Of a DNA stretch of 64,000 nucleotides, positions 1 through 64,000 are shown piece by piece; the first letter of the stretch is position 1; each line of letters begins with the position of its first letter. Source of the stretch: Pedobacter sp. (GTDB taxonomy: Bacteria > Desulfobacterota > Desulfuromonadia > Desulfuromonadales > Syntrophotaleaceae). Where the stretch lies: NCBI GenBank assembly GCA_050253415.1, contig JBFWJC010000004.1, positions 160,001 to 224,000 on the forward strand, in the 5' to 3' direction. The notes below the pieces were generated by a model. That model saw nothing but the letters and a program-made list of their open reading frames with translations. It did no database searches and was not told where the DNA came from. A program made the position numbers and the translations under genes.

Positions 1-26
1 GGAGGATATCCAGACGACATGGTTAA

Positions 27-1160
27 TCAATCGCCGCGGTTGACGCGCGGCACTCGCTTGCTGAACTGACAGAACACTTCGTAGCTGATGGTGCCGATGC
101 GCTGCGCCCATTCATCGGCAGAGATACACTGACCGTTGTCGCAACCAAGCAGGGTAACCTCGTCGCCCACCCTCACACCGGGTATATCGGTGACATCGAT
201 CATGGTCCAGTCCATACAGACGGTGCCGGCCACTCGAGCGCGTTGTCCGCGCACCAGTACTTCACCCACATTCGATAAATGACGACTGTAACCATCGGCA
301 TAACCGACAGGAATGACCGCCAGATCCGTCGGACGCTTGGCCACGAAACGATGCCCATAGGATACGCCGGTTCCTTCCGGCACCCGTCGCACCTGCGCCA
401 CCCGGGTACGAAAACTCATCACCGGTCGCAAATCGAACCGACCGGCAAAAGCCGGACTGGGAAGACCACCGTAAAGCAAAATACCGGGGCGTGACAGGTT
501 GCATTCGGGCACTTCCCGCGTCAACAAGGCGGCACTGTTGCTCAAATGAATATGGCGAGGCGCAAAACCGGCCTGTCGAACCAGGGCCAGACAGGATCGG
601 AAAGTCGCCACCTGCTGCTGGTTGATAGAATCCTCCGGTTCATCCGCCATGGCGAGGTGCGAAAACACTCCGTCCATGCGCAACCCGGACAGTGATGCCA
701 GCTCTTTCAGGGCTCCGGGAAGATCCTCGGGGCAAAAACCGACGCGGCTCATGCCGGTATCCAGCTTCAGGTGAAAAGGAAGCACCACTTTGGCTGACAG
801 TGCCGCACTATTCAAGCGCCGTGCGACATCCATATCGAAAATAGTCGGGACCAGGCCAAAGTGCAGAAGCTCTTTCTCCTGACCGGGATAAAGTCCTCCA
901 AGCACCAGAATCGGGCAGACCACTCCGGCCTCACGTAAAGCAACGCCTTCTTCGACGATGGCTACGCCAAACATCTGCACGCCGGCAGTCTGCAATGCCG
1001 TAGCAACGTGAGCAGCTCCGTGCCCATAGGCATCCGCCTTGACCACGGCAAGAATGCCCTGCCCCGGCCCAGCCAACTGTTGAGCCTGGTGAAAATTATG
1101 TTTTAATGCCTCAAGGTCGATTTCAACACGCGTGGGACGATGTCCCCAGGGATCGTTCAT
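27..1160 (-). CDS. alr: Alanine racemase
   Basis: AVVKADAYGHG PLP-lysine motif, HLKLDTGMSRVG, SYG and GYADG motifs, IGTISYE. Confidence 0.97.
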   Translation of the reverse strand: MNDPWGHRPTRVEIDLEALKHNFHQAQQLAGPGQGILAVVKADAYGHGAAHVATALQTAGVQMFGVAIVEEGVALREAGVVCPILVLGGLYPGQEKELLHFGLVPTIFDMDVARRLNSAALSAKVVLPFHLKLDTGMSRVGFCPEDLPGALKELASLSGLRMDGVFSHLAMADEPEDSINQQQVATFRSCLALVRQAGFAPRHIHLSNSAALLTREVPECNLSRPGILLYGGLPSPAFAGRFDLRPVMSFRTRVAQVRRVPEGTGVSYGHRFVAKRPTDLAVIPVGYADGYSRHLSNVGEVLVRGQRARVAGTVCMDWTMIDVTDIPGVRVGDEVTLLGCDNGQCISADEWAQRIGTISYEVFCQFSKRVPRVNRGD

Positions 1161-1401
1161 GACGGCTTATTCCTGGATCTGGATATAAATCGGTCGAATA
1201 GGGACCGAAGACAAAACGGAAAATTCGACAGAGCCAGAGCACCACCCGATCTGCAGCGCACGGCCTGACAGTTATATTGGGAAGGCCCTGCCTCCGAATG
1301 GCAGCAGGTTACGAATCCGTGAAAACTACTTAGCACGACACCCCAGGCCTGTAAAGTGCAAAACTGTCTTTTGCTCCACCCACCGGAAGCAGGGGGGTTG
1401 C

Positions 1402-1430
1402 TTGACAGGCAAAACAGCATTCGCTAGAGT
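1402..1430 (+). promoter_or_regulatory. Sigma70-type promoter for the thi leader
   Basis: TTGACA-17 nt-TAGAGT, about 120 nt upstream of the TPP aptamer. Confidence 0.6.
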
Positions 1431-1552
1431 GACTGCGATTTTCTACCACGCAGAGCAATACCAACTTAAACGCTATTATTTTACTTTACATGATACGCTG
1501 GTAACGTATTAAAATAAACGAGCGTATACAGATTTATCCTGTAGACGAACAT

Positions 1553-1645
1553 AACCGCTAGGGGCGTCTTTGTACTGAGAATTCCGTGTAACACGGGATA
1601 ACCCTTGGAACCTGACCCGGGTGATGCCGGCGTAGGGAAGCGGTG
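1553..1645 (+). ncRNA. TPP (THI-box) riboswitch
   Basis: GGGG...CTGAGA...ACCCTTGGAACCTGACCCGGGTGATGCCGGCGTAGGGAA consensus; P1 ACCGCT/AGCGGT; lies upstream of thiamine genes. Confidence 0.95.
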
Positions 1646-1664
1646 TCGCAAGGCAATAGTGATG

Positions 1665-1698
1665 ATCGTCACGTGCTTTCCGGCCGTGGCGATTTTTT
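1665..1698 (+). terminator. Riboswitch expression-platform terminator
   Basis: ATCGTCACG/CGTGGCGAT stem followed by a T run, between the aptamer and the thiE start. Confidence 0.7.
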
Positions 1699-1718
1699 AT
1701 ATCCAACAAGAGGCCCTC

Positions 1719-3158
1719 ATGAAAAACAGACAGATTCAAGGTCTGTATCTCATCACCGACGATTCCCATGGCGATCAGTTGCAGGCCAAACTTGTTGCCG
1801 CCTTGAAGGGTGGCACCCGCATCGTTCAGTACCGGGGCAAACATCGACCGGCAGCGGAGCAGCGGCAGGATGCCCTGATGATTCGCACACTGTGCCAACA
1901 GGCCGGTGCATGCTTTATCGTCAACGACGATCCATACCTGGCTCTTGACTGCCAGGCCGATGGCGTACATCTGGGCCAGCAGGATATGAGCATTGCCGAG
2001 GCCCGCGCTATCCTGGGACCGGATAAAATCATCGGCACCTCCAACCGAAGCGCCGAACAGGCTGTCGCCTCGCAAAATGCCGGTGCCGACTACGTTGCTG
2101 TCGGCAGTATTTATCCCACCGACAGTAAACACGATGCCGTGCATATCGGCCTCGACGTTTTGCGTGACATCCGGCAGGCCGTCGAGGTTCCCCTGGTGGC
2201 CATAGGTGGTATCGACCGCGACCGGGCAAGCGACGTTATCGATGCGGGCGCCGACGCCATCGCTCTGATTTCCGCCGTCATGGCCGACCCCAGTCCCGCC
2301 TTGGCCGCACGGGAAATCGCCCTGCAGTTCAACCGCCGAGCCCCCGTGCCACGCGGCCGGATATTGACCGTAGCCGGTTCCGACAGCGGAGGCGGCGCGG
2401 GTATTCAGGCCGATCTCAAAACCATTACCCTGCTGGGTGGCTACGGCATGAGCGTCATCACCGCCCTGACCGCGCAGAATACCTGTGGCGTACGGGGCAT
2501 CTATCCCGTCCCGCCCGCTTTTGTCGGTGAACAACTGGTGGCGGTGCTTGAAGATCTTGCCCCGGAAGTGGTCAAGACCGGCATGCTGCTCGATTCCGCC
2601 ATCGTGTTTCTGGTCGCCCAGGCACTGGAGGATTATGGCCTGTTGGCAGTGGTCGATCCGGTCATGGTCGCCAAAGGCGGCGCCCTGCTGCTGCGCGAAG
2701 AGGCTACCATAGCCTGCCTCGACCACCTGCTGCCGCATACCTATCTGCTCACCCCCAACCTGCCGGAAGCCGAGGAGTTAACCGGATTGCAGATACATAC
2801 GGAAGCGGACATGGAAAAAGCCGCCCGGCGCCTGCAACAACTTGGCGCGCGCAACGTTCTGCTTAAAGGGGGCCATCTCGATGGCGAAGCCGTCGATCTG
2901 TTGCTCGATGGCGAGACCTTGCATCGGCTGCCGGAAAAACGTATCGACAGCCGCAACACTCACGGCACCGGCTGCACAAGTTCCGCTGCCATCGCAGCCC
3001 TGCTGGCAGCCGGGCATCCTCTGCCGCAGGCGGTAAGGCTGGCCAAAGAATTCATTACCGAAGCGATCCGTACTGCCCCCGATCTCGGCACCGGGCACGG
3101 ACCGGTCAATCACTTCGCCGCTGCCAAATACCTGCTGAACAAAATCGAAGGACTATAA
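1719..3158 (+). CDS. thiDE: Fused thiamine-phosphate synthase (ThiE) / HMP(-P) kinase (ThiD)
   Basis: N-terminal LYLITD, QYRGK, IVND, GVHLGQQD (ThiE); C-terminal LTVAGSDSGGGAGIQADLK, HGTGCT (ThiD). Start moved to ATG 1719 because the upstream in-frame part is the riboswitch. Confidence 0.93.
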   Translation: MKNRQIQGLYLITDDSHGDQLQAKLVAALKGGTRIVQYRGKHRPAAEQRQDALMIRTLCQQAGACFIVNDDPYLALDCQADGVHLGQQDMSIAEARAILGPDKIIGTSNRSAEQAVASQNAGADYVAVGSIYPTDSKHDAVHIGLDVLRDIRQAVEVPLVAIGGIDRDRASDVIDAGADAIALISAVMADPSPALAAREIALQFNRRAPVPRGRILTVAGSDSGGGAGIQADLKTITLLGGYGMSVITALTAQNTCGVRGIYPVPPAFVGEQLVAVLEDLAPEVVKTGMLLDSAIVFLVAQALEDYGLLAVVDPVMVAKGGALLLREEATIACLDHLLPHTYLLTPNLPEAEELTGLQIHTEADMEKAARRLQQLGARNVLLKGGHLDGEAVDLLLDGETLHRLPEKRIDSRNTHGTGCTSSAAIAALLAAGHPLPQAVRLAKEFITEAIRTAPDLGTGHGPVNHFAAAKYLLNKIEGL

Positions 3159-3173
3159 ATTGCCGATAGAGCC

Positions 3174-3219
3174 TTACTGCTTTTAACTTACAGCTTAAAA
3201 CTTTATAGCTTACAGCTTT
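3174..3219. repeat. Degenerate heptamer repeat (TACAGCT-like)
   Basis: tactgct tttaact tacagct taaaact ttatagct tacagct; reverse complement of the AAGCTGT array at 54479. Confidence 0.55.
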
Positions 3220-3239
3220 AACGTATGAGAGGTAGATTC

Positions 3240-4529
3240 ATGACCCAACTCGAAATGGCCCGTCAGGGCATCGTCTCCGATAAAATGAAGCAGGCTGCCG
3301 CCGATGCCGGCATTGATGCAGAAATCCTGCGTCAGCGCATTGCCGAAGGTACCGCTATCGTCTGCCACAACAACAGACACACCAACGGTCGCCCCCTGGC
3401 CGTCGGCAAAGGCATGCCCACCCGTGTCAACGCCAACATCGGTACCAGCAAGGACGACACCAGCATCGACAAAGAACTGGAAAAAGCCCGCGTCGCGGTT
3501 GCCGCCGGGGCCGATGCCATTATGGATCTTTCCACAGGCGGGCCCATCGACGAAATCCGCCGTGCCATCATCGCCGAGACCCAGGCCTGTATCGGCAGTG
3601 TGCCCCTCTATCAGGCCGCCTGCGACACGGTGGTAAAAAAAGGCAAGGCCATCGTCGACATGACCGCGGACGAAATTTTCGACGGCATCAAAAAACACCT
3701 CGATGACGGCGTCGACTTCATCACCGTGCACTGCGGCGTCACCCGTGCTACCGTGGAGCGTATGGACAACGAAGGGCGCATCATGGAGGTTGTCTCCCGA
3801 GGCGGCTCCTTCACCGTCGCCTGGATGGCCCACAACCAGGCGGAAAACCCCCTATACGAACACTTCGACCGCCTGCTGGAAATGGTCAAGCCCTACGACG
3901 CCACCCTGTCCCTGGGTGACGGCTTCCGCCCCGGCTGTCTGGCCGATGCCACCGACCGCGCCCAGATCCACGAACTGATCATCCTCGGAGAACTGACCCA
4001 GCGCGCCTGGGACGCCGGCATCCAGGTCATGATCGAAGGCCCGGGCCATGTCCCGCTGAACCAGATCGAGGCCAATATCCAGCTGCAAAAACGCCTCTGC
4101 CACGGTGCCCCTTTCTACGTACTCGGCCCCCTGGTCACCGATATCGCTCCCGGCTACGACCACATCACCTGTGCCATCGGCGGCGCCATTGCCGCCAGTG
4201 CCGGCGCCGATTTCCTTTGCTATGTCACCCCCAGCGAACACCTGTGCCTGCCCACCGCACAAGATGTACACGATGGCGTCATGGCCACCCGCATCGCCGC
4301 CCATGCTGCCGACATCGTCAAGGGCCTGCCAGGTGCTATGGAAAAAGACATCGCCATGAGCAAGGCCCGCAAGGCCCTCGACTGGGAAACCCAGTACTGC
4401 CTGGCCATCGACCCCGCCCTGGCCCGCAAACGGCGCGGCGAGTCAGGAGTGGACGAGGACCACGGTGCCTGCACCATGTGCGGCGAGTTCTGCGCTTACA
4501 AGGTGATGGACGAGCGCAAGAAGAAATAA
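3240..4529 (+). CDS. thiC: Phosphomethylpyrimidine synthase
   Basis: NANIGTS, DLSTGG, SRGGS, EGPGHVP, GYDHIT, C-terminal CTMCGEFC; under TPP riboswitch control. Confidence 0.95.
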   Translation: MTQLEMARQGIVSDKMKQAAADAGIDAEILRQRIAEGTAIVCHNNRHTNGRPLAVGKGMPTRVNANIGTSKDDTSIDKELEKARVAVAAGADAIMDLSTGGPIDEIRRAIIAETQACIGSVPLYQAACDTVVKKGKAIVDMTADEIFDGIKKHLDDGVDFITVHCGVTRATVERMDNEGRIMEVVSRGGSFTVAWMAHNQAENPLYEHFDRLLEMVKPYDATLSLGDGFRPGCLADATDRAQIHELIILGELTQRAWDAGIQVMIEGPGHVPLNQIEANIQLQKRLCHGAPFYVLGPLVTDIAPGYDHITCAIGGAIAASAGADFLCYVTPSEHLCLPTAQDVHDGVMATRIAAHAADIVKGLPGAMEKDIAMSKARKALDWETQYCLAIDPALARKRRGESGVDEDHGACTMCGEFCAYKVMDERKKK

Positions 4530-4602
4530 TAAAGGCGACGGGAAAGCCCTGAGGATAGACTCAACCGCCTATCTCGCCCCATTAGAAACCTGCCCACTAT
4601 GG

Positions 4603-4643
4603 AAAAGAGCCTCGAAGTCAACAAGACTTGAGGCTCTTTTTTT
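4603..4643. terminator. Intrinsic terminator, probably bidirectional
   Basis: AAAAGAGCCTC...GAGGCTCTTTTTTT between convergent genes. Confidence 0.75.
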
Positions 4644-4723
4644 CAAGACTTTCAACCTATGCCTCAAACTGTTATGGGGACAAGACGGCAGTCCCGGACA
4701 ACATTGTGCATTCAGAATTTTTT

Positions 4724-5263
4724 TCAGAAAGGCCAAGCGAAAGTTAGCAGAAAATCTTCCGCACCCGGGTTTTTATCGTGCATATCGGCATTGGAGATAT
4801 GCGCGATTTGCAGTCCGAGACGGGCGCGGTTGGCAAACTGCCAGGACAGACCGAGAACTGAACGAAACTCGAGAGTGCCGCCGAGATCCTTACCGTCCCC
4901 CTCTTCATACCCTCCCATTGAAAGCATGGGGGTAATAACAAGATTTTTGTAAACGATATCGGCATACAGACCGCCGTAACCGAACCAGCCGCCATCGGTA
5001 GTGGCAAGCAGACCAACGGCTGGCCCGACAAAACCCAGTTTTTTACCGACACGCAGCTCCAGGCGTGCCGCGCCTACTGCGCTCCCATGGTTATTTTCGG
5101 TGGCATCGAAGACCCCCAGCCCCAGATCGAGGTAATGGGATTCGGCGCCAAGAAGCTGCCAGTTGCCAACTTGATAGAAGGCTGTCGGTGGCACACCACC
5201 AGCGTTAGCCCGGTACGGCAGACCGATAAGAATCAAAAACAGCATCAGGTAGAACAACTTCAT
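4724..5263 (-). CDS. Lipid A 3-O-deacylase (PagL-like) outer-membrane protein
   Basis: Signal peptide, HISNA catalytic motif followed by NPG, C-terminal Phe. Confidence 0.75.
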   Translation of the reverse strand: MKLFYLMLFLILIGLPYRANAGGVPPTAFYQVGNWQLLGAESHYLDLGLGVFDATENNHGSAVGAARLELRVGKKLGFVGPAVGLLATTDGGWFGYGGLYADIVYKNLVITPMLSMGGYEEGDGKDLGGTLEFRSVLGLSWQFANRARLGLQIAHISNADMHDKNPGAEDFLLTFAWPF

Positions 5264-5498
5264 ATCGACCTCCTCTGGCTCCATGTCGAACATCATTCAG
5301 ACTTGAAGAATATCGATTTTCTCGCATAGCACAAGTCGTGCATACTTCATCCACTGCCGGTTCCAGGCCTAAGCGCCTGCCCCGCGGCATGATAAGATAA
5401 ATCAAAATGGTGACCAGTTCATCCCGCTATACCTTCTTTATGCAGCCGGCTGGATATGGACACACAAGTCTCTACTGTTTGAAGGGGCTTCCCGAGTC

Positions 5499-7016
5499 AT
5501 GACACATAACGATACCAAACCAATTCTTGTGGCTGGAGCGACAGGCTATATCGGCGGCAGATTGGTGCCACGCCTGCTGAAGTCCGGCTATCGGATCCGG
5601 GCCATCTGCCGTACTCCGGCCAAACTTCTGAGTCGCCCCTGGGCTACACATCCGGATCTGGAAGTTTGGCCGGCCGACCTGCTCGATCAAAAGATGCTCA
5701 TGCAGGCGGCAACAGGCTGCCGGGCGGCGTATTATCTGGTCCATTCCATGGGACCTATGGTAGCCGACTTTGCCGCAACCGACCGGAAGGCCGCCGCAAA
5801 TTTTGCCGCCGCTGCGGCAGCGGCGGACCTTGAGAAAATTATCTACCTCGGCGGCCTGGGCGATGAAGAACAAGGCTTGAGCCCCCATTTGCGCTCCCGG
5901 GCTGAAGTGGCCAGGGTTTTGCGGTTGGGCCGGGTACCCGTGACGGTGCTGCGTGCGGCAGTAATCATAGGCTCAGGCAGCGCATCCTTTGAGATCCTGC
6001 GCTATCTGGTAGAACGCCTGCCGGTGATGGTCACCCCCCGCTGGGTCCAAACCCCGTGTCAGCCCATTGCCATCCGCAACGTGCTGCATTATCTGATCGG
6101 TTGCCTGGAAAACCAAGCTACCCGTGGAGAAACGTTCGATATTGGCCAGGAGGAGGTCGTTACCTATCGGCGACTCATGGAGATCTATGCCGAAAAAGCC
6201 GGTCTGAGAAAGCGGTGGATTATCCCGGTGCCGCTGCTGACGCCGCGACTGAGTTCTTACTGGATATCATTGGTCACCCCGGTGCCGTCCGAGCTGGCCC
6301 GTCCGCTGACCGAAGGGCTGCGCAATCCGGTGGTCTGCCACGACTTCAGGATACGTGAAATGCTACCGCAGCGGCTTCTCAACAGCCGCGAGGCCATTGC
6401 GCTGGCTCTGGAGCGAACCCAACATTTCCAGGTCGAAACCTCCTGGAGCGACGCCGGCCTCGTGCCGCTGGCCGAATGGCGCATGGCGGGTGATCCGCAA
6501 TGGGCGGGTGGCACCGAATACCGGGACTGCTGGCGGATCGTATTGGAGGCCTGTGCCGACGAAACGTGGCAGGCGGTCGCAAGCATAGGCGGAGCGACCG
6601 GTTGGTACCACGCCAACTGGCTCTGGCGCCTACGCGGCTTTTTGGATCGACTGGTGGGCGGCATCGGCCTGCAGCGCGGGCGGCGTGGCCCCGTCGAGCT
6701 CTACCCGGGAGATGCTCTCGATTTCTGGCGGGTCTGTCAGGTGGAGAGACCTCACTACCTGCAACTGGCTGCAGAGATGAAGTTGCCGGGGCAGGCTTTG
6801 CTTGAATTCCACATCAGGGAATACACCCCGAAACAGACCGAATTATTGCTCACCGCCCGGTTCCTGCCTCGCGGCCTGTTGGGTCCCCTGTATTGGCGGG
6901 CGGTCATGCCTCTGCATCGCTATGTTTTTAACGGTATGTTACGCGGCATCGCCAGGCGCTTGCAAAAGAAAACCCTGCGGGGTCCGAAACGGATAAGACC
7001 AGCGTCCGGGTCATAA
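5499..7016 (+). CDS. Atypical SDR/NAD(P)-binding protein with C-terminal DUF2867 (YbjT-like)
   Basis: GATGYIGG Rossmann motif; C-terminal IGG..GWY, GDALDFWRV, AEMKLPG, GLLGPLYW. Confidence 0.85.
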   Translation: MTHNDTKPILVAGATGYIGGRLVPRLLKSGYRIRAICRTPAKLLSRPWATHPDLEVWPADLLDQKMLMQAATGCRAAYYLVHSMGPMVADFAATDRKAAANFAAAAAAADLEKIIYLGGLGDEEQGLSPHLRSRAEVARVLRLGRVPVTVLRAAVIIGSGSASFEILRYLVERLPVMVTPRWVQTPCQPIAIRNVLHYLIGCLENQATRGETFDIGQEEVVTYRRLMEIYAEKAGLRKRWIIPVPLLTPRLSSYWISLVTPVPSELARPLTEGLRNPVVCHDFRIREMLPQRLLNSREAIALALERTQHFQVETSWSDAGLVPLAEWRMAGDPQWAGGTEYRDCWRIVLEACADETWQAVASIGGATGWYHANWLWRLRGFLDRLVGGIGLQRGRRGPVELYPGDALDFWRVCQVERPHYLQLAAEMKLPGQALLEFHIREYTPKQTELLLTARFLPRGLLGPLYWRAVMPLHRYVFNGMLRGIARRLQKKTLRGPKRIRPASGS

Positions 7017-7136
7017 TGAGTGAAGAGGCATGCGATAAAAAATTTATACGCCGGAAGGGAGGGCATCCTGCCTGCTCACCAAGGCAAAAATAAAAGAACC
7101 AATCCATTCATCTTGGCTGACATCTTAGTCAAAGGG

Positions 7137-8591
7137 TCATATCCGACACGGTGTTTCAGCTTGTTTCTCATACCGGGCATCGGACTGCAGCATCGAATCT
7201 TCTCCGGAAAAGGACCTCGCAACGGCATCAAATTCGTCCGCCTGGGCTAGAAAAGCATCGACGATATGGGGATCGAAATGGCTCCCTTTTTCCCGACAGA
7301 TCTCCTCGATGGAAAAAGCGTGGGAACGTGCTTTTTTGTAAGGCCGCTTACTGCGCAAGGCATCATAGACATCCGCCAAAGCCACCACTCGGGCGGACAG
7401 GGGGATGTTTTCCCCGACCAACCCGTAAGGATACCCGCTTCCATCCCATTTTTCATGATGAAACAACGCGATATCCCTGGCAAAGGCCAGGTAACTGTCC
7501 TTCCCGAATTCATCCACAAAGACATTATTGGCTTTCGCAAGAACATTCCCGGCAACGACCGTATGCGTTTTGACCTCATCGAATTCTTCCGGGGTCAAAC
7601 GGCCCGGTTTCAGCAAAACATTTCTGTCAACGGCGACCTTTCCTATATCGTGCAGAATCGACGCCAACTGAATATTATTAGCATAATCGGTTTTTTTTCG
7701 AATATACGACGCATAGGGTGAAGAACTTTCAAGCTGCCGCAACAGCAATCCAACATATTCCTGAATCCGGGCAAGGTGGGATCCCGTGTCGTGATCGAAG
7801 TTTTCAGCCAGGACCGCCAATGCCTCGATAGAAGTTTTTTGCGTAACCTTTATTTCAGAAGTCTGTGCAAAGACCTTATCCTCCAGGAGGTAATTAACTT
7901 CCTGGAGTTTCTTTTCCGCTTGCAGCTTTTTAACGATCGACGCACTGGCCTTAAAAATCATAATTAAGACAAAAACAAATAACAAACTGGACAAACTGTA
8001 AAGAATCCGTGATGAGTGTCTCAGGATTTTATCAAGTCCTTGTTTTCTTTCCGTAATGTCGTAGTAAATCTCAAGAGCGCCCTCAAAAGAAGAGTTGTTC
8101 ATGATCGGCACATAAACCTCGGCGACATCCCGTTTAAAAATCTGCCCTTCGGCCGTTGCACGATTTTTTTCTACGATTTTCGAAAAGACGGAACCTTTTG
8201 CAACAATCTCCCAAAAGTAACTATGTGTATTTGTTTCGCCAACTTCAGTATTCTCGGTGCTATAGATAATGGTCCCCGTTCTGGAAAAGATCTTTAACTT
8301 TTCCAACCCGAAATCCCTGCCCATCTGTTTTAGCTCCTCTATCTGAATGCTATCCAAAAGTTCTGCGGATATATTGGGCGAATGACCAAGAAAGGAAGTT
8401 TTGAAATGAGCAGCAGTTCTGCAAGCTTCGTTTTCCGTATTTTGCATCAACTGGTTAAAAAAAAGCGGCATGATCTGATAGGTACTATAGGTAGGCAACA
8501 AGATGGCAATAAGCAGACAACCAAACAGCACATTGCGCAATGTTGGTGTCCTTAATACATTTTTGACAACTTGAAAGACTTTTTGGCTCAT
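7137..8591 (-). CDS. Membrane-anchored HD-GYP c-di-GMP phosphodiesterase
   Basis: Two TM segments around a periplasmic domain; LHDIGK and HHEKWDGSGYP motifs. Confidence 0.88.
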   Translation of the reverse strand: MSQKVFQVVKNVLRTPTLRNVLFGCLLIAILLPTYSTYQIMPLFFNQLMQNTENEACRTAAHFKTSFLGHSPNISAELLDSIQIEELKQMGRDFGLEKLKIFSRTGTIIYSTENTEVGETNTHSYFWEIVAKGSVFSKIVEKNRATAEGQIFKRDVAEVYVPIMNNSSFEGALEIYYDITERKQGLDKILRHSSRILYSLSSLLFVFVLIMIFKASASIVKKLQAEKKLQEVNYLLEDKVFAQTSEIKVTQKTSIEALAVLAENFDHDTGSHLARIQEYVGLLLRQLESSSPYASYIRKKTDYANNIQLASILHDIGKVAVDRNVLLKPGRLTPEEFDEVKTHTVVAGNVLAKANNVFVDEFGKDSYLAFARDIALFHHEKWDGSGYPYGLVGENIPLSARVVALADVYDALRSKRPYKKARSHAFSIEEICREKGSHFDPHIVDAFLAQADEFDAVARSFSGEDSMLQSDARYEKQAETPCRI

Positions 8592-8794
8592 AATCTACCT
8601 GAACAAAAGGGACCTTTCTCAATGTTTCATCAAGTCAAAGTAAATCATTATTTCAGAAGTTTCAATAATTCCCTCAAATGATTAAACAAAACAAACAAAA
8701 CAACATACTACTTGCGCGCAGCATCGTTACCACCAAAACCCGGATCGAATACACCAACAACCCACCTCAGGGACAGAATAAAAGCATGAACAAC

Positions 8795-8828
8795 TTGTCT
8801 TGACAACCTAACAACCTACGCCTAGAAT
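8795..8828 (+). promoter_or_regulatory. Sigma70 promoter with overlapping palindromic operator
   Basis: TTGACA (8800)-17 nt-TAGAAT (8823); TTGTCTTGACAA palindrome overlaps the -35. Confidence 0.7.
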
Positions 8829-8855
8829 AGGCAGACCACAATGGAGGCTCGTTGC

Positions 8856-9587
8856 ATGCTCAACCCCGAATCCCCCATCCCCCTGTACCACCAACTTGCC
8901 GAACAGCTCAGCGAACAGATTCGCAACGGCGAACTGACGCCGGGTGCCCGCATCCCGTCGGAACACCAGCTAGTCGCCAAGTACGGCATCGGGCGGCCGA
9001 CGGTACGCCAGGCGCTCGATTCGTTGGTGCGCCAGGGTTTGCTATGTCGGCGGCGCGGTTCAGGAACATTTGTCTGCGAACCGGTGCAGGAAATCGATCT
9101 GTTTTCCCTGGACGGTACCAGGGCGGCATTTCATAAAAAGGGCCTGATGGCCGACACCTGCATCCGCGCAGCCATTCAGCTTAAACTGGTCGAGGACACA
9201 CAGGACAACCCCTTTAGCGGCCGTCAGGCCTATTTCCTATCACGACTGACCAGCCTCGACGGCAAACCGGTACTGTTGGAGGATCTGTATCTGCATCCTC
9301 AGCTGTTTGCCGGCATCGACAAACTGGATCTGACTGACGGTTCCTTGTCGCGCATCGCAGCGGAGCATTTTCTGCTGCGCCCGCAAGGGGGCAAACAGAG
9401 CTTTCGCATTGGTTACCTGGACGCAAGCCGGGCCCGCTGCCTTGAGGTCTCACCAACCACCCCGCTTCTGCAGGTCGAACGGCGCCTCGATTTCGCCGCC
9501 GGCCGCGACGGTTTTTTTTCGCGACTGTTCTGCCGAACCGAACACGTCGTCTTCTCACAACACATGGGAGCATCCGACCATGGATAA
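8856..9587 (+). CDS. GntR-family (HutC/UTRA subfamily) transcriptional regulator
   Basis: PLYHQL, IPSEHQL, RPTVRQAL, GSGTFV winged HTH; about 240 aa with a UTRA-sized C-terminal domain. Confidence 0.9.
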   Translation: MLNPESPIPLYHQLAEQLSEQIRNGELTPGARIPSEHQLVAKYGIGRPTVRQALDSLVRQGLLCRRRGSGTFVCEPVQEIDLFSLDGTRAAFHKKGLMADTCIRAAIQLKLVEDTQDNPFSGRQAYFLSRLTSLDGKPVLLEDLYLHPQLFAGIDKLDLTDGSLSRIAAEHFLLRPQGGKQSFRIGYLDASRARCLEVSPTTPLLQVERRLDFAAGRDGFFSRLFCRTEHVVFSQHMGASDHG

Positions 9588-10806
9588 ACGCGGTTATTTT
9601 TCTGGATTCGGCGGTTGTTTCATCCCCGAGATCCTCACCCAGACCTTTGAAGAGCTGATTCAGGCCTACGAAGCGGCCAAGGCCGACCCGAGCTTCTGGC
9701 AGGAATATCTCGATGTCATGTCGACCTACTCGTGCCGCCCTACCCCGCTGACCTTTGCCGAAAACCTGACCAACCATTTCGGCGGAGCGCGCATCTACAT
9801 CAAGCGCGAAGACCTCAATCATACCGGGGCTCACAAGGCCAATAACGTCATGGGACAGGGACTGCTGGTCAAACGCATGGGCAAGACCCGCGTGATTGCC
9901 GAAACCGGTGCCGGCCAGCATGGCGTGGCCACCGCCACCATGGCGGCACGCATGGGTTTCGACTGTACGATCTACATGGGGGAGGAGGACGTCGAGCGCC
10001 AGCGCCCCAACGTCTTCTGGATGGAGCGCCTCGGCGCCACGGTAGTGTCGGTACGCGACGGCTCACGGACCCTCAAGGACGCCATCAATGAGGCTTTTCG
10101 CGACTGGGTATCCAATATGGATACCACTCACTATGTGCTCGGCACCGCCTGCGGCCCGCATCCTTTTCCGGAAATGGTCGCCTGGTTCCAGTCCATCATC
10201 GGCACCGAAGCGCGCAAACAGATTCTCGAGCGCGAAGGGAGCCTGCCGAAACGCGTCTATGCCTGCGTTGGCGGCGGCTCCAACGCCATGGGTTTGTTTT
10301 CCGGCTTCATGGATGATCCGGTGGAACTGGTCGGGGTCGAGGCCGGCGGCAAGGGTCTCGATAGCGGTCTGCACGCTGCGCGCCTGAGTTCCAGGGATGC
10401 CAGCGTTGGCGTCGCCCAGGGTTACAAAACCTATTTCCTGCAGGATAACGATGGTCAGATGCGCGACACCCACAGCATATCAGCGGGTCTTGACTACGTC
10501 GGGGTCTCTCCCATTCTGGCGCATCTGCAGGCCATCGGCCGGGCCCGCTTCGAAGCGGCCACCGACACCGAGGTCCTCGAAGCAGTGACGCTGACCATGC
10601 GCAAGGAAGGCCTGATCCCGGCCCTGGAATCGTCCCACGCCTTTGCCCAGGCCTTCAAGGAAGCGCCGACTCTATCGAAGGACGACATCGTCATCATCAA
10701 CCAGTCCGGTCGCGGCGATAAAGACATTTTTACCGTTGCCGACGCCTTTAACGACCCGGCCTGGAAGGAATTCATCAAACACAAGGCGGAGCAATATCAT
10801 GCTTGA
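9580..10806 (+). CDS. trpB: Tryptophan synthase beta chain
   Basis: KREDLNHTGAHK, AETGAGQHG, CVGGGSNA, SAGLDY, ALESSHA, SGRGDKD. Confidence 0.96.
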   Translation: MDKRGYFSGFGGCFIPEILTQTFEELIQAYEAAKADPSFWQEYLDVMSTYSCRPTPLTFAENLTNHFGGARIYIKREDLNHTGAHKANNVMGQGLLVKRMGKTRVIAETGAGQHGVATATMAARMGFDCTIYMGEEDVERQRPNVFWMERLGATVVSVRDGSRTLKDAINEAFRDWVSNMDTTHYVLGTACGPHPFPEMVAWFQSIIGTEARKQILEREGSLPKRVYACVGGGSNAMGLFSGFMDDPVELVGVEAGGKGLDSGLHAARLSSRDASVGVAQGYKTYFLQDNDGQMRDTHSISAGLDYVGVSPILAHLQAIGRARFEAATDTEVLEAVTLTMRKEGLIPALESSHAFAQAFKEAPTLSKDDIVIINQSGRGDKDIFTVADAFNDPAWKEFIKHKAEQYHA

Positions 10807-11560
10807 GTCGACCATCCGCAAGAAACTGGCCCAGAAGGATATTCTGCTGATGACCCATATCGTCATCGGCTACCCGGACCTTGAGACCTCTTTCGAGGTG
10901 GTCCGCACCATGGTGGAAGCCGGGGTCGACCTGATGGAGTTGCAGATCCCCTTTTCGGAACCGATGGCCGATGGCTCGGTCATCCTCAAAGCGAACCAGG
11001 ATGCCCTGGCCACCGGCATCACTGTCGACCAGTGCTTCGATTTCGCTCAGAAGGTCGCCGCTACCTACGACATCCCGTTTCTGTTCATGACCTACTACAA
11101 CATCCTGTTCAAGTACGGGGTTGAGGCGTTTGCCGAGCGCATGGCCAAATGCGGTCTGTGCGGAGCCATCGTACCCGACCTGCCGCCGGAAGAAGCCGAT
11201 GATTACCTGGCGGCCATGAACAAACACGGTCTGTCGCCGATCTTTATCTTTGCCCCCAACACCGGGGAGGCGCGCATGCGCCAGATCGCCGCACATGGCA
11301 GCGGTTTTATCTATTGTATGGCACGCAAGGGCGTCACCGGTCTGCAAACCGACTTCTCCCAGCAACTCGGTGGGCACCTGGCGCATTGCCGCGCTTCGAC
11401 GAATTTGCCGCTGGCGTTGGGATTCGGCGTCAAGGATCACGCTGATGTCCAATTCATCAAGGGTAAGGCCGATATCGCCGTAGTCGGCTCTGAAGCTATC
11501 CGGGTGTTGGATCACCAGGGAATAGCAGCGGTCGGTGAATTTATTCGCAAGCTGCGCTAA
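10799..11560 (+). CDS. trpA: Tryptophan synthase alpha chain
   Basis: GYPD, ELQIPFSEPMADG, MTYYN, PDLPPEE, GVTG, GFGV; overlaps the trpB stop. Confidence 0.94.
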   Translation: MLESTIRKKLAQKDILLMTHIVIGYPDLETSFEVVRTMVEAGVDLMELQIPFSEPMADGSVILKANQDALATGITVDQCFDFAQKVAATYDIPFLFMTYYNILFKYGVEAFAERMAKCGLCGAIVPDLPPEEADDYLAAMNKHGLSPIFIFAPNTGEARMRQIAAHGSGFIYCMARKGVTGLQTDFSQQLGGHLAHCRASTNLPLALGFGVKDHADVQFIKGKADIAVVGSEAIRVLDHQGIAAVGEFIRKLR

Positions 11561-11786
11561 ACAGCAGAATCCGGGGCGTCAGGCGGCGCCCCGGATAAAA
11601 AAAGTCGTCCCCGCTTTATATTTTTGTCCGGTTTCTGTTGCTTTTAAACACCATCCATGTTTATCATTGTTCACAAGTGTTGTTTTGTTATCAAGATATC
11701 TACCCCCCCTCGCTTGCCGTCGTCAAGCGAGACTTATCTCATGCCTGAGCGGCGCGAGGAACTGTTCACAAAAAGGGAAAGCAGCA

Positions 11787-12404
11787 ATGGTTAAGGGGAT
11801 TATTTTCGATTGCGATGGCGTATTATTCGACAGCCTGCAAGCCAATGTGGCATTTTACAGTACCGCACTGCAGCAGTTAGGCCTGCCACCCATCGATAAT
11901 GACGATCGGGAAAAGATACATCTGTGTCATACGGTAACCACGCCGGAACTGTTCGAGGCAATCCTTGGGCCGGAACGACTGGAAGAAGCCCTACAGGTTT
12001 CACGCAGCATCGACTACACGCAGTTTATTCCCCTGATGACACCCGAACCGGGTATCCTGCAAACACTCGCGGAACTCTCCACACGTATGCCGCTGGCGGT
12101 GGCAACCAATCGCGGTGGCAGTATGCACGACATCAGCCGGCATTACGAGCTGGAGCGCTACTTCAAGGTCATTCTCACCTGCAAGGATGTCAAGCGCGGC
12201 AAACCGCATCCCGACATGCTGCTATTGGCCTCTGAAAAGCTTGCTATCGATCCGAGTGAATTGCTGTTCATCGGAGATATGGATGTCGATCAAGAAGCGG
12301 CTCACCGCGCCAACATTCGTTTTGTAGGGTACCGGGGCGATTTCCCCAAAGCCATCAACATCAACAGTCATGCGCAATTGCTCGGCCTGATCGACCAGCT
12401 TTAA
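11787..12404 (+). CDS. HAD-family hydrolase (phosphoglycolate phosphatase-like)
   Basis: FDCDGVL motif I, KPHPD, IGD..VD. Confidence 0.88.
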   Translation: MVKGIIFDCDGVLFDSLQANVAFYSTALQQLGLPPIDNDDREKIHLCHTVTTPELFEAILGPERLEEALQVSRSIDYTQFIPLMTPEPGILQTLAELSTRMPLAVATNRGGSMHDISRHYELERYFKVILTCKDVKRGKPHPDMLLLASEKLAIDPSELLFIGDMDVDQEAAHRANIRFVGYRGDFPKAININSHAQLLGLIDQL

Positions 12405-12612
12405 ATCCACGCCTTACGCTTTTTGCCTGGTAAGAGCATCTTGCCTATCAGGAGAATACCCTCATTTGTCCATTGACATAACCTGCAGCATCATCCTATC
12501 TTGCCATATCAAGGCTGCAGGCAACCTGTCACAGTGGTCTACGTCCAGCCCTTCAAGATGATCCTTCTACCTCCATAATTTATTCCGTTCACCTCGATCC
12601 CACGCAGGCGCT

Positions 12613-13740
12613 ATGAAAAAACGTATTTTTCTGACCTTGGCCCTCCTCCTCCTGCTGACCGGCATACTGGCGGGAATCAAAGTACTGCAGATTCGCCATA
12701 TGATGGAACAAGGGGCCCTATATACCCCCCCGCCCGTCAAAGTAACCGCGACCGCTGTACAAAAGAACACCTGGGAAACATTGCTCAGCGCTGTCGGCTC
12801 CCTTGAGGCGGTGCAGGGCGTTACCATAGCGGCGGACCTTGCGGGCAAAGTTACCCGTGTCGCCTTTCAATCGGGGGACAAGGTCAGCAAGGGCGATCTG
12901 CTCATCCAGCTCGATACATCCTCGGAGCGGGCCCTGTTGCCTGGTGCCGAAGCCGCAGTAACGCTCGCCCGGCTTAATCTGCAACGGGCTGACCAGTTGC
13001 TGGCCGAACGTATCATCTCCCCGGCGGAACACGATCAGGCGGTGGCTGACTTCCGTCAAGCCAAGGCTCAAGCCGATACCATTCGCGCCACCATAGGCAA
13101 AAAAACCATCCGTGCGCCGTTTGCCGGACGCATCGGTATCCGACAGGTTGATCTTGGGCAGATGTTGATCGAAGGGCAGACCATCGTCTCCCTGCAGCAA
13201 CTCGATCCCATCTATGTGAATTTCTTGTTGCCCCAACAGCAAATTGACAAGTTGCGTAGAGATCTTCCGGTCCGAGTGACCAACGATGCATCCGGACAAA
13301 CGATCGAGGGGCGCATCACTGCTATCAATCCCGAAGTCGACAGCGCCACGCGCAACATACGCATCCAGGCCACCCTGGCCAACCCTGACGAAAAACTGCG
13401 TCCCGGCATGTTCGTCAATGTCGCGGTGGTCCTGCCGGCAACCGAAGAAGTACTGACCATCCCCGGAACGTCGGTACTTTACGCTCCTTATAGTGACTCG
13501 GTGTTTGTCATCGATGAACAAAAGGATGAACAAAGTAGCGAAACACGCCAAGTATTGCGTCAGCAACTGGTACGCCTCGGTACTAAAAAAGGTGATTTCG
13601 TCGCAGTGGAATCAGGGCTGGAAGAAGGACAGCTGGTCGTGAGCACCGGTGTCTTCAAACTTCGCAACGGACAGGCGGCCATCGTCGACAACAGTCTCGC
13701 ACCGCCGTTTCAGACAGCTCCCACACCGGAAAACAACTAA
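12613..13740 (+). CDS. RND efflux periplasmic adaptor (MFP)
   Basis: N-terminal TM, lipoyl-like GDKVSKGDLL, IRAPFAGRIG, LRPGMFV. Confidence 0.93.
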   Translation: MKKRIFLTLALLLLLTGILAGIKVLQIRHMMEQGALYTPPPVKVTATAVQKNTWETLLSAVGSLEAVQGVTIAADLAGKVTRVAFQSGDKVSKGDLLIQLDTSSERALLPGAEAAVTLARLNLQRADQLLAERIISPAEHDQAVADFRQAKAQADTIRATIGKKTIRAPFAGRIGIRQVDLGQMLIEGQTIVSLQQLDPIYVNFLLPQQQIDKLRRDLPVRVTNDASGQTIEGRITAINPEVDSATRNIRIQATLANPDEKLRPGMFVNVAVVLPATEEVLTIPGTSVLYAPYSDSVFVIDEQKDEQSSETRQVLRQQLVRLGTKKGDFVAVESGLEEGQLVVSTGVFKLRNGQAAIVDNSLAPPFQTAPTPENN

Positions 13741-13782
13741 GAGAGAAGCCGTCGCTACTCCCTGTCGAGGTTTGAGCGTATC

Positions 13783-16700
13783 ATGAAATTTACCGATCTT
13801 TTCATTCGCCGACCGGTTCTGGCCCTGGTGGTCAGTCTGGTCATCACCATCGCCGGACTGCAAGCTATCCGCAGCCTCAATGTACGCCAGTATCCACGCA
13901 GTGAAAATGCCGCGGTTACCGTCACCACCGCCTATGTAGGGGCGAGCGCCGATCTGGTGCGCGGTTTTATAACCACCCCCCTGGAGCGGGCTATTGCCGC
14001 AGCCGATGGTATCGACTATATCGAATCCCAGAGCGCAAAAGGCATATCGACCATCAAGATACGCCTGAAACTCAACTACGACTCAACCAAGGCTTTATCC
14101 GAGATCAGCTCCAAGGTCGACCAGGTGCGCAACGACTTGCCACCCGAAGCCGAAGTGCCGATCATCAATATCGAATCTGCCGACAGCGAATTCGCTTCAG
14201 CCTACCTGAGCTTTTCCTCCGATGTGCTGCTGCAAAACCAGATCACCGATTATCTGATGCGGGTGGTGCAGCCACGCCTGTCAGCGGTCGAAGGGGTACA
14301 ACGCGCCGACATCCTCGGTGCCCGTACTTTTGCCATGCGCATCTGGCTTAAGCCCGAGCGTATGGCTGCGTTCAATGTCACCCCCATCCAGGTGCGTCAG
14401 GCTTTGGCAGCCAACAACTACCTTTCCGCGGTGGGGCAGACCAAAGGTGCGCTGCTCCAGGTCAATCTGACCGCCAATACCAACCTGCAGACCGTCGACG
14501 AATTCCGCAAACTGGTTATCCGCCAACAGGGCGGCGCCATGGTACGGCTTGCCGATATCGCCGATGTCGTACTGGGAGCCGAAGATTACGACACCGAGGT
14601 ACGATTTTCCGGTCAGACAGCGGTATTCATGGGGATCTGGACTCTGCCCAACGCCAACTCGCTGGATGTCATCCGCCGCATCCGTACGGAAATGGAAAGC
14701 ATCCGCAAAGATCTGCCGGAGGGCCTTGAAGGCCAGGTTGCCTACGATGCCACGGACTATATCAATAACGCCATTCACGAAGTCATAAAAACCCTCGGTG
14801 ATACTCTGATCATCGTGGTGATCGTCATTTTCCTGTTCCTTGGCTCTCTGCGCTCGGTACTGGTGCCGGTCGTGGCCATCCCGCTGTCGCTCATCGGCGC
14901 AGTGTTCCTGATGCAGACTTTCGGTTTTACCGTCAACCTGCTTACCCTGCTAGCCATCGTGTTGTCGGTGGGACTTGTCGTGGATGACGCCATCGTGGTG
15001 GTGGAAAACGTCGAACGCCATCTGCGGGAAGGGCAGACACCTCTGCAGGCGGCAATCCTCGGGGCGAGGGAGCTGGTCGGGCCGATCATCGCCATGACCG
15101 TTACCCTTGCGGCTGTTTACGCCCCCATAGGCCTGCAGGGGGGGCTCACCGGCGCCTTGTTTCGCGAGTTCGCCTTCACCCTGGCCGGTGCCGTCACCAT
15201 CTCCGGTATTGTGGCTCTGACCCTGTCGCCCATGATGTCCGCCCAGTTGCTACGCGCCGACATTGAAGAGCATGGTCTGGCTGCGCGCATCGCCCGTACC
15301 TTCGACCGCTTACGCAACCTTTATGCCCGACTGCTGGACGCTACCTTGCGCATGCGGCCGGCGATCTATACCGCATGGATCGTGATCGGATTGCTGAGCA
15401 TTCCGATGTTCATGATGTCACCGGTGGAACTGGCACCGTCCGAGGACCAGGGGGTTATCTTCGGCATCCTCGATGCGTCGGCCAACGCCACCCTCGACCA
15501 GACCAGTCGGGATGCGGCTGTCGCCAATGAGATCTTTTTCAGCGCTCCCGAGACTCAATTCACCTTCCAGATTACCAACCCGTCAGCCGGGTTTGGCGGA
15601 CTGGTCACCAAACCATGGGGAGAACGCGAACGCACCGTATTTGAGATTCTTCCCGAGATTCACCAGAAACTGCAGGATATCCCCGGCATCCGCATGTTCC
15701 CGGTCACACCTCCGGCCTTGCCCGGCGGTGGCCAGTTCCCGGTGGAATTCGTCATCGCCTCCACTGCCGAGACCGAGCGCATCCTGGAGTTCACCCAACA
15801 ACTGCAGCTCAAAGCCATCCAGAGCGGCATGTTCGCCTTTCCGCCGCTCATCGATGTGAAGATCGATAAGCCTGAAACGGAATTTGTGATCGATCGCGAC
15901 AAGGTCGCCATGCTCGGCCTGGACCTTTCCCAGGTTGGTGCCGACCTCGGCGCCATGGTCAGTGGCAACTTTGTCAATCGCTTCGACATCTCCGGCCGCA
16001 GCTATAAGGTTATCCCGCAGATCCAACGCACCGGTCGCCTTAATCCCGAGCAGCTGCAAAACATTTACGTCACCGGCCCCGACAGCCAACTGGTCCCGCT
16101 CAGTACCATCGCCAGCCTGCGTGACAGTACCGTACCGCGCTCCTTAAACCGATTTCAGCAGCTCAATGCAGTCAAGCTAAGTGGCGTTTCCGTACGCCCC
16201 CTGGATGAAGCATTGACCTTCCTTGAAACCGAGGCGGCGAAGATTCTACCCGACGGCTACACCATCGATTACACGGGTGAATCACGCCAGCTGCGCTCCG
16301 AGGGTAACCGCTTTTTGCCGGCCTTTGGACTGGCTGTCATCCTCATTTTCCTGGTGCTTGCCGCGCAGTTCAACAGCTTCCGCGACCCCTTTGTCATTCT
16401 GTTCGGCTCCGTCCCCCTGGCCATGTTCGGCGCAATGATCTTCACCTTTTTGAAGATGCCCGACCCCAACGTGCCCTTCTGGACCAATGGCTGGACCACC
16501 ACCCTCAACATCTATTCGCAGGTCGGGCTTGTCACACTTGTCGGACTGGTCGCTAAAAACGGCATTCTTATCGTCGAGTTTTCCAATCAGCTGCAACTTC
16601 AGGGACACACCAAGCTTGCAGCTGTGCGTCAGGCTTCCCTCACCCGCCTGCGTCCGATCCTGATGACTTCGGTCGCCACTATCGCCGGTCATTTTCCTCT

Positions 16701-16875
16701 GACCCTGGTTACTGGCGCCGGTGCGGCGGCCCGTAATTCCATTGGTCTGGTACTGGTTGGCGGCATGTTCGTCGGCACCCTGTTTACCCTGTTCATCGTA
16801 CCATCCATCTACATGCTGGTGGCCCGCGATCACGCCAAGGATCTTAAACGCCGGGAGGCCGTCGCCGAAGTTTGA
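13783..16875 (+). CDS. RND efflux permease (AcrB/MexI-like)
   Basis: 1030 aa; FIRRPV, GLVVDDAIVVVEN, KNGILIVEF, RLRPILMTS. Confidence 0.95.
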   Translation: MKFTDLFIRRPVLALVVSLVITIAGLQAIRSLNVRQYPRSENAAVTVTTAYVGASADLVRGFITTPLERAIAAADGIDYIESQSAKGISTIKIRLKLNYDSTKALSEISSKVDQVRNDLPPEAEVPIINIESADSEFASAYLSFSSDVLLQNQITDYLMRVVQPRLSAVEGVQRADILGARTFAMRIWLKPERMAAFNVTPIQVRQALAANNYLSAVGQTKGALLQVNLTANTNLQTVDEFRKLVIRQQGGAMVRLADIADVVLGAEDYDTEVRFSGQTAVFMGIWTLPNANSLDVIRRIRTEMESIRKDLPEGLEGQVAYDATDYINNAIHEVIKTLGDTLIIVVIVIFLFLGSLRSVLVPVVAIPLSLIGAVFLMQTFGFTVNLLTLLAIVLSVGLVVDDAIVVVENVERHLREGQTPLQAAILGARELVGPIIAMTVTLAAVYAPIGLQGGLTGALFREFAFTLAGAVTISGIVALTLSPMMSAQLLRADIEEHGLAARIARTFDRLRNLYARLLDATLRMRPAIYTAWIVIGLLSIPMFMMSPVELAPSEDQGVIFGILDASANATLDQTSRDAAVANEIFFSAPETQFTFQITNPSAGFGGLVTKPWGERERTVFEILPEIHQKLQDIPGIRMFPVTPPALPGGGQFPVEFVIASTAETERILEFTQQLQLKAIQSGMFAFPPLIDVKIDKPETEFVIDRDKVAMLGLDLSQVGADLGAMVSGNFVNRFDISGRSYKVIPQIQRTGRLNPEQLQNIYVTGPDSQLVPLSTIASLRDSTVPRSLNRFQQLNAVKLSGVSVRPLDEALTFLETEAAKILPDGYTIDYTGESRQLRSEGNRFLPAFGLAVILIFLVLAAQFNSFRDPFVILFGSVPLAMFGAMIFTFLKMPDPNVPFWTNGWTTTLNIYSQVGLVTLVGLVAKNGILIVEFSNQLQLQGHTKLAAVRQASLTRLRPILMTSVATIAGHFPLTLVTGAGAAARNSIGLVLVGGMFVGTLFTLFIVPSIYMLVARDHAKDLKRREAVAEV

Positions 16876-17288
16876 TCTTTTGTCCGGGGCCGCGCCTGCG
16901 GCCCCGGGACCCGACTCAAACATTCCCCCTTGCCCGCCTTTTTTCCGGCCCGGAAAATAATCAACACGCACACGTATCCGCCAGCTTTTTTCTCAACACT
17001 CGGTGCAGTGCTATCCAAATGCCGGCACTTTTCACCTACCCAAGTTATGTCGTTTCCGGTTATCGGCTGCGTTAATGATTGATGTCGCCTCGCTGCCCCC
17101 TATTATCATCAACAGGCTTATGATGGCATACACCATGAACGGTAGCATTGCAAAGCTCGGAGATAACATGGCTACCCCAAGAAAATGTCTGCGGGGATCA
17201 ACATCCTTATACGGCAAGAGAAGACGTATGAATTAATCGGAAAGAAAGGGATAAGGGAGGGTATAAACGATGGATTAAACACCGCTCG

Positions 17289-17319
17289 AAAAAACCGCTC
17301 GATTAAACAGAGCGGTTAT
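17289..17319 (-). terminator. Intrinsic terminator after the small ferredoxin
   Basis: Minus strand AACCGCTC-loop-GAGCGGTTTTTT. Confidence 0.65.
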
Positions 17320-17382
17320 CCCAAGTCGGCAGGCGACATGAAAATAGTAAAAAAACCCATTCAAAATCGCCATCAGTGCCTG

Positions 17383-17559
17383 CTACTCTTCAAGAGAAAT
17401 AGCGTCATGGGGACAAGCCGGAATACAAATCCCATCCAAATCGCATTTCTCATGATCGATGACGGCTTTGCCATCCTGCAGCGTAATGGCCCCCACGGGA
17501 CAAGCTTTGACACAATTGCCTGAACCGCTACAAAGAGTTTTGTCGATAGTAATTTTCAT
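17383..17559 (-). CDS. Small dicluster-type ferredoxin, 58 aa (not in the ORF track)
   Basis: Hand translation MKITIDKTLCSGSGNCVKACPVGAITLQDGKAVIDHEKCDLDGICIPACPHDAISLEE; GGAG RBS 7 nt upstream. Confidence 0.9.
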   Translation of the reverse strand: MKITIDKTLCSGSGNCVKACPVGAITLQDGKAVIDHEKCDLDGICIPACPHDAISLEE

Positions 17560-17794
17560 AGAAATACTCCGTAATGTTGCGTGACTTGCCAGCTATCCTA
17601 AAAGATGTAAATCAAACGGTCAATGGGGATTATAGGGAGGGCGCCCCCTGAGACATTCTACAGGCACATGCCGGGCTGTAAAAAACACCGCGAAACAGCG
17701 CTTTCAGGATAAAAGAATCAGGTCCGGACAGGCCTGGACAGGCAAACGATGCCTCGGCAAGGGAAAATTCATCGCCTCTCTTCGTAAATAATAA

Positions 17795-17822
17795 TTGACA
17801 ATTTTCCAGCCATTGATAATCT
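17795..17822 (+). promoter_or_regulatory. Putative sigma70 promoter of the RiPP-like cluster
   Basis: TTGACA-16 nt-TAATCT with a TGn extended -10. Confidence 0.5.
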
Positions 17823-17871
17823 GCTCTAAATTAAAACATTGTCTTTATTCAGAAAAATGAAAGTAATATCT

Positions 17872-18153
17872 ATGATACGCAGCGACACGGTTATTTCCCT
17901 GAGCCAGGATGCGACCTACCAGGATATGGGAGAAAATGAACCGGCGGTTATTTTGCAGCTTAGCACCGGAAGGCTCTTTACCTGCAACCTGACCACACGC
18001 TGCTTCCTTGATCTTTTGTCTGGTCCATGTTCCTTGGGCGACGCTGTCGATCAACTACTTAAAACGTTTGATGTGCCGCGTGAAAAACTGGAACGGGATC
18101 TCATAAAACTGGCAGGACAGCTTCTGGCCGCCGGTCTGATACAGCTTAACTGA
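17872..18153 (+). CDS. PqqD-family RiPP recognition element (RRE; lasso B1-like)
   Basis: About 93 aa; AVILQLSTGRLFTCN strands followed by helices (LLKTFDVPREKLERDLIKLAGQLLAAGLI). Start could be 17857. Confidence 0.85.
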   Translation: MIRSDTVISLSQDATYQDMGENEPAVILQLSTGRLFTCNLTTRCFLDLLSGPCSLGDAVDQLLKTFDVPREKLERDLIKLAGQLLAAGLIQLN

Positions 18154-18596
18154 TGCTTCCATGGATATTGCGGATACATATCCGCCTTGTTACCCTGGTT
18201 ATTCCTTTGCTGGACCGAATGCTCCCAACCCCGCGTCTGGTGCGCCTGCTGGCAAAACATGACCTGTGGCACCCTTATCGGGGCATTCCGGCCGACACGA
18301 TCACAAAATATGTCCATACCGCCCTGCGCAAGCCCCGTTGGATGAAGCGTCGGGCCTGCTATCGACTCGGGCTGACCATGAGCCACTTCCTGCACCTGGC
18401 CGGGAAACCAGTCGTACTGCACTTTGCCATTGCCCCACCCAGCTGCGATGCCATGCGACTGCACGGGCACTGCTGGGTCACCCTTGACGACCGAGCCATC
18501 ACCGCTCCGCCTGAACCTTCAACCGGCATGCGAACCTTTGTCCGGTTCAATATGGGCAGTGGCAGCCCATTTACCGCAAATCCAAAACAACCGTAG
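18153..18596 (+). CDS. Lasso-B2-type transglutaminase-like leader peptidase
   Basis: RRAC(YRLG) catalytic Cys and LHGHCWV (cf. AHAWV) motif; translationally coupled to the RRE (TGATG). Confidence 0.8.
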   Translation: MLPWILRIHIRLVTLVIPLLDRMLPTPRLVRLLAKHDLWHPYRGIPADTITKYVHTALRKPRWMKRRACYRLGLTMSHFLHLAGKPVVLHFAIAPPSCDAMRLHGHCWVTLDDRAITAPPEPSTGMRTFVRFNMGSGSPFTANPKQP

Positions 18597-18650
18597 CAGC
18601 CACAAATTTTGTGCGCATACCCTAGCCCCTTACATCACAGGAGTCAGCCC

Positions 18651-18764
18651 ATGGAGAGCACACCCCAGGAATACCAGGAACCGACCTTGGAAGAGCAGGA
18701 AACCCTGCAGGAAATTACCGAAGGCGTCGCGATGGTGGTTTCCGGAGCCCCGGACCCGACCTAG
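18651..18764 (+). CDS. Putative RiPP precursor peptide, 37 aa (not in the ORF track)
   Basis: MESTPQEYQEPTLEEQETLQEITEGVAMVVSGAPDPT; AGGAG RBS; YxxPxL and T(-2)-x-G motifs. Confidence 0.85.
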   Translation: MESTPQEYQEPTLEEQETLQEITEGVAMVVSGAPDPT

Positions 18765-19035
18765 AAGACGTGCTTTATGACGATCACGTACCCACCCGGA
18801 GCAAAAGTGCTCCCATGAGCAGCTAACAGAACTATCAGGAACTGTTTATGGGAGAGCTGGTAATTACCGGCGGCACTGCTCCGGCAGCATCGAATCGGCC
18901 TGAAACCTTTTCATCTGTAAAATGCCGGTATCCACGGTAACGCTTTTCAGAACACCCTCTTGTTGAGGCCGATTCACACCGGAACTTCCCGCTCCCCAGA
19001 AGTAATGTCCATCCATCCCCGGCCCGGATGTAACA

Positions 19036-20085
19036 ATGCCATCCGGATCGGGTTTGGTTTTAACGGAACAGCCCCCTTTGCGCTACTACGACATTCACAA
19101 TCTGTCACTGCGAGTTGAATCCGAGGATCAGGGACTTTTTTCAGCCATGGAGTCTCTGACAGCCGGTTTTTTCAGCCTGCCTGCATCTCCCCCTACGGAT
19201 AACAGTTTCATCCTGCGGGGACAAAGCGTTGTCGGCAGGGAAGAATTGCCTCTTCCCGACGAGCGCAGCTATCCCCTTTCGTTTGCCGGGACACCGGATA
19301 TCGGCCTGCCGATCAGACTATTGGTAAAACCACCGCACGAGCGCGTCTGGTTGCAACGGGATACCACCGTAACCCGCTGTGATTTGGGAAGACGCCAGGC
19401 GGAAGCCGTCGTCGTCCAGGGCCACTGGCCTTCATGGGGCTTCCAGACTCTGATCCCGCTGTTGGCGGAAGCGCTTGGCCGGCAGGACATGTTTCTGCTG
19501 CACGCTGGGGCGAATCTGTGGCCCGACGGTCGTTCATGTGTGCTGTTTTTCGGTGCCAGCGGCACCGGTAAGACCACGACGGTTCTGTCCCTGGCCTGCC
19601 AGGGCTGGTCACTACTCTGCGATGACGCAGGTTTTCTTACCACCCAGCAAGGCCAGCCCAGTCTGTGGGGACTGCCGCGAGCGAGCAAGGTTCACCATCA
19701 AACATTTCAACTGCTGCCATCCCTGTCTAAAATACCCCGCAAGGCCATTGCCGGCAGCGAGGAATGTCTGGTCAGCTTTCGTGATCTACCACATGTGTCC
19801 CCCCGAGAACGCATCCCGGTTCGCGCTATTTTTCTTCTGCAACCGCGCAACACAATACAGCACTTCTGCAGTCCTCTCACCGCAACGACCGTGTTGCCAC
19901 GCCTGATTCAAGGAAATATGAGGGTTATCGACCCCAACGCAACAGATAATGCCGGGAGGATGTTTAAAACTCTGAGCATCTTGTGCAAAACAACCCCTTG
20001 TTACAGTCTTTCCGTTGGGCCGGACCTAACGACCCTGCCAGCAGTCATACAAGCCTTGCCTGCGTCGAAGTTCTCCGCATGTTGA
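19036..20085 (+). CDS. HPr kinase-related P-loop peptide kinase
   Basis: LLHAG, GASGTGKTT Walker A, LLCDD. Confidence 0.8.
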   Translation: MPSGSGLVLTEQPPLRYYDIHNLSLRVESEDQGLFSAMESLTAGFFSLPASPPTDNSFILRGQSVVGREELPLPDERSYPLSFAGTPDIGLPIRLLVKPPHERVWLQRDTTVTRCDLGRRQAEAVVVQGHWPSWGFQTLIPLLAEALGRQDMFLLHAGANLWPDGRSCVLFFGASGTGKTTTVLSLACQGWSLLCDDAGFLTTQQGQPSLWGLPRASKVHHQTFQLLPSLSKIPRKAIAGSEECLVSFRDLPHVSPRERIPVRAIFLLQPRNTIQHFCSPLTATTVLPRLIQGNMRVIDPNATDNAGRMFKTLSILCKTTPCYSLSVGPDLTTLPAVIQALPASKFSAC

Positions 20086-21140
20086 GCCCGATGGACAGCT
20101 TATTCCTGGCCTTGTGCGACCCTGAAAGCATCGGCCCATCGTCAAACTGCAGGTTTTCAACGCAAGACCTGATACCGGCAGAATTGTGCCGAAAGGCCAC
20201 CTTTCACGGGGTTCACGGCCTGCTGCTGGCTAACCTGCAAAATCCAGCTTGGCAAGATAGCGCATCCAGAGAATGGTACGAGGCCATGCAGAAAGAGCTG
20301 ACGCCCATTGTCCGTGCTGACAGGGCGCGCGGTTTGGCACTGCGAGCCCAGGGAGAACGCATTTTACAGGTTTTGCGCGCCAGCAATATCCCGGTGCAAT
20401 TGATCAAAGGCGCGGATTTTGCGGACCATCTCTATCCTCGACCTGAATTGCGCAGTTTTACGGACATCGATCTGTTGGTTCGCCCGGAAGATTTCCAATC
20501 CGCACAAGACCTGTTACTTGAATGGGGTTGCCAACAACACCACACCGGCACGCTGAAACATGCGGCAACTTACGGTGAAACGGCCTTTACCAGCAAGGTT
20601 GCCGGCATGCAGCTGCGCGTGGAACTGCACTGGAACCTGGTAAACTCGCCTGCGTTACAAAAAGCCATGAGCGTCACTTTGAACGACCTGCTGGATGAGC
20701 ACGGGACATTGCGCCATGAAGGTCGTCTTCTGCTCGCCGCCATACATGCCGGCACCGGACATCAGTTCGATCGTCTGAAATTCCTCCTCGATCTACGGCA
20801 GATTTTTCGTCGTCTCAGTAAACAGTCCAATCTGCCATGGCTTTCCGAACGAATTACCCGAACCGGCTGTCGGCAGGTGATGGCAACGGCCTGCTGGCTG
20901 GTAGAAAATCTTTTTCAATGCAACGATGCACGCCAGTCAAGACTCCATCTCGGGATAAAGCACCCAGCCCTTCTCTGGAGGTGGATTCTGTCCCCGGGGT
21001 TGGTACTACGAGCCCACCAGCCGAACATAGCTGACGCCTTGCGTAAAAATCTCTACCGACAGCACCTTAAAAATGATCCAGTTGGCCCACCCCCCATGTC
21101 TGCGGACACTGAGCCCGCCAAACAACGAGGACCGTTGTGA
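20079..21140 (+). CDS. Nucleotidyltransferase (NTP_transf_5-like)
   Basis: LIKG...LYP...R.FTDIDLLV and VELHW motifs; overlaps the kinase stop. Confidence 0.83.
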   Translation: MLSPMDSLFLALCDPESIGPSSNCRFSTQDLIPAELCRKATFHGVHGLLLANLQNPAWQDSASREWYEAMQKELTPIVRADRARGLALRAQGERILQVLRASNIPVQLIKGADFADHLYPRPELRSFTDIDLLVRPEDFQSAQDLLLEWGCQQHHTGTLKHAATYGETAFTSKVAGMQLRVELHWNLVNSPALQKAMSVTLNDLLDEHGTLRHEGRLLLAAIHAGTGHQFDRLKFLLDLRQIFRRLSKQSNLPWLSERITRTGCRQVMATACWLVENLFQCNDARQSRLHLGIKHPALLWRWILSPGLVLRAHQPNIADALRKNLYRQHLKNDPVGPPPMSADTEPAKQRGPL

Positions 21141-22597
21141 GAGTCTTACTGATTGCCCCGACGCCCCCTGCCTGCCATTGGCCGCAAGGCGTATTTTTCT
21201 ACCCGGTGGTCCCGACAGAACTGGCCCACTGTGCAGCGCTGCTGCGCCAACACGGACATCAAGTACATCTCGAACAACGCGAAATCAGCCTGCTGCAGGA
21301 AAAGTTCGACTGGACGAAAGCGGATGCCCAGTTTGAAGCTTTACTGCTAAAATTCTTACCGGAACTGGTGGTCTTTTTTACCCCGACCGCATCGGCTGAT
21401 GAAGCCTTTCGTTTGGCCGATATAACCCGATCGTTTCTGGGGTCCTCCGCAAACATCCTGCTGTGTGGCCCCCATGCAACAGCGCTGCCGGAACAAACCC
21501 TCGCAGACTGTCCGGTTCTGGACGCGGTCATGGTCGGCGAATGGGAATGGACCCTGCTGGAGGCCGCGGAAAGGGGGCTAACCCCTGGTATCGCAGGCCT
21601 TCGATGTCCGACAGCGCCTCAAAAAGGCTGCATACCGCGACCGGCCTGTACCGAACTGGATAGTTTGCCTATGCCGGCGTGGGATCTGTGCGACATGGCC
21701 TATATCACCAACCGGCATCGTTGGCTGATTCGATGGCTTCCTTTACGGACCATCAATCTGCGTACCTCCCGCGGTTGCCCCAATGCCTGCAACTTTTGCG
21801 CTGCTCCGCTGACGGCCGGGGCCGGTGTCCGTTTCCATTCCGTGGAATACGTAACGGAAATGCTTGCTTACGCATTGCAAATCTATCCGGTCGAAGCGGT
21901 ACTGTTTGAGGATGAAACGTTTGCCGCGGATGAGTCACGTTTGCGGCAGTTGTGCGAAACGATACAAACACGGGGATGGCATCGCCGCCTGCAATGGGCC
22001 TGCTGCCTGCGCACCGACCAGGCGCGCCCCGACCTGCTGCGCGCAATGAAGGCCGCCGGCTGCATCCAGGTTGAATACGGATTTGAAACGGCAAGCAACA
22101 CGCTGCTGCAGGCCATAGGCAAAAATACCACCGTCGAGCAAAACCTTGCCGCCGCCCACCACACCAGAGAAGCTGGCCTGCGTGTTTACGCCAATATCAT
22201 GTTCGGGCTTCCCGGAGAAACGGCCATGGACATGCGCAACACAGTCAATTTTATCCGCGCCATACGCCCCGAAGTCATCTCCGCCTCCGCGATGGCCCCG
22301 TTCCCCGGCACAGCATTGTTTCGCGGCTTGAGCGCGGCGCAAAAAAAACGTCTGCAATGGGGAACGTTCACCTATCCGGATCAGTTTCGTTCCGGCTTTA
22401 ACCCCACGGCCATGACCGATGCACAATGGCGGAAGAAATACCTTCAGGTGCAGAAACACTTCATCAAGCCTCTGATATTACGGCAACTGCTGCGCGATGC
22501 GGAAAAGGAATCATCGGCCAATATCCAGCATTGGCGCAAACGATGGCGCCGTTTCTGCCGCCGGCACCCACTGAAAGCCTGGCGCCTGCCGGTTTAA
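21137..22597 (+). CDS. B12-binding-domain radical SAM enzyme
   Basis: N-terminal B12 domain (GPHATALP, GEWE); SRGCPNACNFC; DETF; GFET; GLPGET; GTGA overlap with the NTase. Confidence 0.9.
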   Translation: MRVLLIAPTPPACHWPQGVFFYPVVPTELAHCAALLRQHGHQVHLEQREISLLQEKFDWTKADAQFEALLLKFLPELVVFFTPTASADEAFRLADITRSFLGSSANILLCGPHATALPEQTLADCPVLDAVMVGEWEWTLLEAAERGLTPGIAGLRCPTAPQKGCIPRPACTELDSLPMPAWDLCDMAYITNRHRWLIRWLPLRTINLRTSRGCPNACNFCAAPLTAGAGVRFHSVEYVTEMLAYALQIYPVEAVLFEDETFAADESRLRQLCETIQTRGWHRRLQWACCLRTDQARPDLLRAMKAAGCIQVEYGFETASNTLLQAIGKNTTVEQNLAAAHHTREAGLRVYANIMFGLPGETAMDMRNTVNFIRAIRPEVISASAMAPFPGTALFRGLSAAQKKRLQWGTFTYPDQFRSGFNPTAMTDAQWRKKYLQVQKHFIKPLILRQLLRDAEKESSANIQHWRKRWRRFCRRHPLKAWRLPV

Positions 22598-22766
22598 ATC
22601 TGCCCCGGCGCTCCATTCACATTCAACGACCCTGCCGCAACCGTTGCAGATCTCAAACCGTTTCCAATTTCGGATTGCCAAACCGAAGGTTAGTGCGTAT
22701 GTTTTCAGGTTGAAGTACTTTGCGGATACATGGAAAGCGCCCGCTGCCAACCCAAGGAGATCCCAC

Positions 22767-23783
22767 GTGCGTATCCTTATCGTCACCCCTGAACAACCAC
22801 GCACGACAGGCAACTGGGTTTCAGCGCGGCGCCAACAGAAAGGACTACAAGCCCTTGGCCACGACGTTCATATCGTCGAAGCCGGAGAATCCGTCCAGCA
22901 ACTGGAAGGGGTCATTGAAAAGTACGCCCCCGATGTAGTGAATCTACTGCATGCTTTTCGCAGTGGCAAACAATGGCTGGCATGCAAACAAGCCGAACGC
23001 ATCCCCATGGCAGTCACGCTGACGGGCACCGACGTTAATCATGGACTTGCACATTCGGAACAGAGTCCGACAATTCTGACCGTCCTGAACCAGGCTCAAG
23101 CCGTCATTACCATTAATGCCCTGACCGCCATGGCGTTGCAGAGGCGTTACCCCGACCTGGCCTTGCGCCTGCACCACGTAGCACCTGCCATCGATCCCGG
23201 CCACGAGCCTTATAGCCTTCGCCAGAGACTGGAGATGCCACAGGACTGCGTACTATTCCTGCACCCTGCCAGTATCCGCCCCGTAAAAGCAAACCTGGAA
23301 CTGCTTGAAATGTTCCTGCCGGTTGCCTCCGCCGAACAGTCCTGCCGGCTGGTTTTTTGCGGACCGATGCTTGATGCTGTTTATGGAGATCGCTTTTTTA
23401 ACGCCATGAAACTATGCCCATGGGCCCATTACGCAGGAGAAATCCCGGCAGGTGCCATGCCTGCCGCCATGCTGGATGCAGACATCATCATCAACAACTC
23501 GATCAGTGAGGGCTTTTCCAACACCCTGTATGAAGCGGCCTGTCTTGGGACCCCGATATTGGCCAACGATATTCCCGGCAACATGGTTGCTTTTGAATCA
23601 GGCCGGCAGGGCCTTTTATACGACACGCCGCAAAGGTTCGTTGAGCAAGCGCTGACTATGGTACGCAATCCGGAGTTGCGCCGACAGCTCTCACAACCAC
23701 AGCATGCGCCGCGTTCACCGCAGGAAGAAGCCCGGCAACTCGAAAAAATCTTTTTAGCACTCGTAGCACAACCCCGATTGTAA
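22767..23783 (+). CDS. GT4 glycosyltransferase, SenB-like N-terminus
   Basis: GTG start with AAGGAG RBS; TGNWVSARR, LHAFRSG, LTGTD, SISEGFSNTLYEA. Confidence 0.82.
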   Translation: MRILIVTPEQPRTTGNWVSARRQQKGLQALGHDVHIVEAGESVQQLEGVIEKYAPDVVNLLHAFRSGKQWLACKQAERIPMAVTLTGTDVNHGLAHSEQSPTILTVLNQAQAVITINALTAMALQRRYPDLALRLHHVAPAIDPGHEPYSLRQRLEMPQDCVLFLHPASIRPVKANLELLEMFLPVASAEQSCRLVFCGPMLDAVYGDRFFNAMKLCPWAHYAGEIPAGAMPAAMLDADIIINNSISEGFSNTLYEAACLGTPILANDIPGNMVAFESGRQGLLYDTPQRFVEQALTMVRNPELRRQLSQPQHAPRSPQEEARQLEKIFLALVAQPRL

Positions 23784-23849
23784 TTCCCTTTCAAACTTGC
23801 CGGCTTCCGGCTGTAAAACACCATCGATTGCAGCACCGATATCGGCTTT

Positions 23850-25244
23850 TCAAATCTCGGCTTCGATCTTAGCCCCGATGCTGGATTGAACCCGACGCAA
23901 ACGAACGCCAAGAAAAACGGCCGAAATACTCAACCCGACTATGAGACTTATCCAGAATCCTCTTGCCCCCATCGGGACGCCCCAAACAGAGGTCAGCGAA
24001 AGGCTGTAACCCAACGGCATCGCAACCCCCCAGAAAGCAACCATTATCAAGACCAGGGGCATACGGGTATCTTTGTAGCCGCGCAGAGCCGCAACAGCAC
24101 CAACCTGGTAAGCATCGGAGACCTGATAAAGAGCATTCAGATAAAGCAGCCCTACGGCAATGGCAACAACCTGGCTGTCCCGCGTATACAAGCTGGCAAT
24201 CTGTTCGGCGAACAGCATGGTAAAACCAGCCGTCATGACTGCAACCAAAGAATTAATCAGTAATCCCGTTCGGCATATCCGTTTTGCAAGAGCGAACCGT
24301 TTGGCCCCGACCGCATGCCCCACCCGGATGGTGATAGCGCTGGCGATACTCAGGGGGACCATAAAAACCGTAGCTGAATAGTTAAGGGTAATCTGGTGAG
24401 AAGCAACGACCAACGCTCCCAACGGTGCCAAAAACAGGGCAATCAAGGCAAAGACACTCGATTCGACCAGCAAGGAGAAACCGATGGGCAATCCGAGCCG
24501 AAGAATCTGCATGCCACCTTCCTGCCCACAAGGTCGGGTAAAATCAAAACAATATGTGGCGGCATAGGCCCTGCCCCGTAAAATTGTCATCACCATACAG
24601 CCACACATAAACCATAGCGTAAGCGCGGAAGCCCATCCGCAGCCGACACCTCCGAGTGCGGGAAATCCGAGTTTGCCATAAATCAATACATAATTGACGG
24701 CGACGTTAACCGGTAGACTGGCCACCCCAATAAGCATGCTAGGGCGCACCAGACCTAATCCTTCGCTTAGATTCCGCAAAAGAAAAAACACAGCGGCTGG
24801 AGGCAGTCCCCATGCAATGGCCTTGAGATATCGAGAAGCAATTAAAGAGACCTTGGGAACAACTCCCATCATTGAAAACACCATATCGGCATGACGCAAG
24901 AGCAACATCGCCACCACAACCATCGGCAAGGCTACCCCTATGCCGCGTCGTACCAGCGGACCAGTTTGGTCGGTATGCCCAGAACCATGTAATTGCGCAA
25001 CCATTGGCGTAATAGCCAACAAAATCCCGTAAAGAAACAGGGAGACAGGAATCCACAGACTGCCGCCGATGGCCACCCCTGCAAGGTCCGTAGCACTGAC
25101 CCTGCCGGCCATGATCGTATCGGTAAAAGCCAGAGCCTGTTGCGCCAGATGAGCGACCAGGATAGGGCCGGCAAGTATCATCAGGGCTCGGCCTTCAATC
25201 TTAAAACCAGGCATGTGCGCCCACTTCATAGGAAACACAGTCAT
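23850..25244 (-). CDS. MATE efflux transporter (NorM-like)
   Basis: About 12 TM; DTIMAG, LIYGKLGFPALGGVG, ALRGYKDT. Confidence 0.92.
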   Translation of the reverse strand: MTVFPMKWAHMPGFKIEGRALMILAGPILVAHLAQQALAFTDTIMAGRVSATDLAGVAIGGSLWIPVSLFLYGILLAITPMVAQLHGSGHTDQTGPLVRRGIGVALPMVVVAMLLLRHADMVFSMMGVVPKVSLIASRYLKAIAWGLPPAAVFFLLRNLSEGLGLVRPSMLIGVASLPVNVAVNYVLIYGKLGFPALGGVGCGWASALTLWFMCGCMVMTILRGRAYAATYCFDFTRPCGQEGGMQILRLGLPIGFSLLVESSVFALIALFLAPLGALVVASHQITLNYSATVFMVPLSIASAITIRVGHAVGAKRFALAKRICRTGLLINSLVAVMTAGFTMLFAEQIASLYTRDSQVVAIAVGLLYLNALYQVSDAYQVGAVAALRGYKDTRMPLVLIMVAFWGVAMPLGYSLSLTSVWGVPMGARGFWISLIVGLSISAVFLGVRLRRVQSSIGAKIEAEI

Positions 25245-25418
25245 ACACCCTCAAAATGAAAAGCTCTCGGAATGCGGGAGGCGGTATCACAAGATACAAC
25301 GGTTTGTCGTTTGACTTTCAAACATGTAACCTTTACAAACTAGTATTTATGAAGGCAATGTCCTTACTTCGATTTTGCCCATCATCCAACGACACTACCA
25401 TGCAGCGAAAGACAAATT

Positions 25419-26162
25419 ATGGCGAAAAGTCCAATGAATTTTCGTAAAAAAGCACTTCACCTGCTCTACCGCATCCAAGGCAAGAGAGTCTTGCACTTCC
25501 TCCATTTAGGTAAAACAGGTGGGACCGCTGTAAAACACGCCCTAATGCAGGCTCCTTCGGGAAGAAGGCATGTCCTCTACCTACATTCTCACAATGTCAA
25601 ATTGGAAGATATTGCAAAAGGGGAAGGTGTCTTCTTCTGCGTACGTAATCCAACGGCACGCTTTATCAGCGGATTTTACAGCCGTCAGCGTCAAGGTCAA
25701 CCCCGCCATTTCAGCCCATGGAGCCCCGAAGAAAAAAGTGCGTTTGAATTTTTCAGCACCCCAAACCAGTTAGGAAAAGCTCTTTCCTCGCAGGATCTTG
25801 AGCTAAGGCAACGGGCGATCAATGCCATGAAAAACATTCAACACATCAACTCCTCATACTGGGACTGGTTCAAGGATGAAGAATACCTGAGATCACGCCA
25901 GTCAGATATCTTTTTCATAGGCTTTCAGGAACAGTTGACTGAAAACTTCGAAATTTTGAAAATACGCCTCGAAATTCCCGCAAACATCGAACTGCCAAAA
26001 GATGACTTCCATGCTCATCGAAATCCCATACACCTGGATACATCCCTTGAAGCACAGGCCGTTAAAAACATCAGGGACTGGTACCAGGATGATTACCGAT
26101 TCATCAAACTATGTCGTGAAATCGTTGACCAACAGAAAGTGGAGGAAAAGACCATCCGATGA
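25419..26162 (+). CDS. Sulfotransferase family 2 protein
   Basis: FLHLGKTGGT PAPS-binding loop; VRNPTARFISGF. Confidence 0.72.
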   Translation: MAKSPMNFRKKALHLLYRIQGKRVLHFLHLGKTGGTAVKHALMQAPSGRRHVLYLHSHNVKLEDIAKGEGVFFCVRNPTARFISGFYSRQRQGQPRHFSPWSPEEKSAFEFFSTPNQLGKALSSQDLELRQRAINAMKNIQHINSSYWDWFKDEEYLRSRQSDIFFIGFQEQLTENFEILKIRLEIPANIELPKDDFHAHRNPIHLDTSLEAQAVKNIRDWYQDDYRFIKLCREIVDQQKVEEKTIR

Positions 26163-26259
26163 TTTAATGACGTCTATACAGGCGTTGATAAATATTTTAT
26201 TGCAAAGATTTGAAGGGGAGGATGGATTAAAAGGAAAAAGAAGATAGGTATGGAAATTT

Positions 26260-26544
26260 TTAACAACAAAGTGAGTTTACTATTTTTCTATAACAGGGAA
26301 AGTTCTTACTTAGTTTTCCGGTTATCTCATTTTTATACAAACTAAAAACTTTAATTGCAAGGTCAGGGCATATACTTGCACAGTATGCACACCCAGCACA
26401 ATTACCTTCATCAGAAAATACAGCAGTATAAACATGCTGATCATTCCCTACATTTTTTAAGAATAAGAGATTCCTCGGGCATGAAACCGTACACAAACCA
26501 CAGCCCTTGCATTTAGAAATATCTATTTCGATATGAGCAAACAT
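26260..26544 (-). CDS. 4Fe-4S dicluster ferredoxin-like protein
   Basis: CKGCGLCTVSCP and CAGCAYCASICP. Confidence 0.88.
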   Translation of the reverse strand: MFAHIEIDISKCKGCGLCTVSCPRNLLFLKNVGNDQHVYTAVFSDEGNCAGCAYCASICPDLAIKVFSLYKNEITGKLSKNFPCYRKIVNSLCC

Positions 26545-26740
26545 TTTTCACCCTAAGTAAATATTTCTTAACTGTACCTACGACAAAGTTATCAAGCAAT
26601 TGAAATCGAGTCAACATTTTACATATTAATAAAACGCCTCCCCCTTTTAAAAACAAACATGCAATTATCACGAATACCATACATGGATAAGATTACCATT
26701 AAACATAAACACAACCTTTATTGCCCCCCCCTGAAAATAA

Positions 26741-27943
26741 TCATACCCCATACCCCTGCAGATCTTGTGTCCACATGCACAGTTGATTGCGGCCACAGTT
26801 TTTGGCTTTGTAAAGTGCTTGATCCGCCAGTTCAATCAAGTTCTCGATCGAAGTTTGCTGCCCGGATTGCAAGGTCACAAATCCAACACTGAGGGTTAGA
26901 AAGCCCTCGTCCCGTCCCACAGGGATATCGGCAGATTCGATGCACTCCATAATTCTACGCCCGACTTGCTCGGCAATTTGACTGGATGCGTTCGGCAGCA
27001 ACAATGAAAACTCCTCGCCTCCATATCGACAAGCTGTATCTCCATTGCGCAAAGCATCGCCGATGATTTCACCAACCAGTGCCAAAATCTGGTCACCCAC
27101 CACATGCCCGAGTCGATCGTTTACTTCCTTAAAATTATCGATATCAACCAACATCAGGCTCAACTCCTGTCCCGTCTTGGATGAGTTCTCCAATTCCTGC
27201 GCTAACATAGAAAAAAAGTGGCGTCTATTCGGCAGACCGGTAAGAGGGTCCAAAAGAGACAATCGCTGTGCCTTTTCACGTTGCTGTTCCACCTCGGAAA
27301 GGGCCAGATATAGGCGGTCCGACTGATCTTGGACAGTAATTTTATGGATAAATTCCTTTCGCTGGGACAACTCCATGGAATAACAGGCAAACATTCCACC
27401 AATATTAAAGAAGAAAAAGATAAAAATATTATTAAAAAAAATGGGCCCCGGGGTATCAGTAAAAAAAATAGCAACCATAAAATACAGACCAAAGATGCCC
27501 CAAGAGAGGATATTGGACACCACCTGCTTTGGTTCAAATACATAATAAAACAGACAGCACAGGATTAACCCACCATAATACAGATGATTTCCAGGAGAAG
27601 ATGATTGCGCCATCAACAAAAGCAAGCCACCACCCGCAGCGAAACCATTCAGTAAGGATATAGCTGTCCAGTATTTCCTGTAAAGAGAGGTACCGATAAG
27701 GCAATAGGTAGCAATCAGCATAGGACATACAACAAAGAACCTGACAATGAAGCACAGAAGCAACTGTTCTCTCAGGAGGAAGTAATCAAGAACAAAAAAA
27801 ATTGCATATAAAAATGTCCCACCTAAATAAATCAACCTTGGAACAAAAAGGTTACTGAATACGACATCCTGCAAAAACTGATTTTCAAGTTTTCTATCTA
27901 AAAACTTCAGGGTTGTCCCAATGGAAACAGCATCTATAATCAT
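26741..27943 (-). CDS. Membrane-bound diguanylate cyclase
   Basis: About 6 TM; DPLTGLPNRR, DIDNFK, RNGD I-site, GGEEF. Confidence 0.9.
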   Translation of the reverse strand: MIIDAVSIGTTLKFLDRKLENQFLQDVVFSNLFVPRLIYLGGTFLYAIFFVLDYFLLREQLLLCFIVRFFVVCPMLIATYCLIGTSLYRKYWTAISLLNGFAAGGGLLLLMAQSSSPGNHLYYGGLILCCLFYYVFEPKQVVSNILSWGIFGLYFMVAIFFTDTPGPIFFNNIFIFFFFNIGGMFACYSMELSQRKEFIHKITVQDQSDRLYLALSEVEQQREKAQRLSLLDPLTGLPNRRHFFSMLAQELENSSKTGQELSLMLVDIDNFKEVNDRLGHVVGDQILALVGEIIGDALRNGDTACRYGGEEFSLLLPNASSQIAEQVGRRIMECIESADIPVGRDEGFLTLSVGFVTLQSGQQTSIENLIELADQALYKAKNCGRNQLCMWTQDLQGYGV

Positions 27944-28714
27944 TGAAAAATCTCCACAAGCTACCACATATAGTGAAGCCCTTACTTTTGACGTCCATTA
28001 TTTTTTATCACAAAACCCTGTTTGTACTGCACAAACGACTGTAAAAATGGGGACCCTAGGAAAATTGGATCGGGTATATTGAAGTAAATGATCCACGTAA
28101 TCAGTGCCTGATAATGCCAGATGGCTCAAATAGATTTAGCACCGCGTCCTTTATACAGGCAGTGATAAAATACAATATTTGCAAGGCGCCACCTTGGCAG
28201 AAAAATTGCAAAAAACCTTAACCTTAGGGGGGGGGAGGAACCGTTTAATGTGCTACAACCCCAACTTCGATATCCAACGGACACAACACCATGCAAGCAA
28301 AGTGCTTGCCATATTGCCGCAGCATCTCATATTAAGTTAAGTTTTCAAGTCAGGAGATTTTCTATTTAAATAAAATAAGGTAAAATACAAACCTTGGTTC
28401 CGGAACGTGCTAAAGCCCCTGGTGATCATTACCGTCCATACACCAGACAAATGTCGAACCTTTCCTGCAGCAGAATATCAAAGGTGTGCTTTGAAAAACC
28501 GAAGAGGGAATCCACAACCATGAAAAGGGTGAACAACCGGAAGAAATTGCCATTTTTTTAATATTCACTCATCATAACAGGAAAGATGTTGTATCATGCT
28601 AGCGAGGCGGGATCTTCATGGATTTTTCAAAAATAACCCCGACTCCACAATAACGCATTCAACATCAAGCAAATCGCCAGTATCTTTCAGCAATAAAACA
28701 GAACGAGACTAATC

Positions 28715-29680
28715 ATGGCTAGAATTCTTGTGGCTGGCGGAGCCGGCTTTTTAGGAGCAACCCTGACAAGAAGGCTCCTAAAATGTAACAACGAAGTCGT
28801 TTGCCTGGACAACCTGTCAACCGGTCATTACCAAAACATTCAAGACCTTATGACCAATCCCCGGTTCGAATTTATAAAAGCCGACATCCTCGATCCTATA
28901 AACATAGCCTTCGACAAAGTATTCAACCTTGCTTGCCCCGCATCCCCCCCTCAATACCAGCGCCTTGCCTTGCAGACTATTGATGCATGCACAATAGGCG
29001 TGCGCAACCTTCTCGAAGCCACTCGACGCAACAATGCGCGCATGCTGCATGCCTCAACTTCCGAAGTTTACGGCGATCCGGAAATTCATCCGCAGGTTGA
29101 AGGCTACCGGGGCAACGTAGGAACACTGACGGATCGCGCTTGCTACGATGAAGGCAAGCGCTTGTCCGAAACCTTATGTTACGAATATCATAAGCGCGAT
29201 TGTGCGGTACGCATTGCCAGACTGTTCAACACGTATGGCCCTTTCATGGATCCGGATGACGGTCGGGTTGTGTCGAACTTTGTCATCAGCGCCCTGACGG
29301 AACAACCCTTGACGATATATGGCGACGGATCACAAACCCGCTCTTTCTGTTATGTCAGCGATACCGTAGAAGCCTTGCTACGCTTCATGGATTTACCGGG
29401 TGACAATTTACCCGTATATAACCTCGGAAACCCCAGCGAAGTCCAAGTCGTCGATCTCGCGCATACCATCCTGCAGCTGACTGGCAGCAAATCACCGATT
29501 CATTTCCACCCTCTACCCCAAGCCGACCCAAAAAAACGCAAACCCTGTATCAAACGTGCGCGTCAAACCATGGACTGGCTGCCTCAGGTCAGCCTGGAAT
29601 CAGGACTTCAGCAGACGATAGATTATTTTACAAACACTCTGCAGCAGGAAAACACGATCCACCTTGCCGGGATAGCATAA
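28715..29680 (+). CDS. UDP-glucuronate decarboxylase (UDP-xylose synthase)
   Basis: GGAGFLG, LACPASP, STSEVYGDP, CYDEGKR, DDGRVVSNF. Confidence 0.9.
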   Translation: MARILVAGGAGFLGATLTRRLLKCNNEVVCLDNLSTGHYQNIQDLMTNPRFEFIKADILDPINIAFDKVFNLACPASPPQYQRLALQTIDACTIGVRNLLEATRRNNARMLHASTSEVYGDPEIHPQVEGYRGNVGTLTDRACYDEGKRLSETLCYEYHKRDCAVRIARLFNTYGPFMDPDDGRVVSNFVISALTEQPLTIYGDGSQTRSFCYVSDTVEALLRFMDLPGDNLPVYNLGNPSEVQVVDLAHTILQLTGSKSPIHFHPLPQADPKKRKPCIKRARQTMDWLPQVSLESGLQQTIDYFTNTLQQENTIHLAGIA

Positions 29681-29729
29681 ATCCGGTAATTGTGAGACCT
29701 CAGCTATTTATTTAAAAAAGGGGAAGACA

Positions 29730-30668
29730 GTGCTCGCATCAGTCCTCATAAATAACTACAACTACGCCAAGTTTTTGGAAGAGGCCGTCCTCTCTGTGCT
29801 CAACCAAACATATTCCGAAATTGAAATCATTCTTGTTGATGATGGGTCTACGGATAACTCCCGCCAATGTATCGAAAAACTTGCGGCAAACCACCGTTGC
29901 ATTACACCGGTTTTTAAGCCAAACGGTGGTCAGTTGTCGGCATTTAACGCCGGAGTAAACCTGGCTCGTGGCGAGGTTCTATTTTTTCTGGATGCGGACG
30001 ACTTGTATCATAAGGATTACATCGAAAAAGCCATGGCAATCTATAGCCAGCATCCAGCCTGCGATTTCATGTTCTGCGCCTTGGAGCAATGCGGTGCCGC
30101 AACTCAGCAAGTTATCCAGTCTTTCTCAGACAGGGTAACAGACCTGGGATATACCGGACTGATCACCTATACGCGCCAACTCTGGATCGGTGAGCCAACC
30201 TCCACACTGTCCATCAGACGATCGCTGGCCGATCAGTTTTTCCCTATCCCCTTTGAACAAGACTGGCGCATCCGTGCCGACGATTGCCTGATCTGGCTTG
30301 CCTCCCTGTACAATGGTCGTAAATTCTACCTCAAGGAACCGTTAGTCTTCTATCGTATCCACGGCAATAACCAGTTTTTCGGCCGCAAGAAAAACCAGAC
30401 GGAAGAGCACTACCGTGATTTATGCCGCGCCAAGCTGTTTATTCACGCATCAGAGCAGGTAAAACAATACCAATATATCCGAGGCTACCATCTGTATAAG
30501 GCGCTGCTGCAGGAAGCTACCACCGGCACAAAGAACCTGAAACTACTCAAGAAGTATCGTTTTGCTCTAAAAAACAATCAGGAACTTTCCATTTGGTCCC
30601 GATGGAAATATCGCAAGAAAATCGCAAGAATATTAAAAGCCTTCGCAAAATCAAATAAAAGCCAATAA
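29730..30668 (+). CDS. GT2 glycosyltransferase
   Basis: NNYNYA, VDDGSTD, NGGQLSAFN, FLDADD. Confidence 0.88.
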   Translation: MLASVLINNYNYAKFLEEAVLSVLNQTYSEIEIILVDDGSTDNSRQCIEKLAANHRCITPVFKPNGGQLSAFNAGVNLARGEVLFFLDADDLYHKDYIEKAMAIYSQHPACDFMFCALEQCGAATQQVIQSFSDRVTDLGYTGLITYTRQLWIGEPTSTLSIRRSLADQFFPIPFEQDWRIRADDCLIWLASLYNGRKFYLKEPLVFYRIHGNNQFFGRKKNQTEEHYRDLCRAKLFIHASEQVKQYQYIRGYHLYKALLQEATTGTKNLKLLKKYRFALKNNQELSIWSRWKYRKKIARILKAFAKSNKSQ

Positions 30669-30697
30669 AAAAAGGCCGCCCGAAGGGCGGCCTTTTT
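30667..30697. terminator. Bidirectional intrinsic terminator
   Basis: AAAAAAAGGCCGCCC-GAA-GGGCGGCCTTTTT between convergent genes. Confidence 0.9.
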
Positions 30698-30716
30698 AAA
30701 AATATTACTATCAGAA

Positions 30717-31700
30717 TTATGCAACCCTGTCGGCACTTCCGACCACATTACGGTTTTTATGTGTAATCAGGTCGATGAGTTCCTGGCGACCCGCTCCAAG
30801 ATATTTCCGGGGGTCGAACTCCTTGGGGTTGTTAGCCAGATATTCCCGCACTTTGGCGGTCATGGCCAACCGTCCGTCAGAATCAATATTGATTTTACAC
30901 ACCGCGCTGGATGCGGCTCGACGCAACTGCTCTTCGGATACCCCTACCGCCCCCTCCAGGTTTCCACCGTAACGGTTGATCAGTTCGATATAGGCCGGCA
31001 CCACGCTTGATGAGCCGTGCAGCACAATAGGAAAGCCGGGGATACGCTCCTCTACCTCGGAGAGAATATCGAAACGTAACGGCGGGGGTTCCTCTCCCGG
31101 TTTAACCTTGAATTTGTAAGCCCCATGGCTGGTCCCTATGGAAATAGCCAGAGAATCAACGCCCGTCTTACGGACAAAATCCTCAACCTCCTCAGGCTTG
31201 GTGTAGGTCGAATGTTCGGCGACAACCTCATCTTCGATACCGGCCAGCACACCCAATTCTCCCTCAACGGTAACATCGTGAGCATGGGCATATTCAACCA
31301 CCTTGCGTGTCAGAGCGACATTATCATCGTAAGAGAGGTGAGACCCGTCGATCATAACCGATGAAAATCCGGACTCGATACAGGACTGACACAACTCGAA
31401 AGAGTCGCCGTGGTCCAGATGTAAAGCGATAGGGATACTGGACCCCATTTCACGCGCCATACGTACTGCCCCCATCGCCATATAGCGCAGCATGGTCGCA
31501 TTGGCGTACTTACGAGCCCCGTTACTTACTTGAATAATGACAGGCGAGGCGGTCGCCGCACAGGCCTGAATAATAGCCTGCAACTGTTCAAGATTATTAA
31601 AATTGTAAGCAGGAACAGCATAACCTCCTGCCATTGCCTTACGGAACATATCGCGCGTATTAACCAACCCCAAGTCTTTATAATGGGTTACTTCCGCCAT
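30717..31700 (-). CDS. fba: Class II fructose-bisphosphate aldolase
   Basis: ALHLDHG, SVMIDGS, VEGELG, GTSHGAYK, VLHGSS, DPRKYL. Confidence 0.95.
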   Translation of the reverse strand: MAEVTHYKDLGLVNTRDMFRKAMAGGYAVPAYNFNNLEQLQAIIQACAATASPVIIQVSNGARKYANATMLRYMAMGAVRMAREMGSSIPIALHLDHGDSFELCQSCIESGFSSVMIDGSHLSYDDNVALTRKVVEYAHAHDVTVEGELGVLAGIEDEVVAEHSTYTKPEEVEDFVRKTGVDSLAISIGTSHGAYKFKVKPGEEPPPLRFDILSEVEERIPGFPIVLHGSSSVVPAYIELINRYGGNLEGAVGVSEEQLRRAASSAVCKINIDSDGRLAMTAKVREYLANNPKEFDPRKYLGAGRQELIDLITHKNRNVVGSADRVA

Positions 31701-32109
31701 AACCTGCAACCTCCTTGTCGGTGTTGTGAATCAAAATGCTTCCCGGTCGGGTGGTTAGCGCCCCCCATTATTGCAGCATCCAGATTGAGTAAAAACTACC
31801 AGAAATTACCAACAAATGATTGAAAAGGCAAGACACTTGGTTTAGAATAAGAGGGTTTTAAACAGCCCTCAAAGAGTTCTTATGCTGGGCTGAATACCAA
31901 GCGGTGCAAATGTCGTGCACGCACGTTCTGCGCCCCTTGCCTCCCGGATAATCCTAGCGCTTATTAATAACAGATATGAGTGCGAAGTCCAGCCAAAAGT
32001 CGCCCCAAAGGCTTAAAAGCATTGAAACAGTGTGTCCATTTTTATAAGATGGACGCCGTTTTTTTTAACCGCCGGTTCGATATCAATCGAGCCTTAGAAG
32101 GGAGCAGAT

Positions 32110-33555
32110 ATGAGCATGCAAAAGCAGGAAAAGTACCTGAATGACTGGATCAGACAAGATGAAGCAGCCGAAGCCATGCTTCCCCTCATCGGTCATATGT
32201 ACCGTGACCGCGGGGTCAACATCAATGTCTACGGCCAGTCTCTGGTCAATAAATCTCTTATCGACCTTATGAAGGCACATCGTTTTGCCGAGCAGGTACT
32301 CGGGAGCGAACTGTCTGTCGTCGATACCTACCCCATCCTGCAGGCCATGAACAAGCTCGACTTGTCCCCTTCCCGAGTCGACATCGGTAAACTTACCGTT
32401 CAATATCGGGATCAGGAAGGCAAACAATCTCTGGACGAGTTTATCTCCGCCAAACTGGCATCTGTCAACAAGGGCCGAGGCTCGTTGCTGAGCGAACCCC
32501 GAGATGTCGTCCTCTACGGATTCGGACGCATCGGCCGTTTGCTGGCCCGGGTGCTGGTTGAAAAAACCGGCGGCGGCGACAAGCTGCGCCTGCGTGCTAT
32601 CGTGGTCCGTAAAGGCACCGATGACGATTTAATGAAACGCGCCAGCCTGCTGGAACGCGACTCGGTACACGGCCCCTTCAATGGCGTTCTCAGCTTTGAC
32701 GAAGAAGAAAATGCCATTATTGCCAACGGCAATATGATTCGGGTTATTTATGCTAACTCGCCGGACAGCATCGACTACACTGCCTACGGCATCAATGACG
32801 CCATCGTCATCGACAACACCGGCCTGTGGCGTGATCGCGAAGGGCTTGGTCAGCACCTTAAATCCAAGGGCGTTTCCAAGGTTCTGCTTACCGCCCCGGG
32901 TAAAGGCGACATCCCCAATATTGTTTTCGGTATCAACAACCAGTTGGCCACTCAAGATGAGAACATCTTTTCCGCAGCAAGCTGCACCACCAACGCGGTA
33001 GTGCCGGTCCTCAAGGCTATCAACGACAAATACGGTATCGTCAACGGCCATCTCGAGACCTGCCATTCCTACACCAACGACCAGAACCTCATCGACAACT
33101 ACCATAAAAAAGGTCGCCGCGGCCGTGCAGCGGCCCTGAACATGGTCATCACCGAAACCGGAGCAGCCAAAGCCTCGGCCAAAGCGTTACCGGAACTTGC
33201 CGGCAAATTGACGGGCAACGCTATTCGGGTGCCGGTAGCCAACGTCTCTCTGGCTGTTCTCAACCTGTCCCTCGGTAAAGAGACGACTGTTGATGAGCTG
33301 AACAACTACCTGCGTGATATTGCCCTGCATTCCTCGCTGCAAAACCAGGTCGCATTTGTGAACTCGCCGGAGCTGGTATCCAGCGACTTCATCGGCTCCC
33401 GTCACGCCGGCGTGGTTGACTCATTGGCAACTATCGTTAATGGCGACCGTTGCGTCCTGTATGTATGGTACGACAACGAGTTTGGTTACACCTGCCAGGT
33501 TGTTCGCCTGTTGCAGAAAATAGCCGGCATCGAACTGCCGGTCATGCCTGAATAA
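32110..33555 (+). CDS. gap: Glyceraldehyde-3-phosphate dehydrogenase, long form with N-terminal extension
   Basis: YGFGRIGR, ASCTTN, WYDNEFGY. Confidence 0.93.
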   Translation: MSMQKQEKYLNDWIRQDEAAEAMLPLIGHMYRDRGVNINVYGQSLVNKSLIDLMKAHRFAEQVLGSELSVVDTYPILQAMNKLDLSPSRVDIGKLTVQYRDQEGKQSLDEFISAKLASVNKGRGSLLSEPRDVVLYGFGRIGRLLARVLVEKTGGGDKLRLRAIVVRKGTDDDLMKRASLLERDSVHGPFNGVLSFDEEENAIIANGNMIRVIYANSPDSIDYTAYGINDAIVIDNTGLWRDREGLGQHLKSKGVSKVLLTAPGKGDIPNIVFGINNQLATQDENIFSAASCTTNAVVPVLKAINDKYGIVNGHLETCHSYTNDQNLIDNYHKKGRRGRAAALNMVITETGAAKASAKALPELAGKLTGNAIRVPVANVSLAVLNLSLGKETTVDELNNYLRDIALHSSLQNQVAFVNSPELVSSDFIGSRHAGVVDSLATIVNGDRCVLYVWYDNEFGYTCQVVRLLQKIAGIELPVMPE

Positions 33556-33576
33556 ATTACTTATTTTTGCACCATG

Positions 33577-33617
33577 AAGCCGAAGCGGGACACCAAACAA
33601 ACGCTTCGGCTTTTTTT
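33577..33617 (+). terminator. gap terminator
   Basis: AAGCCGAAGCG...CGCTTCGGCTTTTTTT. Confidence 0.8.
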
Positions 33618-33645
33618 ATATGAAGAGACTCACCGCACCAAAAAT

Positions 33646-33679
33646 AAAAAGGGCCGATCCATGAGGATCGGCCCTTTTT
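33646..33679 (-). terminator. rpsU terminator (bidirectional form)
   Basis: AAAAAGGGCCGATCC-ATGA-GGATCGGCCCTTTTT. Confidence 0.85.
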
Positions 33680-33706
33680 ATCTTATAAACACATATCGGC
33701 GAGGCA

Positions 33707-33901
33707 TCAGGCTTTTTTGACCATGCGCAATTTCTTGCGCAGACGGCGCTGTGCTTCCTTTTCCTTGCGCTTACGCTTGACACTAGGCTTTTCGTAAAAT
33801 TTACGCTGTTTCATTTCACGAAACAAACCCTCCTGCTGCAGCTTGCGCTTGAGCACACGGATAGCCTTTTCGACGTTGTTGTCGATGACTTGAATTTCCA
33901 C
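33707..33901 (-). CDS. rpsU: 30S ribosomal protein S21
   Basis: NVEKAIRVLKRK, FYEKPSVKRKRK. Confidence 0.97.
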   Translation of the reverse strand: MEIQVIDNNVEKAIRVLKRKLQQEGLFREMKQRKFYEKPSVKRKRKEKEAQRRLRKKLRMVKKA

Positions 33902-34138
33902 GAAACCTTCACCTCACTTTCCCTCTATCTTGTTGTGCCGCCCAGCGCAGCCAGACGACACGAACGGGGATTATATTGTCTACGCCGTTACAATGCAAGA
34001 AAAATTTAGTCTGCAATCCAGGTGCTACCTCCACATACCGGGTAATTCTAAACAGAATTATCAACCATGCAAGGACCCCGGACTTTTTATTGTCATGGCA
34101 ATCGACGACTGTGGCATAAGGCAACTGTAATCTGGGGG

Positions 34139-35254
34139 CTACAGGCGGGCCACATGCAGACCTACTTCCAAACCACCGTTGCTAAGCAGATCCACACAAT
34201 CGAAGCCTTCCCCAAGCGCTTTGGACAGGGGGCCGACAGGACATAATACCGCCCCTTGCCAGCCGCGATAAATGGACCGATAGACATCCCCAATCTGACG
34301 ATAAAGCCCGGTCAGGGTCTCATCACGTCCAAGCCGGCCACCATAAGGAGGATTACACAAAACCAGCCCTGCCTGTGTTGGCACATCTCCCTTGCCAAGT
34401 TCCGCGGACTCAAACAAGGTTACAGCATCCACCCCGGCCCTGGTTGCATTACAACGCGCAGCCTCAACCACAACAGAATCCCGATCCCGGCCAATCAATG
34501 GGATACCAACAGGCTGTTCAGCAACGCGTGCCTGGGTTTGCAGCACCTGCCAGAGACCGGGTCTGTAACGTGGCCATTGCATAAAGGCAAACTCACGCGC
34601 CAGACCGGGTGCTCGTCGCATCCCCATAAGAGCCCCTTCGACGATAAACGTACCGGACCCGCACATAGGGTCAAGCAAAGGAGTCGAAACGTCCCAATTC
34701 AGCATCATCAAGATTCCGGCCGCCAACGTCTCACGCATGGGAGCCAAACCGATCTTTTGGCGATAGCCACGCCGATGCAACAAATCTCCGCTACTATCCA
34801 CGGAAATCTGACATTGGTTATCCTCGAAACGGACCATTACCTGTTGAACAGGACCGTTCGGTGCTTCAATTGCAGCACCAACGACCCGGCAGGCCGACTC
34901 CAGCACAGTCTCGGCAATACGCCCGGTATGCATCAACCGGGAACCACGACTGGTAGCCTTCACCTGCATCCGGGTTCCCGGCTTTATAAATCGCCCCCAC
35001 GGCAGACGCAATGTCTTGCGATAAAGGTCCGGAAAATCCTTACATCCAAACGTCCCAAGCCTGACAAGCACACGGGTTGCACTACGCAACCATAAGTTGG
35101 CCCGGTACAATTCCTCCAGCCCCCCCTGAAAGGAAACCCCTCCCTTACAAAGGACAACATCCTTGATGCCCAACGTTGTCAACTCCCGCATACATACCGA
35201 CTCCAGACCAAGGGCCGTTACTGCAAACAGGTCAAAATTCTGTTTTTTCATCAT
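34139..35254 (-). CDS. THUMP-domain RNA methyltransferase (RlmL-like)
   Basis: LHRRGYR, APMRETLAA, DPMCGSGT, CNPPYG. Confidence 0.88.
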   Translation of the reverse strand: MMKKQNFDLFAVTALGLESVCMRELTTLGIKDVVLCKGGVSFQGGLEELYRANLWLRSATRVLVRLGTFGCKDFPDLYRKTLRLPWGRFIKPGTRMQVKATSRGSRLMHTGRIAETVLESACRVVGAAIEAPNGPVQQVMVRFEDNQCQISVDSSGDLLHRRGYRQKIGLAPMRETLAAGILMMLNWDVSTPLLDPMCGSGTFIVEGALMGMRRAPGLAREFAFMQWPRYRPGLWQVLQTQARVAEQPVGIPLIGRDRDSVVVEAARCNATRAGVDAVTLFESAELGKGDVPTQAGLVLCNPPYGGRLGRDETLTGLYRQIGDVYRSIYRGWQGAVLCPVGPLSKALGEGFDCVDLLSNGGLEVGLHVARL

Positions 35255-35429
35255 ACGCTCCCGGCAAAACTTGTCATGCCATTCCCCTGTGTCCGCTTGG
35301 CCGATACGGCGCCATAGTCCTGCATCCCCACCGTGGTATTACATTCTTAAGAATCAAAAGTTCATGACATATTCTGTTATTATGTACAAGAGTTCCTTTT
35401 ATCAACGCCCACGCGGAGGATCCACCGGC

Positions 35430-36338
35430 ATGGAATTCAACAACCTTGAAATCGACTGGGAATACCTGCTTGAGCGCGTAGAGCGCTTTCTCGATCTCGG
35501 GGAAGAATATTTGACGCGCAAACTGATCGACTACCAACCTGAACCGCAATTGTTTCAGCAACATCTCGCCTTTCGTTGGATAAAAAGCTACCATACCGGA
35601 TTTTTTGAAGACGTAGCGTTTCCCGATCTACAGGATCATGCCAGCCTTATCGGCATGGATGACGTTCTTGATCGTTTAAGCGAAAACACGGCACAATTCG
35701 TCCATGGTCTGCCATGCAACAATATCTTGCTCCATGGCGAACCCGGTAACGGTAAAAGATCTGCGATCAAAGGACTTTTAAAAAAGTTTGGCGACAAGGG
35801 CGTGCGGTTGCTTCAAATTAACTCGGAGGATCTTCACCAACTACCGCTAATCACTGCATGCCTGCGAAACCTGCCCTTCTATTTCATTCTGCTATGCAGT
35901 GATATTTTCCATTCGATGACCAAAGAAAGCTTTAAGGACCTGGCAAACTTGCTACAGGGTGACATCGAAACCCGCGCCGAGAACATTTTACTCTATGCCA
36001 CAAGTAACCGCATGCGCCCTTCCTCTGCATGCGCCAACAACAGCATATCTTCAAACGCGGTAAGCTGGAAAAACAAAACAGACGAACAATCTATTGCAGA
36101 AGCAGGGTTTGGCATCAGCATCAATCTGGCTCCCATGCAGCAAGCCACCTATCTTGCCATCTGTCGGCATCTTGTACAACAACACGCATTGTCTCTAGCG
36201 GAAGAAACCTGGCAAGCTTCAGCATTGGCATGGGCCGAACAACGCAAAGGTTACAGCGGACTCACGGCCCGACAATTCACCGATGACCTGGCCGGTAAAA
36301 TCCTCTTAAACCAAAGACTCACAAAAAAGGCTCCATAA
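35430..36338 (+). CDS. DUF815-family AAA+ ATPase-like protein
   Basis: NTAQFVHGLPCNNILLHG, LYATSNR, SG.TARQF; Walker motifs are degenerate. Confidence 0.75.
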   Translation: MEFNNLEIDWEYLLERVERFLDLGEEYLTRKLIDYQPEPQLFQQHLAFRWIKSYHTGFFEDVAFPDLQDHASLIGMDDVLDRLSENTAQFVHGLPCNNILLHGEPGNGKRSAIKGLLKKFGDKGVRLLQINSEDLHQLPLITACLRNLPFYFILLCSDIFHSMTKESFKDLANLLQGDIETRAENILLYATSNRMRPSSACANNSISSNAVSWKNKTDEQSIAEAGFGISINLAPMQQATYLAICRHLVQQHALSLAEETWQASALAWAEQRKGYSGLTARQFTDDLAGKILLNQRLTKKAP

Positions 36339-36532
36339 GTCCAACACTGTCCACAATCACACCTTTTGGTTCAGTTGTTTAGACCTTACGTTTACGCCAC
36401 GATACACGGAGCGACCTTCCCCCCTTCACACTGAACATTGGCCACCTCGCCAATATCCACCTCGCTCGCCCTCCCTTTCGATGGCATCAAAAATGCAAAA
36501 AAGTCCATCATCTCTACATAACCACACACTCA

Positions 36533-37270
36533 ATGGACTCAACAACCATGTTCAAAAAACACTTTAAACCCGGACAAAAAGTACTTATTCATTTAACCAA
36601 TCCGGAAGATGGCGATGATCGTCTGGAAAATATTTCCGCGTCATGCCAGGCCGTGGAGAATGGGATACTGACCCTGAATCTCCCCTATGAAATAGACGCT
36701 TCGACTTTTTCCGAAACCTCCAAAATGGCCATCATCTCAGAGAGCCTGGGTTTAGGATTAAAGGCTCAAACCTATTTTCACTGTCAGCAAGACAAGACCT
36801 CTATCCAACTGCGCTTTGACGGAGACCTCCGTTTCTTTCAAAGACGGCCCACGACACGTTTAAATCTCCCCATCGGCATCCGCTATACCCGCATAAACGG
36901 CAGCCTGGAACTTGTTCGTCAACAATGGCAACAACATATCCACAAACTTGCCAACACCCCTCTAGAAGTCCTTCCCCAGTTGCCCAGCGGAATAGTCAAT
37001 CTTAGCAGCGGTGGAATTCGTCTCGGATTCCGCAATGCGATTGACAAAGCACAATTATGTATGTTGCTCCTGCAGGTTGAACCAGAAACACCACCGATAT
37101 GCACCATGGCTGAAGTTGTTTGGACTCATTCAAAAAGCCAAGATTCATCCTGCACGGCAGGTTTGCAATTCATGGCCATCATGGCTGAAGATCAAAAGCG
37201 GCTTGAAAAATTTATTCGCACCTGCCGGTTAGACATGCAAGACAAAAAGAACCGCTCCCAAACACAGTGA
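36533..37270 (+). CDS. PilZ-domain protein
   Basis: QRRPTTR (RxxxR) and NLSSGG motifs; AEVVW, AGLQF. Confidence 0.78.
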   Translation: MDSTTMFKKHFKPGQKVLIHLTNPEDGDDRLENISASCQAVENGILTLNLPYEIDASTFSETSKMAIISESLGLGLKAQTYFHCQQDKTSIQLRFDGDLRFFQRRPTTRLNLPIGIRYTRINGSLELVRQQWQQHIHKLANTPLEVLPQLPSGIVNLSSGGIRLGFRNAIDKAQLCMLLLQVEPETPPICTMAEVVWTHSKSQDSSCTAGLQFMAIMAEDQKRLEKFIRTCRLDMQDKKNRSQTQ

Positions 37271-37421
37271 AATGGCCAAAGTACATTGGCCATTTCACTG
37301 ACGCTTGAATGTTCCACTCCTGTTAGGATTAAACTAAAGACCTGTTAACATCCGCAGGAATTTCGAATATTTAGCCTTACCACCAGACATACCGGTAATT
37401 TGTCTCATCAAAAACAAACGG

Positions 37422-37499
37422 TAAGTATTTGATTCACAAAGCTTTTCCCAACTCATCCACAGATCCGTGGAAAACCCTGTGGGGAACACCTGTGTACAC
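37422..37499. promoter_or_regulatory. IHF site plus cluster of DnaA-box-like 9-mers
   Basis: AATCAAATACTTA (minus strand) matches WATCAAN4TTR; TGATTCACA, TCATCCACA, CGTGGAAAA, TGTGGGGAA, TGTGTACAC. Confidence 0.55.
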
Positions 37500-37682
37500 C
37501 CTCCAAACCCCCGCCCCCATGCGCTTTCGTGGCATTTTGCATATTTTTTAAGCACAACGAAGGGCAGATGTCGATCGGGCACAGGCGTATCATGAGGGAA
37601 AGAAACCAACAGGCCTAACGTGGCCTGAAAGCTTCTCATTCCTTGGCCGCCCCATGACACGGACAGCTTAAAAACAAACAAC

Positions 37683-38372
37683 TCAAACAGGGAAAGTGCC
37701 CTTGGGAGGCAACGTTGAGGGACGAACACCCGCGGCTTCAAGGAGTTGAAAAAACTCTGTGCGGGCTACTTCCCTGGCTCCCATAGAGAAGATATGGCTG
37801 GAAGACTGTTGACAGTCGATCAGTTGATAACCCAGCACAGTCAAACGGCTCACAAGTGTTGCGAAAGCTACCTTGGACGCATTAGACATGTGATGAAACA
37901 TCGATTCACCAAAAAAACAGCTCCCCAGACTGATGCCATACAATCCCCCAACCAGGCAGCCTTCACACCAGCATTCCACCGAGTGCGCATAGCCCAGGTG
38001 ATGCAAAAGTTCATAAGCCGCAAGCATATCCGCGGTAATCCAGGTACCGGGACCGTCTTTACGTGGGGTCTGGGCGCAGGCCCGGATAACATCGCTAAAG
38101 GCTTGATCAAAAGTAATGCGAAAACGTCCGCGCCGCAGCTCCTTGGCCAGACTGCGACTTATGCGTAATTCCGAAGGTTTAAGAATGCAGCGAGGGTCGG
38201 GGGTCCACCAGAGAATCGGTTCTTCCTCACTGAACCAGGGGAAAATCCCCATGGAATAGGCGAGCAACAAACGACGGGGAGAGAGATCTCCTCCCACGGC
38301 GAGGAGACCTCCCTCCTCAGCATGGTCCTGAGGAGGGAAGATCAAATCATCGATCAGTTGGTAGATGGGCAC
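37683..38372 (-). CDS. aat: Leucyl/phenylalanyl-tRNA-protein transferase
   Basis: GLLAVGGDL, GIFPWF, WWTPDPR, AHSVE, FFGESMF; downstream of clpSA. Confidence 0.95.
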   Translation of the reverse strand: MPIYQLIDDLIFPPQDHAEEGGLLAVGGDLSPRRLLLAYSMGIFPWFSEEEPILWWTPDPRCILKPSELRISRSLAKELRRGRFRITFDQAFSDVIRACAQTPRKDGPGTWITADMLAAYELLHHLGYAHSVECWCEGCLVGGLYGISLGSCFFGESMFHHMSNASKVAFATLVSRLTVLGYQLIDCQQSSSHIFSMGAREVARTEFFQLLEAAGVRPSTLPPKGTFPV

Positions 38373-40639
38373 TAGACAACAGACTCTTTTACGAAACGAA
38401 AATTCAATTTACCGGAGCGACAACCGAGGCGAACCTCACCACCAGACTGCAACGCACCGAAAAGGATCTCCTGGGCTATGGCATCACTGACTTCAAGTTG
38501 AATCAAGCGTGCTAAAGGGCGGGCACCGAAACGCGGATCGTAACCGCGACGGGCAAGATCCGCACGAGCCGCACTTGAGACCACCAGCTTGATGTTCCGC
38601 TCGGACAGACGGTCGCGCAGTTGGTCGAGAAACTTATCCACAATCTTGAGCATGATCGGTTCGCCCAGACTGTTAAAAGGAATCGTAGCATCCAGACGGT
38701 TGCGAAACTCCGGTGAGAAAGTTTGCTCCACAGCCTGCCTGGAACTGCCGCCTTCCTCTTTGCCGAAGCCTATGGGATTGGCACTCATTTCCCTGGCTCC
38801 GGCGTTGCTGGTCATGATTAAAACAACATTGCGGAAATCGGCTTTTTTCCCGTTGTTGTCGGTCAGGCTACCATGATCCATAACCTGTAGCAGAATACTG
38901 AACAGATCGGGATGCGCCTTTTCGATTTCATCCAGCAGCAGCACGGCATAAGGTTGCTTGATCACGGCATCGGTAAGCAACCCGCCCTGATCAAAACCGA
39001 CATAGCCGGGAGGGGCTCCGATCAAACGCGACACAGAGTGTTTTTCCATATATTCGCTCATATCGAAACGAATAAATTCGACCCCGAGTTGCAAAGCCAG
39101 CTGCTTGGCGGCTTCCGTCTTGCCAACTCCGGTGGGACCCGTAAAGAGAAAGGAGCCAATCGGTTTATCCGGATGCCCAAGGCCGGCCCGGGCACGCAGC
39201 ACCGCACGGGACAATGTCTCGACGGCTTCTTCCTGCCCGAATACCTGTCTTTTGAGATCGCGTGCCAGGGTTTTCAACCGCCGGCGGTCGGAAGTCGAAA
39301 CACTGCGCTCCGGGATACGGGCGATGCCAGCCACCACCCTCTCGATATCGTCCAGATGCACAACCCGGCCACCGGCCAGGCGCATGGCTGAACCGGCCTC
39401 ATCGATAACATCGATGGCCTTGTCCGGAAGGTGACGGAAATTGATATGACGGGCAGACAGTTCGGCAGCCCCATTAATGGCCTCGTCGGTATAGGTCACG
39501 CCATGATGTTCCTCATAGCGGTCCTTAAGCCCATGGAGAATAGCAACCGTTTCATCGACGCTTGGCTCTACAATGTCGATTTTCTGAAAGCGACGTGACA
39601 GGGCCCGATCCTTGTCAAACAGATTTTTGTACTCCTCATAGGTCGTCGACCCGATACAGCGGAAATCGCCACTGGCCAACACCGGCTTGAGGATATTGGA
39701 CGCATCGAGGGAGCCGCCACTGGTGGCACCCGCGCCTACCACCGTATGGATTTCATCGATAAACAGGATCGCATCAGGATGTTTTTCCAAAGCCTTGACC
39801 ACGGCCTTCAAACGTTCTTCAAAGTCTCCGCGGAATTTGGTACCGGCCAACAGCGATCCCATATCGAGGGCAAAAACCTCACATTGACTCAGGATATCCG
39901 GCACCTTGCCCTCACTGATCATCAATGCCAGCCCTTCGGCCATGGCGGTTTTACCGACTCCGGCTTCGCCAACAAAGATGGGGTTGTTCTTGCGCCTGCG
40001 ACACAACACCTGCACGGTGCGATCCAGCTCGGCGGTTCGGCCGATCAGAGGATCGATACGCCCCTGCCGAGCACGCTCCACAAGATCCACGGTAAACATG
40101 GCTAACGGATCCTGTTTGGACTTTTCCGGATTTTCTTCGGTTTTTTCCTGACTGCCGCCACCCGGTTTGGTCGACGCCTGGGCTTGCGGCGCGTCGCCAT
40201 GGCGTGACACCTTGGTCACGCCATGCGCAATATAATTGAGAACATCCAGACGGGAAACACCCTGATCCTCCAGAAAATGGACCGCATGGGTGTTTTTTTC
40301 CGCGAACATGGCGGCCAGCAAATCACCGATGCTGATTTCCTTTTTACCGGCGGAATGCAGATGCAGAACCGCGCGCTGCAACACCCGCTGCAACCCGATG
40401 GTCTGCTCGGGCACCACATCGCGATCTTCAACCAGGCTTTCGAGATGGTCGGCAAAATATTTTTCCAACTGCCCCTTAAGCGTTTCTGTATCCCCCCCAC
40501 AGGCTGCAATCAACTCCCTGCCATGATCCTCAAGCAACATGGCATAAAGAATATGTTCGGTGGTCAGATACTCATGACGGCGCCGTTGCGCCTCACGGAC
40601 AGCCAGAGAAAAAGTTATCTGTACTTCCTGTGCGAACAT
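38372..40639 (-). CDS. clpA: ATP-dependent Clp protease ATPase subunit
   Basis: Two AAA modules (GEAGVGKT, GPTGVGKT), RLIGAPPGYVG; follows clpS. Confidence 0.96.
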   Translation of the reverse strand: MFAQEVQITFSLAVREAQRRRHEYLTTEHILYAMLLEDHGRELIAACGGDTETLKGQLEKYFADHLESLVEDRDVVPEQTIGLQRVLQRAVLHLHSAGKKEISIGDLLAAMFAEKNTHAVHFLEDQGVSRLDVLNYIAHGVTKVSRHGDAPQAQASTKPGGGSQEKTEENPEKSKQDPLAMFTVDLVERARQGRIDPLIGRTAELDRTVQVLCRRRKNNPIFVGEAGVGKTAMAEGLALMISEGKVPDILSQCEVFALDMGSLLAGTKFRGDFEERLKAVVKALEKHPDAILFIDEIHTVVGAGATSGGSLDASNILKPVLASGDFRCIGSTTYEEYKNLFDKDRALSRRFQKIDIVEPSVDETVAILHGLKDRYEEHHGVTYTDEAINGAAELSARHINFRHLPDKAIDVIDEAGSAMRLAGGRVVHLDDIERVVAGIARIPERSVSTSDRRRLKTLARDLKRQVFGQEEAVETLSRAVLRARAGLGHPDKPIGSFLFTGPTGVGKTEAAKQLALQLGVEFIRFDMSEYMEKHSVSRLIGAPPGYVGFDQGGLLTDAVIKQPYAVLLLDEIEKAHPDLFSILLQVMDHGSLTDNNGKKADFRNVVLIMTSNAGAREMSANPIGFGKEEGGSSRQAVEQTFSPEFRNRLDATIPFNSLGEPIMLKIVDKFLDQLRDRLSERNIKLVVSSAARADLARRGYDPRFGARPLARLIQLEVSDAIAQEILFGALQSGGEVRLGCRSGKLNFRFVKESVV

Positions 40640-40652
40640 AGGATTGCTCCCT

Positions 40653-40967
40653 TCATGCCTCTTCCAGGCTGCAACGCAAAGGAAAACCGGCCTGACGTGC
40701 CTTCCGGTGTACCCGGGCAATCTTGGTTTCGGCTATTTCATGTGGGAAAGTGCCACATACGCCCGTGCCCTCGCTGTGAATACTCAACATAATGCGATGG
40801 GCATCGGTCGGAGATTTATGGAATACGCCCTCAAGGACATCCACGACAAACTCCATGGTCGTATAATCGTCGTTGTGCATCAACACCTTGAACAGCGGCG
40901 GCGGCGCGACACGAACAGCTTCTTGTTCCTTAATATGAATGTCTTCCGACGTTTTTTTCTGACTCAA
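40653..40967 (-). CDS. clpS: Clp protease adaptor
   Basis: VLMHNDDYTTMEFVV, AETK, FPLRC. Confidence 0.96.
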   Translation of the reverse strand: MSQKKTSEDIHIKEQEAVRVAPPPLFKVLMHNDDYTTMEFVVDVLEGVFHKSPTDAHRIMLSIHSEGTGVCGTFPHEIAETKIARVHRKARQAGFPLRCSLEEA

Positions 40968-41260
40968 CTAATGTCCCCCTTGCACAATCCCTTTTGAAAA
41001 TCCTATCACACTTCCCCTACCACTTCCAAGCACGACAGAAACCAGTTTTACATGCGCTTCATTCTGTTTTTATATTCCAGGTCTGTTCAACATTGACAGC
41101 GATGCGCCAGCGAGCTTCAGAAGACTATGGTCCCGATCAACAAGCGAAACACCCGACAGCCCCAGTTTTCCTTCGGGGGTCGGGAAAAGTCTGTTATACT
41201 CCAACCGATCATACTTCTTCATAAGTAATATCCATAACATCCTATCACCAAGGAGGATCC

Positions 41261-42265
41261 ATGCCATCTCAATATCCGGGCGGCGACCTGCAAGAACTGG
41301 CCAGGCGCCTGAAACAAAACAAGTCCACGCCACGCCTGATTATCGTCGCGATTATCGGTCTGTTGGTACTGATCAGCCTTTCCAGCGGCTTCTACAAGGT
41401 GGATACGGAAGAAACCGGCGTCCTGCTGCGTTTCGGCCGTTTCAACAGCTTTGCAGAACCGGGGCTGCACTTGAAGCTTCCATTTGGTATCGACCGGGCT
41501 TACAAGGTAAAGACCGGACGGGTGCTCAAAGAAGAATTCGGATTTCGTACCGTTCAGGCGGGGGTGCGCACCACCTACACCAAAAGGAATCTGGAGGATG
41601 AGTCCCTGACCCTGACCGGCGACCTCAACGTCAGCGATATCGAATGGATTGTCCAGTACCAGATCGCCGACCCCTTCAAGTTCCTGTTCCGCATTCACGA
41701 ACCGGAAGCGACCATCCGGGATCTCGCCGAGGCCATGGTACGCAGGGTGGTAGGCAACTCCAACGTCAGTGAGGTACTGACAACCGAACGGGCGGAGTTG
41801 GCCAACAACATCCAGAAGGATCTGCAGGAAAGCCTCAACGGCTACGATATCGGCGTGCGCATCGTCACCGTCAAGTTCCAGGACGTCAATCCGCCGGACC
41901 CGGTAAAAGCCGCCTTCAATGAGGTCAACGAGGCCGAGCAGCAAAAGGAAAGCCTGATCTTTCAGGCCCGCGAACAATATAACCGCGAAGTGCCCAAGGC
42001 CCGTGGCGTGGCGCGCCGCACCATCCAGGAAGCGGAGGGCTTCGCCATTGAACGCATCAACCAGGCCCGTGGCGAAACCAGCCGTTTTCTCGCTCTGTTC
42101 ACAGAATACCGCAAAGCCCCGGATGTCACCCGCCAGCGCCTCTACCTGGAAACGCTGGAACAGGTATTACCCAAACTCGATGAAATCTACATTATGGATC
42201 AAGACGGTGCCGGGGCCCTGCCCCTGCTCCCCCTGCGCACCGTAACGAAAGGAGGCCAGCAATGA
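41261..42265 (+). CDS. hflK: FtsH modulator HflK
   Basis: SPFH domain, LTGDLN, VKAAFNEV, VTRQRLYLETL. Confidence 0.93.
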   Translation: MPSQYPGGDLQELARRLKQNKSTPRLIIVAIIGLLVLISLSSGFYKVDTEETGVLLRFGRFNSFAEPGLHLKLPFGIDRAYKVKTGRVLKEEFGFRTVQAGVRTTYTKRNLEDESLTLTGDLNVSDIEWIVQYQIADPFKFLFRIHEPEATIRDLAEAMVRRVVGNSNVSEVLTTERAELANNIQKDLQESLNGYDIGVRIVTVKFQDVNPPDPVKAAFNEVNEAEQQKESLIFQAREQYNREVPKARGVARRTIQEAEGFAIERINQARGETSRFLALFTEYRKAPDVTRQRLYLETLEQVLPKLDEIYIMDQDGAGALPLLPLRTVTKGGQQ

Positions 42266-43194
42266 AAACGCCCCTGATGCTGATAGTCGCAGCCCTGCTG
42301 GTCGTAAGCTTTTTGCAATCCCCGATGTTCATCGTCGAGGAAGGCGAACAGGCCCTGGTTACCCAGTTCGGCAAACCGGTCAGCGATGTACTCGGACCCG
42401 GCCTGCACTGGAAAATCCCCTTCATACAGAGTGTGCATCGGTTCGAAAAGCGGATTCTTAAATGGGACGGTGATCCCAACCAGATTCCGACCAAGGATAA
42501 ACGCTACATCTTCCTGGACACCACCGCCCGCTGGCGCATCGCCGACCCCTTGCTGTTCTTCAAGACCGTCGCCACCCAGCGCGGCGCCCAGAGCCGGCTC
42601 GACGACATCATCGATTCGGTGGTGCGCGACGCGGTGTCCGGCCACCTGCTGGTGGAACTTGTACGCGGCAGCGATTATCGCGCCCCCGGCAGTTCGGTTG
42701 AAGAGATCGAGATTGAAGGCGTACCCGTAGCCGCCGATCAACTGGTCGGTCGCGAGGAGATCCTGACCAATCTGCTGGAAAAGGCCCGCGCCAGTACTCC
42801 GGAATACGGCATTGAGCTCATCGACGTACAGATCAAGCGCATCAACTACGTGGAACAGGTGCGCAAACGCGTCTACGAACGCATGATCTCCGAACGTAAA
42901 AAAGTCGCCGCCCAGTTCCGCAGCGAGGGCGAAGGGGAAAAAGCCGACATCCTCGGCCAGATGGATAAGGAGCTGAAAAGCATCACGTCCGAAGCCTACC
43001 GACAGGCAGAGGAAATCCGCGGCAAGGCCGACGCCGAAGCGGCCTCCATCTATGCGTCAGCTTACGGCAAAGACCGCGAATTCTACACCTTCCTGCGTAC
43101 CCTCGAATCGTATCGCAAGGCCGTTGGCAAAAACGGCAAGCTCGTGCTTACGACCGACAGCGATTTTTTCCATTACCTGCAGAAAAGCCGGTAA
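42262..43194 (+). CDS. hflC: FtsH modulator HflC
   Basis: PGLHWKIPF, VYERMISER, EFYTFLRTLESY. Confidence 0.93.
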   Translation: MKTPLMLIVAALLVVSFLQSPMFIVEEGEQALVTQFGKPVSDVLGPGLHWKIPFIQSVHRFEKRILKWDGDPNQIPTKDKRYIFLDTTARWRIADPLLFFKTVATQRGAQSRLDDIIDSVVRDAVSGHLLVELVRGSDYRAPGSSVEEIEIEGVPVAADQLVGREEILTNLLEKARASTPEYGIELIDVQIKRINYVEQVRKRVYERMISERKKVAAQFRSEGEGEKADILGQMDKELKSITSEAYRQAEEIRGKADAEAASIYASAYGKDREFYTFLRTLESYRKAVGKNGKLVLTTDSDFFHYLQKSR

Positions 43195-43212
43195 GTCAAC
43201 GCGCTGGAATAA

Positions 43213-43255
43213 TGCAAAAAGGCTCAACCCGGTTTTCGGGTTGAGCCTTTTTGCA
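43213..43255. terminator. hflKC terminator
   Basis: TGCAAAAAGGCTCAACCC...GGGTTGAGCCTTTTTGCA. Confidence 0.88.
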
Positions 43256-43513
43256 TCTTACGTACAAAGGTGACCTGACAACAATAAAACAGAGACTTTT
43301 TATGCGCTCTCCATAGCTGGGTTCTCAACAGGATCAAGACATACGGCGCCATTAAAAAGGCAAGCGGCTGTAATAAAGTCCCTGAAAAGTCGCAACATAT
43401 TTAATAAACGGCGCTCTTCAATTTCCGGCGCCAGTCTCAGTCAAGACATTTTCTTTATTGCGGACAACAACATTCTATTCAACTCCGGAAAAACATACCG
43501 AACCTGGTGACAT

Positions 43514-43543
43514 AAAAAATCCCCGGACCACGAGGCCCGGGGA
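43514..43543 (-). terminator. Porin gene terminator
   Basis: Minus strand TCCCCGGGCC...GGTCCGGGGATTTTT. Confidence 0.7.
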
Positions 43544-43625
43544 GATGGATAGTCGGCAGGTAAATCCTAAAAATAGTGAACGCGATTAACCGACCCAATT
43601 TTTCACAAAAAGAATTCGGATGCAA

Positions 43626-44990
43626 TTAGAACTGGAAGCGGATACGCGCGTCGGTACGGAAGACGTCGTCACCGTCGCCGTCAGTAGCGATAGCTTTCCA
43701 GGCGTCACCGGCAATCAGGTACCCGGCGTTAATATCGGCGGTCAAACCTTTCATGATGGTGTAGCTGGCGCCCAGCACGAACTCATGACCAATTTCGTCA
43801 TCACCAAGCCATGTGTCTTCGGCGGTATTGTGCCAGAAGTACTTGGCCCAGATCTTGGTCTTGGCATTAAGCTTATGGTCGACGCCGGCATAGATCATCT
43901 TGTAGCCCTGGTCGAAAAGATAGGGCGCCTGGCTCAAGGAATTATCGTCGCAGTAGTTATCGAAGATGATGACCGAACCGAAGATCGAGGTGGCGATGTC
44001 GATAACATCGAAGTTTTCGGTATCGTCGTCAAAGGGGTCTTCATCCCCGGAAGCGTACAGACCGCCAATGATGAAGGTGTTTTTAGCGACGGTATAATCG
44101 AGTTGGCCATGGAACAGGAAAGCACTGCGATCCGAGGTGTAGTCACCCTCGGATACTTCACCGGTCAAATAAATACCGGTAAACATGCCGGACAATTCGT
44201 TCCATTTGCCTTTACCCGACAGACCAAGCCAGATCTCTTCGTCCTGAACTTCATCGGTAGGTATAAAGGTATCGCCAATGGTAACGCCGATGGTCTCCTT
44301 CCCCTGGTCCATGTAAACAACAAAAGCGTTCAGGCTGTTGCCATTGTCGAAAACGTAGGTCAGGTCGGCGGCATAAGCATCGTTGTATTCGGTTTTGTCG
44401 TCAGCCACATTGTCGCTGTTGCTGTCGATCCAATCGTTACGGAACCAGCCGAGGGAGTAAGCCCAGTTGCCAGTTTTGCGGGTCCACTTGACGCCGCCGG
44501 CGTTGTCGGACCACAGCAGAGCGTTGTAGCCAACAGGCTGCAAGCCGACAGTCAGGCGCGAAGCGGGATCGAAGGGCAGTTCGATATCGGTATATGCCCA
44601 ACGCAATTCGAACACATTATCATCTCCACCAAAGTCGGCGCCTTTTCCACCGAATTTAGAGGAACCGAATTCGAAACCAACCACACCCTTGACCTTTTTC
44701 TCGTCGTCGGATACGACCATGTGCATGCGGTACTTGATCTCGCCGAAGAAATCGCTGTCGTTCTTCGATTTCTTGGTGTCGGGCAGGGTAATTTTACCCT
44801 TGGAGAAAAGAAAGCCGTTGCTACCCAGGTATTTCTCGCTGTCCTTGCTGGTGCGAACCGAGGTGTCGGCTTGAGTACTGAATGAAAAGCGGTTATTGAG
44901 GTCGCCATGCCATTCGACGTTGATGGCCATGGCGGGTACAGCCATGGCCAGAGCGATCAGAGTCGCCAGGACAATACGCATCTGTTTCAC
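43626..44990 (-). CDS. Outer-membrane beta-barrel porin
   Basis: Signal peptide (AVPAMA), aromatic- and Asp-rich amphipathic strands, C-terminal RFQF. Confidence 0.8.
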   Translation of the reverse strand: MKQMRIVLATLIALAMAVPAMAINVEWHGDLNNRFSFSTQADTSVRTSKDSEKYLGSNGFLFSKGKITLPDTKKSKNDSDFFGEIKYRMHMVVSDDEKKVKGVVGFEFGSSKFGGKGADFGGDDNVFELRWAYTDIELPFDPASRLTVGLQPVGYNALLWSDNAGGVKWTRKTGNWAYSLGWFRNDWIDSNSDNVADDKTEYNDAYAADLTYVFDNGNSLNAFVVYMDQGKETIGVTIGDTFIPTDEVQDEEIWLGLSGKGKWNELSGMFTGIYLTGEVSEGDYTSDRSAFLFHGQLDYTVAKNTFIIGGLYASGDEDPFDDDTENFDVIDIATSIFGSVIIFDNYCDDNSLSQAPYLFDQGYKMIYAGVDHKLNAKTKIWAKYFWHNTAEDTWLGDDEIGHEFVLGASYTIMKGLTADINAGYLIAGDAWKAIATDGDGDDVFRTDARIRFQF

Positions 44991-45412
44991 GATTTAGTTC
45001 TCCTTCCATCTTAAAAAATGAAAATCCAACATTCTTGCGCGGGCAAAGGATGCCTCGCCACAAAAAACAGGGCAAAAAGCCACATGCTTTTTAATCCCCG
45101 GTGTGATACCGACAGGTTCGATGTGATAGAAAAAGGTGAGTTATTGACACAAGGTAGCCAGGCAACAACGCCCCGCACGTCGACCGGCACCTAAAGAGTG
45201 CAAAAAAACGGCTACAAATTATCACAATTATCATTAAGAAACAATTTTAAATTAATGAAAATGCGGGCATTGATGTAAAAAAATATTGCGGTTGCCAGTG
45301 TCAGAACCGCGAACGTCCCAGACATCTCCCGCAGCGGGTGCCTAGCGTCGACAGCGACTTCTTCCGCTACCTGCAAAAACCGAAAATAAGTAATCTAATT
45401 TTCGTTCAAACC

Positions 45413-45452
45413 AACAAAAGCGGGGCAGTGAATCCACTGCCCCGCTTTTGTT
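45413..45452. terminator. Terminator downstream of yaeQ
   Basis: AACAAAAGCGGGGCAGTG-loop-CACTGCCCCGCTTTTGTT. Confidence 0.85.
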
Positions 45453-45502
45453 TTTTAATAAGGGATAACTCTCCCTGAGTTCCGCCCCCTTTTCCCTCTA
45501 AA

Positions 45503-46039
45503 TCACAACACCTGCAACGATGACCAGGCCACCTCGCATTCCCCGGCCCCGGCGGCGACATAGGCCGAATCACCTGAAATAGTGACAGAAAGATCCATTG
45601 TACGCTGCGCAAGGTTGGCCAACGCCTGTATGCTGCCCCACGGGAACTGAAAAACCGACACCTTCAACCCTTTAAAATCTTCCCGACCTTTTTCCCACCA
45701 GACATCCGCCTTGGAATTAAAACTATAAACTTTAACTGCCGATGCAATGCGCGTCGCTTTCTTTATACGATCGACGGCCGGCTCCCCGACATCGATCCAC
45801 AGTGCGATTTTATCATCCAGAGTACGCGCCCAGATGTCGGGTTCCTCCGCGACGCTGATGCCCTTGGTGAAAACCAGATACTCCTGAGCGTTAATACAAA
45901 ACGCCAGCACGCGAGCCATCATGCGTTCAAGCGTTTCGGAGGGATGTTTGGCCAGGGTCAAATTGAGCGTATCGTAATAATTTCGGTCGAGATCGGACAA
46001 ATCAATGCGTAATTTATAAATGGTCGGTTTTAATGCCAC
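45503..46039 (-). CDS. yaeQ: YaeQ family protein
   Basis: MALKPTIYK, DLDRNYY, HPSETLERMM, EPDIW, WIDVGEP. Confidence 0.93.
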   Translation of the reverse strand: MALKPTIYKLRIDLSDLDRNYYDTLNLTLAKHPSETLERMMARVLAFCINAQEYLVFTKGISVAEEPDIWARTLDDKIALWIDVGEPAVDRIKKATRIASAVKVYSFNSKADVWWEKGREDFKGLKVSVFQFPWGSIQALANLAQRTMDLSVTISGDSAYVAAGAGECEVAWSSLQVL

Positions 46040-46130
46040 AAAGAGCCTCTTCTAATCGTTAAATAAACGGCGCCGAGGTATGACAGCGCGACAAAACAAA
46101 CAATTGAAATCAAAAAATCAGGTTAAATCA

Positions 46131-46634
46131 TCAATAACTGGTTTTCGACCGGACCTCTTTTCGCAAGGCACTCCTGGAAGCTCTGTCAACCAGAGTAAAT
46201 AGCCTGTCGATAGCATCTTTTTCAGATGACAGATGATGGCCACGTACTTTAACAAAAGTACAGTTAAATTGATCGGTAATTCGGAAAAACGCCTGATACA
46301 GATCGGAATTATTGAGAGGCCTGTCGTTTTTGGAGCGGTAATTATTTTTTTCGAGTTGCTCACGTCTTTCATGTAAACCGATAATATTTTGAGAATCGGT
46401 ATACACCGTCAACGTGCCCACCGAGGCGGGGATGTCTTTTAACGCCCACAATAACGTCTGCAATTCCAACCGGGTCGAGGACGTATGCTCAAAACGCTGC
46501 ACCTTCACACTAGCCCTGAGTGACCCGGTGGAAAGATCGGTTTCCGTCACAGCAAGGTAAGCGCCATATCCGAGCTTTGACTGGACATGCACACTGCCAT
46601 CGATAAACAACATCACATCATTCAACATAAACAT
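46131..46634 (-). CDS. Ribonuclease HI-like protein
   Basis: FIDGS, RLEL, VYTDSQ, NSDLY, VKVRGH, VDRASR; start uncertain. Confidence 0.8.
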   Translation of the reverse strand: MFMLNDVMLFIDGSVHVQSKLGYGAYLAVTETDLSTGSLRASVKVQRFEHTSSTRLELQTLLWALKDIPASVGTLTVYTDSQNIIGLHERREQLEKNNYRSKNDRPLNNSDLYQAFFRITDQFNCTFVKVRGHHLSSEKDAIDRLFTLVDRASRSALRKEVRSKTSY

Positions 46635-46733
46635 CTCATTTTCGGGGGAACACAAAACATGGATTCGCCCATAAAAAAAGCGAGGCAGTCCAACCGCTGC
46701 CCCGCTGTTACCTTCGGTGTGAGCATGTTGCCC

Positions 46734-47576
46734 TTAATGGCCAGCCAGAAGATGGTCGAGACGCTCACTGAGCTGGCGCAGATGCTGGCGCTCCTGGTCG
46801 GCCAGGCGCAGGAAAACCTCCCTACTTTTCGGTTCGGATATATGGTTATACAGCAGCATATACCGATCGAGTGCATTGGATTCAAAACTGATGGCCAGCT
46901 CCAGCACCTCCTGTACGGGCTTGCCCTGCACCCATTTCAGAGCCTGATCCAACGTCACGCCCCCCTCCATCACCGTCTGGGTATCGCGTTCCTTCAACAC
47001 CGCCGGCGGCAGTTCACCACTGCTGCCGCGAATCCCTGAAAAGAGATTCATCAGGCTTTCTTTGTGCTGTTCCTCCACCTTGGCCATGCGCCGAAAAAAA
47101 TCGGCATCGTCGGACTTCTGGGCGGCATCGGCCTGTGCGGCATAAAACTGCCGGGTGCCATCCTCCAGCAGCCAGGCCAGGGCGATATGTTCCTCGGCTG
47201 AATGGGAAGGGTCGAACCATGCGGCGTTTAACTCCGGCTCGTTGACCGCGACCAGCCCCTCCCAGGCATTGATGCCACCGGACATGCTGTAAACTTCTTT
47301 GAAGCCGGCATTCATGAGGGCGGCCGCAGCCGCGCGGCTGCGCACTCCCGCTGCGCAGTAGGTGATGGTCGGCTTTTGCGGGTCGAGCTCCTTGAAGCGT
47401 TCCTCGATCTGGCGTACCGGAATCAAGGTGGCGCCCGGCAGGTGTCCGGCATCGTATTCCCCCAACTGTCGAACGTCGACCAGATTATATTCTTTGGCAG
47501 ACTTCTTTTGTAGGAATTCTCGCACCTGTTGAACCGACCAGGTAGCCACCGGTTTGAAGTAGTTCAGGATACTCAT
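46734..47576 (-). CDS. Rhodanese domain fused to a ferritin/rubrerythrin-like domain
   Basis: DVRQ..EY..GHLPGA, YCAAGVRS, GGINAW; C-terminal E..Y...EEQH and E...Y...ERQH. Confidence 0.82.
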   Translation of the reverse strand: MSILNYFKPVATWSVQQVREFLQKKSAKEYNLVDVRQLGEYDAGHLPGATLIPVRQIEERFKELDPQKPTITYCAAGVRSRAAAAALMNAGFKEVYSMSGGINAWEGLVAVNEPELNAAWFDPSHSAEEHIALAWLLEDGTRQFYAAQADAAQKSDDADFFRRMAKVEEQHKESLMNLFSGIRGSSGELPPAVLKERDTQTVMEGGVTLDQALKWVQGKPVQEVLELAISFESNALDRYMLLYNHISEPKSREVFLRLADQERQHLRQLSERLDHLLAGH

Positions 47577-48739
47577 TTCATTTCCTCCCGTGATTGATCG
47601 TTGGTCGGCACCGGATCGACATCGTCCAATTCTCCCGACAGCTGAAACCGGCACATGAAACGGCGATCGATCCAATCCTTGAATCGGAACGCCCAGCGCC
47701 CTTCCAGCGTCAATGAACCTTTGGCCAGAATCCCGTGCCCGTCACCCATGTTGAGAATCAACAGATAGCCTTTCTGGGGTGAAAACCGCAGCAGGGGCTG
47801 ATCTTCCAGAGCCGCCATCAGATTGCGGTAAAGTATCGGGTTTTCGCGCACCGCATAGACGCCAACCTTGTCCAGTGGCTGATCCTGAAAACAGATACAG
47901 TCACCGCCGCCAAACAGTTCGGGGTACGTCACCGACTGCAGGCAGGCGTTCACCAGCAGACCGCCGTCCGGACCTACGGGCAACCGCGACGCACGGAAGA
48001 TCCCGGAAGGTTGTACACCCGACGCACTCAAAGCCAGATCGTAGAGCACCACAGAGTTGTCATCCAGTACGGCACGGCCGTCCCCCACCGAACGGACGTG
48101 AGCCCCTTCGCGGACCACGATACCACGGCGCGTCAAGGATGCCAGGGCCCGAGAGCGAACCCGCTCGGAAAACCGCCCTAACAAGCGTTCGCCGGCGACC
48201 AGGGTAATCTCGACCCGGCCACCGGCCTGCTCGGCCAGGCGCCACAGGTTGCCGGAGATCTCCACCCCGGCCGCACCACCGCCTGCCACCAGCAGCTTGA
48301 CCGTCTGCCCGGGCAACCGCGCGAGCAATTCCCGACGCAACTCCATGAGATTGTGAATCGGCTTGACCGGCAGCACATCGGTGCGGGTGGCACCGATCCG
48401 GTCCAACGGTACTCCGCTGCCGGTATTGAACGAAGCCACGTGATAAGCTATCTGCTGCCCGGTATCGAGGATCAACGTGCGATTGTCGGCATCGATACGC
48501 ACCACCTCGCCCTCGATAAACTCGCCACCGCGCTCTTCGACCATGCGCCGCACGTTAAAACGTATCTGCTGCGGCCGATAGGTTCCGCCGAGCATCCCCG
48601 GCCCCATCCCCGAATAGTAGTGATAAGCGCTCGGACTGATCAGGGTAACGCGATGGCCCCGACTGACGTAATCATCAAGACGCCGCATAACGGTCATGTG
48701 GGCGTGGCCGCCGCCTACCAGAACAAGGTGCTGTTTCAT
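47573..48739 (-). CDS. FAD-dependent oxidoreductase resembling the N-terminal domain of SelD fusions
   Basis: LVLVGGGHAH, YSGMGPG, GGGAAGVE, GGDC, KVGVYAVRE, KDWIDRRFM. Confidence 0.8.
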   Translation of the reverse strand: MKQHLVLVGGGHAHMTVMRRLDDYVSRGHRVTLISPSAYHYYSGMGPGMLGGTYRPQQIRFNVRRMVEERGGEFIEGEVVRIDADNRTLILDTGQQIAYHVASFNTGSGVPLDRIGATRTDVLPVKPIHNLMELRRELLARLPGQTVKLLVAGGGAAGVEISGNLWRLAEQAGGRVEITLVAGERLLGRFSERVRSRALASLTRRGIVVREGAHVRSVGDGRAVLDDNSVVLYDLALSASGVQPSGIFRASRLPVGPDGGLLVNACLQSVTYPELFGGGDCICFQDQPLDKVGVYAVRENPILYRNLMAALEDQPLLRFSPQKGYLLILNMGDGHGILAKGSLTLEGRWAFRFKDWIDRRFMCRFQLSGELDDVDPVPTNDQSREEMK

Positions 48740-48916
48740 AAACTTTCCTCCCGTTTGTTCAGCATAGAATCGATTGCCGGGATGTCAATTTTTCGAAAGG
48801 ACAGGATAAGACTTCGCACTACGCCTTTACAAAAACCTGCCCATTCTTTACCATGATAAGGTCATGGATTTAACATGCTTTCAACAATATCTTTTCATCT
48901 TACAGGAGAACACATC

Positions 48917-49501
48917 ATGAAACATCTGATTTTCTTGCTGGTCACCCTGTTTATGGCCATCAATCTGTCCGGCTGCGGCTATAACCAGATTCAGCAAAAT
49001 GAAGAAGCGGTGATCGCCGCCTGGGCCGATGTGGAAGCGACCTATCAGCGGCGAGCCGACCTGATCCCCAATCTGGTGGCGACGGTCAAAGCCTATGCCG
49101 CCCATGAGCGGGAAACCCTGCAGGCCGTAACCGAAGCGCGCGCCCAGGTGGGCCAGGTTAAAATCAGCGCTGACCAGCTCAACGATCCCCAGGCCCTGGC
49201 CGGTTTTCAACAGGCCCAGTCACAGATGAGCGGCGCCCTCTCGCGACTGCTGGTGGTGGCCGAACGCTATCCGGATCTCAAAGCCAATCAAAACTTTGTC
49301 GATCTGCAGCACCAGCTCGAAGGGACGGAAAATCGCATCAACGTCGCCCGTCAGCGCTACAATCAGTCGGTCCAGGTTTTCAACAGTTCCATCCGGACCT
49401 TCCCCAACAACCTGACCAACAAATTCATGTTGCACCTGGAGCGGAAAACCCCCTTCCAGGCGGAAGCCGGCGCCAGCCAGGCGCCCAAGGTGAATTTCTG
49501 A
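48917..49501 (+). CDS. LemA family lipoprotein
   Basis: LSGCGYN lipobox, [28 protein letters not shown]. Confidence 0.93.
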
Positions 49502-49502
49502 C

Positions 49503-50210
49503 ATGCGGCGTCTTACCACCCTCATACTGGGTTTGTTACTCCTGTTTGCATCCGGGCTGCAAGCCCTGGAAGTACCGCCGACCACCGGTTACGTCAACGA
49601 CCGGGCCGGCATTTTGTCCCCAGCCACAAAGCAGCAACTGGAACAGGGGTTAAGCGAATTTGAGCGCAGCGACTCGACGCAACTGGTGGTGCTGACCATC
49701 CCTTCCCTGGAGGGGGAGGTATTGGAAGAATACAGCCTCAAGGTCGCCGAAAGCTGGGGTATCGGCCAGCGCGGCAAGGATAACGGCGCCCTGCTGCTCA
49801 TCGCCCGTGACGAGCGCAAGATCCGCATCGAGGTCGGCTACGGACTGGAAGGCCAACTCACGGATTTGCTGACCGGCCGCATCATCGACCAGGAGATCAC
49901 ACCGCGATTCCGCAGCGGCGACTACGACGGCGGCGTGATGGCGGGCGTCAACGCCATGGCGCAGGCGGTGCGTGGTGCGTATCAGGGTAAACCGACGAAA
50001 AAAAGAAGCTCCGGCGGGTTCTTTACCTTGCTGCTGTTTTTGGCCCCCTGGCTGCTGTTGGCCGGACCAAGACGCAGTTCCCGCCGACGCAGCGGTATCT
50101 GGTTCGGCGGCGGTGGATTCGGCGGCGGTGGAGGCTTCAGTGGTGGCGGTGGCGGATTTTCCGGTGGAGGCGGCGGGTTTGGCGGCGGCGGTTCCTCGGG
50201 CGGATGGTAG
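49503..50210 (+). CDS. TPM-domain protein (YgcG-like) with Gly-rich tail
   Basis: VNDRAGIL, WGIGQRGKDNG, RIEVGYGLEG, FGGGGSSGGW. Confidence 0.9.
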   Translation: MRRLTTLILGLLLLFASGLQALEVPPTTGYVNDRAGILSPATKQQLEQGLSEFERSDSTQLVVLTIPSLEGEVLEEYSLKVAESWGIGQRGKDNGALLLIARDERKIRIEVGYGLEGQLTDLLTGRIIDQEITPRFRSGDYDGGVMAGVNAMAQAVRGAYQGKPTKKRSSGGFFTLLLFLAPWLLLAGPRRSSRRRSGIWFGGGGFGGGGGFSGGGGGFSGGGGGFGGGGSSGGW

Positions 50211-50221
50211 GAGGGAAATTC

Positions 50222-50854
50222 ATGAAAAACTCGACCGAAAAGTTCTTCTCAATCGAGGAGCAGCAACGCATCGAGCAGGCCGTGCAAGCCGCTGAAAAAA
50301 GTACCAGCGGCGAAATCGTGCCGATGCTGACGCCCTGTGCCTACGATTATCCCCGCGCCGAAATCATCGGTGGAGGCTTGTTTGCCCTGGCATCGGCCAC
50401 CACCCTGAGTTGGGGTTTTTTTGGCGAATCGCTGTGGGTGTTTCTGGCAGCATTTGTGCTGCTGTACCTGCCCTGCAAATGGATGATCCGGTTTTGCCCA
50501 CCGCTCAAGCGGTCCCTGATTACCGACCAGGAAATCACCGAGGAAGTCGCGGAAAAAGCGCTGATCTCGTTTTACGAACGCGAACTGCACCACACCCGTG
50601 ACAACACCGGCATTCTGATTCTCATCTGCCTGTTCGAGCATCGCGTGCAGATTCTGGCCGATCGCGGCATTAATGCCGTGGTCCCTCCCCACACCTGGGA
50701 TGCCATCGTCGCCGAGCTTACTGGCGGCATCCGCGAGGGGCGGGCCTGCGATGCCCTGTGCCTGGCTATCGAAAAATGCGGCGAGCTGCTGACCAAAAAC
50801 TTTCCGGTTCGTGATGACGATACCGACGAGTTGCCCAATCTGATTCTCGAGTAA
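50222..50854 (+). CDS. TPM-domain membrane protein
   Basis: AEKSTSGEIV, TGILI, LADRGI, DELPN; third gene of the LemA operon. Confidence 0.87.
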   Translation: MKNSTEKFFSIEEQQRIEQAVQAAEKSTSGEIVPMLTPCAYDYPRAEIIGGGLFALASATTLSWGFFGESLWVFLAAFVLLYLPCKWMIRFCPPLKRSLITDQEITEEVAEKALISFYERELHHTRDNTGILILICLFEHRVQILADRGINAVVPPHTWDAIVAELTGGIREGRACDALCLAIEKCGELLTKNFPVRDDDTDELPNLILE

Positions 50855-53593
50855 TCATCCGACACCTCCCCCGCTGCCGCGGGGGAGACTGTCCCCCCTC
50901 TTCTGTTCCCGTACGGCTCGATACCGAAGCAACCGCTTGCGCAGATAATCCAGACCGAAAATCAACGGAATCCCCAACCAGGCCAGGACGTAGATCTGCC
51001 AGGGCACAGGACCGGTACCAAGAATTGTCTGCAAAGGCCTGGTATAAAGCAGCGCCCAGGAAAACACGATCTGAATAAGGATGCCGGCCAACAGCAGGCG
51101 ATTTCGCAGCAACCCCCAATCCAGGCCGGAACGCCACGCAAACCGTCGACCGATAAGGTTGCCGATCTGCATCAGCAAAATGGTGGCCAGGGCGATACCC
51201 GTCGCCGAGCGATACAGGGGATCGGCGCCACCAAGCTCCTCACCGTAACGCCAGCCACCCTGTATCAGCACCGCAAAAAACAACCCCATGGACCACAAAG
51301 CTTCGAGCAACCCGAGAAACAGATAGCTGTGACAGATCAGGCCCGGGGTCAATAACCCCTGCTCGCGACGGCGCGGCGGATGGCGCATTTCTTCAGCATC
51401 GGGCGGTTCCTGCCCCAGAGCCATGGAGGGGATGATATCGGTGCCGAGGTCGATGGTCAGGATCTGAATCACGGTCAGGGCCAGGGGCACCGGAAGCAGA
51501 ATATAGATAAGATAGGGCAGGATCTCCGGACCGTTACTGACCAGCACATAATTGGTGAACTTTTTGATATTGGCGAATACGGTGCGCCCTTCCGCCACCC
51601 CGGCTACGATGGAGGCGAAGTTATCGTCCAGCAGGATAATCTGCGCCGAAGCCCGTGCCACGTCGGTGCCACTGCGGCCCATGGCGATACCGACATCAGC
51701 GGCCTTGAGGGCCGGTGCATCGTTGACCCCGTCACCGGTCATGGCCACCAATTTGCCCATGGCCTGCAGGGCGGCGACGATCTTCATCTTCTGCTCCGGA
51801 GTGGTGCGCGCGAAGATGCGCACGCCGTCGTCCAGCCGGGCCATCAGTTCCCGCTGCGTGAGTCGTTCCAGCTCATCGCCGGTAAGGATCCGGGCCGTAT
51901 GGTTCCCTTCGGCAACGATAGCGCTTTTGCGCGCCACCGCCAGGGCCGTGTCGGGATGATCACCGGTAACCATCAGTACATCGATGCCGGCATCGTAGCA
52001 AGTACGTACCGCCGCCGGCACCTCGTCGCGTACAGGGTCTTCGATGCCGAGAAAACCGCTCAAGGTGAGTCCTTGCTCCAGTTGTTCCTGGGCAACGTCC
52101 GCCAGTTCGAACCCATCGTCCAGCTCCCGCCATGCCACGGCGATAATCCGCAACCCTGTGGCGGCCAGTTGTCTCATGTGCGCCTCGGCAGCATCCAGCA
52201 TCTCTGCATCGGCAAGCGCATCTCCACTGTCCCCATTTTCCAGCTTGGATAAGAGTGGCCGCAACGCTTCCCAGGCCCCCTTGACGGCAAACACCCGGCG
52301 CCCCTGCCGGGAAAAAACCCCACCCGAGCGACGCTTGCCGACATCGAAAGCAAACCCTTTGACCACGACGTCACGCACGTCAGGGATATCCATGTGCTGT
52401 TGCTGGCAGGCGTGGGCTACCGCAACGTCGAGGGGGTCTCCGGTAAAACCATGCTCGGTACGGCGCACCGGGGAAGCAATGAGAGCCAGTTCCAGCAGTC
52501 TGCGTTGGAATTCAGGCTCATTCAGCGCGCCTTCGCCGAGAGGCGGAGACAGGTTGGTGATGCGCAGCTGATTGCAGGTCAGGGTACCGGTTTTGTCGGT
52601 ACAGATCACGTGTACCGCGCCCATGGCCTCCACCGCGTTGAGGCCTTTGACCAGCACATTTTTGCGCGCCATGCGCAGACTGCCCATGGCCAGGGACAGG
52701 GTGAAGGTTGGGAGCAGGCCTTCCGGCACGTTGGCGACGATAATCCCCATCATGAACACCAGATTGACCCACAACGACCGCCCGCTGGCAACACCGTAAG
52801 CAAAAAACGCCAATCCCATCGCCACGGCGATAACGGTAAGAACCCGGACCATGTGCGCCGTTTCCCTCTCAAGGGAGGACGGGTTGCGACGGATGACCTG
52901 GGACAGATGCGCCAGCTTGCCGAACTCGGTGCGAATGCCGGTGGCGAACACCACGCCCAGACCTTGCCCCTTGAGCACCGCACATCCTGCAAACACGATA
53001 TTGCGACTTTCAATCAAGCGCGCTTCCACGGCCAGCGCGGTAAGGTTCACCGGTTTAGCCTCGCCGGTCAGGGGCGCATTATTGGCTACCAGCTCTTCGC
53101 ATTCCACCAGGCGGGCATCCGCCGCAATGCGATCCCCTTCGCCAATCACCAGCAGGTCACCAGGTACCAGTTCCTCCGCCAGGATCTCCCGGGTCGTGCC
53201 GCTACGCACTACCTGCACGCGTTGGGGCAGGAACTGCTGCAAAGCCTGCATGGCCCGTTCGGCCCGGTATTCTTGGACAAAGCTGAACAGGGCATTGAGC
53301 AGCGCCACTCCCGCCAGCGCCCATCCCAGCACGTTCATGCTTTCTCCGGGCTGAATATGATCAGCCACAAAACAGATAGCGGCGGAGAGAAACAACAAGA
53401 TGGTGAAGAAATTACTGAACTGACGCCCCAGGGTACGCGGCCACTTCCAGCGGTCGCGTACCTCGACGGTATTGCGGCCGACTTCCCGCTCCAGTTCTTC
53501 CACCTCGCCAGGGTTCAAGCCCTCACGCCGGCTGCCTAAAAACCCGTAGACCTCTTCGGTTGACAATTGCTGGATCTGCCGCGTGTCGCTCAT
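50855..53593 (-). CDS. Cation-transporting P-type ATPase (type II)
   Basis: VPEGL, DKTGTLT, VKGA, TGDH, TGDGVNDAPALK. Confidence 0.94.
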   Translation of the reverse strand: MSDTRQIQQLSTEEVYGFLGSRREGLNPGEVEELEREVGRNTVEVRDRWKWPRTLGRQFSNFFTILLFLSAAICFVADHIQPGESMNVLGWALAGVALLNALFSFVQEYRAERAMQALQQFLPQRVQVVRSGTTREILAEELVPGDLLVIGEGDRIAADARLVECEELVANNAPLTGEAKPVNLTALAVEARLIESRNIVFAGCAVLKGQGLGVVFATGIRTEFGKLAHLSQVIRRNPSSLERETAHMVRVLTVIAVAMGLAFFAYGVASGRSLWVNLVFMMGIIVANVPEGLLPTFTLSLAMGSLRMARKNVLVKGLNAVEAMGAVHVICTDKTGTLTCNQLRITNLSPPLGEGALNEPEFQRRLLELALIASPVRRTEHGFTGDPLDVAVAHACQQQHMDIPDVRDVVVKGFAFDVGKRRSGGVFSRQGRRVFAVKGAWEALRPLLSKLENGDSGDALADAEMLDAAEAHMRQLAATGLRIIAVAWRELDDGFELADVAQEQLEQGLTLSGFLGIEDPVRDEVPAAVRTCYDAGIDVLMVTGDHPDTALAVARKSAIVAEGNHTARILTGDELERLTQRELMARLDDGVRIFARTTPEQKMKIVAALQAMGKLVAMTGDGVNDAPALKAADVGIAMGRSGTDVARASAQIILLDDNFASIVAGVAEGRTVFANIKKFTNYVLVSNGPEILPYLIYILLPVPLALTVIQILTIDLGTDIIPSMALGQEPPDAEEMRHPPRRREQGLLTPGLICHSYLFLGLLEALWSMGLFFAVLIQGGWRYGEELGGADPLYRSATGIALATILLMQIGNLIGRRFAWRSGLDWGLLRNRLLLAGILIQIVFSWALLYTRPLQTILGTGPVPWQIYVLAWLGIPLIFGLDYLRKRLLRYRAVREQKRGDSLPRGSGGGVG

Positions 53594-54423
53594 AGGCTTC
53601 GATAAATCCCCACATCGCAAGGCGTACCACGCAGCACCCGCTCCAGGGCGTTGCTGTGCAGCAAGCGATGGCCGAGGGGACGCTCGGTCGCCCCCAGCAA
53701 AAGCATCCGCACCTTGAGCCGGCTGGACTGAACCAGCGCCTCATGCACCCAGTCATCGCAAATCGACACCCGCCAGTCGAGTCGAAACGAACTGCTGCCG
53801 CGTCGACGCAAAATCTCTTCCTCCACGGCATCGAGGTAGCGCTCCCCCACAAGACGGATGGCCGTGCGCCGCGCTTCGGACAGGTGCGGCAAACGCAGGG
53901 AACTGACGTTCATACAGCGCAGCAGAAAAACCCGGTCGACCTCCGGCAACAACAGGCGAAAAAACGGCCAGGCCGCTTCAAACCCGCGTGTATGGCCCGC
54001 AAGCGGCAACAGCAGGTCTCGCGGGGTACCAAGCAGACCGGGCTGGACCACGCGCAGCGCCAGCACCGGGAAATGCCCGGTACGCAACAGTTTCTCGGCG
54101 ATGGTACCGGACAGAAAATGCCGTTGCCGGGAACGCACACGGGTGCCGCAGACCACGATGTTCTCACGACCGGGCGGGATATGCGCCAGCAAGGTAAAAT
54201 AGACGCTTTTTTCCAGAGGCAGGATCTCGGTGAACGCTTCTACACCGAGGGCCCGACTCTCGCGCTCCAGACGCTGCAATTTGACGTACAGCTGGTCGGG
54301 GTCCTGGCTGCCATCACTGACGTGCAACACCGACAGGGACGTGCCGACATGCGCCGCAAAGCGAATGGCATAACGCGAAACCCAGTCGCCGTTCAATGAA
54401 CCGTCGTAGGCCAGGATAATCAT
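53590..54423 (-). CDS. Tandem universal stress protein
   Basis: IILAYDGS, SGTIAEKLLR, ERVLRGTPCDV. Confidence 0.8.
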   Translation of the reverse strand: MIILAYDGSLNGDWVSRYAIRFAAHVGTSLSVLHVSDGSQDPDQLYVKLQRLERESRALGVEAFTEILPLEKSVYFTLLAHIPPGRENIVVCGTRVRSRQRHFLSGTIAEKLLRTGHFPVLALRVVQPGLLGTPRDLLLPLAGHTRGFEAAWPFFRLLLPEVDRVFLLRCMNVSSLRLPHLSEARRTAIRLVGERYLDAVEEEILRRRGSSSFRLDWRVSICDDWVHEALVQSSRLKVRMLLLGATERPLGHRLLHSNALERVLRGTPCDVGIYRSL

Positions 54424-54478
54424 CCCACTCCCCCTTTGCACACATCGCCACACCGGAACCACTGGTTGTAAGTATAGC

Positions 54479-54520
54479 AAGCTGTAAGCTGTAAGCTGTA
54501 AGCTGTAAGCTGAGAGCTGG
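54479..54520. repeat. AAGCTGT heptamer tandem array
   Basis: Four perfect plus two degenerate copies. Confidence 0.92.
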
Positions 54521-54528
54521 GTGTTTCT

Positions 54529-55625
54529 CCCTATGACGCAGCCGGAGCGAAGCAAGCGACGGGCGAAACAGGCGGAGGACTGAGCGCAGCGAATCTTCTC
54601 CGCCCGCCCGGAGGTTACGTAGCGCAGGACACCCGCCGCAGGCGGGCAAGGAAAGGGGCGCGCTTTTCTGCTTACTCTTTTGAGGCGTATTAAAAGAGTG
54701 AGGCGACGGGCGGGGGCGCAACCCCGCGGTCTTGACGTTGGTGTTTGGTTGTTGGAAGTCTTGAAACCTTAACGTCAACTTCGCCGGTCCCGGCCGGCAG
54801 CCGGCTTACTTTCTTTACTCGTCTATAGAAAGTAAGCAAAGAAAGGACGTAAGGTCTGGCTTCGCCGTTATGTCTGTCGCAAAGGGGATTGGGTTAACCC
54901 ACCTTGCCGAAATAAGCCAAATGGCGCGTCTGCGTAGGGCTTCATTTGCCGACCATGGAGATTCGCATAGCTCGCCGCGCAGCTGTTGCAGGCACCGGCG
55001 CTGCTGGATTTAATAAACGCTTTTGCGTTTGCTTTAGTTTTGCGGTTAATCCCCTGTGACGCAGCCGGAGCGAAGCAAACGACGGACGAAACAGGCGGAG
55101 GACTGAGCGCAGCGAATCTTCTCCGCCCGCCCGGCGGTTGCGTAGCGCAGGGCACCCGCCGCAGGCGGGCAAGGAAAGGGGCGCGCTTTTCTGCTTACTC
55201 TTTTGAGGCGTATTATAAGAGTGAGGCGACGGGCGGGGGCGCAACCCCGAGGTCTTCAGGTAGTGTTAAGTACCAAGAGCCAAAACCTTTTCTTCAACAC
55301 CGCCGGTCCCGGCCGGCAGCCGGGATACTTTCTTTACCCGTCTAAAGAAAGTATCCAAAGAAAGGACGTAAAATCTGGCTTCGCCGTTATGTCTGTCGCA
55401 AAGGGGATTGGGTTAACCCACCTTGCCGAAATAAGCCAAATGGCGCGTCTGCGTAGGGCTTCATTTACCGACCGTGGAGATTCGCATAGCTCGCCGCGCA
55501 GCTGTTGCAGGCACCGACGCTGCTAGTGTTGGTAATCGCTTTTGCGTTTATCTTTGTCGAGATTCCCCCTGTGACGCCCCCGAGCAGAGCAATCGACGGG
55601 CGGAGGCGCAACCCCGCAGTCTTAG
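54529..55625. repeat. Tandem duplication of a ~520-bp structured non-coding element, plus a truncated third copy
   Basis: TGACGC anchor at 54534, 55057 and 55572; module CGCCGGTCCC...GCTGCT at 54782 and 55301, nearly identical. Confidence 0.9.
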
Positions 55626-55714
55626 AGTTTCAAAAACCAGCGCCAGGATCGATGCACTTCGCACCTCAGCACATCTTTCTGGGCTGGGAATCGGGATTTG
55701 AGAACGGCAAGATT

Positions 55715-56974
55715 TCAGATGGTGGGATCGATATCGAGGGGGGCTTCGAAAAAATCGCGATCACGGCTGACACCGGACCAACCGGGCAGCAGCAGGGAGT
55801 AGTTGCGGGTGGCACGCAGGTCGAGTTCGAGCATAGCCATAGCCAGGCGGTAGTCTTCAGACTGGGGACCATAAGTGCGTTTAAGCTGGGAATAGATCCG
55901 TGACAGGTTCGTGACCATGGGCAGGCGACGGCGTTTGCGGGCGGCGCCAAGGAACGCGCGCCCACGCGGGCTGCTGCCGAGCAACCGCAGGTAGAGAGGA
56001 CCGGAGGCCAGCAGGCCGTCCAGCAGATCAGCGCGGACATCGTTGAGGATATACATCAATGTGCGCTGAATGCGGGTGCGCGTGAACTGACGCACCTTCA
56101 CCGCGTCCACCAATTCCTGCCAGCCGCGACTGGTGGCGGCAGCATCGGTCAGACGAGCGTCGATACCACTTTCGACCTGGTAGATGGTCTGCAGATAGTC
56201 ACGGCCACGAAAGATCTGGGCAAGCAACAACCGGTGCAACAGATCCTCATCGGGGTAAAGCCGGTCTGCACGAGACCCCGCCACCACCTCTGCAGCCGGA
56301 GTCGGCAGCAGGTCATCCACCGTCTCGCCCGTAGCCAACCTTTTACGAATACCGCTGGCGCTTGCGATGTTGCCGGGGCCCACCACATCATCGTGATAAC
56401 CGGCGCCCAGACGCGAAATGGTGAAAGGTTGCATGGCGCTGCCAGTAGACCGAAGTGCACGCAAATACTCGATGCCGAGGATATTGTTGGGTTGGTGCAA
56501 AGGCAGAATGGAGGCGTCGCAACCGGATAGTTCGGCGCAGACCTGACTGCGGGCAGCGGCATAATGCATCCCCTGGCGCAACAGGGTCGCGGTTCGTTCG
56601 GCTACGTGTTCCCCGCGTGCCTCCAGCAACTGGGCACAGCGTTGCAAAGCCCCCAGGTCGCCCGATTCGCTGCCGAAACAAAGACTGTCGACACCAAGAG
56701 CCTCGAGACACTGCACCGCGCCGCGCGCAAAATGAGGCGCACTGGCGCAGGCAAACGGAAACGGCAACTCGATGACCACATCGACCCCGCAGCGCAGTGC
56801 CATTTCGGCGCGCCGCCATTTGTCGAGCAGGGCCGGTTCACCGCGTTGCAGGAAGTGTCCGCTCATGACCGCCACCGCGACTTCGGCGCCGGACGTTTCG
56901 CGGCTTGCACGCAGATGGTGCAGGTGACCGTTGTGGAAGGGATTGTATTCGGTGATCAGGCCGACCGCACGCAT
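55715..56974 (-). CDS. tmcAL: tRNA(Met) cytidine acetate ligase-like HIGH nucleotidyltransferase
   Basis: GLITEYNPFHNGH, MSGHFLQRGEPA, FGSE, PNNILGIEY, ASASGIR, TRIQR. Confidence 0.85.
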   Translation of the reverse strand: MRAVGLITEYNPFHNGHLHHLRASRETSGAEVAVAVMSGHFLQRGEPALLDKWRRAEMALRCGVDVVIELPFPFACASAPHFARGAVQCLEALGVDSLCFGSESGDLGALQRCAQLLEARGEHVAERTATLLRQGMHYAAARSQVCAELSGCDASILPLHQPNNILGIEYLRALRSTGSAMQPFTISRLGAGYHDDVVGPGNIASASGIRKRLATGETVDDLLPTPAAEVVAGSRADRLYPDEDLLHRLLLAQIFRGRDYLQTIYQVESGIDARLTDAAATSRGWQELVDAVKVRQFTRTRIQRTLMYILNDVRADLLDGLLASGPLYLRLLGSSPRGRAFLGAARKRRRLPMVTNLSRIYSQLKRTYGPQSEDYRLAMAMLELDLRATRNYSLLLPGWSGVSRDRDFFEAPLDIDPTI

Positions 56975-57104
56975 GGCGGGGCTCCTTAAGAATTCTGAAG
57001 GCTGAGTGCAGAAAAGAACCGGGGCCTGCCTTGCCCTTGTCGTAAGGCTTCCTTGTGATGCAGCGGGAACAGAAGACAACTCACTGCGAGCCCATAAAGC
57101 ATGA

Positions 57105-57194
57105 ACCACGGAGTGCGCTAAGACCGCAGAGAAAATCAAAGTGTCTAATGCAAAACTTTATGAATTTCTCCGCGTTCTCTGTGGGTTCTGCGGT
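57105..57194. repeat. Imperfect inverted repeat with nonamer-like arms
   Basis: ACCACGGAG...CGCAGAGAAA / TTTCTCCGCG...TTCTGCGGT. Confidence 0.5.
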
Positions 57195-57221
57195 GAAAAA
57201 CTTTCTACCGACACCTATGCC

Positions 57222-57917
57222 TCAATCGAGCAATACCGGCAAACGACGATCGATAAAGTTTTCCGTCGGCGAGACGCAGGTGCGATAGGCCAGCGCCTCA
57301 ACCCCCTCGGAAACAGCCTGACGCAGTAAACGGCCATATTCAGGATCGATAGAGTCCGCCGGCCGGAAGGCGGTTGCCTCGCCGCGCTGCACGACGAACA
57401 GCACCGCAGCACGCAATCCACGCCGCCGGGCATCCATCAAGGTACGCAGATGCTTCTGGCCACGAGTGGTCACCGCATCGGGAAAACAGGCGCATTGCGC
57501 ATCGCACAGCAAGGTCACGTTCTTGACCTCAACCAGTGCCTGGCGTTCCTCCTGCTGTAACAGAAAATCAATACGGCTGTCACCGTAAGAGTGCTCCGGC
57601 GTTACCTGCCAGTCCGTGAACTCGGAGATCGCGCCGCCGCGTAGAGCCTCCTCAGCCACCCGGTTGGTGCGGTGGGTATGGGTATCGACCCAGAATCCTT
57701 CCACTTCGATCAATTCCAAGGTATATGCCAGTTTGCGCTTGGGGTTGTCGCTGCGCGAGACCAGCACCCGATGTCCCGGCACGGCACACTGCAGCATGCT
57801 GCCGGTATTGGGAGTATGCGCCGTGACCAGCGATCCATCGGCCAGTTCCACATCAGCCAGGAATCGCTTGTAGCGGCGCACCAGACGTCCCTCGATCAGC
57901 GGTGCGGGAAGCTTCAC
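57222..57917 (-). CDS. sfsA: Sugar fermentation stimulation protein / nuclease SfsA
   Basis: RRYKRFLADV, NTGSM, SRIDFLL, VEVKNVTL, FPDAVTTRGQKHL. Confidence 0.94.
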   Translation of the reverse strand: MKLPAPLIEGRLVRRYKRFLADVELADGSLVTAHTPNTGSMLQCAVPGHRVLVSRSDNPKRKLAYTLELIEVEGFWVDTHTHRTNRVAEEALRGGAISEFTDWQVTPEHSYGDSRIDFLLQQEERQALVEVKNVTLLCDAQCACFPDAVTTRGQKHLRTLMDARRRGLRAAVLFVVQRGEATAFRPADSIDPEYGRLLRQAVSEGVEALAYRTCVSPTENFIDRRLPVLLD

Positions 57918-59110
57918 CCTTCCAACTCCGCCATTTCCCATTCGGCGATACCGAGCAGATAGAGAATCGAATCGAGGCTCGGCTGATTGATACGGTACTG
58001 GGCCTGCTCCCGCACCCGCGCCTTGGCGTTAAAAGCGATACCCAGGCCGGCCTTGCCGATCATGGGCAAGTCGTTGGCGCCGTCGCCGATGGCGATGACC
58101 TGACTCAGGGCGATCCCTTCACGCTTGGCGATCTCCTCCAACAGTTCGGCCTTGCGCTGTCCATCCACGATGGATCCGCGCACCTCCCCGACCACCTGAC
58201 CGTTTTCAATGGCCAGATCGTTGGCATAGGCATAGTCGAGACCGAGTTCGTTTTTAAGGCGATCGGTAAAAAAGCTGAAGCCGCCGGAAATGACCGCCGT
58301 CTTGAAGCCGAGTTGCCGCAGCACGCGCACCAGGTTCTTGGCGCCGGGAGTGAACGGTAGACTGCGGTAGACTTGCTCCAGCGCATCGCTTGACAGCCCC
58401 TTGAGAAGAGCTACCCGTTCGCGCAGAGCCTGCTTGAAATCGAGCTCGCCATTCATGGCACGGTGCGTGATGTCGGCCACCTGTGGGCCAATACCTGCCA
58501 GCCGTGCCAGTTCATCGATCACCTCGACCTGGATCAGGGTCGAATCCATATCAAGCACCACCAGCCGTTTGGCGCGGCGATGCAGGTTTTCCTTCTGCAA
58601 GGCGATATCGATACCGAGACCGACTCCGGCGTTAAGCAACTGGCGGGTGAGATCCTTGACGTCGAGTCCATCGGGGACATTGATCACGAATTCGACGCAA
58701 CGCAACTGTCCCCGGGTGAGTTTGTTGATGCGCTGGATATTGACCTGGGATGCAGCCAGCGTGGACCCGATACGGGTCAACACTTCGGCGTTGACCTCGG
58801 AACCGAGCATAGTCAGCACGTACATACAGCCGCTCTGATGCAAACGGTAGGATGCGGGATCAACAGGCTCGAAATCAAGATCGAGACCCAGTTCCTTGGC
58901 ACGAAACAGCAATTCCTTGAGTAACGGTTTCTGGTCACGCATGCCATCTGGCAGGTCGATGAGCACCGACAGCGAAACCATGGTATGCGCCACGCTCTGT
59001 TCGATATCGCGAATGCACGCACCAGCTTCGGCTATACAGCCGGCCACGGCGGCGATGATCCCTGCCCGGTCCGGTCCGGTCATCGTGACCAGCACCATTT
59101 TATCTTCCAT
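57914..59110 (-). CDS. serB: Phosphoserine phosphatase with ACT domains
   Basis: ACT (GPDRAGI), DMDSTLI, SGGF, GDGANDL. Confidence 0.94.
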   Translation of the reverse strand: MEDKMVLVTMTGPDRAGIIAAVAGCIAEAGACIRDIEQSVAHTMVSLSVLIDLPDGMRDQKPLLKELLFRAKELGLDLDFEPVDPASYRLHQSGCMYVLTMLGSEVNAEVLTRIGSTLAASQVNIQRINKLTRGQLRCVEFVINVPDGLDVKDLTRQLLNAGVGLGIDIALQKENLHRRAKRLVVLDMDSTLIQVEVIDELARLAGIGPQVADITHRAMNGELDFKQALRERVALLKGLSSDALEQVYRSLPFTPGAKNLVRVLRQLGFKTAVISGGFSFFTDRLKNELGLDYAYANDLAIENGQVVGEVRGSIVDGQRKAELLEEIAKREGIALSQVIAIGDGANDLPMIGKAGLGIAFNAKARVREQAQYRINQPSLDSILYLLGIAEWEMAELEG

Positions 59111-59410
59111 GAGAAAACCTCGTTGATGGGAAAAGGGAATTATTTTACTCCCAAACGTCGCAGGCGACAACCCCCTTCCCCACCTGCCGCGCGATTCATC
59201 TGGCAGGCGAATACGGGTGTTGCCTGCTACGCAACCAGCTGTTCGACTTGTTTCTATTGTAGATATTTATTCAAAATACTATCTTGTTCGGATTTTAACT
59301 TCATGAAAATCAAAGAAAAGATGTTGGCTCTGCAATGGATATAATCCGTGTTTCACATACCGGGATATTCCATCTGAGGGGGCATCCACTTTTTGCGCAG
59401 GAAAGGAATC

Positions 59411-60127
59411 ATGTTCTTCAATTTTAAATATTCCGACAAAAAAACTATCCTTTTACCCGTTGCCCGTTTTATAGTGAACCGGTGGAGAATCTTGCTTTTT
59501 CTTTATATTTCAGGGATCTTCACTCTTTATCTTCAAAATAAGGATATAAGCTTTCTGGTTGCCGCGCTGCTCTTTTATCTTGCAACTGTTTTGTTGGCCA
59601 ACAACATTCTTCTATCCACGGAGGCTCACCGGGATAAGCTTACCGGACTCGGCAACAAAAAGGCTCTGCACCTGCGACTACAAAGGGAACTTTCAAGAAT
59701 AAACAGAAACGGCGGATACCTCACGTTTCTGTTTTTCGATATAGATAATTTCAAAAATATTAACGATACATATGGACACAAGGTGGGTGACAACGTATTG
59801 ATCGAAGTAGCGCATCGCCTCATGGCCCAAATGCGCAACTACGATAGTTTAATTCGATACGGTGGCGATGAATTTTGCGTAATTTGCCCACAGGTGAAAA
59901 ATGAAGGGGACTCCATAAAAATCAGGGAGAAATTAGAGGAGGCCTTGAGTTTCGAGTATCGTTTCGAAAATCACAACCTTTTTATTCAGACCAGCTTGGG
60001 AATGTCAACCTATCCGCTTGATACAACAGACCTGCAGGAACTTATAAGCATTGCAGATCAGCGAATGTATGAGCAGAAAAGCCAGCGAAAACTCGCGCGA
60101 GTGACGCACGCATTAATAAATGAATAA
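59411..60127 (+). CDS. Diguanylate cyclase with two TM helices
   Basis: DKLTGLGN, DIDNFK, RNYD I-site, GGDEF. Confidence 0.9.
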   Translation: MFFNFKYSDKKTILLPVARFIVNRWRILLFLYISGIFTLYLQNKDISFLVAALLFYLATVLLANNILLSTEAHRDKLTGLGNKKALHLRLQRELSRINRNGGYLTFLFFDIDNFKNINDTYGHKVGDNVLIEVAHRLMAQMRNYDSLIRYGGDEFCVICPQVKNEGDSIKIREKLEEALSFEYRFENHNLFIQTSLGMSTYPLDTTDLQELISIADQRMYEQKSQRKLARVTHALINE

Positions 60128-61037
60128 TTTCAGAGACTATCACTTGTTTTATCATGTCTACTGCAATGGTGGGATCACCAAAGCTGCGACCGGGTTGGGT
60201 CTTACCAAGTCTACGGTAAGCAGGGCCGTCACACGTCTGGAAAAGGAATACGGCCTGAAGCTATTTTTTCGCAACGGGAAAGGATTATTCCCGACAAGGT
60301 TTGGTGACCACCTTTATCAATATTGCCAAAAAATTATCGATATTTTCTACGAAGCAAAAAGTTCTTCGGTTCAATTCAAACAAGAATGCTGCGGGACTAT
60401 TAAAATCGCCGCGCCCGTTCTTTTTGGACAGACCTTGCTCTCTCCAATCATCGCCAGATTTTCACAAAAGTTTCCGAAATCCCAACTTCATGTCTGTTTA
60501 TCCAACGATATTGACGAAAATGAATATACGAATTACGACATTGTTTTTTCTTTAAAAAACAATGTCAGCGACCATTACATTATTAAAAAGGTTGGCAGTA
60601 TTTATACAAAATTATTTTTTTCAAAAACTCATATTCAACCAAATTTTTCGGAAATAGAAAAAAATAATTTCCTGATTTTGACTGCAAAAGATACGGATGG
60701 ATTATTTAAGATCAAGATTCACCACGAAACCAACTTGGCTCCCATAAAGGAGCTTCAGATACAACCTAGGATTATCAGCAATGATTCAAAAATCATAAAA
60801 GAGGCCGTGATTAACGGCCTTGGCATAGGCATTCTTCCTGGGCATGAAGTCTCAGAGGAACTTAAAAACGGGACTTTGGAAGAAGCATTTTACAGTCATT
60901 ACATCTATCATGACGATGTTTATGCCATTTACTCCAGCTTCCTTATGATGCCAAAGCTGTTTAAAGCCTTTCTTGACTTTGTGGCCGTTGAACTTTGCAT
61001 CGACCTGCAGATCAATCGCGACTCTTATTGCCGGTAA
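60120..61037 (+). CDS. LysR-family transcriptional regulator
   Basis: ITKAA..LGLTKSTVSRAVTRLE HTH, GLGIGILP. Confidence 0.88.
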   Translation: MNNFRDYHLFYHVYCNGGITKAATGLGLTKSTVSRAVTRLEKEYGLKLFFRNGKGLFPTRFGDHLYQYCQKIIDIFYEAKSSSVQFKQECCGTIKIAAPVLFGQTLLSPIIARFSQKFPKSQLHVCLSNDIDENEYTNYDIVFSLKNNVSDHYIIKKVGSIYTKLFFSKTHIQPNFSEIEKNNFLILTAKDTDGLFKIKIHHETNLAPIKELQIQPRIISNDSKIIKEAVINGLGIGILPGHEVSEELKNGTLEEAFYSHYIYHDDVYAIYSSFLMMPKLFKAFLDFVAVELCIDLQINRDSYCR

Positions 61038-61327
61038 CACCATAGGGACTGCCCAGACAAACCAACTCCTTACCGCAACCATCCCTGCGACAACCTTGTC
61101 AGCAAAGGCAATCGAATCAAGGGGTATCCTTGTATAAACAAAAGAAGTCGGGCTGATTAGCTCAATCCACATAACCATGAGATCTGGATGCCTGATGAAA
61201 GTGATGTTTGATCTGCTCGCGGCATTGGCCTGTTCAGTGGCGGCTCTCACCTTATCGTCAGACAGGTATTGCCCCTTTGCATGCCTACCAACTTACGGTA
61301 AGACTCTCTATGAAAAGTTGCTTAAAA

Positions 61328-61356
61328 TAAAAAGGCAGCTCAAAGCCGCCTTTTTA
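61328..61356 (-). terminator. Terminator after the small lipoprotein gene
   Basis: Minus strand GGCGGCT-TTG-AGCTGCC-TTTTT. Confidence 0.65.
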
Positions 61357-61392
61357 TCCTTTTTGCCAATACAATATGGCCTGGATTCAGCA

Positions 61393-61539
61393 TCATGCGT
61401 CTGAGGGCACATTGAATTCATAGCCGCAGGCCGGACATTTAACACTTTCACCATCATGCATCGTGCCACCGGTAGAAGCACAGCCAGCCAGGACAAAGGC
61501 TACCAGGAACAGTCCTAACAAGATTTTTATATGTTTCAT
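61393..61539 (-). CDS. 48-aa lipoprotein with a CPACG motif (not in the ORF track)
   Basis: MKHIKILLGLFLVAFVLAGCASTGGTMHDGESVKCPACGYEFNVPSDA; GAAGGGAG RBS; LAGC lipobox. Confidence 0.75.
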   Translation of the reverse strand: MKHIKILLGLFLVAFVLAGCASTGGTMHDGESVKCPACGYEFNVPSDA

Positions 61540-61712
61540 CGTTTGATCTCCCTTCTTCGGGGTGAGGAGTTACCCGTTTGCCTCTGAGACAAACCATCAC
61601 ATGATCCATACTGTTTACATTATACTCCAAAATGGCTTTTTTTCTCTGCAAAACCGGGTACTCAGCCGAAAATGCCCTGTCATGGCATGAAACCTGCCGC
61701 GAGCTAGCTCTG

Positions 61713-64000
61713 CTATCCTGCAAACCTTACCCGGAACAGGGTCCCACGGCTTCGGTCCAGCTCCAGCGTGCCATTGAGCTGATTAACCAGTGCCGTCACC
61801 AATTGCAACCCCAGGGTCCTGGCATGGAGATAATCAATTTCCGCCGGAAATCCTATCCCGGTATCGGCCACTGACAGGCCCATCTCAGAGCCCACCTTTT
61901 TGATCGAAATGGTTATTTGCCCCGGTTTGCCGTCCACAAAAGCATGTTTATAGGCATTGGACAGGAGTTCGGTTATCAGTAAACCGCAAGGAATAATCTT
62001 TTCGATATCAAGTTCCAGATCCTCGACCTCCAGGCAGCAATCTATCGTCTGATCGGGGCAATGGAAAATCTGGCATAACTGATTCACCAAATTTTCCGCA
62101 TAAGCCTTGACGCTGACCTCAGACAGATTTTTCGACTGATAAAGTTGCTCATGAGCCAGAGCCATGGAACAAATGCGATTTTGACTTTCGAGAAAACAGG
62201 CCTGCAGTACCGGGTCGGTCAACTTCTGGGCCTGCAGATAGAGCAGACTGGACACCACCTGCAGGTTATTCTTGACCCGATGGTGAATTTCCCGGAGCAG
62301 CACTTCCTTTTCGGCCAGCGAAGCCTTGACTTGCTCCTCGGCCCGCTTTCGCTCGGTGATGTCGATCACGATCCCCTGGCAGTGGGTCACCCGGCCCTCG
62401 GCATCCCGTTCGATCAAAGTGCGCTCGTCCACCCAGCGCACCTCCTCCTGTTTGGTAATGATCCGATATTCCCGATTGAAATTGTTCTCACCACGGCAGA
62501 TATGCGCCTGAAACTCGGCTTCGACCTGGCCGAAATCTGCCGGGTGGACCAGCGCAGCATAGGGAACGGCCCCGGACAGCAGCTCTTCCGGCGCATAGCC
62601 GAATTGATTTATGTTTCGGGTGACCATCTCTACCGGCCAGCCCTCGGCCACCCGCCAGCGAAACAGCACCGCCGGGCTGTTCTCCACAACCAGACTGGCC
62701 AGGCGTAGCTCCTTCTCAACCCGCCTTGATTCAGTGGTGTCGTGGGCGATGCCGATGATGCGGTAAATCTCGGCCGCTGCGTTTCGCACGGGAATAAGGA
62801 CTGTTTGGAAAAACCGGTTTCCCACCGGCAGGTTGAGCTGCTCTTCATAAGTTATTGTCGTTCCAGCCTCCACGCACCGCCGATAGTTGGTGAGAACCTG
62901 GTCGGCAAGCTCCTTCGGGATTGTCTCCTCTACGAACTTTCCGGCCGTGTCGGCGCTCAGAAGACCAACTGCTTTTTCTTCGGCCGGATTGAAACCTGCG
63001 AATTTGAAACGGCCGTCCGCCGTCACATCCAGCAGAAACATGCAATCCGAAGTGTTTTCAAAAACTTCCCGATACCGTTGCTCGCTCTCCTGCAGTGCCT
63101 CCTCGGCCTGCTTGCGCTTGCTGATGTCGGTGGCGAAGGCACAGCGGTATTCCTTGCCATCGAAATTCACATAATTACTGCGGATCTCCACCGGATAAAT
63201 ACGACCGTCCTTGGCCCGGTGATGGCTTTCGAAACGTTTTGCTCCGCATCTTTTTAATTTCTGCCATTGGGCGATGAGGCCGTCCGCGGAAAAGTCGACA
63301 TCGATGTCGGATATCGACATGCCGACCAACTCTTCGCGACTGTAACCAAGTGCGGCACAGGCTGCTTCGTTGACGTATAAAAACCGTCCCTCCGGAGTCC
63401 CCCAGAAGGCCTGGTCAGGTGTTTTATCGATGGCAAACTGAGTCAGGCGCAGGGCTTCTTCAGCCGCCTTACGCTCGCTGATATCGGTGGCAAAAGCACA
63501 GTTGTATTCCTGGCCGTCAAACACCACGTAATTGGCACGGATCTCCACCGGATAGGTCCGGCCATCCTTGCTGCGATGCCTGGCCTCGAAAGTCATTGAG
63601 CCCTTCTCTTTCAATTCCCGCCAGAAACAAGTAAAAACCTCGGCTGGAAAGGTAGGATCGATATCGGGAACCGACATCCCGACAAGCTCCTCCCGGGAAT
63701 AGCCCAGAGCCTGGCAAGCCGCATCGTTCACATAGAAGAAACGGGCATCCCCGGTCATCCAGAAGGCCTGATCGATGGTCTTGTCGATAGCGAACTGGGT
63801 AAAGCGTTGTGCTTCATCTTTGTGTTTACGCTCGGTTATATCCTCGATAAAACCTTCCAGTTCAACCAATCCTCCAACCGTACCGGGCACGGCCCGAATA
63901 TGGAAGATAACTTCAATGATGCTGCCGTCCTTGCAGCGGAATCGCTCCTCGCAAACCCGCCAACCGCTACGGGTCAGGATCCTCTCCAGGACCTCCTGCC
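61713..64000 (-). CDS. Multi-PAS sensor histidine kinase (HisKA_2 type), 5' end outside the window
   Basis: EIHHRVKNNLQ H-box, ELLSNAYKHAF, DTGIG, TLGLQLV; frame stays open to position 64000. Confidence 0.9.
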   Translation of the reverse strand, partial: QEVLERILTRSGWRVCEERFRCKDGSIIEVIFHIRAVPGTVGGLVELEGFIEDITERKHKDEAQRFTQFAIDKTIDQAFWMTGDARFFYVNDAACQALGYSREELVGMSVPDIDPTFPAEVFTCFWRELKEKGSMTFEARHRSKDGRTYPVEIRANYVVFDGQEYNCAFATDISERKAAEEALRLTQFAIDKTPDQAFWGTPEGRFLYVNEAACAALGYSREELVGMSISDIDVDFSADGLIAQWQKLKRCGAKRFESHHRAKDGRIYPVEIRSNYVNFDGKEYRCAFATDISKRKQAEEALQESEQRYREVFENTSDCMFLLDVTADGRFKFAGFNPAEEKAVGLLSADTAGKFVEETIPKELADQVLTNYRRCVEAGTTITYEEQLNLPVGNRFFQTVLIPVRNAAAEIYRIIGIAHDTTESRRVEKELRLASLVVENSPAVLFRWRVAEGWPVEMVTRNINQFGYAPEELLSGAVPYAALVHPADFGQVEAEFQAHICRGENNFNREYRIITKQEEVRWVDERTLIERDAEGRVTHCQGIVIDITERKRAEEQVKASLAEKEVLLREIHHRVKNNLQVVSSLLYLQAQKLTDPVLQACFLESQNRICSMALAHEQLYQSKNLSEVSVKAYAENLVNQLCQIFHCPDQTIDCCLEVEDLELDIEKIIPCGLLITELLSNAYKHAFVDGKPGQITISIKKVGSEMGLSVADTGIGFPAEIDYLHARTLGLQLVTALVNQLNGTLELDRSRGTLFRVRFAG

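Follow-up and report, generated by a model that had tools for sequence, protein, structure and literature searches.

Background

The question raised by this locus is what a set of lasso-peptide enzymes might be doing where there is no lasso cyclase. The window, meaning the whole 64 kb stretch that was analysed, is Pelobacter-like DNA from a Gram-negative anaerobe. A sequence-only reading had noted seven co-oriented genes there and suggested lasso leader-processing parts put to other use, possibly in an undescribed RiPP class. Our best explanation, to which we give moderate confidence, is that six of the genes form a self-contained RiPP cassette, horizontally mobile and derived from lasso-peptide machinery, which makes linear, not threaded, peptides. 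The products are most likely short, linear, decorated phosphopeptides, relatives of the recently published LPP.

Gene order and limits of the cassette

The six genes encode an RRE, a B2 peptidase, a 37-residue precursor, an HprK-like kinase, an NTP_transf_5 nucleotidyltransferase and a B12-binding radical SAM enzyme. The features are as follows.

17636..22651, + strand: whole cassette, 5016 bp here; a congeneric genome without the cassette (G006) has 88 bp instead
17636..17871, + strand: non-coding head of the insert, within the indel and 5' of the first gene; presumed promoter region
17872..18153, + strand: RRE, a discrete PqqD-family leader-binding protein (B1-like), 93 aa; Pfam PqqD E 1.8e-11
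18153..18596, + strand: B2-type transglutaminase-fold cysteine leader peptidase, 147 aa; Transglut_core3, NF033537 lasso_biosyn_B2
18651..18764, + strand: precursor, 37 aa, MESTPQEYQEPTLEEQETLQEITEGVAMVVSGAPDPT; AGGAG 8 nt 5' of the ATG
18765..19035, + strand: structured intergenic spacer (RNA fold) from the precursor to the enzyme genes
19036..20085, + strand: HprK/PEPCK-like P-loop peptide kinase, 349 aa; weak matches to TIGR04352 HprK_rel_A, PEPCK_ATP and hpr-ser
20079..21140, + strand: NTP_transf_5 nucleotidyltransferase, 353 aa; Pfam E 1.9e-37, ATG within the final 7 nt of the kinase gene
21137..22597, + strand: B12-binding-domain (class B type) radical SAM enzyme, 486 aa; shares GTGA with the nucleotidyltransferase stop
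22644-23783, + strand: GT4, a conserved flank gene outside the cassette with its own upstream region

The limits come from the cassette-less relative, where the flanks are identical to those here. By blastn and pairwise alignment, homology to its locus (L092) ends at window position 17635 and restarts at 22652. All seven reading frames do lie on one strand. The seventh, GT4, had been counted as a member of the system, but it is retained in the genome without the cassette, which speaks against it as a cassette gene. It probably starts at the GTG at 22767, which an AAGGAG site precedes, and homologues are found in 29 of 41 relatives. It scores 372 bits against NF038229 (GPMC system family 4 glycosyltransferase), where the cut-off is 400.

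The translational coupling that had been read from the sequence is present at both places. The RRE and B2 frames overlap by one base, the kinase and nucleotidyltransferase frames share ATGTTGA, and those of the nucleotidyltransferase and radical SAM enzyme share GTGA. The kinase junction also puts the nucleotidyltransferase start at 20079, not 20082. A Pfam profile search matched all the domains that had been proposed: PqqD, Transglut_core3, NTP_transf_5, B12-binding and Radical_SAM.

The operon promoter is presumed to lie in 17636..17871, going by that region's position in the indel, 5' of the first gene; a sigma-70 consensus scan of its + strand gave no convincing site. The spacer after the precursor is unusually stable: the fold of 18760-19040 has an energy of -88 kcal/mol (z = -3.0), and none of 200 shuffles was equally stable. 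It may act as an attenuator or stabiliser. In one relative (G001) the matching stretch carries a second precursor copy.

The precursor family

Nine precursor copies were found over five loci, in the same position and on the same strand. The leader predicted here covers residues 1-24, with the motif Y8xxP11xL13 and Thr23 at -2. The core would then comprise residues 25-37, Ser31-Gly32 among them. Invariant in all nine copies are Y8, P11, L13, S31 and G32. The YxxPxL motif and Ser-Gly thus occur in 9/9, and position -2 is Thr in 8/9 and Val in 1/9. Such a leader, YxxPxL with Thr at -2, is that of lasso clusters. The cleavage site is uncertain, because of the one Val and because the predicted core starts with a residue other than Gly in 2/9.

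The cores are short (11-16 residues) and variable apart from Ser-Gly. The invariant Ser is at core position 5-7, within a [V/T]-S-G motif, and one copy (in G594) has PVSG twice. Up to four paralogous precursors with divergent cores occur per genome.

The RRE, whose start codon was set by alignment with orthologues, is of lasso type as well. A profile of four orthologues matches the lasso RREs TbiB1 (3.6e-5) and TfuB1 and a lasso PqqD chaperone in the PDB. Against two lasso PqqD 'exception' models it stays far below the cut-offs (30.5 against 70 bits, and 25.7 against 80). A co-fold of RRE and precursor scored 0.50, with the best control at 0.02. This passes a mark that 116/157 solved complexes and 2/215 mismatched pairs also pass, but passes at or below 0.60 comprise just 18 of the 157 solved complexes plus both passing mismatches. 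At least 87% of contacts agree between runs, and the partner pLDDT is at least 53. The co-fold gives weak support for binding, and the pass may stem from likeness to solved lasso RRE-leader complexes.

Conservation and the missing cyclase

Gene set and order are kept in four other species of the order, which brings the cassette to five species of two families. All six genes occur in the same order in G001 (kinase 92% identical), G008 and G594. The fifth genome, G010, has the precursor, kinase, nucleotidyltransferase and radical SAM genes, and its contig stops before the RRE and B2. The neighbourhoods differ by locus and are all housekeeping (trmD/rnhB/NadE, hemL/U32). Within the genus the spread is very patchy, at two of seven genomes.

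The sequence-only reading saw no lasso cyclase in the window, and proposed looking for one in the whole genome and in related neighbourhoods. Both searches bear it out. The Asn-synthetase-like macrolactam cyclase (C protein) of lasso clusters is absent: PF00733 (Asn_synthase) has no match among the scanned ORFs of the window, nor anywhere in this genome (4.10 Mb less 4535 bases, 18 contigs, 100% complete). There is also none among 45 flank ORFs of three cassettes (L067, L015, L014) and none adjoining these or a further one (L013). All five close loci are without an adjoining cyclase.

This bears on the possibility that we are looking at a decayed lasso cluster, one that lost its cyclase and is becoming a pseudogene, or that has its cyclase encoded elsewhere. 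Leader motif, RRE and B2 do belong to the lasso type, and three of the relatives (G001, G008, G594) do have Asn_synthase-domain genes on contigs other than the cassette's. That homologous loci might all have a cyclase had been named as the case pointing to decay, but the five close loci have none. The genome studied here has no Asn_synthase at all, G010 (99% complete) has short fragments only, and the same cyclase-free order recurs across five species and two families. Every gene is intact and, judged from substitution rates, the enzyme genes are under purifying selection: compared with the 92%-identical relative, the five enzyme genes have dN/dS values of 0.15-0.27. Finally, a lasso core would have a ring-closing Asp or Glu at position 7-9, followed by a tail. 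This is seen in 3/9 precursors, the window's own not among them, and two cores have no acidic residue whatsoever. Decay is thus largely refuted, and we give it next to no probability.

No exporter or immunity gene was found in the five close cassettes, an unusual situation for a secreted RiPP. The pathways for PQQ and mycofactocin combine an RRE, a radical SAM enzyme and a peptidase, and are not known to include an exporter. The gene make-up here resembles theirs, and V-S-G is the only conserved part of the core. The peptide could then be a scaffold, from which the radical SAM enzyme and peptidase would carve a phosphorylated or glycosylated small molecule or cofactor based on Val-Ser-Gly. We consider this unlikely. 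The several paralogous precursors with divergent cores fit diversified peptide products better, and so does the dN/dS of 0.46 that makes the precursor the fastest-evolving gene. The patchy spread within the genus is that of an accessory trait rather than of a cofactor.

The putative modifying enzymes

A discrete PqqD-type RRE plus a transglutaminase-fold B2 is the lasso-cluster arrangement. The B2 peptidase scores 35.9 bits against NF033537 (cut-off 33), and its Cys69 and His106 are invariant among eight aligned homologues, distant ones included. The third, acidic residue of the triad has no single fixed column in that alignment.

The kinase is very remote from all curated kinase models. Its score against TIGR04352 is 33.5 bits, far below the equivalog cut-off of 200 and so outside that family. 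Invariant among four orthologues are His156, G173-x-x-G-x-G-K179-T180 and D196-D197, residue types that the available account of the kinase BsfK describes as important (PMC10368454). The AF2 model is poor (pLDDT 50.7), so the fold is without structural confirmation.

The nucleotidyltransferase has an intact G...DxD motif, with G110, D128 and D130 invariant among 31 homologues. Its AF2 model (pLDDT 90.6) has as top PDB matches the Pol-beta-fold nucleotidyltransferases CCA-adding enzyme, MenT1, ANT(2'')-Ia and LnuA, all of them weak, with E of at least 1.3e-3. Its gene also lies next to a B12-type radical SAM gene in distant cassettes (L069, L072, L075).

The radical SAM enzyme is encoded in all five close loci. 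By its domains it is of the B12-binding class, with a Radical_SAM core (PF04055, 71.2 bits, 1.5e-19) and an N-terminal B12-binding domain (1.1e-7; the PF02310 score of 32.1 bits is exactly the cut-off), with cobalamin binding putative. The catalytic motif is intact, and the CxxxCxxC core is shared with HpnJ, AprD4, PhpK and ApyD. The best NCBIfam scores are HpnJ at 150.8 bits (cut-off 577.6), the PhpK family at 116.1 (600), ApyD at 113.5 (750) and AprD4 at 98.1 (500). At 98-151 bits, far below the cut-offs, it is rejected as an equivalog of any of these. Among solved chains AprD4 (6fd2, E 3.9e-21) comes closest; it is not known to use cobalamin.

All four have the same domain layout as the cassette enzyme. 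Two of them, HpnJ and AprD4, have sugars as substrates and a domain of B12-binding type; the other two, PhpK and ApyD, are B12-radical SAM methyltransferases. The closest characterised relatives, by HpnJ profile and AprD4 structure, are sugar-modifying, with the methyltransferases scoring lower. Methylation, as suggested in the sequence-only reading, is therefore one candidate outcome. Unlike HpnJ and AprD4 with their sugars, the cassette enzyme would act on a peptide or on a group attached to one. About 80 more clusters hold family members at 41-49% identity, several labelled Planctomycetota, and the enzyme may have come in from an unrelated pathway.

The sugar-acting relatives raise another option, which is that the enzymes have a substrate other than the small ORF. 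The kinase, nucleotidyltransferase and radical SAM enzyme would then act on a different protein, or on a lipid or glycan, with the RRE and B2 as bystanders. Sets of HprK-like, PqqD and NTP_transf_5 genes without a B2 do occur in polysaccharide-type loci (L073, L076, L077, L079), next to GT2 genes, sulfotransferases and ABC-2 or Wzt transporters. In the close loci, on the other hand, the precursor keeps its position, strand, ribosome-binding site and invariant motif in all five, its leader has the exact lasso-type RRE binding motif, and the enzyme genes overlap in one operon. We rate this option as highly unlikely.

Comparison with known systems

The RRE, B2, kinase, nucleotidyltransferase and B12-radical SAM genes do form a conserved cyclase-free operon, as had been read from the sequence. 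The claim of an undescribed class is too strong, as lasso-peptide relatives that lack a cyclase and are linear and phosphorylated were published in 2026. These are the linear polyphosphorylated peptides, or LPP, of Paenibacillus alginolyticus and other Bacillota, encoded by lppA-K-B-S-D-N and called Bacillota-restricted by their authors (Popov et al., Nat Commun 2026; PMC13381572). LPP share with the cassette the lack of a cyclase, a discrete lasso-type RRE, a kinase of HprK-like type, an uncharacterised NTP transferase, a YxxP leader motif and a linear core with a conserved Ser, which in LPP is phosphorylated. LppK polyphosphorylates Ser3 of the linear core.

There are differences too. LPP have an SpI-like (SipW-type) peptidase, LppS, and an MsbA-like exporter, LppD (PMC13381572). 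Here the peptidase is of B2 type, no SpI-like domain was found in the six cassette genes, and no ABC exporter in the five close cassettes. The LPP motif YxxPxVLxHQxIxFETxxS is matched here in no more than YxxPxL and a Thr close to the cleavage site. The modified Ser of LPP is at core +3, and their cores run to 45 residues or more (PMC13381572). The new element here is the constant B12-radical SAM partner: LPP as described are without a radical SAM enzyme, and neither 'radical SAM' nor 'B12' occurs in the LPP paper (PMC13381572).

The lasso clusters bsf (of Bradymonas sediminis), paeninodin and pseudomycoidin are similar in having a B1 RRE, a B2, an HprK-like kinase, a nucleotidyltransferase and a YxxPxL leader (PMC10368454, PMC8498205). 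They differ in having an Asn-synthetase-like cyclase, an ABC exporter and threaded lassos as products, and the available text of these reports describes no B12-type radical SAM enzyme. In bsf, the kinase BsfK phosphorylates core Ser3 and is stimulated by the RRE (PMC10368454), while paeninodin is described as modified at the C-terminus; the invariant Ser here matches neither position. In pseudomycoidin, PsmN is described as adding hexoses to the phosphate (PMC8498205).

Another cassette in our survey (L068, in G163) also combines a lasso-type RRE, B2, kinase and nucleotidyltransferase, no cyclase and short, linear, Ser-containing cores. These cores have 5-7 residues, with the Ser at +2 or +3.

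Proposed pathway and significance

We infer the following chemical steps and their order. The PqqD-type RRE would bind YxxPxL of the acidic leader. With the leader so held, the HprK-like kinase would phosphorylate the sole invariant core hydroxyl, the Ser of [V/T]-S-G. The NTP_transf_5 enzyme may then add a hexose or a nucleotide-derived group to the phosphate, as PsmN does in pseudomycoidin. The coupled radical SAM enzyme could remodel the appended group or C-methylate a neighbouring hydrophobic residue. The B2 cysteine peptidase would cut past the residue after Thr(-2), freeing a decorated linear peptide of 11-16 residues as the presumed end product.

A bolder version is possible, if doubtful. 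Kinase, nucleotidyltransferase and radical SAM enzyme might be one unit, building a new phosphodiester-linked, radical-remodelled group on the invariant Val-Ser of linear peptides, for instance a sugar that is deoxygenated or rearranged, or else a methylated phosphate derivative. Together with the lasso-type RRE and B2 this would be an undescribed, Desulfobacterota-wide RiPP class, including a second branch with precursors ending in at least six tyrosines. The radical SAM enzyme might also be what LppN lacks: this nucleotidyltransferase was inactive in the host used by Popov et al., whose text invokes a missing partner (PMC13381572).

Cyclase-free relatives of the lasso pathway have entered the literature only recently, with LPP in 2026. 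The cassette described here is compact, with six genes in 5 kb, has sharp borders thanks to the cassette-less relative, and resides in a Gram-negative anaerobe. It retains a canonical B2 peptidase, and its nucleotidyltransferase is always paired with a B12-type radical SAM enzyme. The module of RRE, B2, kinase and nucleotidyltransferase is reused with quite different precursor families. With its compact, sharply bordered layout and constant enzyme pairing, the cassette is a clean system for asking what the nucleotidyltransferase attaches to phosphoserine, and whether the radical chemistry takes place on that appendage or on the peptide.

Gene content and boundaries

Seven consecutive open reading frames (ORFs) lie on the + strand between 17.8 and 23.8 kb of the window. 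A sequence-only reading of this DNA had described seven co-oriented genes with coupled junctions. This is what is seen, with the start of the nucleotidyltransferase moved by 3 bases. The genes for the leader-binding protein (RRE) and the B2 peptidase share 1 base, the kinase and nucleotidyltransferase genes overlap in ATGTTGA, and the nucleotidyltransferase and radical SAM genes in GTGA. A profile search assigned all of the domains that had been named: PqqD, transglutaminase-fold B2, NTP_transf_5, B12-binding and radical SAM.

Genes of the stretch and the basis of each assignment
17872-18153, +, PqqD-family protein (RRE); Pfam, NCBIfam
18153-18596, +, transglutaminase-fold B2 peptidase; passes the NCBI lasso B2 model (35.9 bits, cut-off 33)
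18651-18764, +, precursor; 37-codon ORF between B2 and kinase, with an AGGAG site upstream
19036-20085, +, P-loop kinase; weakly similar to HPr kinase, PEP carboxykinase and HprK-related kinase A
20079-21140, +, NTP_transf_5 nucleotidyltransferase (NTase); Pfam, NCBIfam
21137-22597, +, radical SAM enzyme (rSAM) with an N-terminal B12-binding domain; Pfam, NCBIfam
22644-23783, +, family 4 glycosyltransferase (GT4); Pfam, NCBIfam

One gene of the seven falls outside the system, which comprises the other six and 236 bp of upstream sequence. In G006, a genome of the same genus that lacks the cassette, homology to the window ends at 17635 and restarts at 22652; 5016 bp here correspond to 88 bp there. 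No direct repeats or mobile-element genes were seen by eye at the borders of this indel. A promoter and terminator scan gave counts no better than shuffles, and no convincing + strand promoter upstream of the RRE gene. Among 23 sequencing runs, none is listed as an RNA run with this DNA. The 270-nt spacer 3' of the precursor has a predicted fold whose stability none of 200 shuffles matched (z = -3.0).

Flanking genes

The GT4 had been counted as part of the system, but it turns out to be a flank gene that G006 keeps without the cassette. G006 and the window share the order HAD, HlyD, RND pump, ferredoxin, GT4, MATE, sulfotransferase, ferredoxin, GGDEF, epimerase, with the GT4 syntenic between ferredoxin and MATE pump. 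Of 41 related genomes, 29 have a GT4 homologue at E <= 1e-20, many of them without the kinase, and in the carrier G008 the GT4 and the cassette are on separate contigs. As a core gene of the clade, the GT4 was therefore rejected as a cassette member or RiPP tailoring enzyme. It scores 372 bits on NF038229, 'GPMC system family 4 glycosyltransferase', where the cut-off is 400. Ahead of a GTG at 22767, the stretch from 22652 on has a promoter-like sequence and an AAGGAG that is conserved. This GTG is probably the true start, in which case the gene would run from 22767 to 23783.

Some lasso clusters have sulfotransferases nearby, and a Sulfotransfer_2-family gene (25419-26162, E 2.4e-5) is found near this cassette. 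G006 has a copy of 75% identity, and the gene is absent from the corresponding stretch of G003 (L093), so its proximity to the cassette is coincidental. Given its presence in the cassette-less G006, it too was rejected as a member.

Absence of a cyclase

The claim that the 64 kb contain no lasso cyclase was borne out, and extends to the whole genome. None of the scanned window ORFs of at least 90 residues has an Asn_synthase domain. Searched in six frames with PF00733, the entire assembly (18 contigs totalling 4.10 Mb, 100% complete, with 4535 bases outside the search) gave 0 matches; this search was positive in 11 of 14 control genomes. Other carriers have Asn_synthase domains on other contigs only, and G010 (99% complete) only as short weak fragments. 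The scanned flanks of the close cassettes contain no Asn_synthase, exporter or GT4. The cyclase-free architecture thus recurs in the close loci surveyed, none of which has Asn_synthase alongside.

A cassette like this could also be read as a decayed lasso cluster. The intact and conserved gene order, the dN/dS of the enzymes (0.15-0.27 against G001, a 92%-identical carrier) and the elsewhere or fragmentary Asn_synthase remove this reading. The cassette is a real, conserved and mobile six-gene unit.

Distribution

Among the 233 genomes of the order that were searched, close kinase homologues are found in this genome, in G001, G008 and G010 of the same family, and in G594 of another family. The searches also covered 41 relatives. 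In 401 genomes sampled from the phylum, excluding those four other carriers, this genome itself is the sole close match and the next best has E 4.8e-23. A collection of 5.8 billion proteins holds only 9 clusters with at least 46% identity to the kinase.

Scanning genome contigs with the window kinase alone as query returned the 92% relative only. A metagenome scan with the kinase alignment gave 16 loci, of which one is close (L039) and the others are remote P-loop matches. L039 and L015 show the same tblastn identities.

By tblastn, the order RRE, B2, precursor(s), kinase, NTase, B12-type rSAM is present in the loci L013, L015 (with L039) and L067; in L014 a contig end cuts the cassette before B2. 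The flanks differ between loci and consist of housekeeping genes: trmD, rnhB, NadE, hemL and U32 peptidase.

Precursors

There are nine precursor copies: one in the window, two in G001, at least one in G010, four in G008 and one in G594. Tyr8, Pro11, Leu13, Ser31 and Gly32 are invariant in their alignment. The first three form YxxPxL, the motif bound by lasso RREs. A Thr stands two residues ahead of the predicted B2 cleavage point in eight of the nine.

The predicted cores have 11-16 residues and are hydrophobic and variable outside [V/T]-S-G, with the residues C-terminal to this motif varying freely. The G594 precursor has PVSG twice. The acidic residue that a lasso ring requires is found at core position 7-9 in three of the nine, and two cores have no acidic residue at all.

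Co-folding weakly supports a pairing of RRE and precursor, with a score of 0.50 against 0.02 for the best control, contact agreement of at least 87% and partner pLDDT of at least 53. Of 157 solved complexes 116 pass the same mark, as do 2 of 215 mismatches; those that pass with a score of 0.60 or less are only 18 of the 157 solved complexes and both of these mismatches. Resemblance to solved lasso complexes may account for the pass of this model.

Enzymes

His156, the GxSGxGK[T] loop and Asp196-Asp197 of the kinase are conserved across all four orthologues; the accessible text of PMC10368454 reports that the same residue types matter for function in BsfK. Modelled with AF2 from an alignment of four rows, the kinase has a pLDDT of 50.7, too poor for a fold search, and a PDB sequence search with the kinase alone gave only weak PEPCK P-loop matches. 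The kinase homologues P0001 and P0004-P0009 carry a precomputed PF27840 annotation; a local Pfam scan of the window kinase did not give PF27840.

Cys69 and His106 of B2 are invariant even among homologues of 14-21% identity, and the third, acidic residue has no single fixed alignment column. PDB sequence searches with a single B2 or NTase sequence gave no meaningful match. The NTase has G110, D128 and D130 invariant in 31 sequences. Its AF2 model (pLDDT 90.6) finds weak Pol-beta-fold nucleotidyltransferase matches in Foldseek (E >= 1.3e-3), which point to the fold in general terms but to no particular function.

The best rSAM profiles are, in order, HpnJ (150.8 bits), PhpK family, ApyD, lipid B12-rSAM and AprD4, all far below their cut-offs. 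The closest solved chain is AprD4 (E 3.9e-21). HpnJ and AprD4 have sugar moieties as substrates, and PhpK and ApyD transfer methyl groups; methylation is therefore only one of two live options. Full-length homologues of 41-49% identity (P0030-P0107) make up about 80 protein clusters, several labelled Planctomycetota, Sedimentisphaerales or Phycisphaerales. Counted in clusters, this family is much larger than that of the kinase. For the NTase homologue P0157 and the rSAM homologue P0030, the longest contig is 5536 bases each, a hint at the gene context of these clusters.

Remote layouts

The more remote kinase matches come in four layouts.

Layouts around remote kinase matches
Type B (G007, G135, G288, G230, G598): PqqD, precursor, kinase, rSAM of ~500 aa, NTase, B12-rSAM of 730-810 aa, rSAM of ~324 aa, B2; sometimes an ABC exporter
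Type C (G163, locus L068): B2, kinase and NTase, divergent from DUF362 and a B12-rSAM (34% identity)
Type D (G483, G461, G584, G484): PqqD, kinase, GT2 genes, NTase and sulfotransferase in polysaccharide-type loci; without B2
G221: B2 and kinase, cut by the contig end

Of the 12 surveyed cassettes that are close or contain B2, 11 have a B12-rSAM; the exception, G221, is truncated. G163 has three tandem precursor genes (L068:8113-8551, +) between the DUF362/B12-rSAM pair and the NTase/kinase/B2 set. Their leaders are of the same kind, and their predicted cores, only 5-7 residues long, bear Ser at +2 or +3. A different GT4 lies close by (L068:4289-5389).

In type B, a conserved peptide of 29-40 aa, for example MKKSYVAPQFFKHNPLESVSATYYYYYYY, directly follows PqqD.

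Type-B peptide ORFs
L069:11022-11111, -
L070:9047-9136, +
L072:9191-9280, +
L016:9240-9329, -
L075:10861-10983, -

These peptides combine a Y-x-x-P motif in the leader with a Val-Ser site and end in a run of at least six tyrosines. They look like members of a separate radical-SAM RiPP family that has not been described. The sole Asn_synthase gene beside any surveyed cassette (L075:1722-3659, -) borders the type-B cassette of G598. It has strong GATase_6/7 domains and resembles an ordinary AsnB asparagine synthetase.

Relation to known systems

The accessible text of Popov et al. 2026 (PMC13381572) describes clusters for linear polyphosphorylated peptides (LPP) in Bacillota. These are cyclase-free, with a precursor, HprK-like kinase, RRE, SpI-type peptidase, MsbA-like exporter and NTP transferase. 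The 45-residue linear core is polyphosphorylated on Ser3; the NTase was inactive in a heterologous host, and a partner is thought necessary. 'Radical SAM' and 'B12' are absent from that text. Lasso counterparts with a cyclase include, in the accessible portions of these sources, Bsf (PMC10368454) and those in the review PMC8498205.

In the way it handles the leader, and probably in phosphorylation too, the cassette resembles LPP and phosphorylated lasso systems. It falls outside the lasso family, as both a cyclase and a ring-forming residue are missing. It also differs from LPP as defined, because it has B2 instead of the SpI peptidase, no exporter, another core motif and an extra B12-rSAM.

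No description of this layout was found in literature outside subscription-only papers. The listed match for PF14907/NTP_transf_5 concerned phosphonate biosynthesis. Calling the system an undescribed RiPP class nevertheless went too far, since LPP, going by the accessible text of PMC13381572, are cyclase-free relatives already published.

The cassette belongs with a recently recognised group of phosphopeptide systems that are lasso-derived and lack a cyclase; its chemistry is one that we infer. What is new compared to such systems is the obligatory B12-type radical SAM partner.
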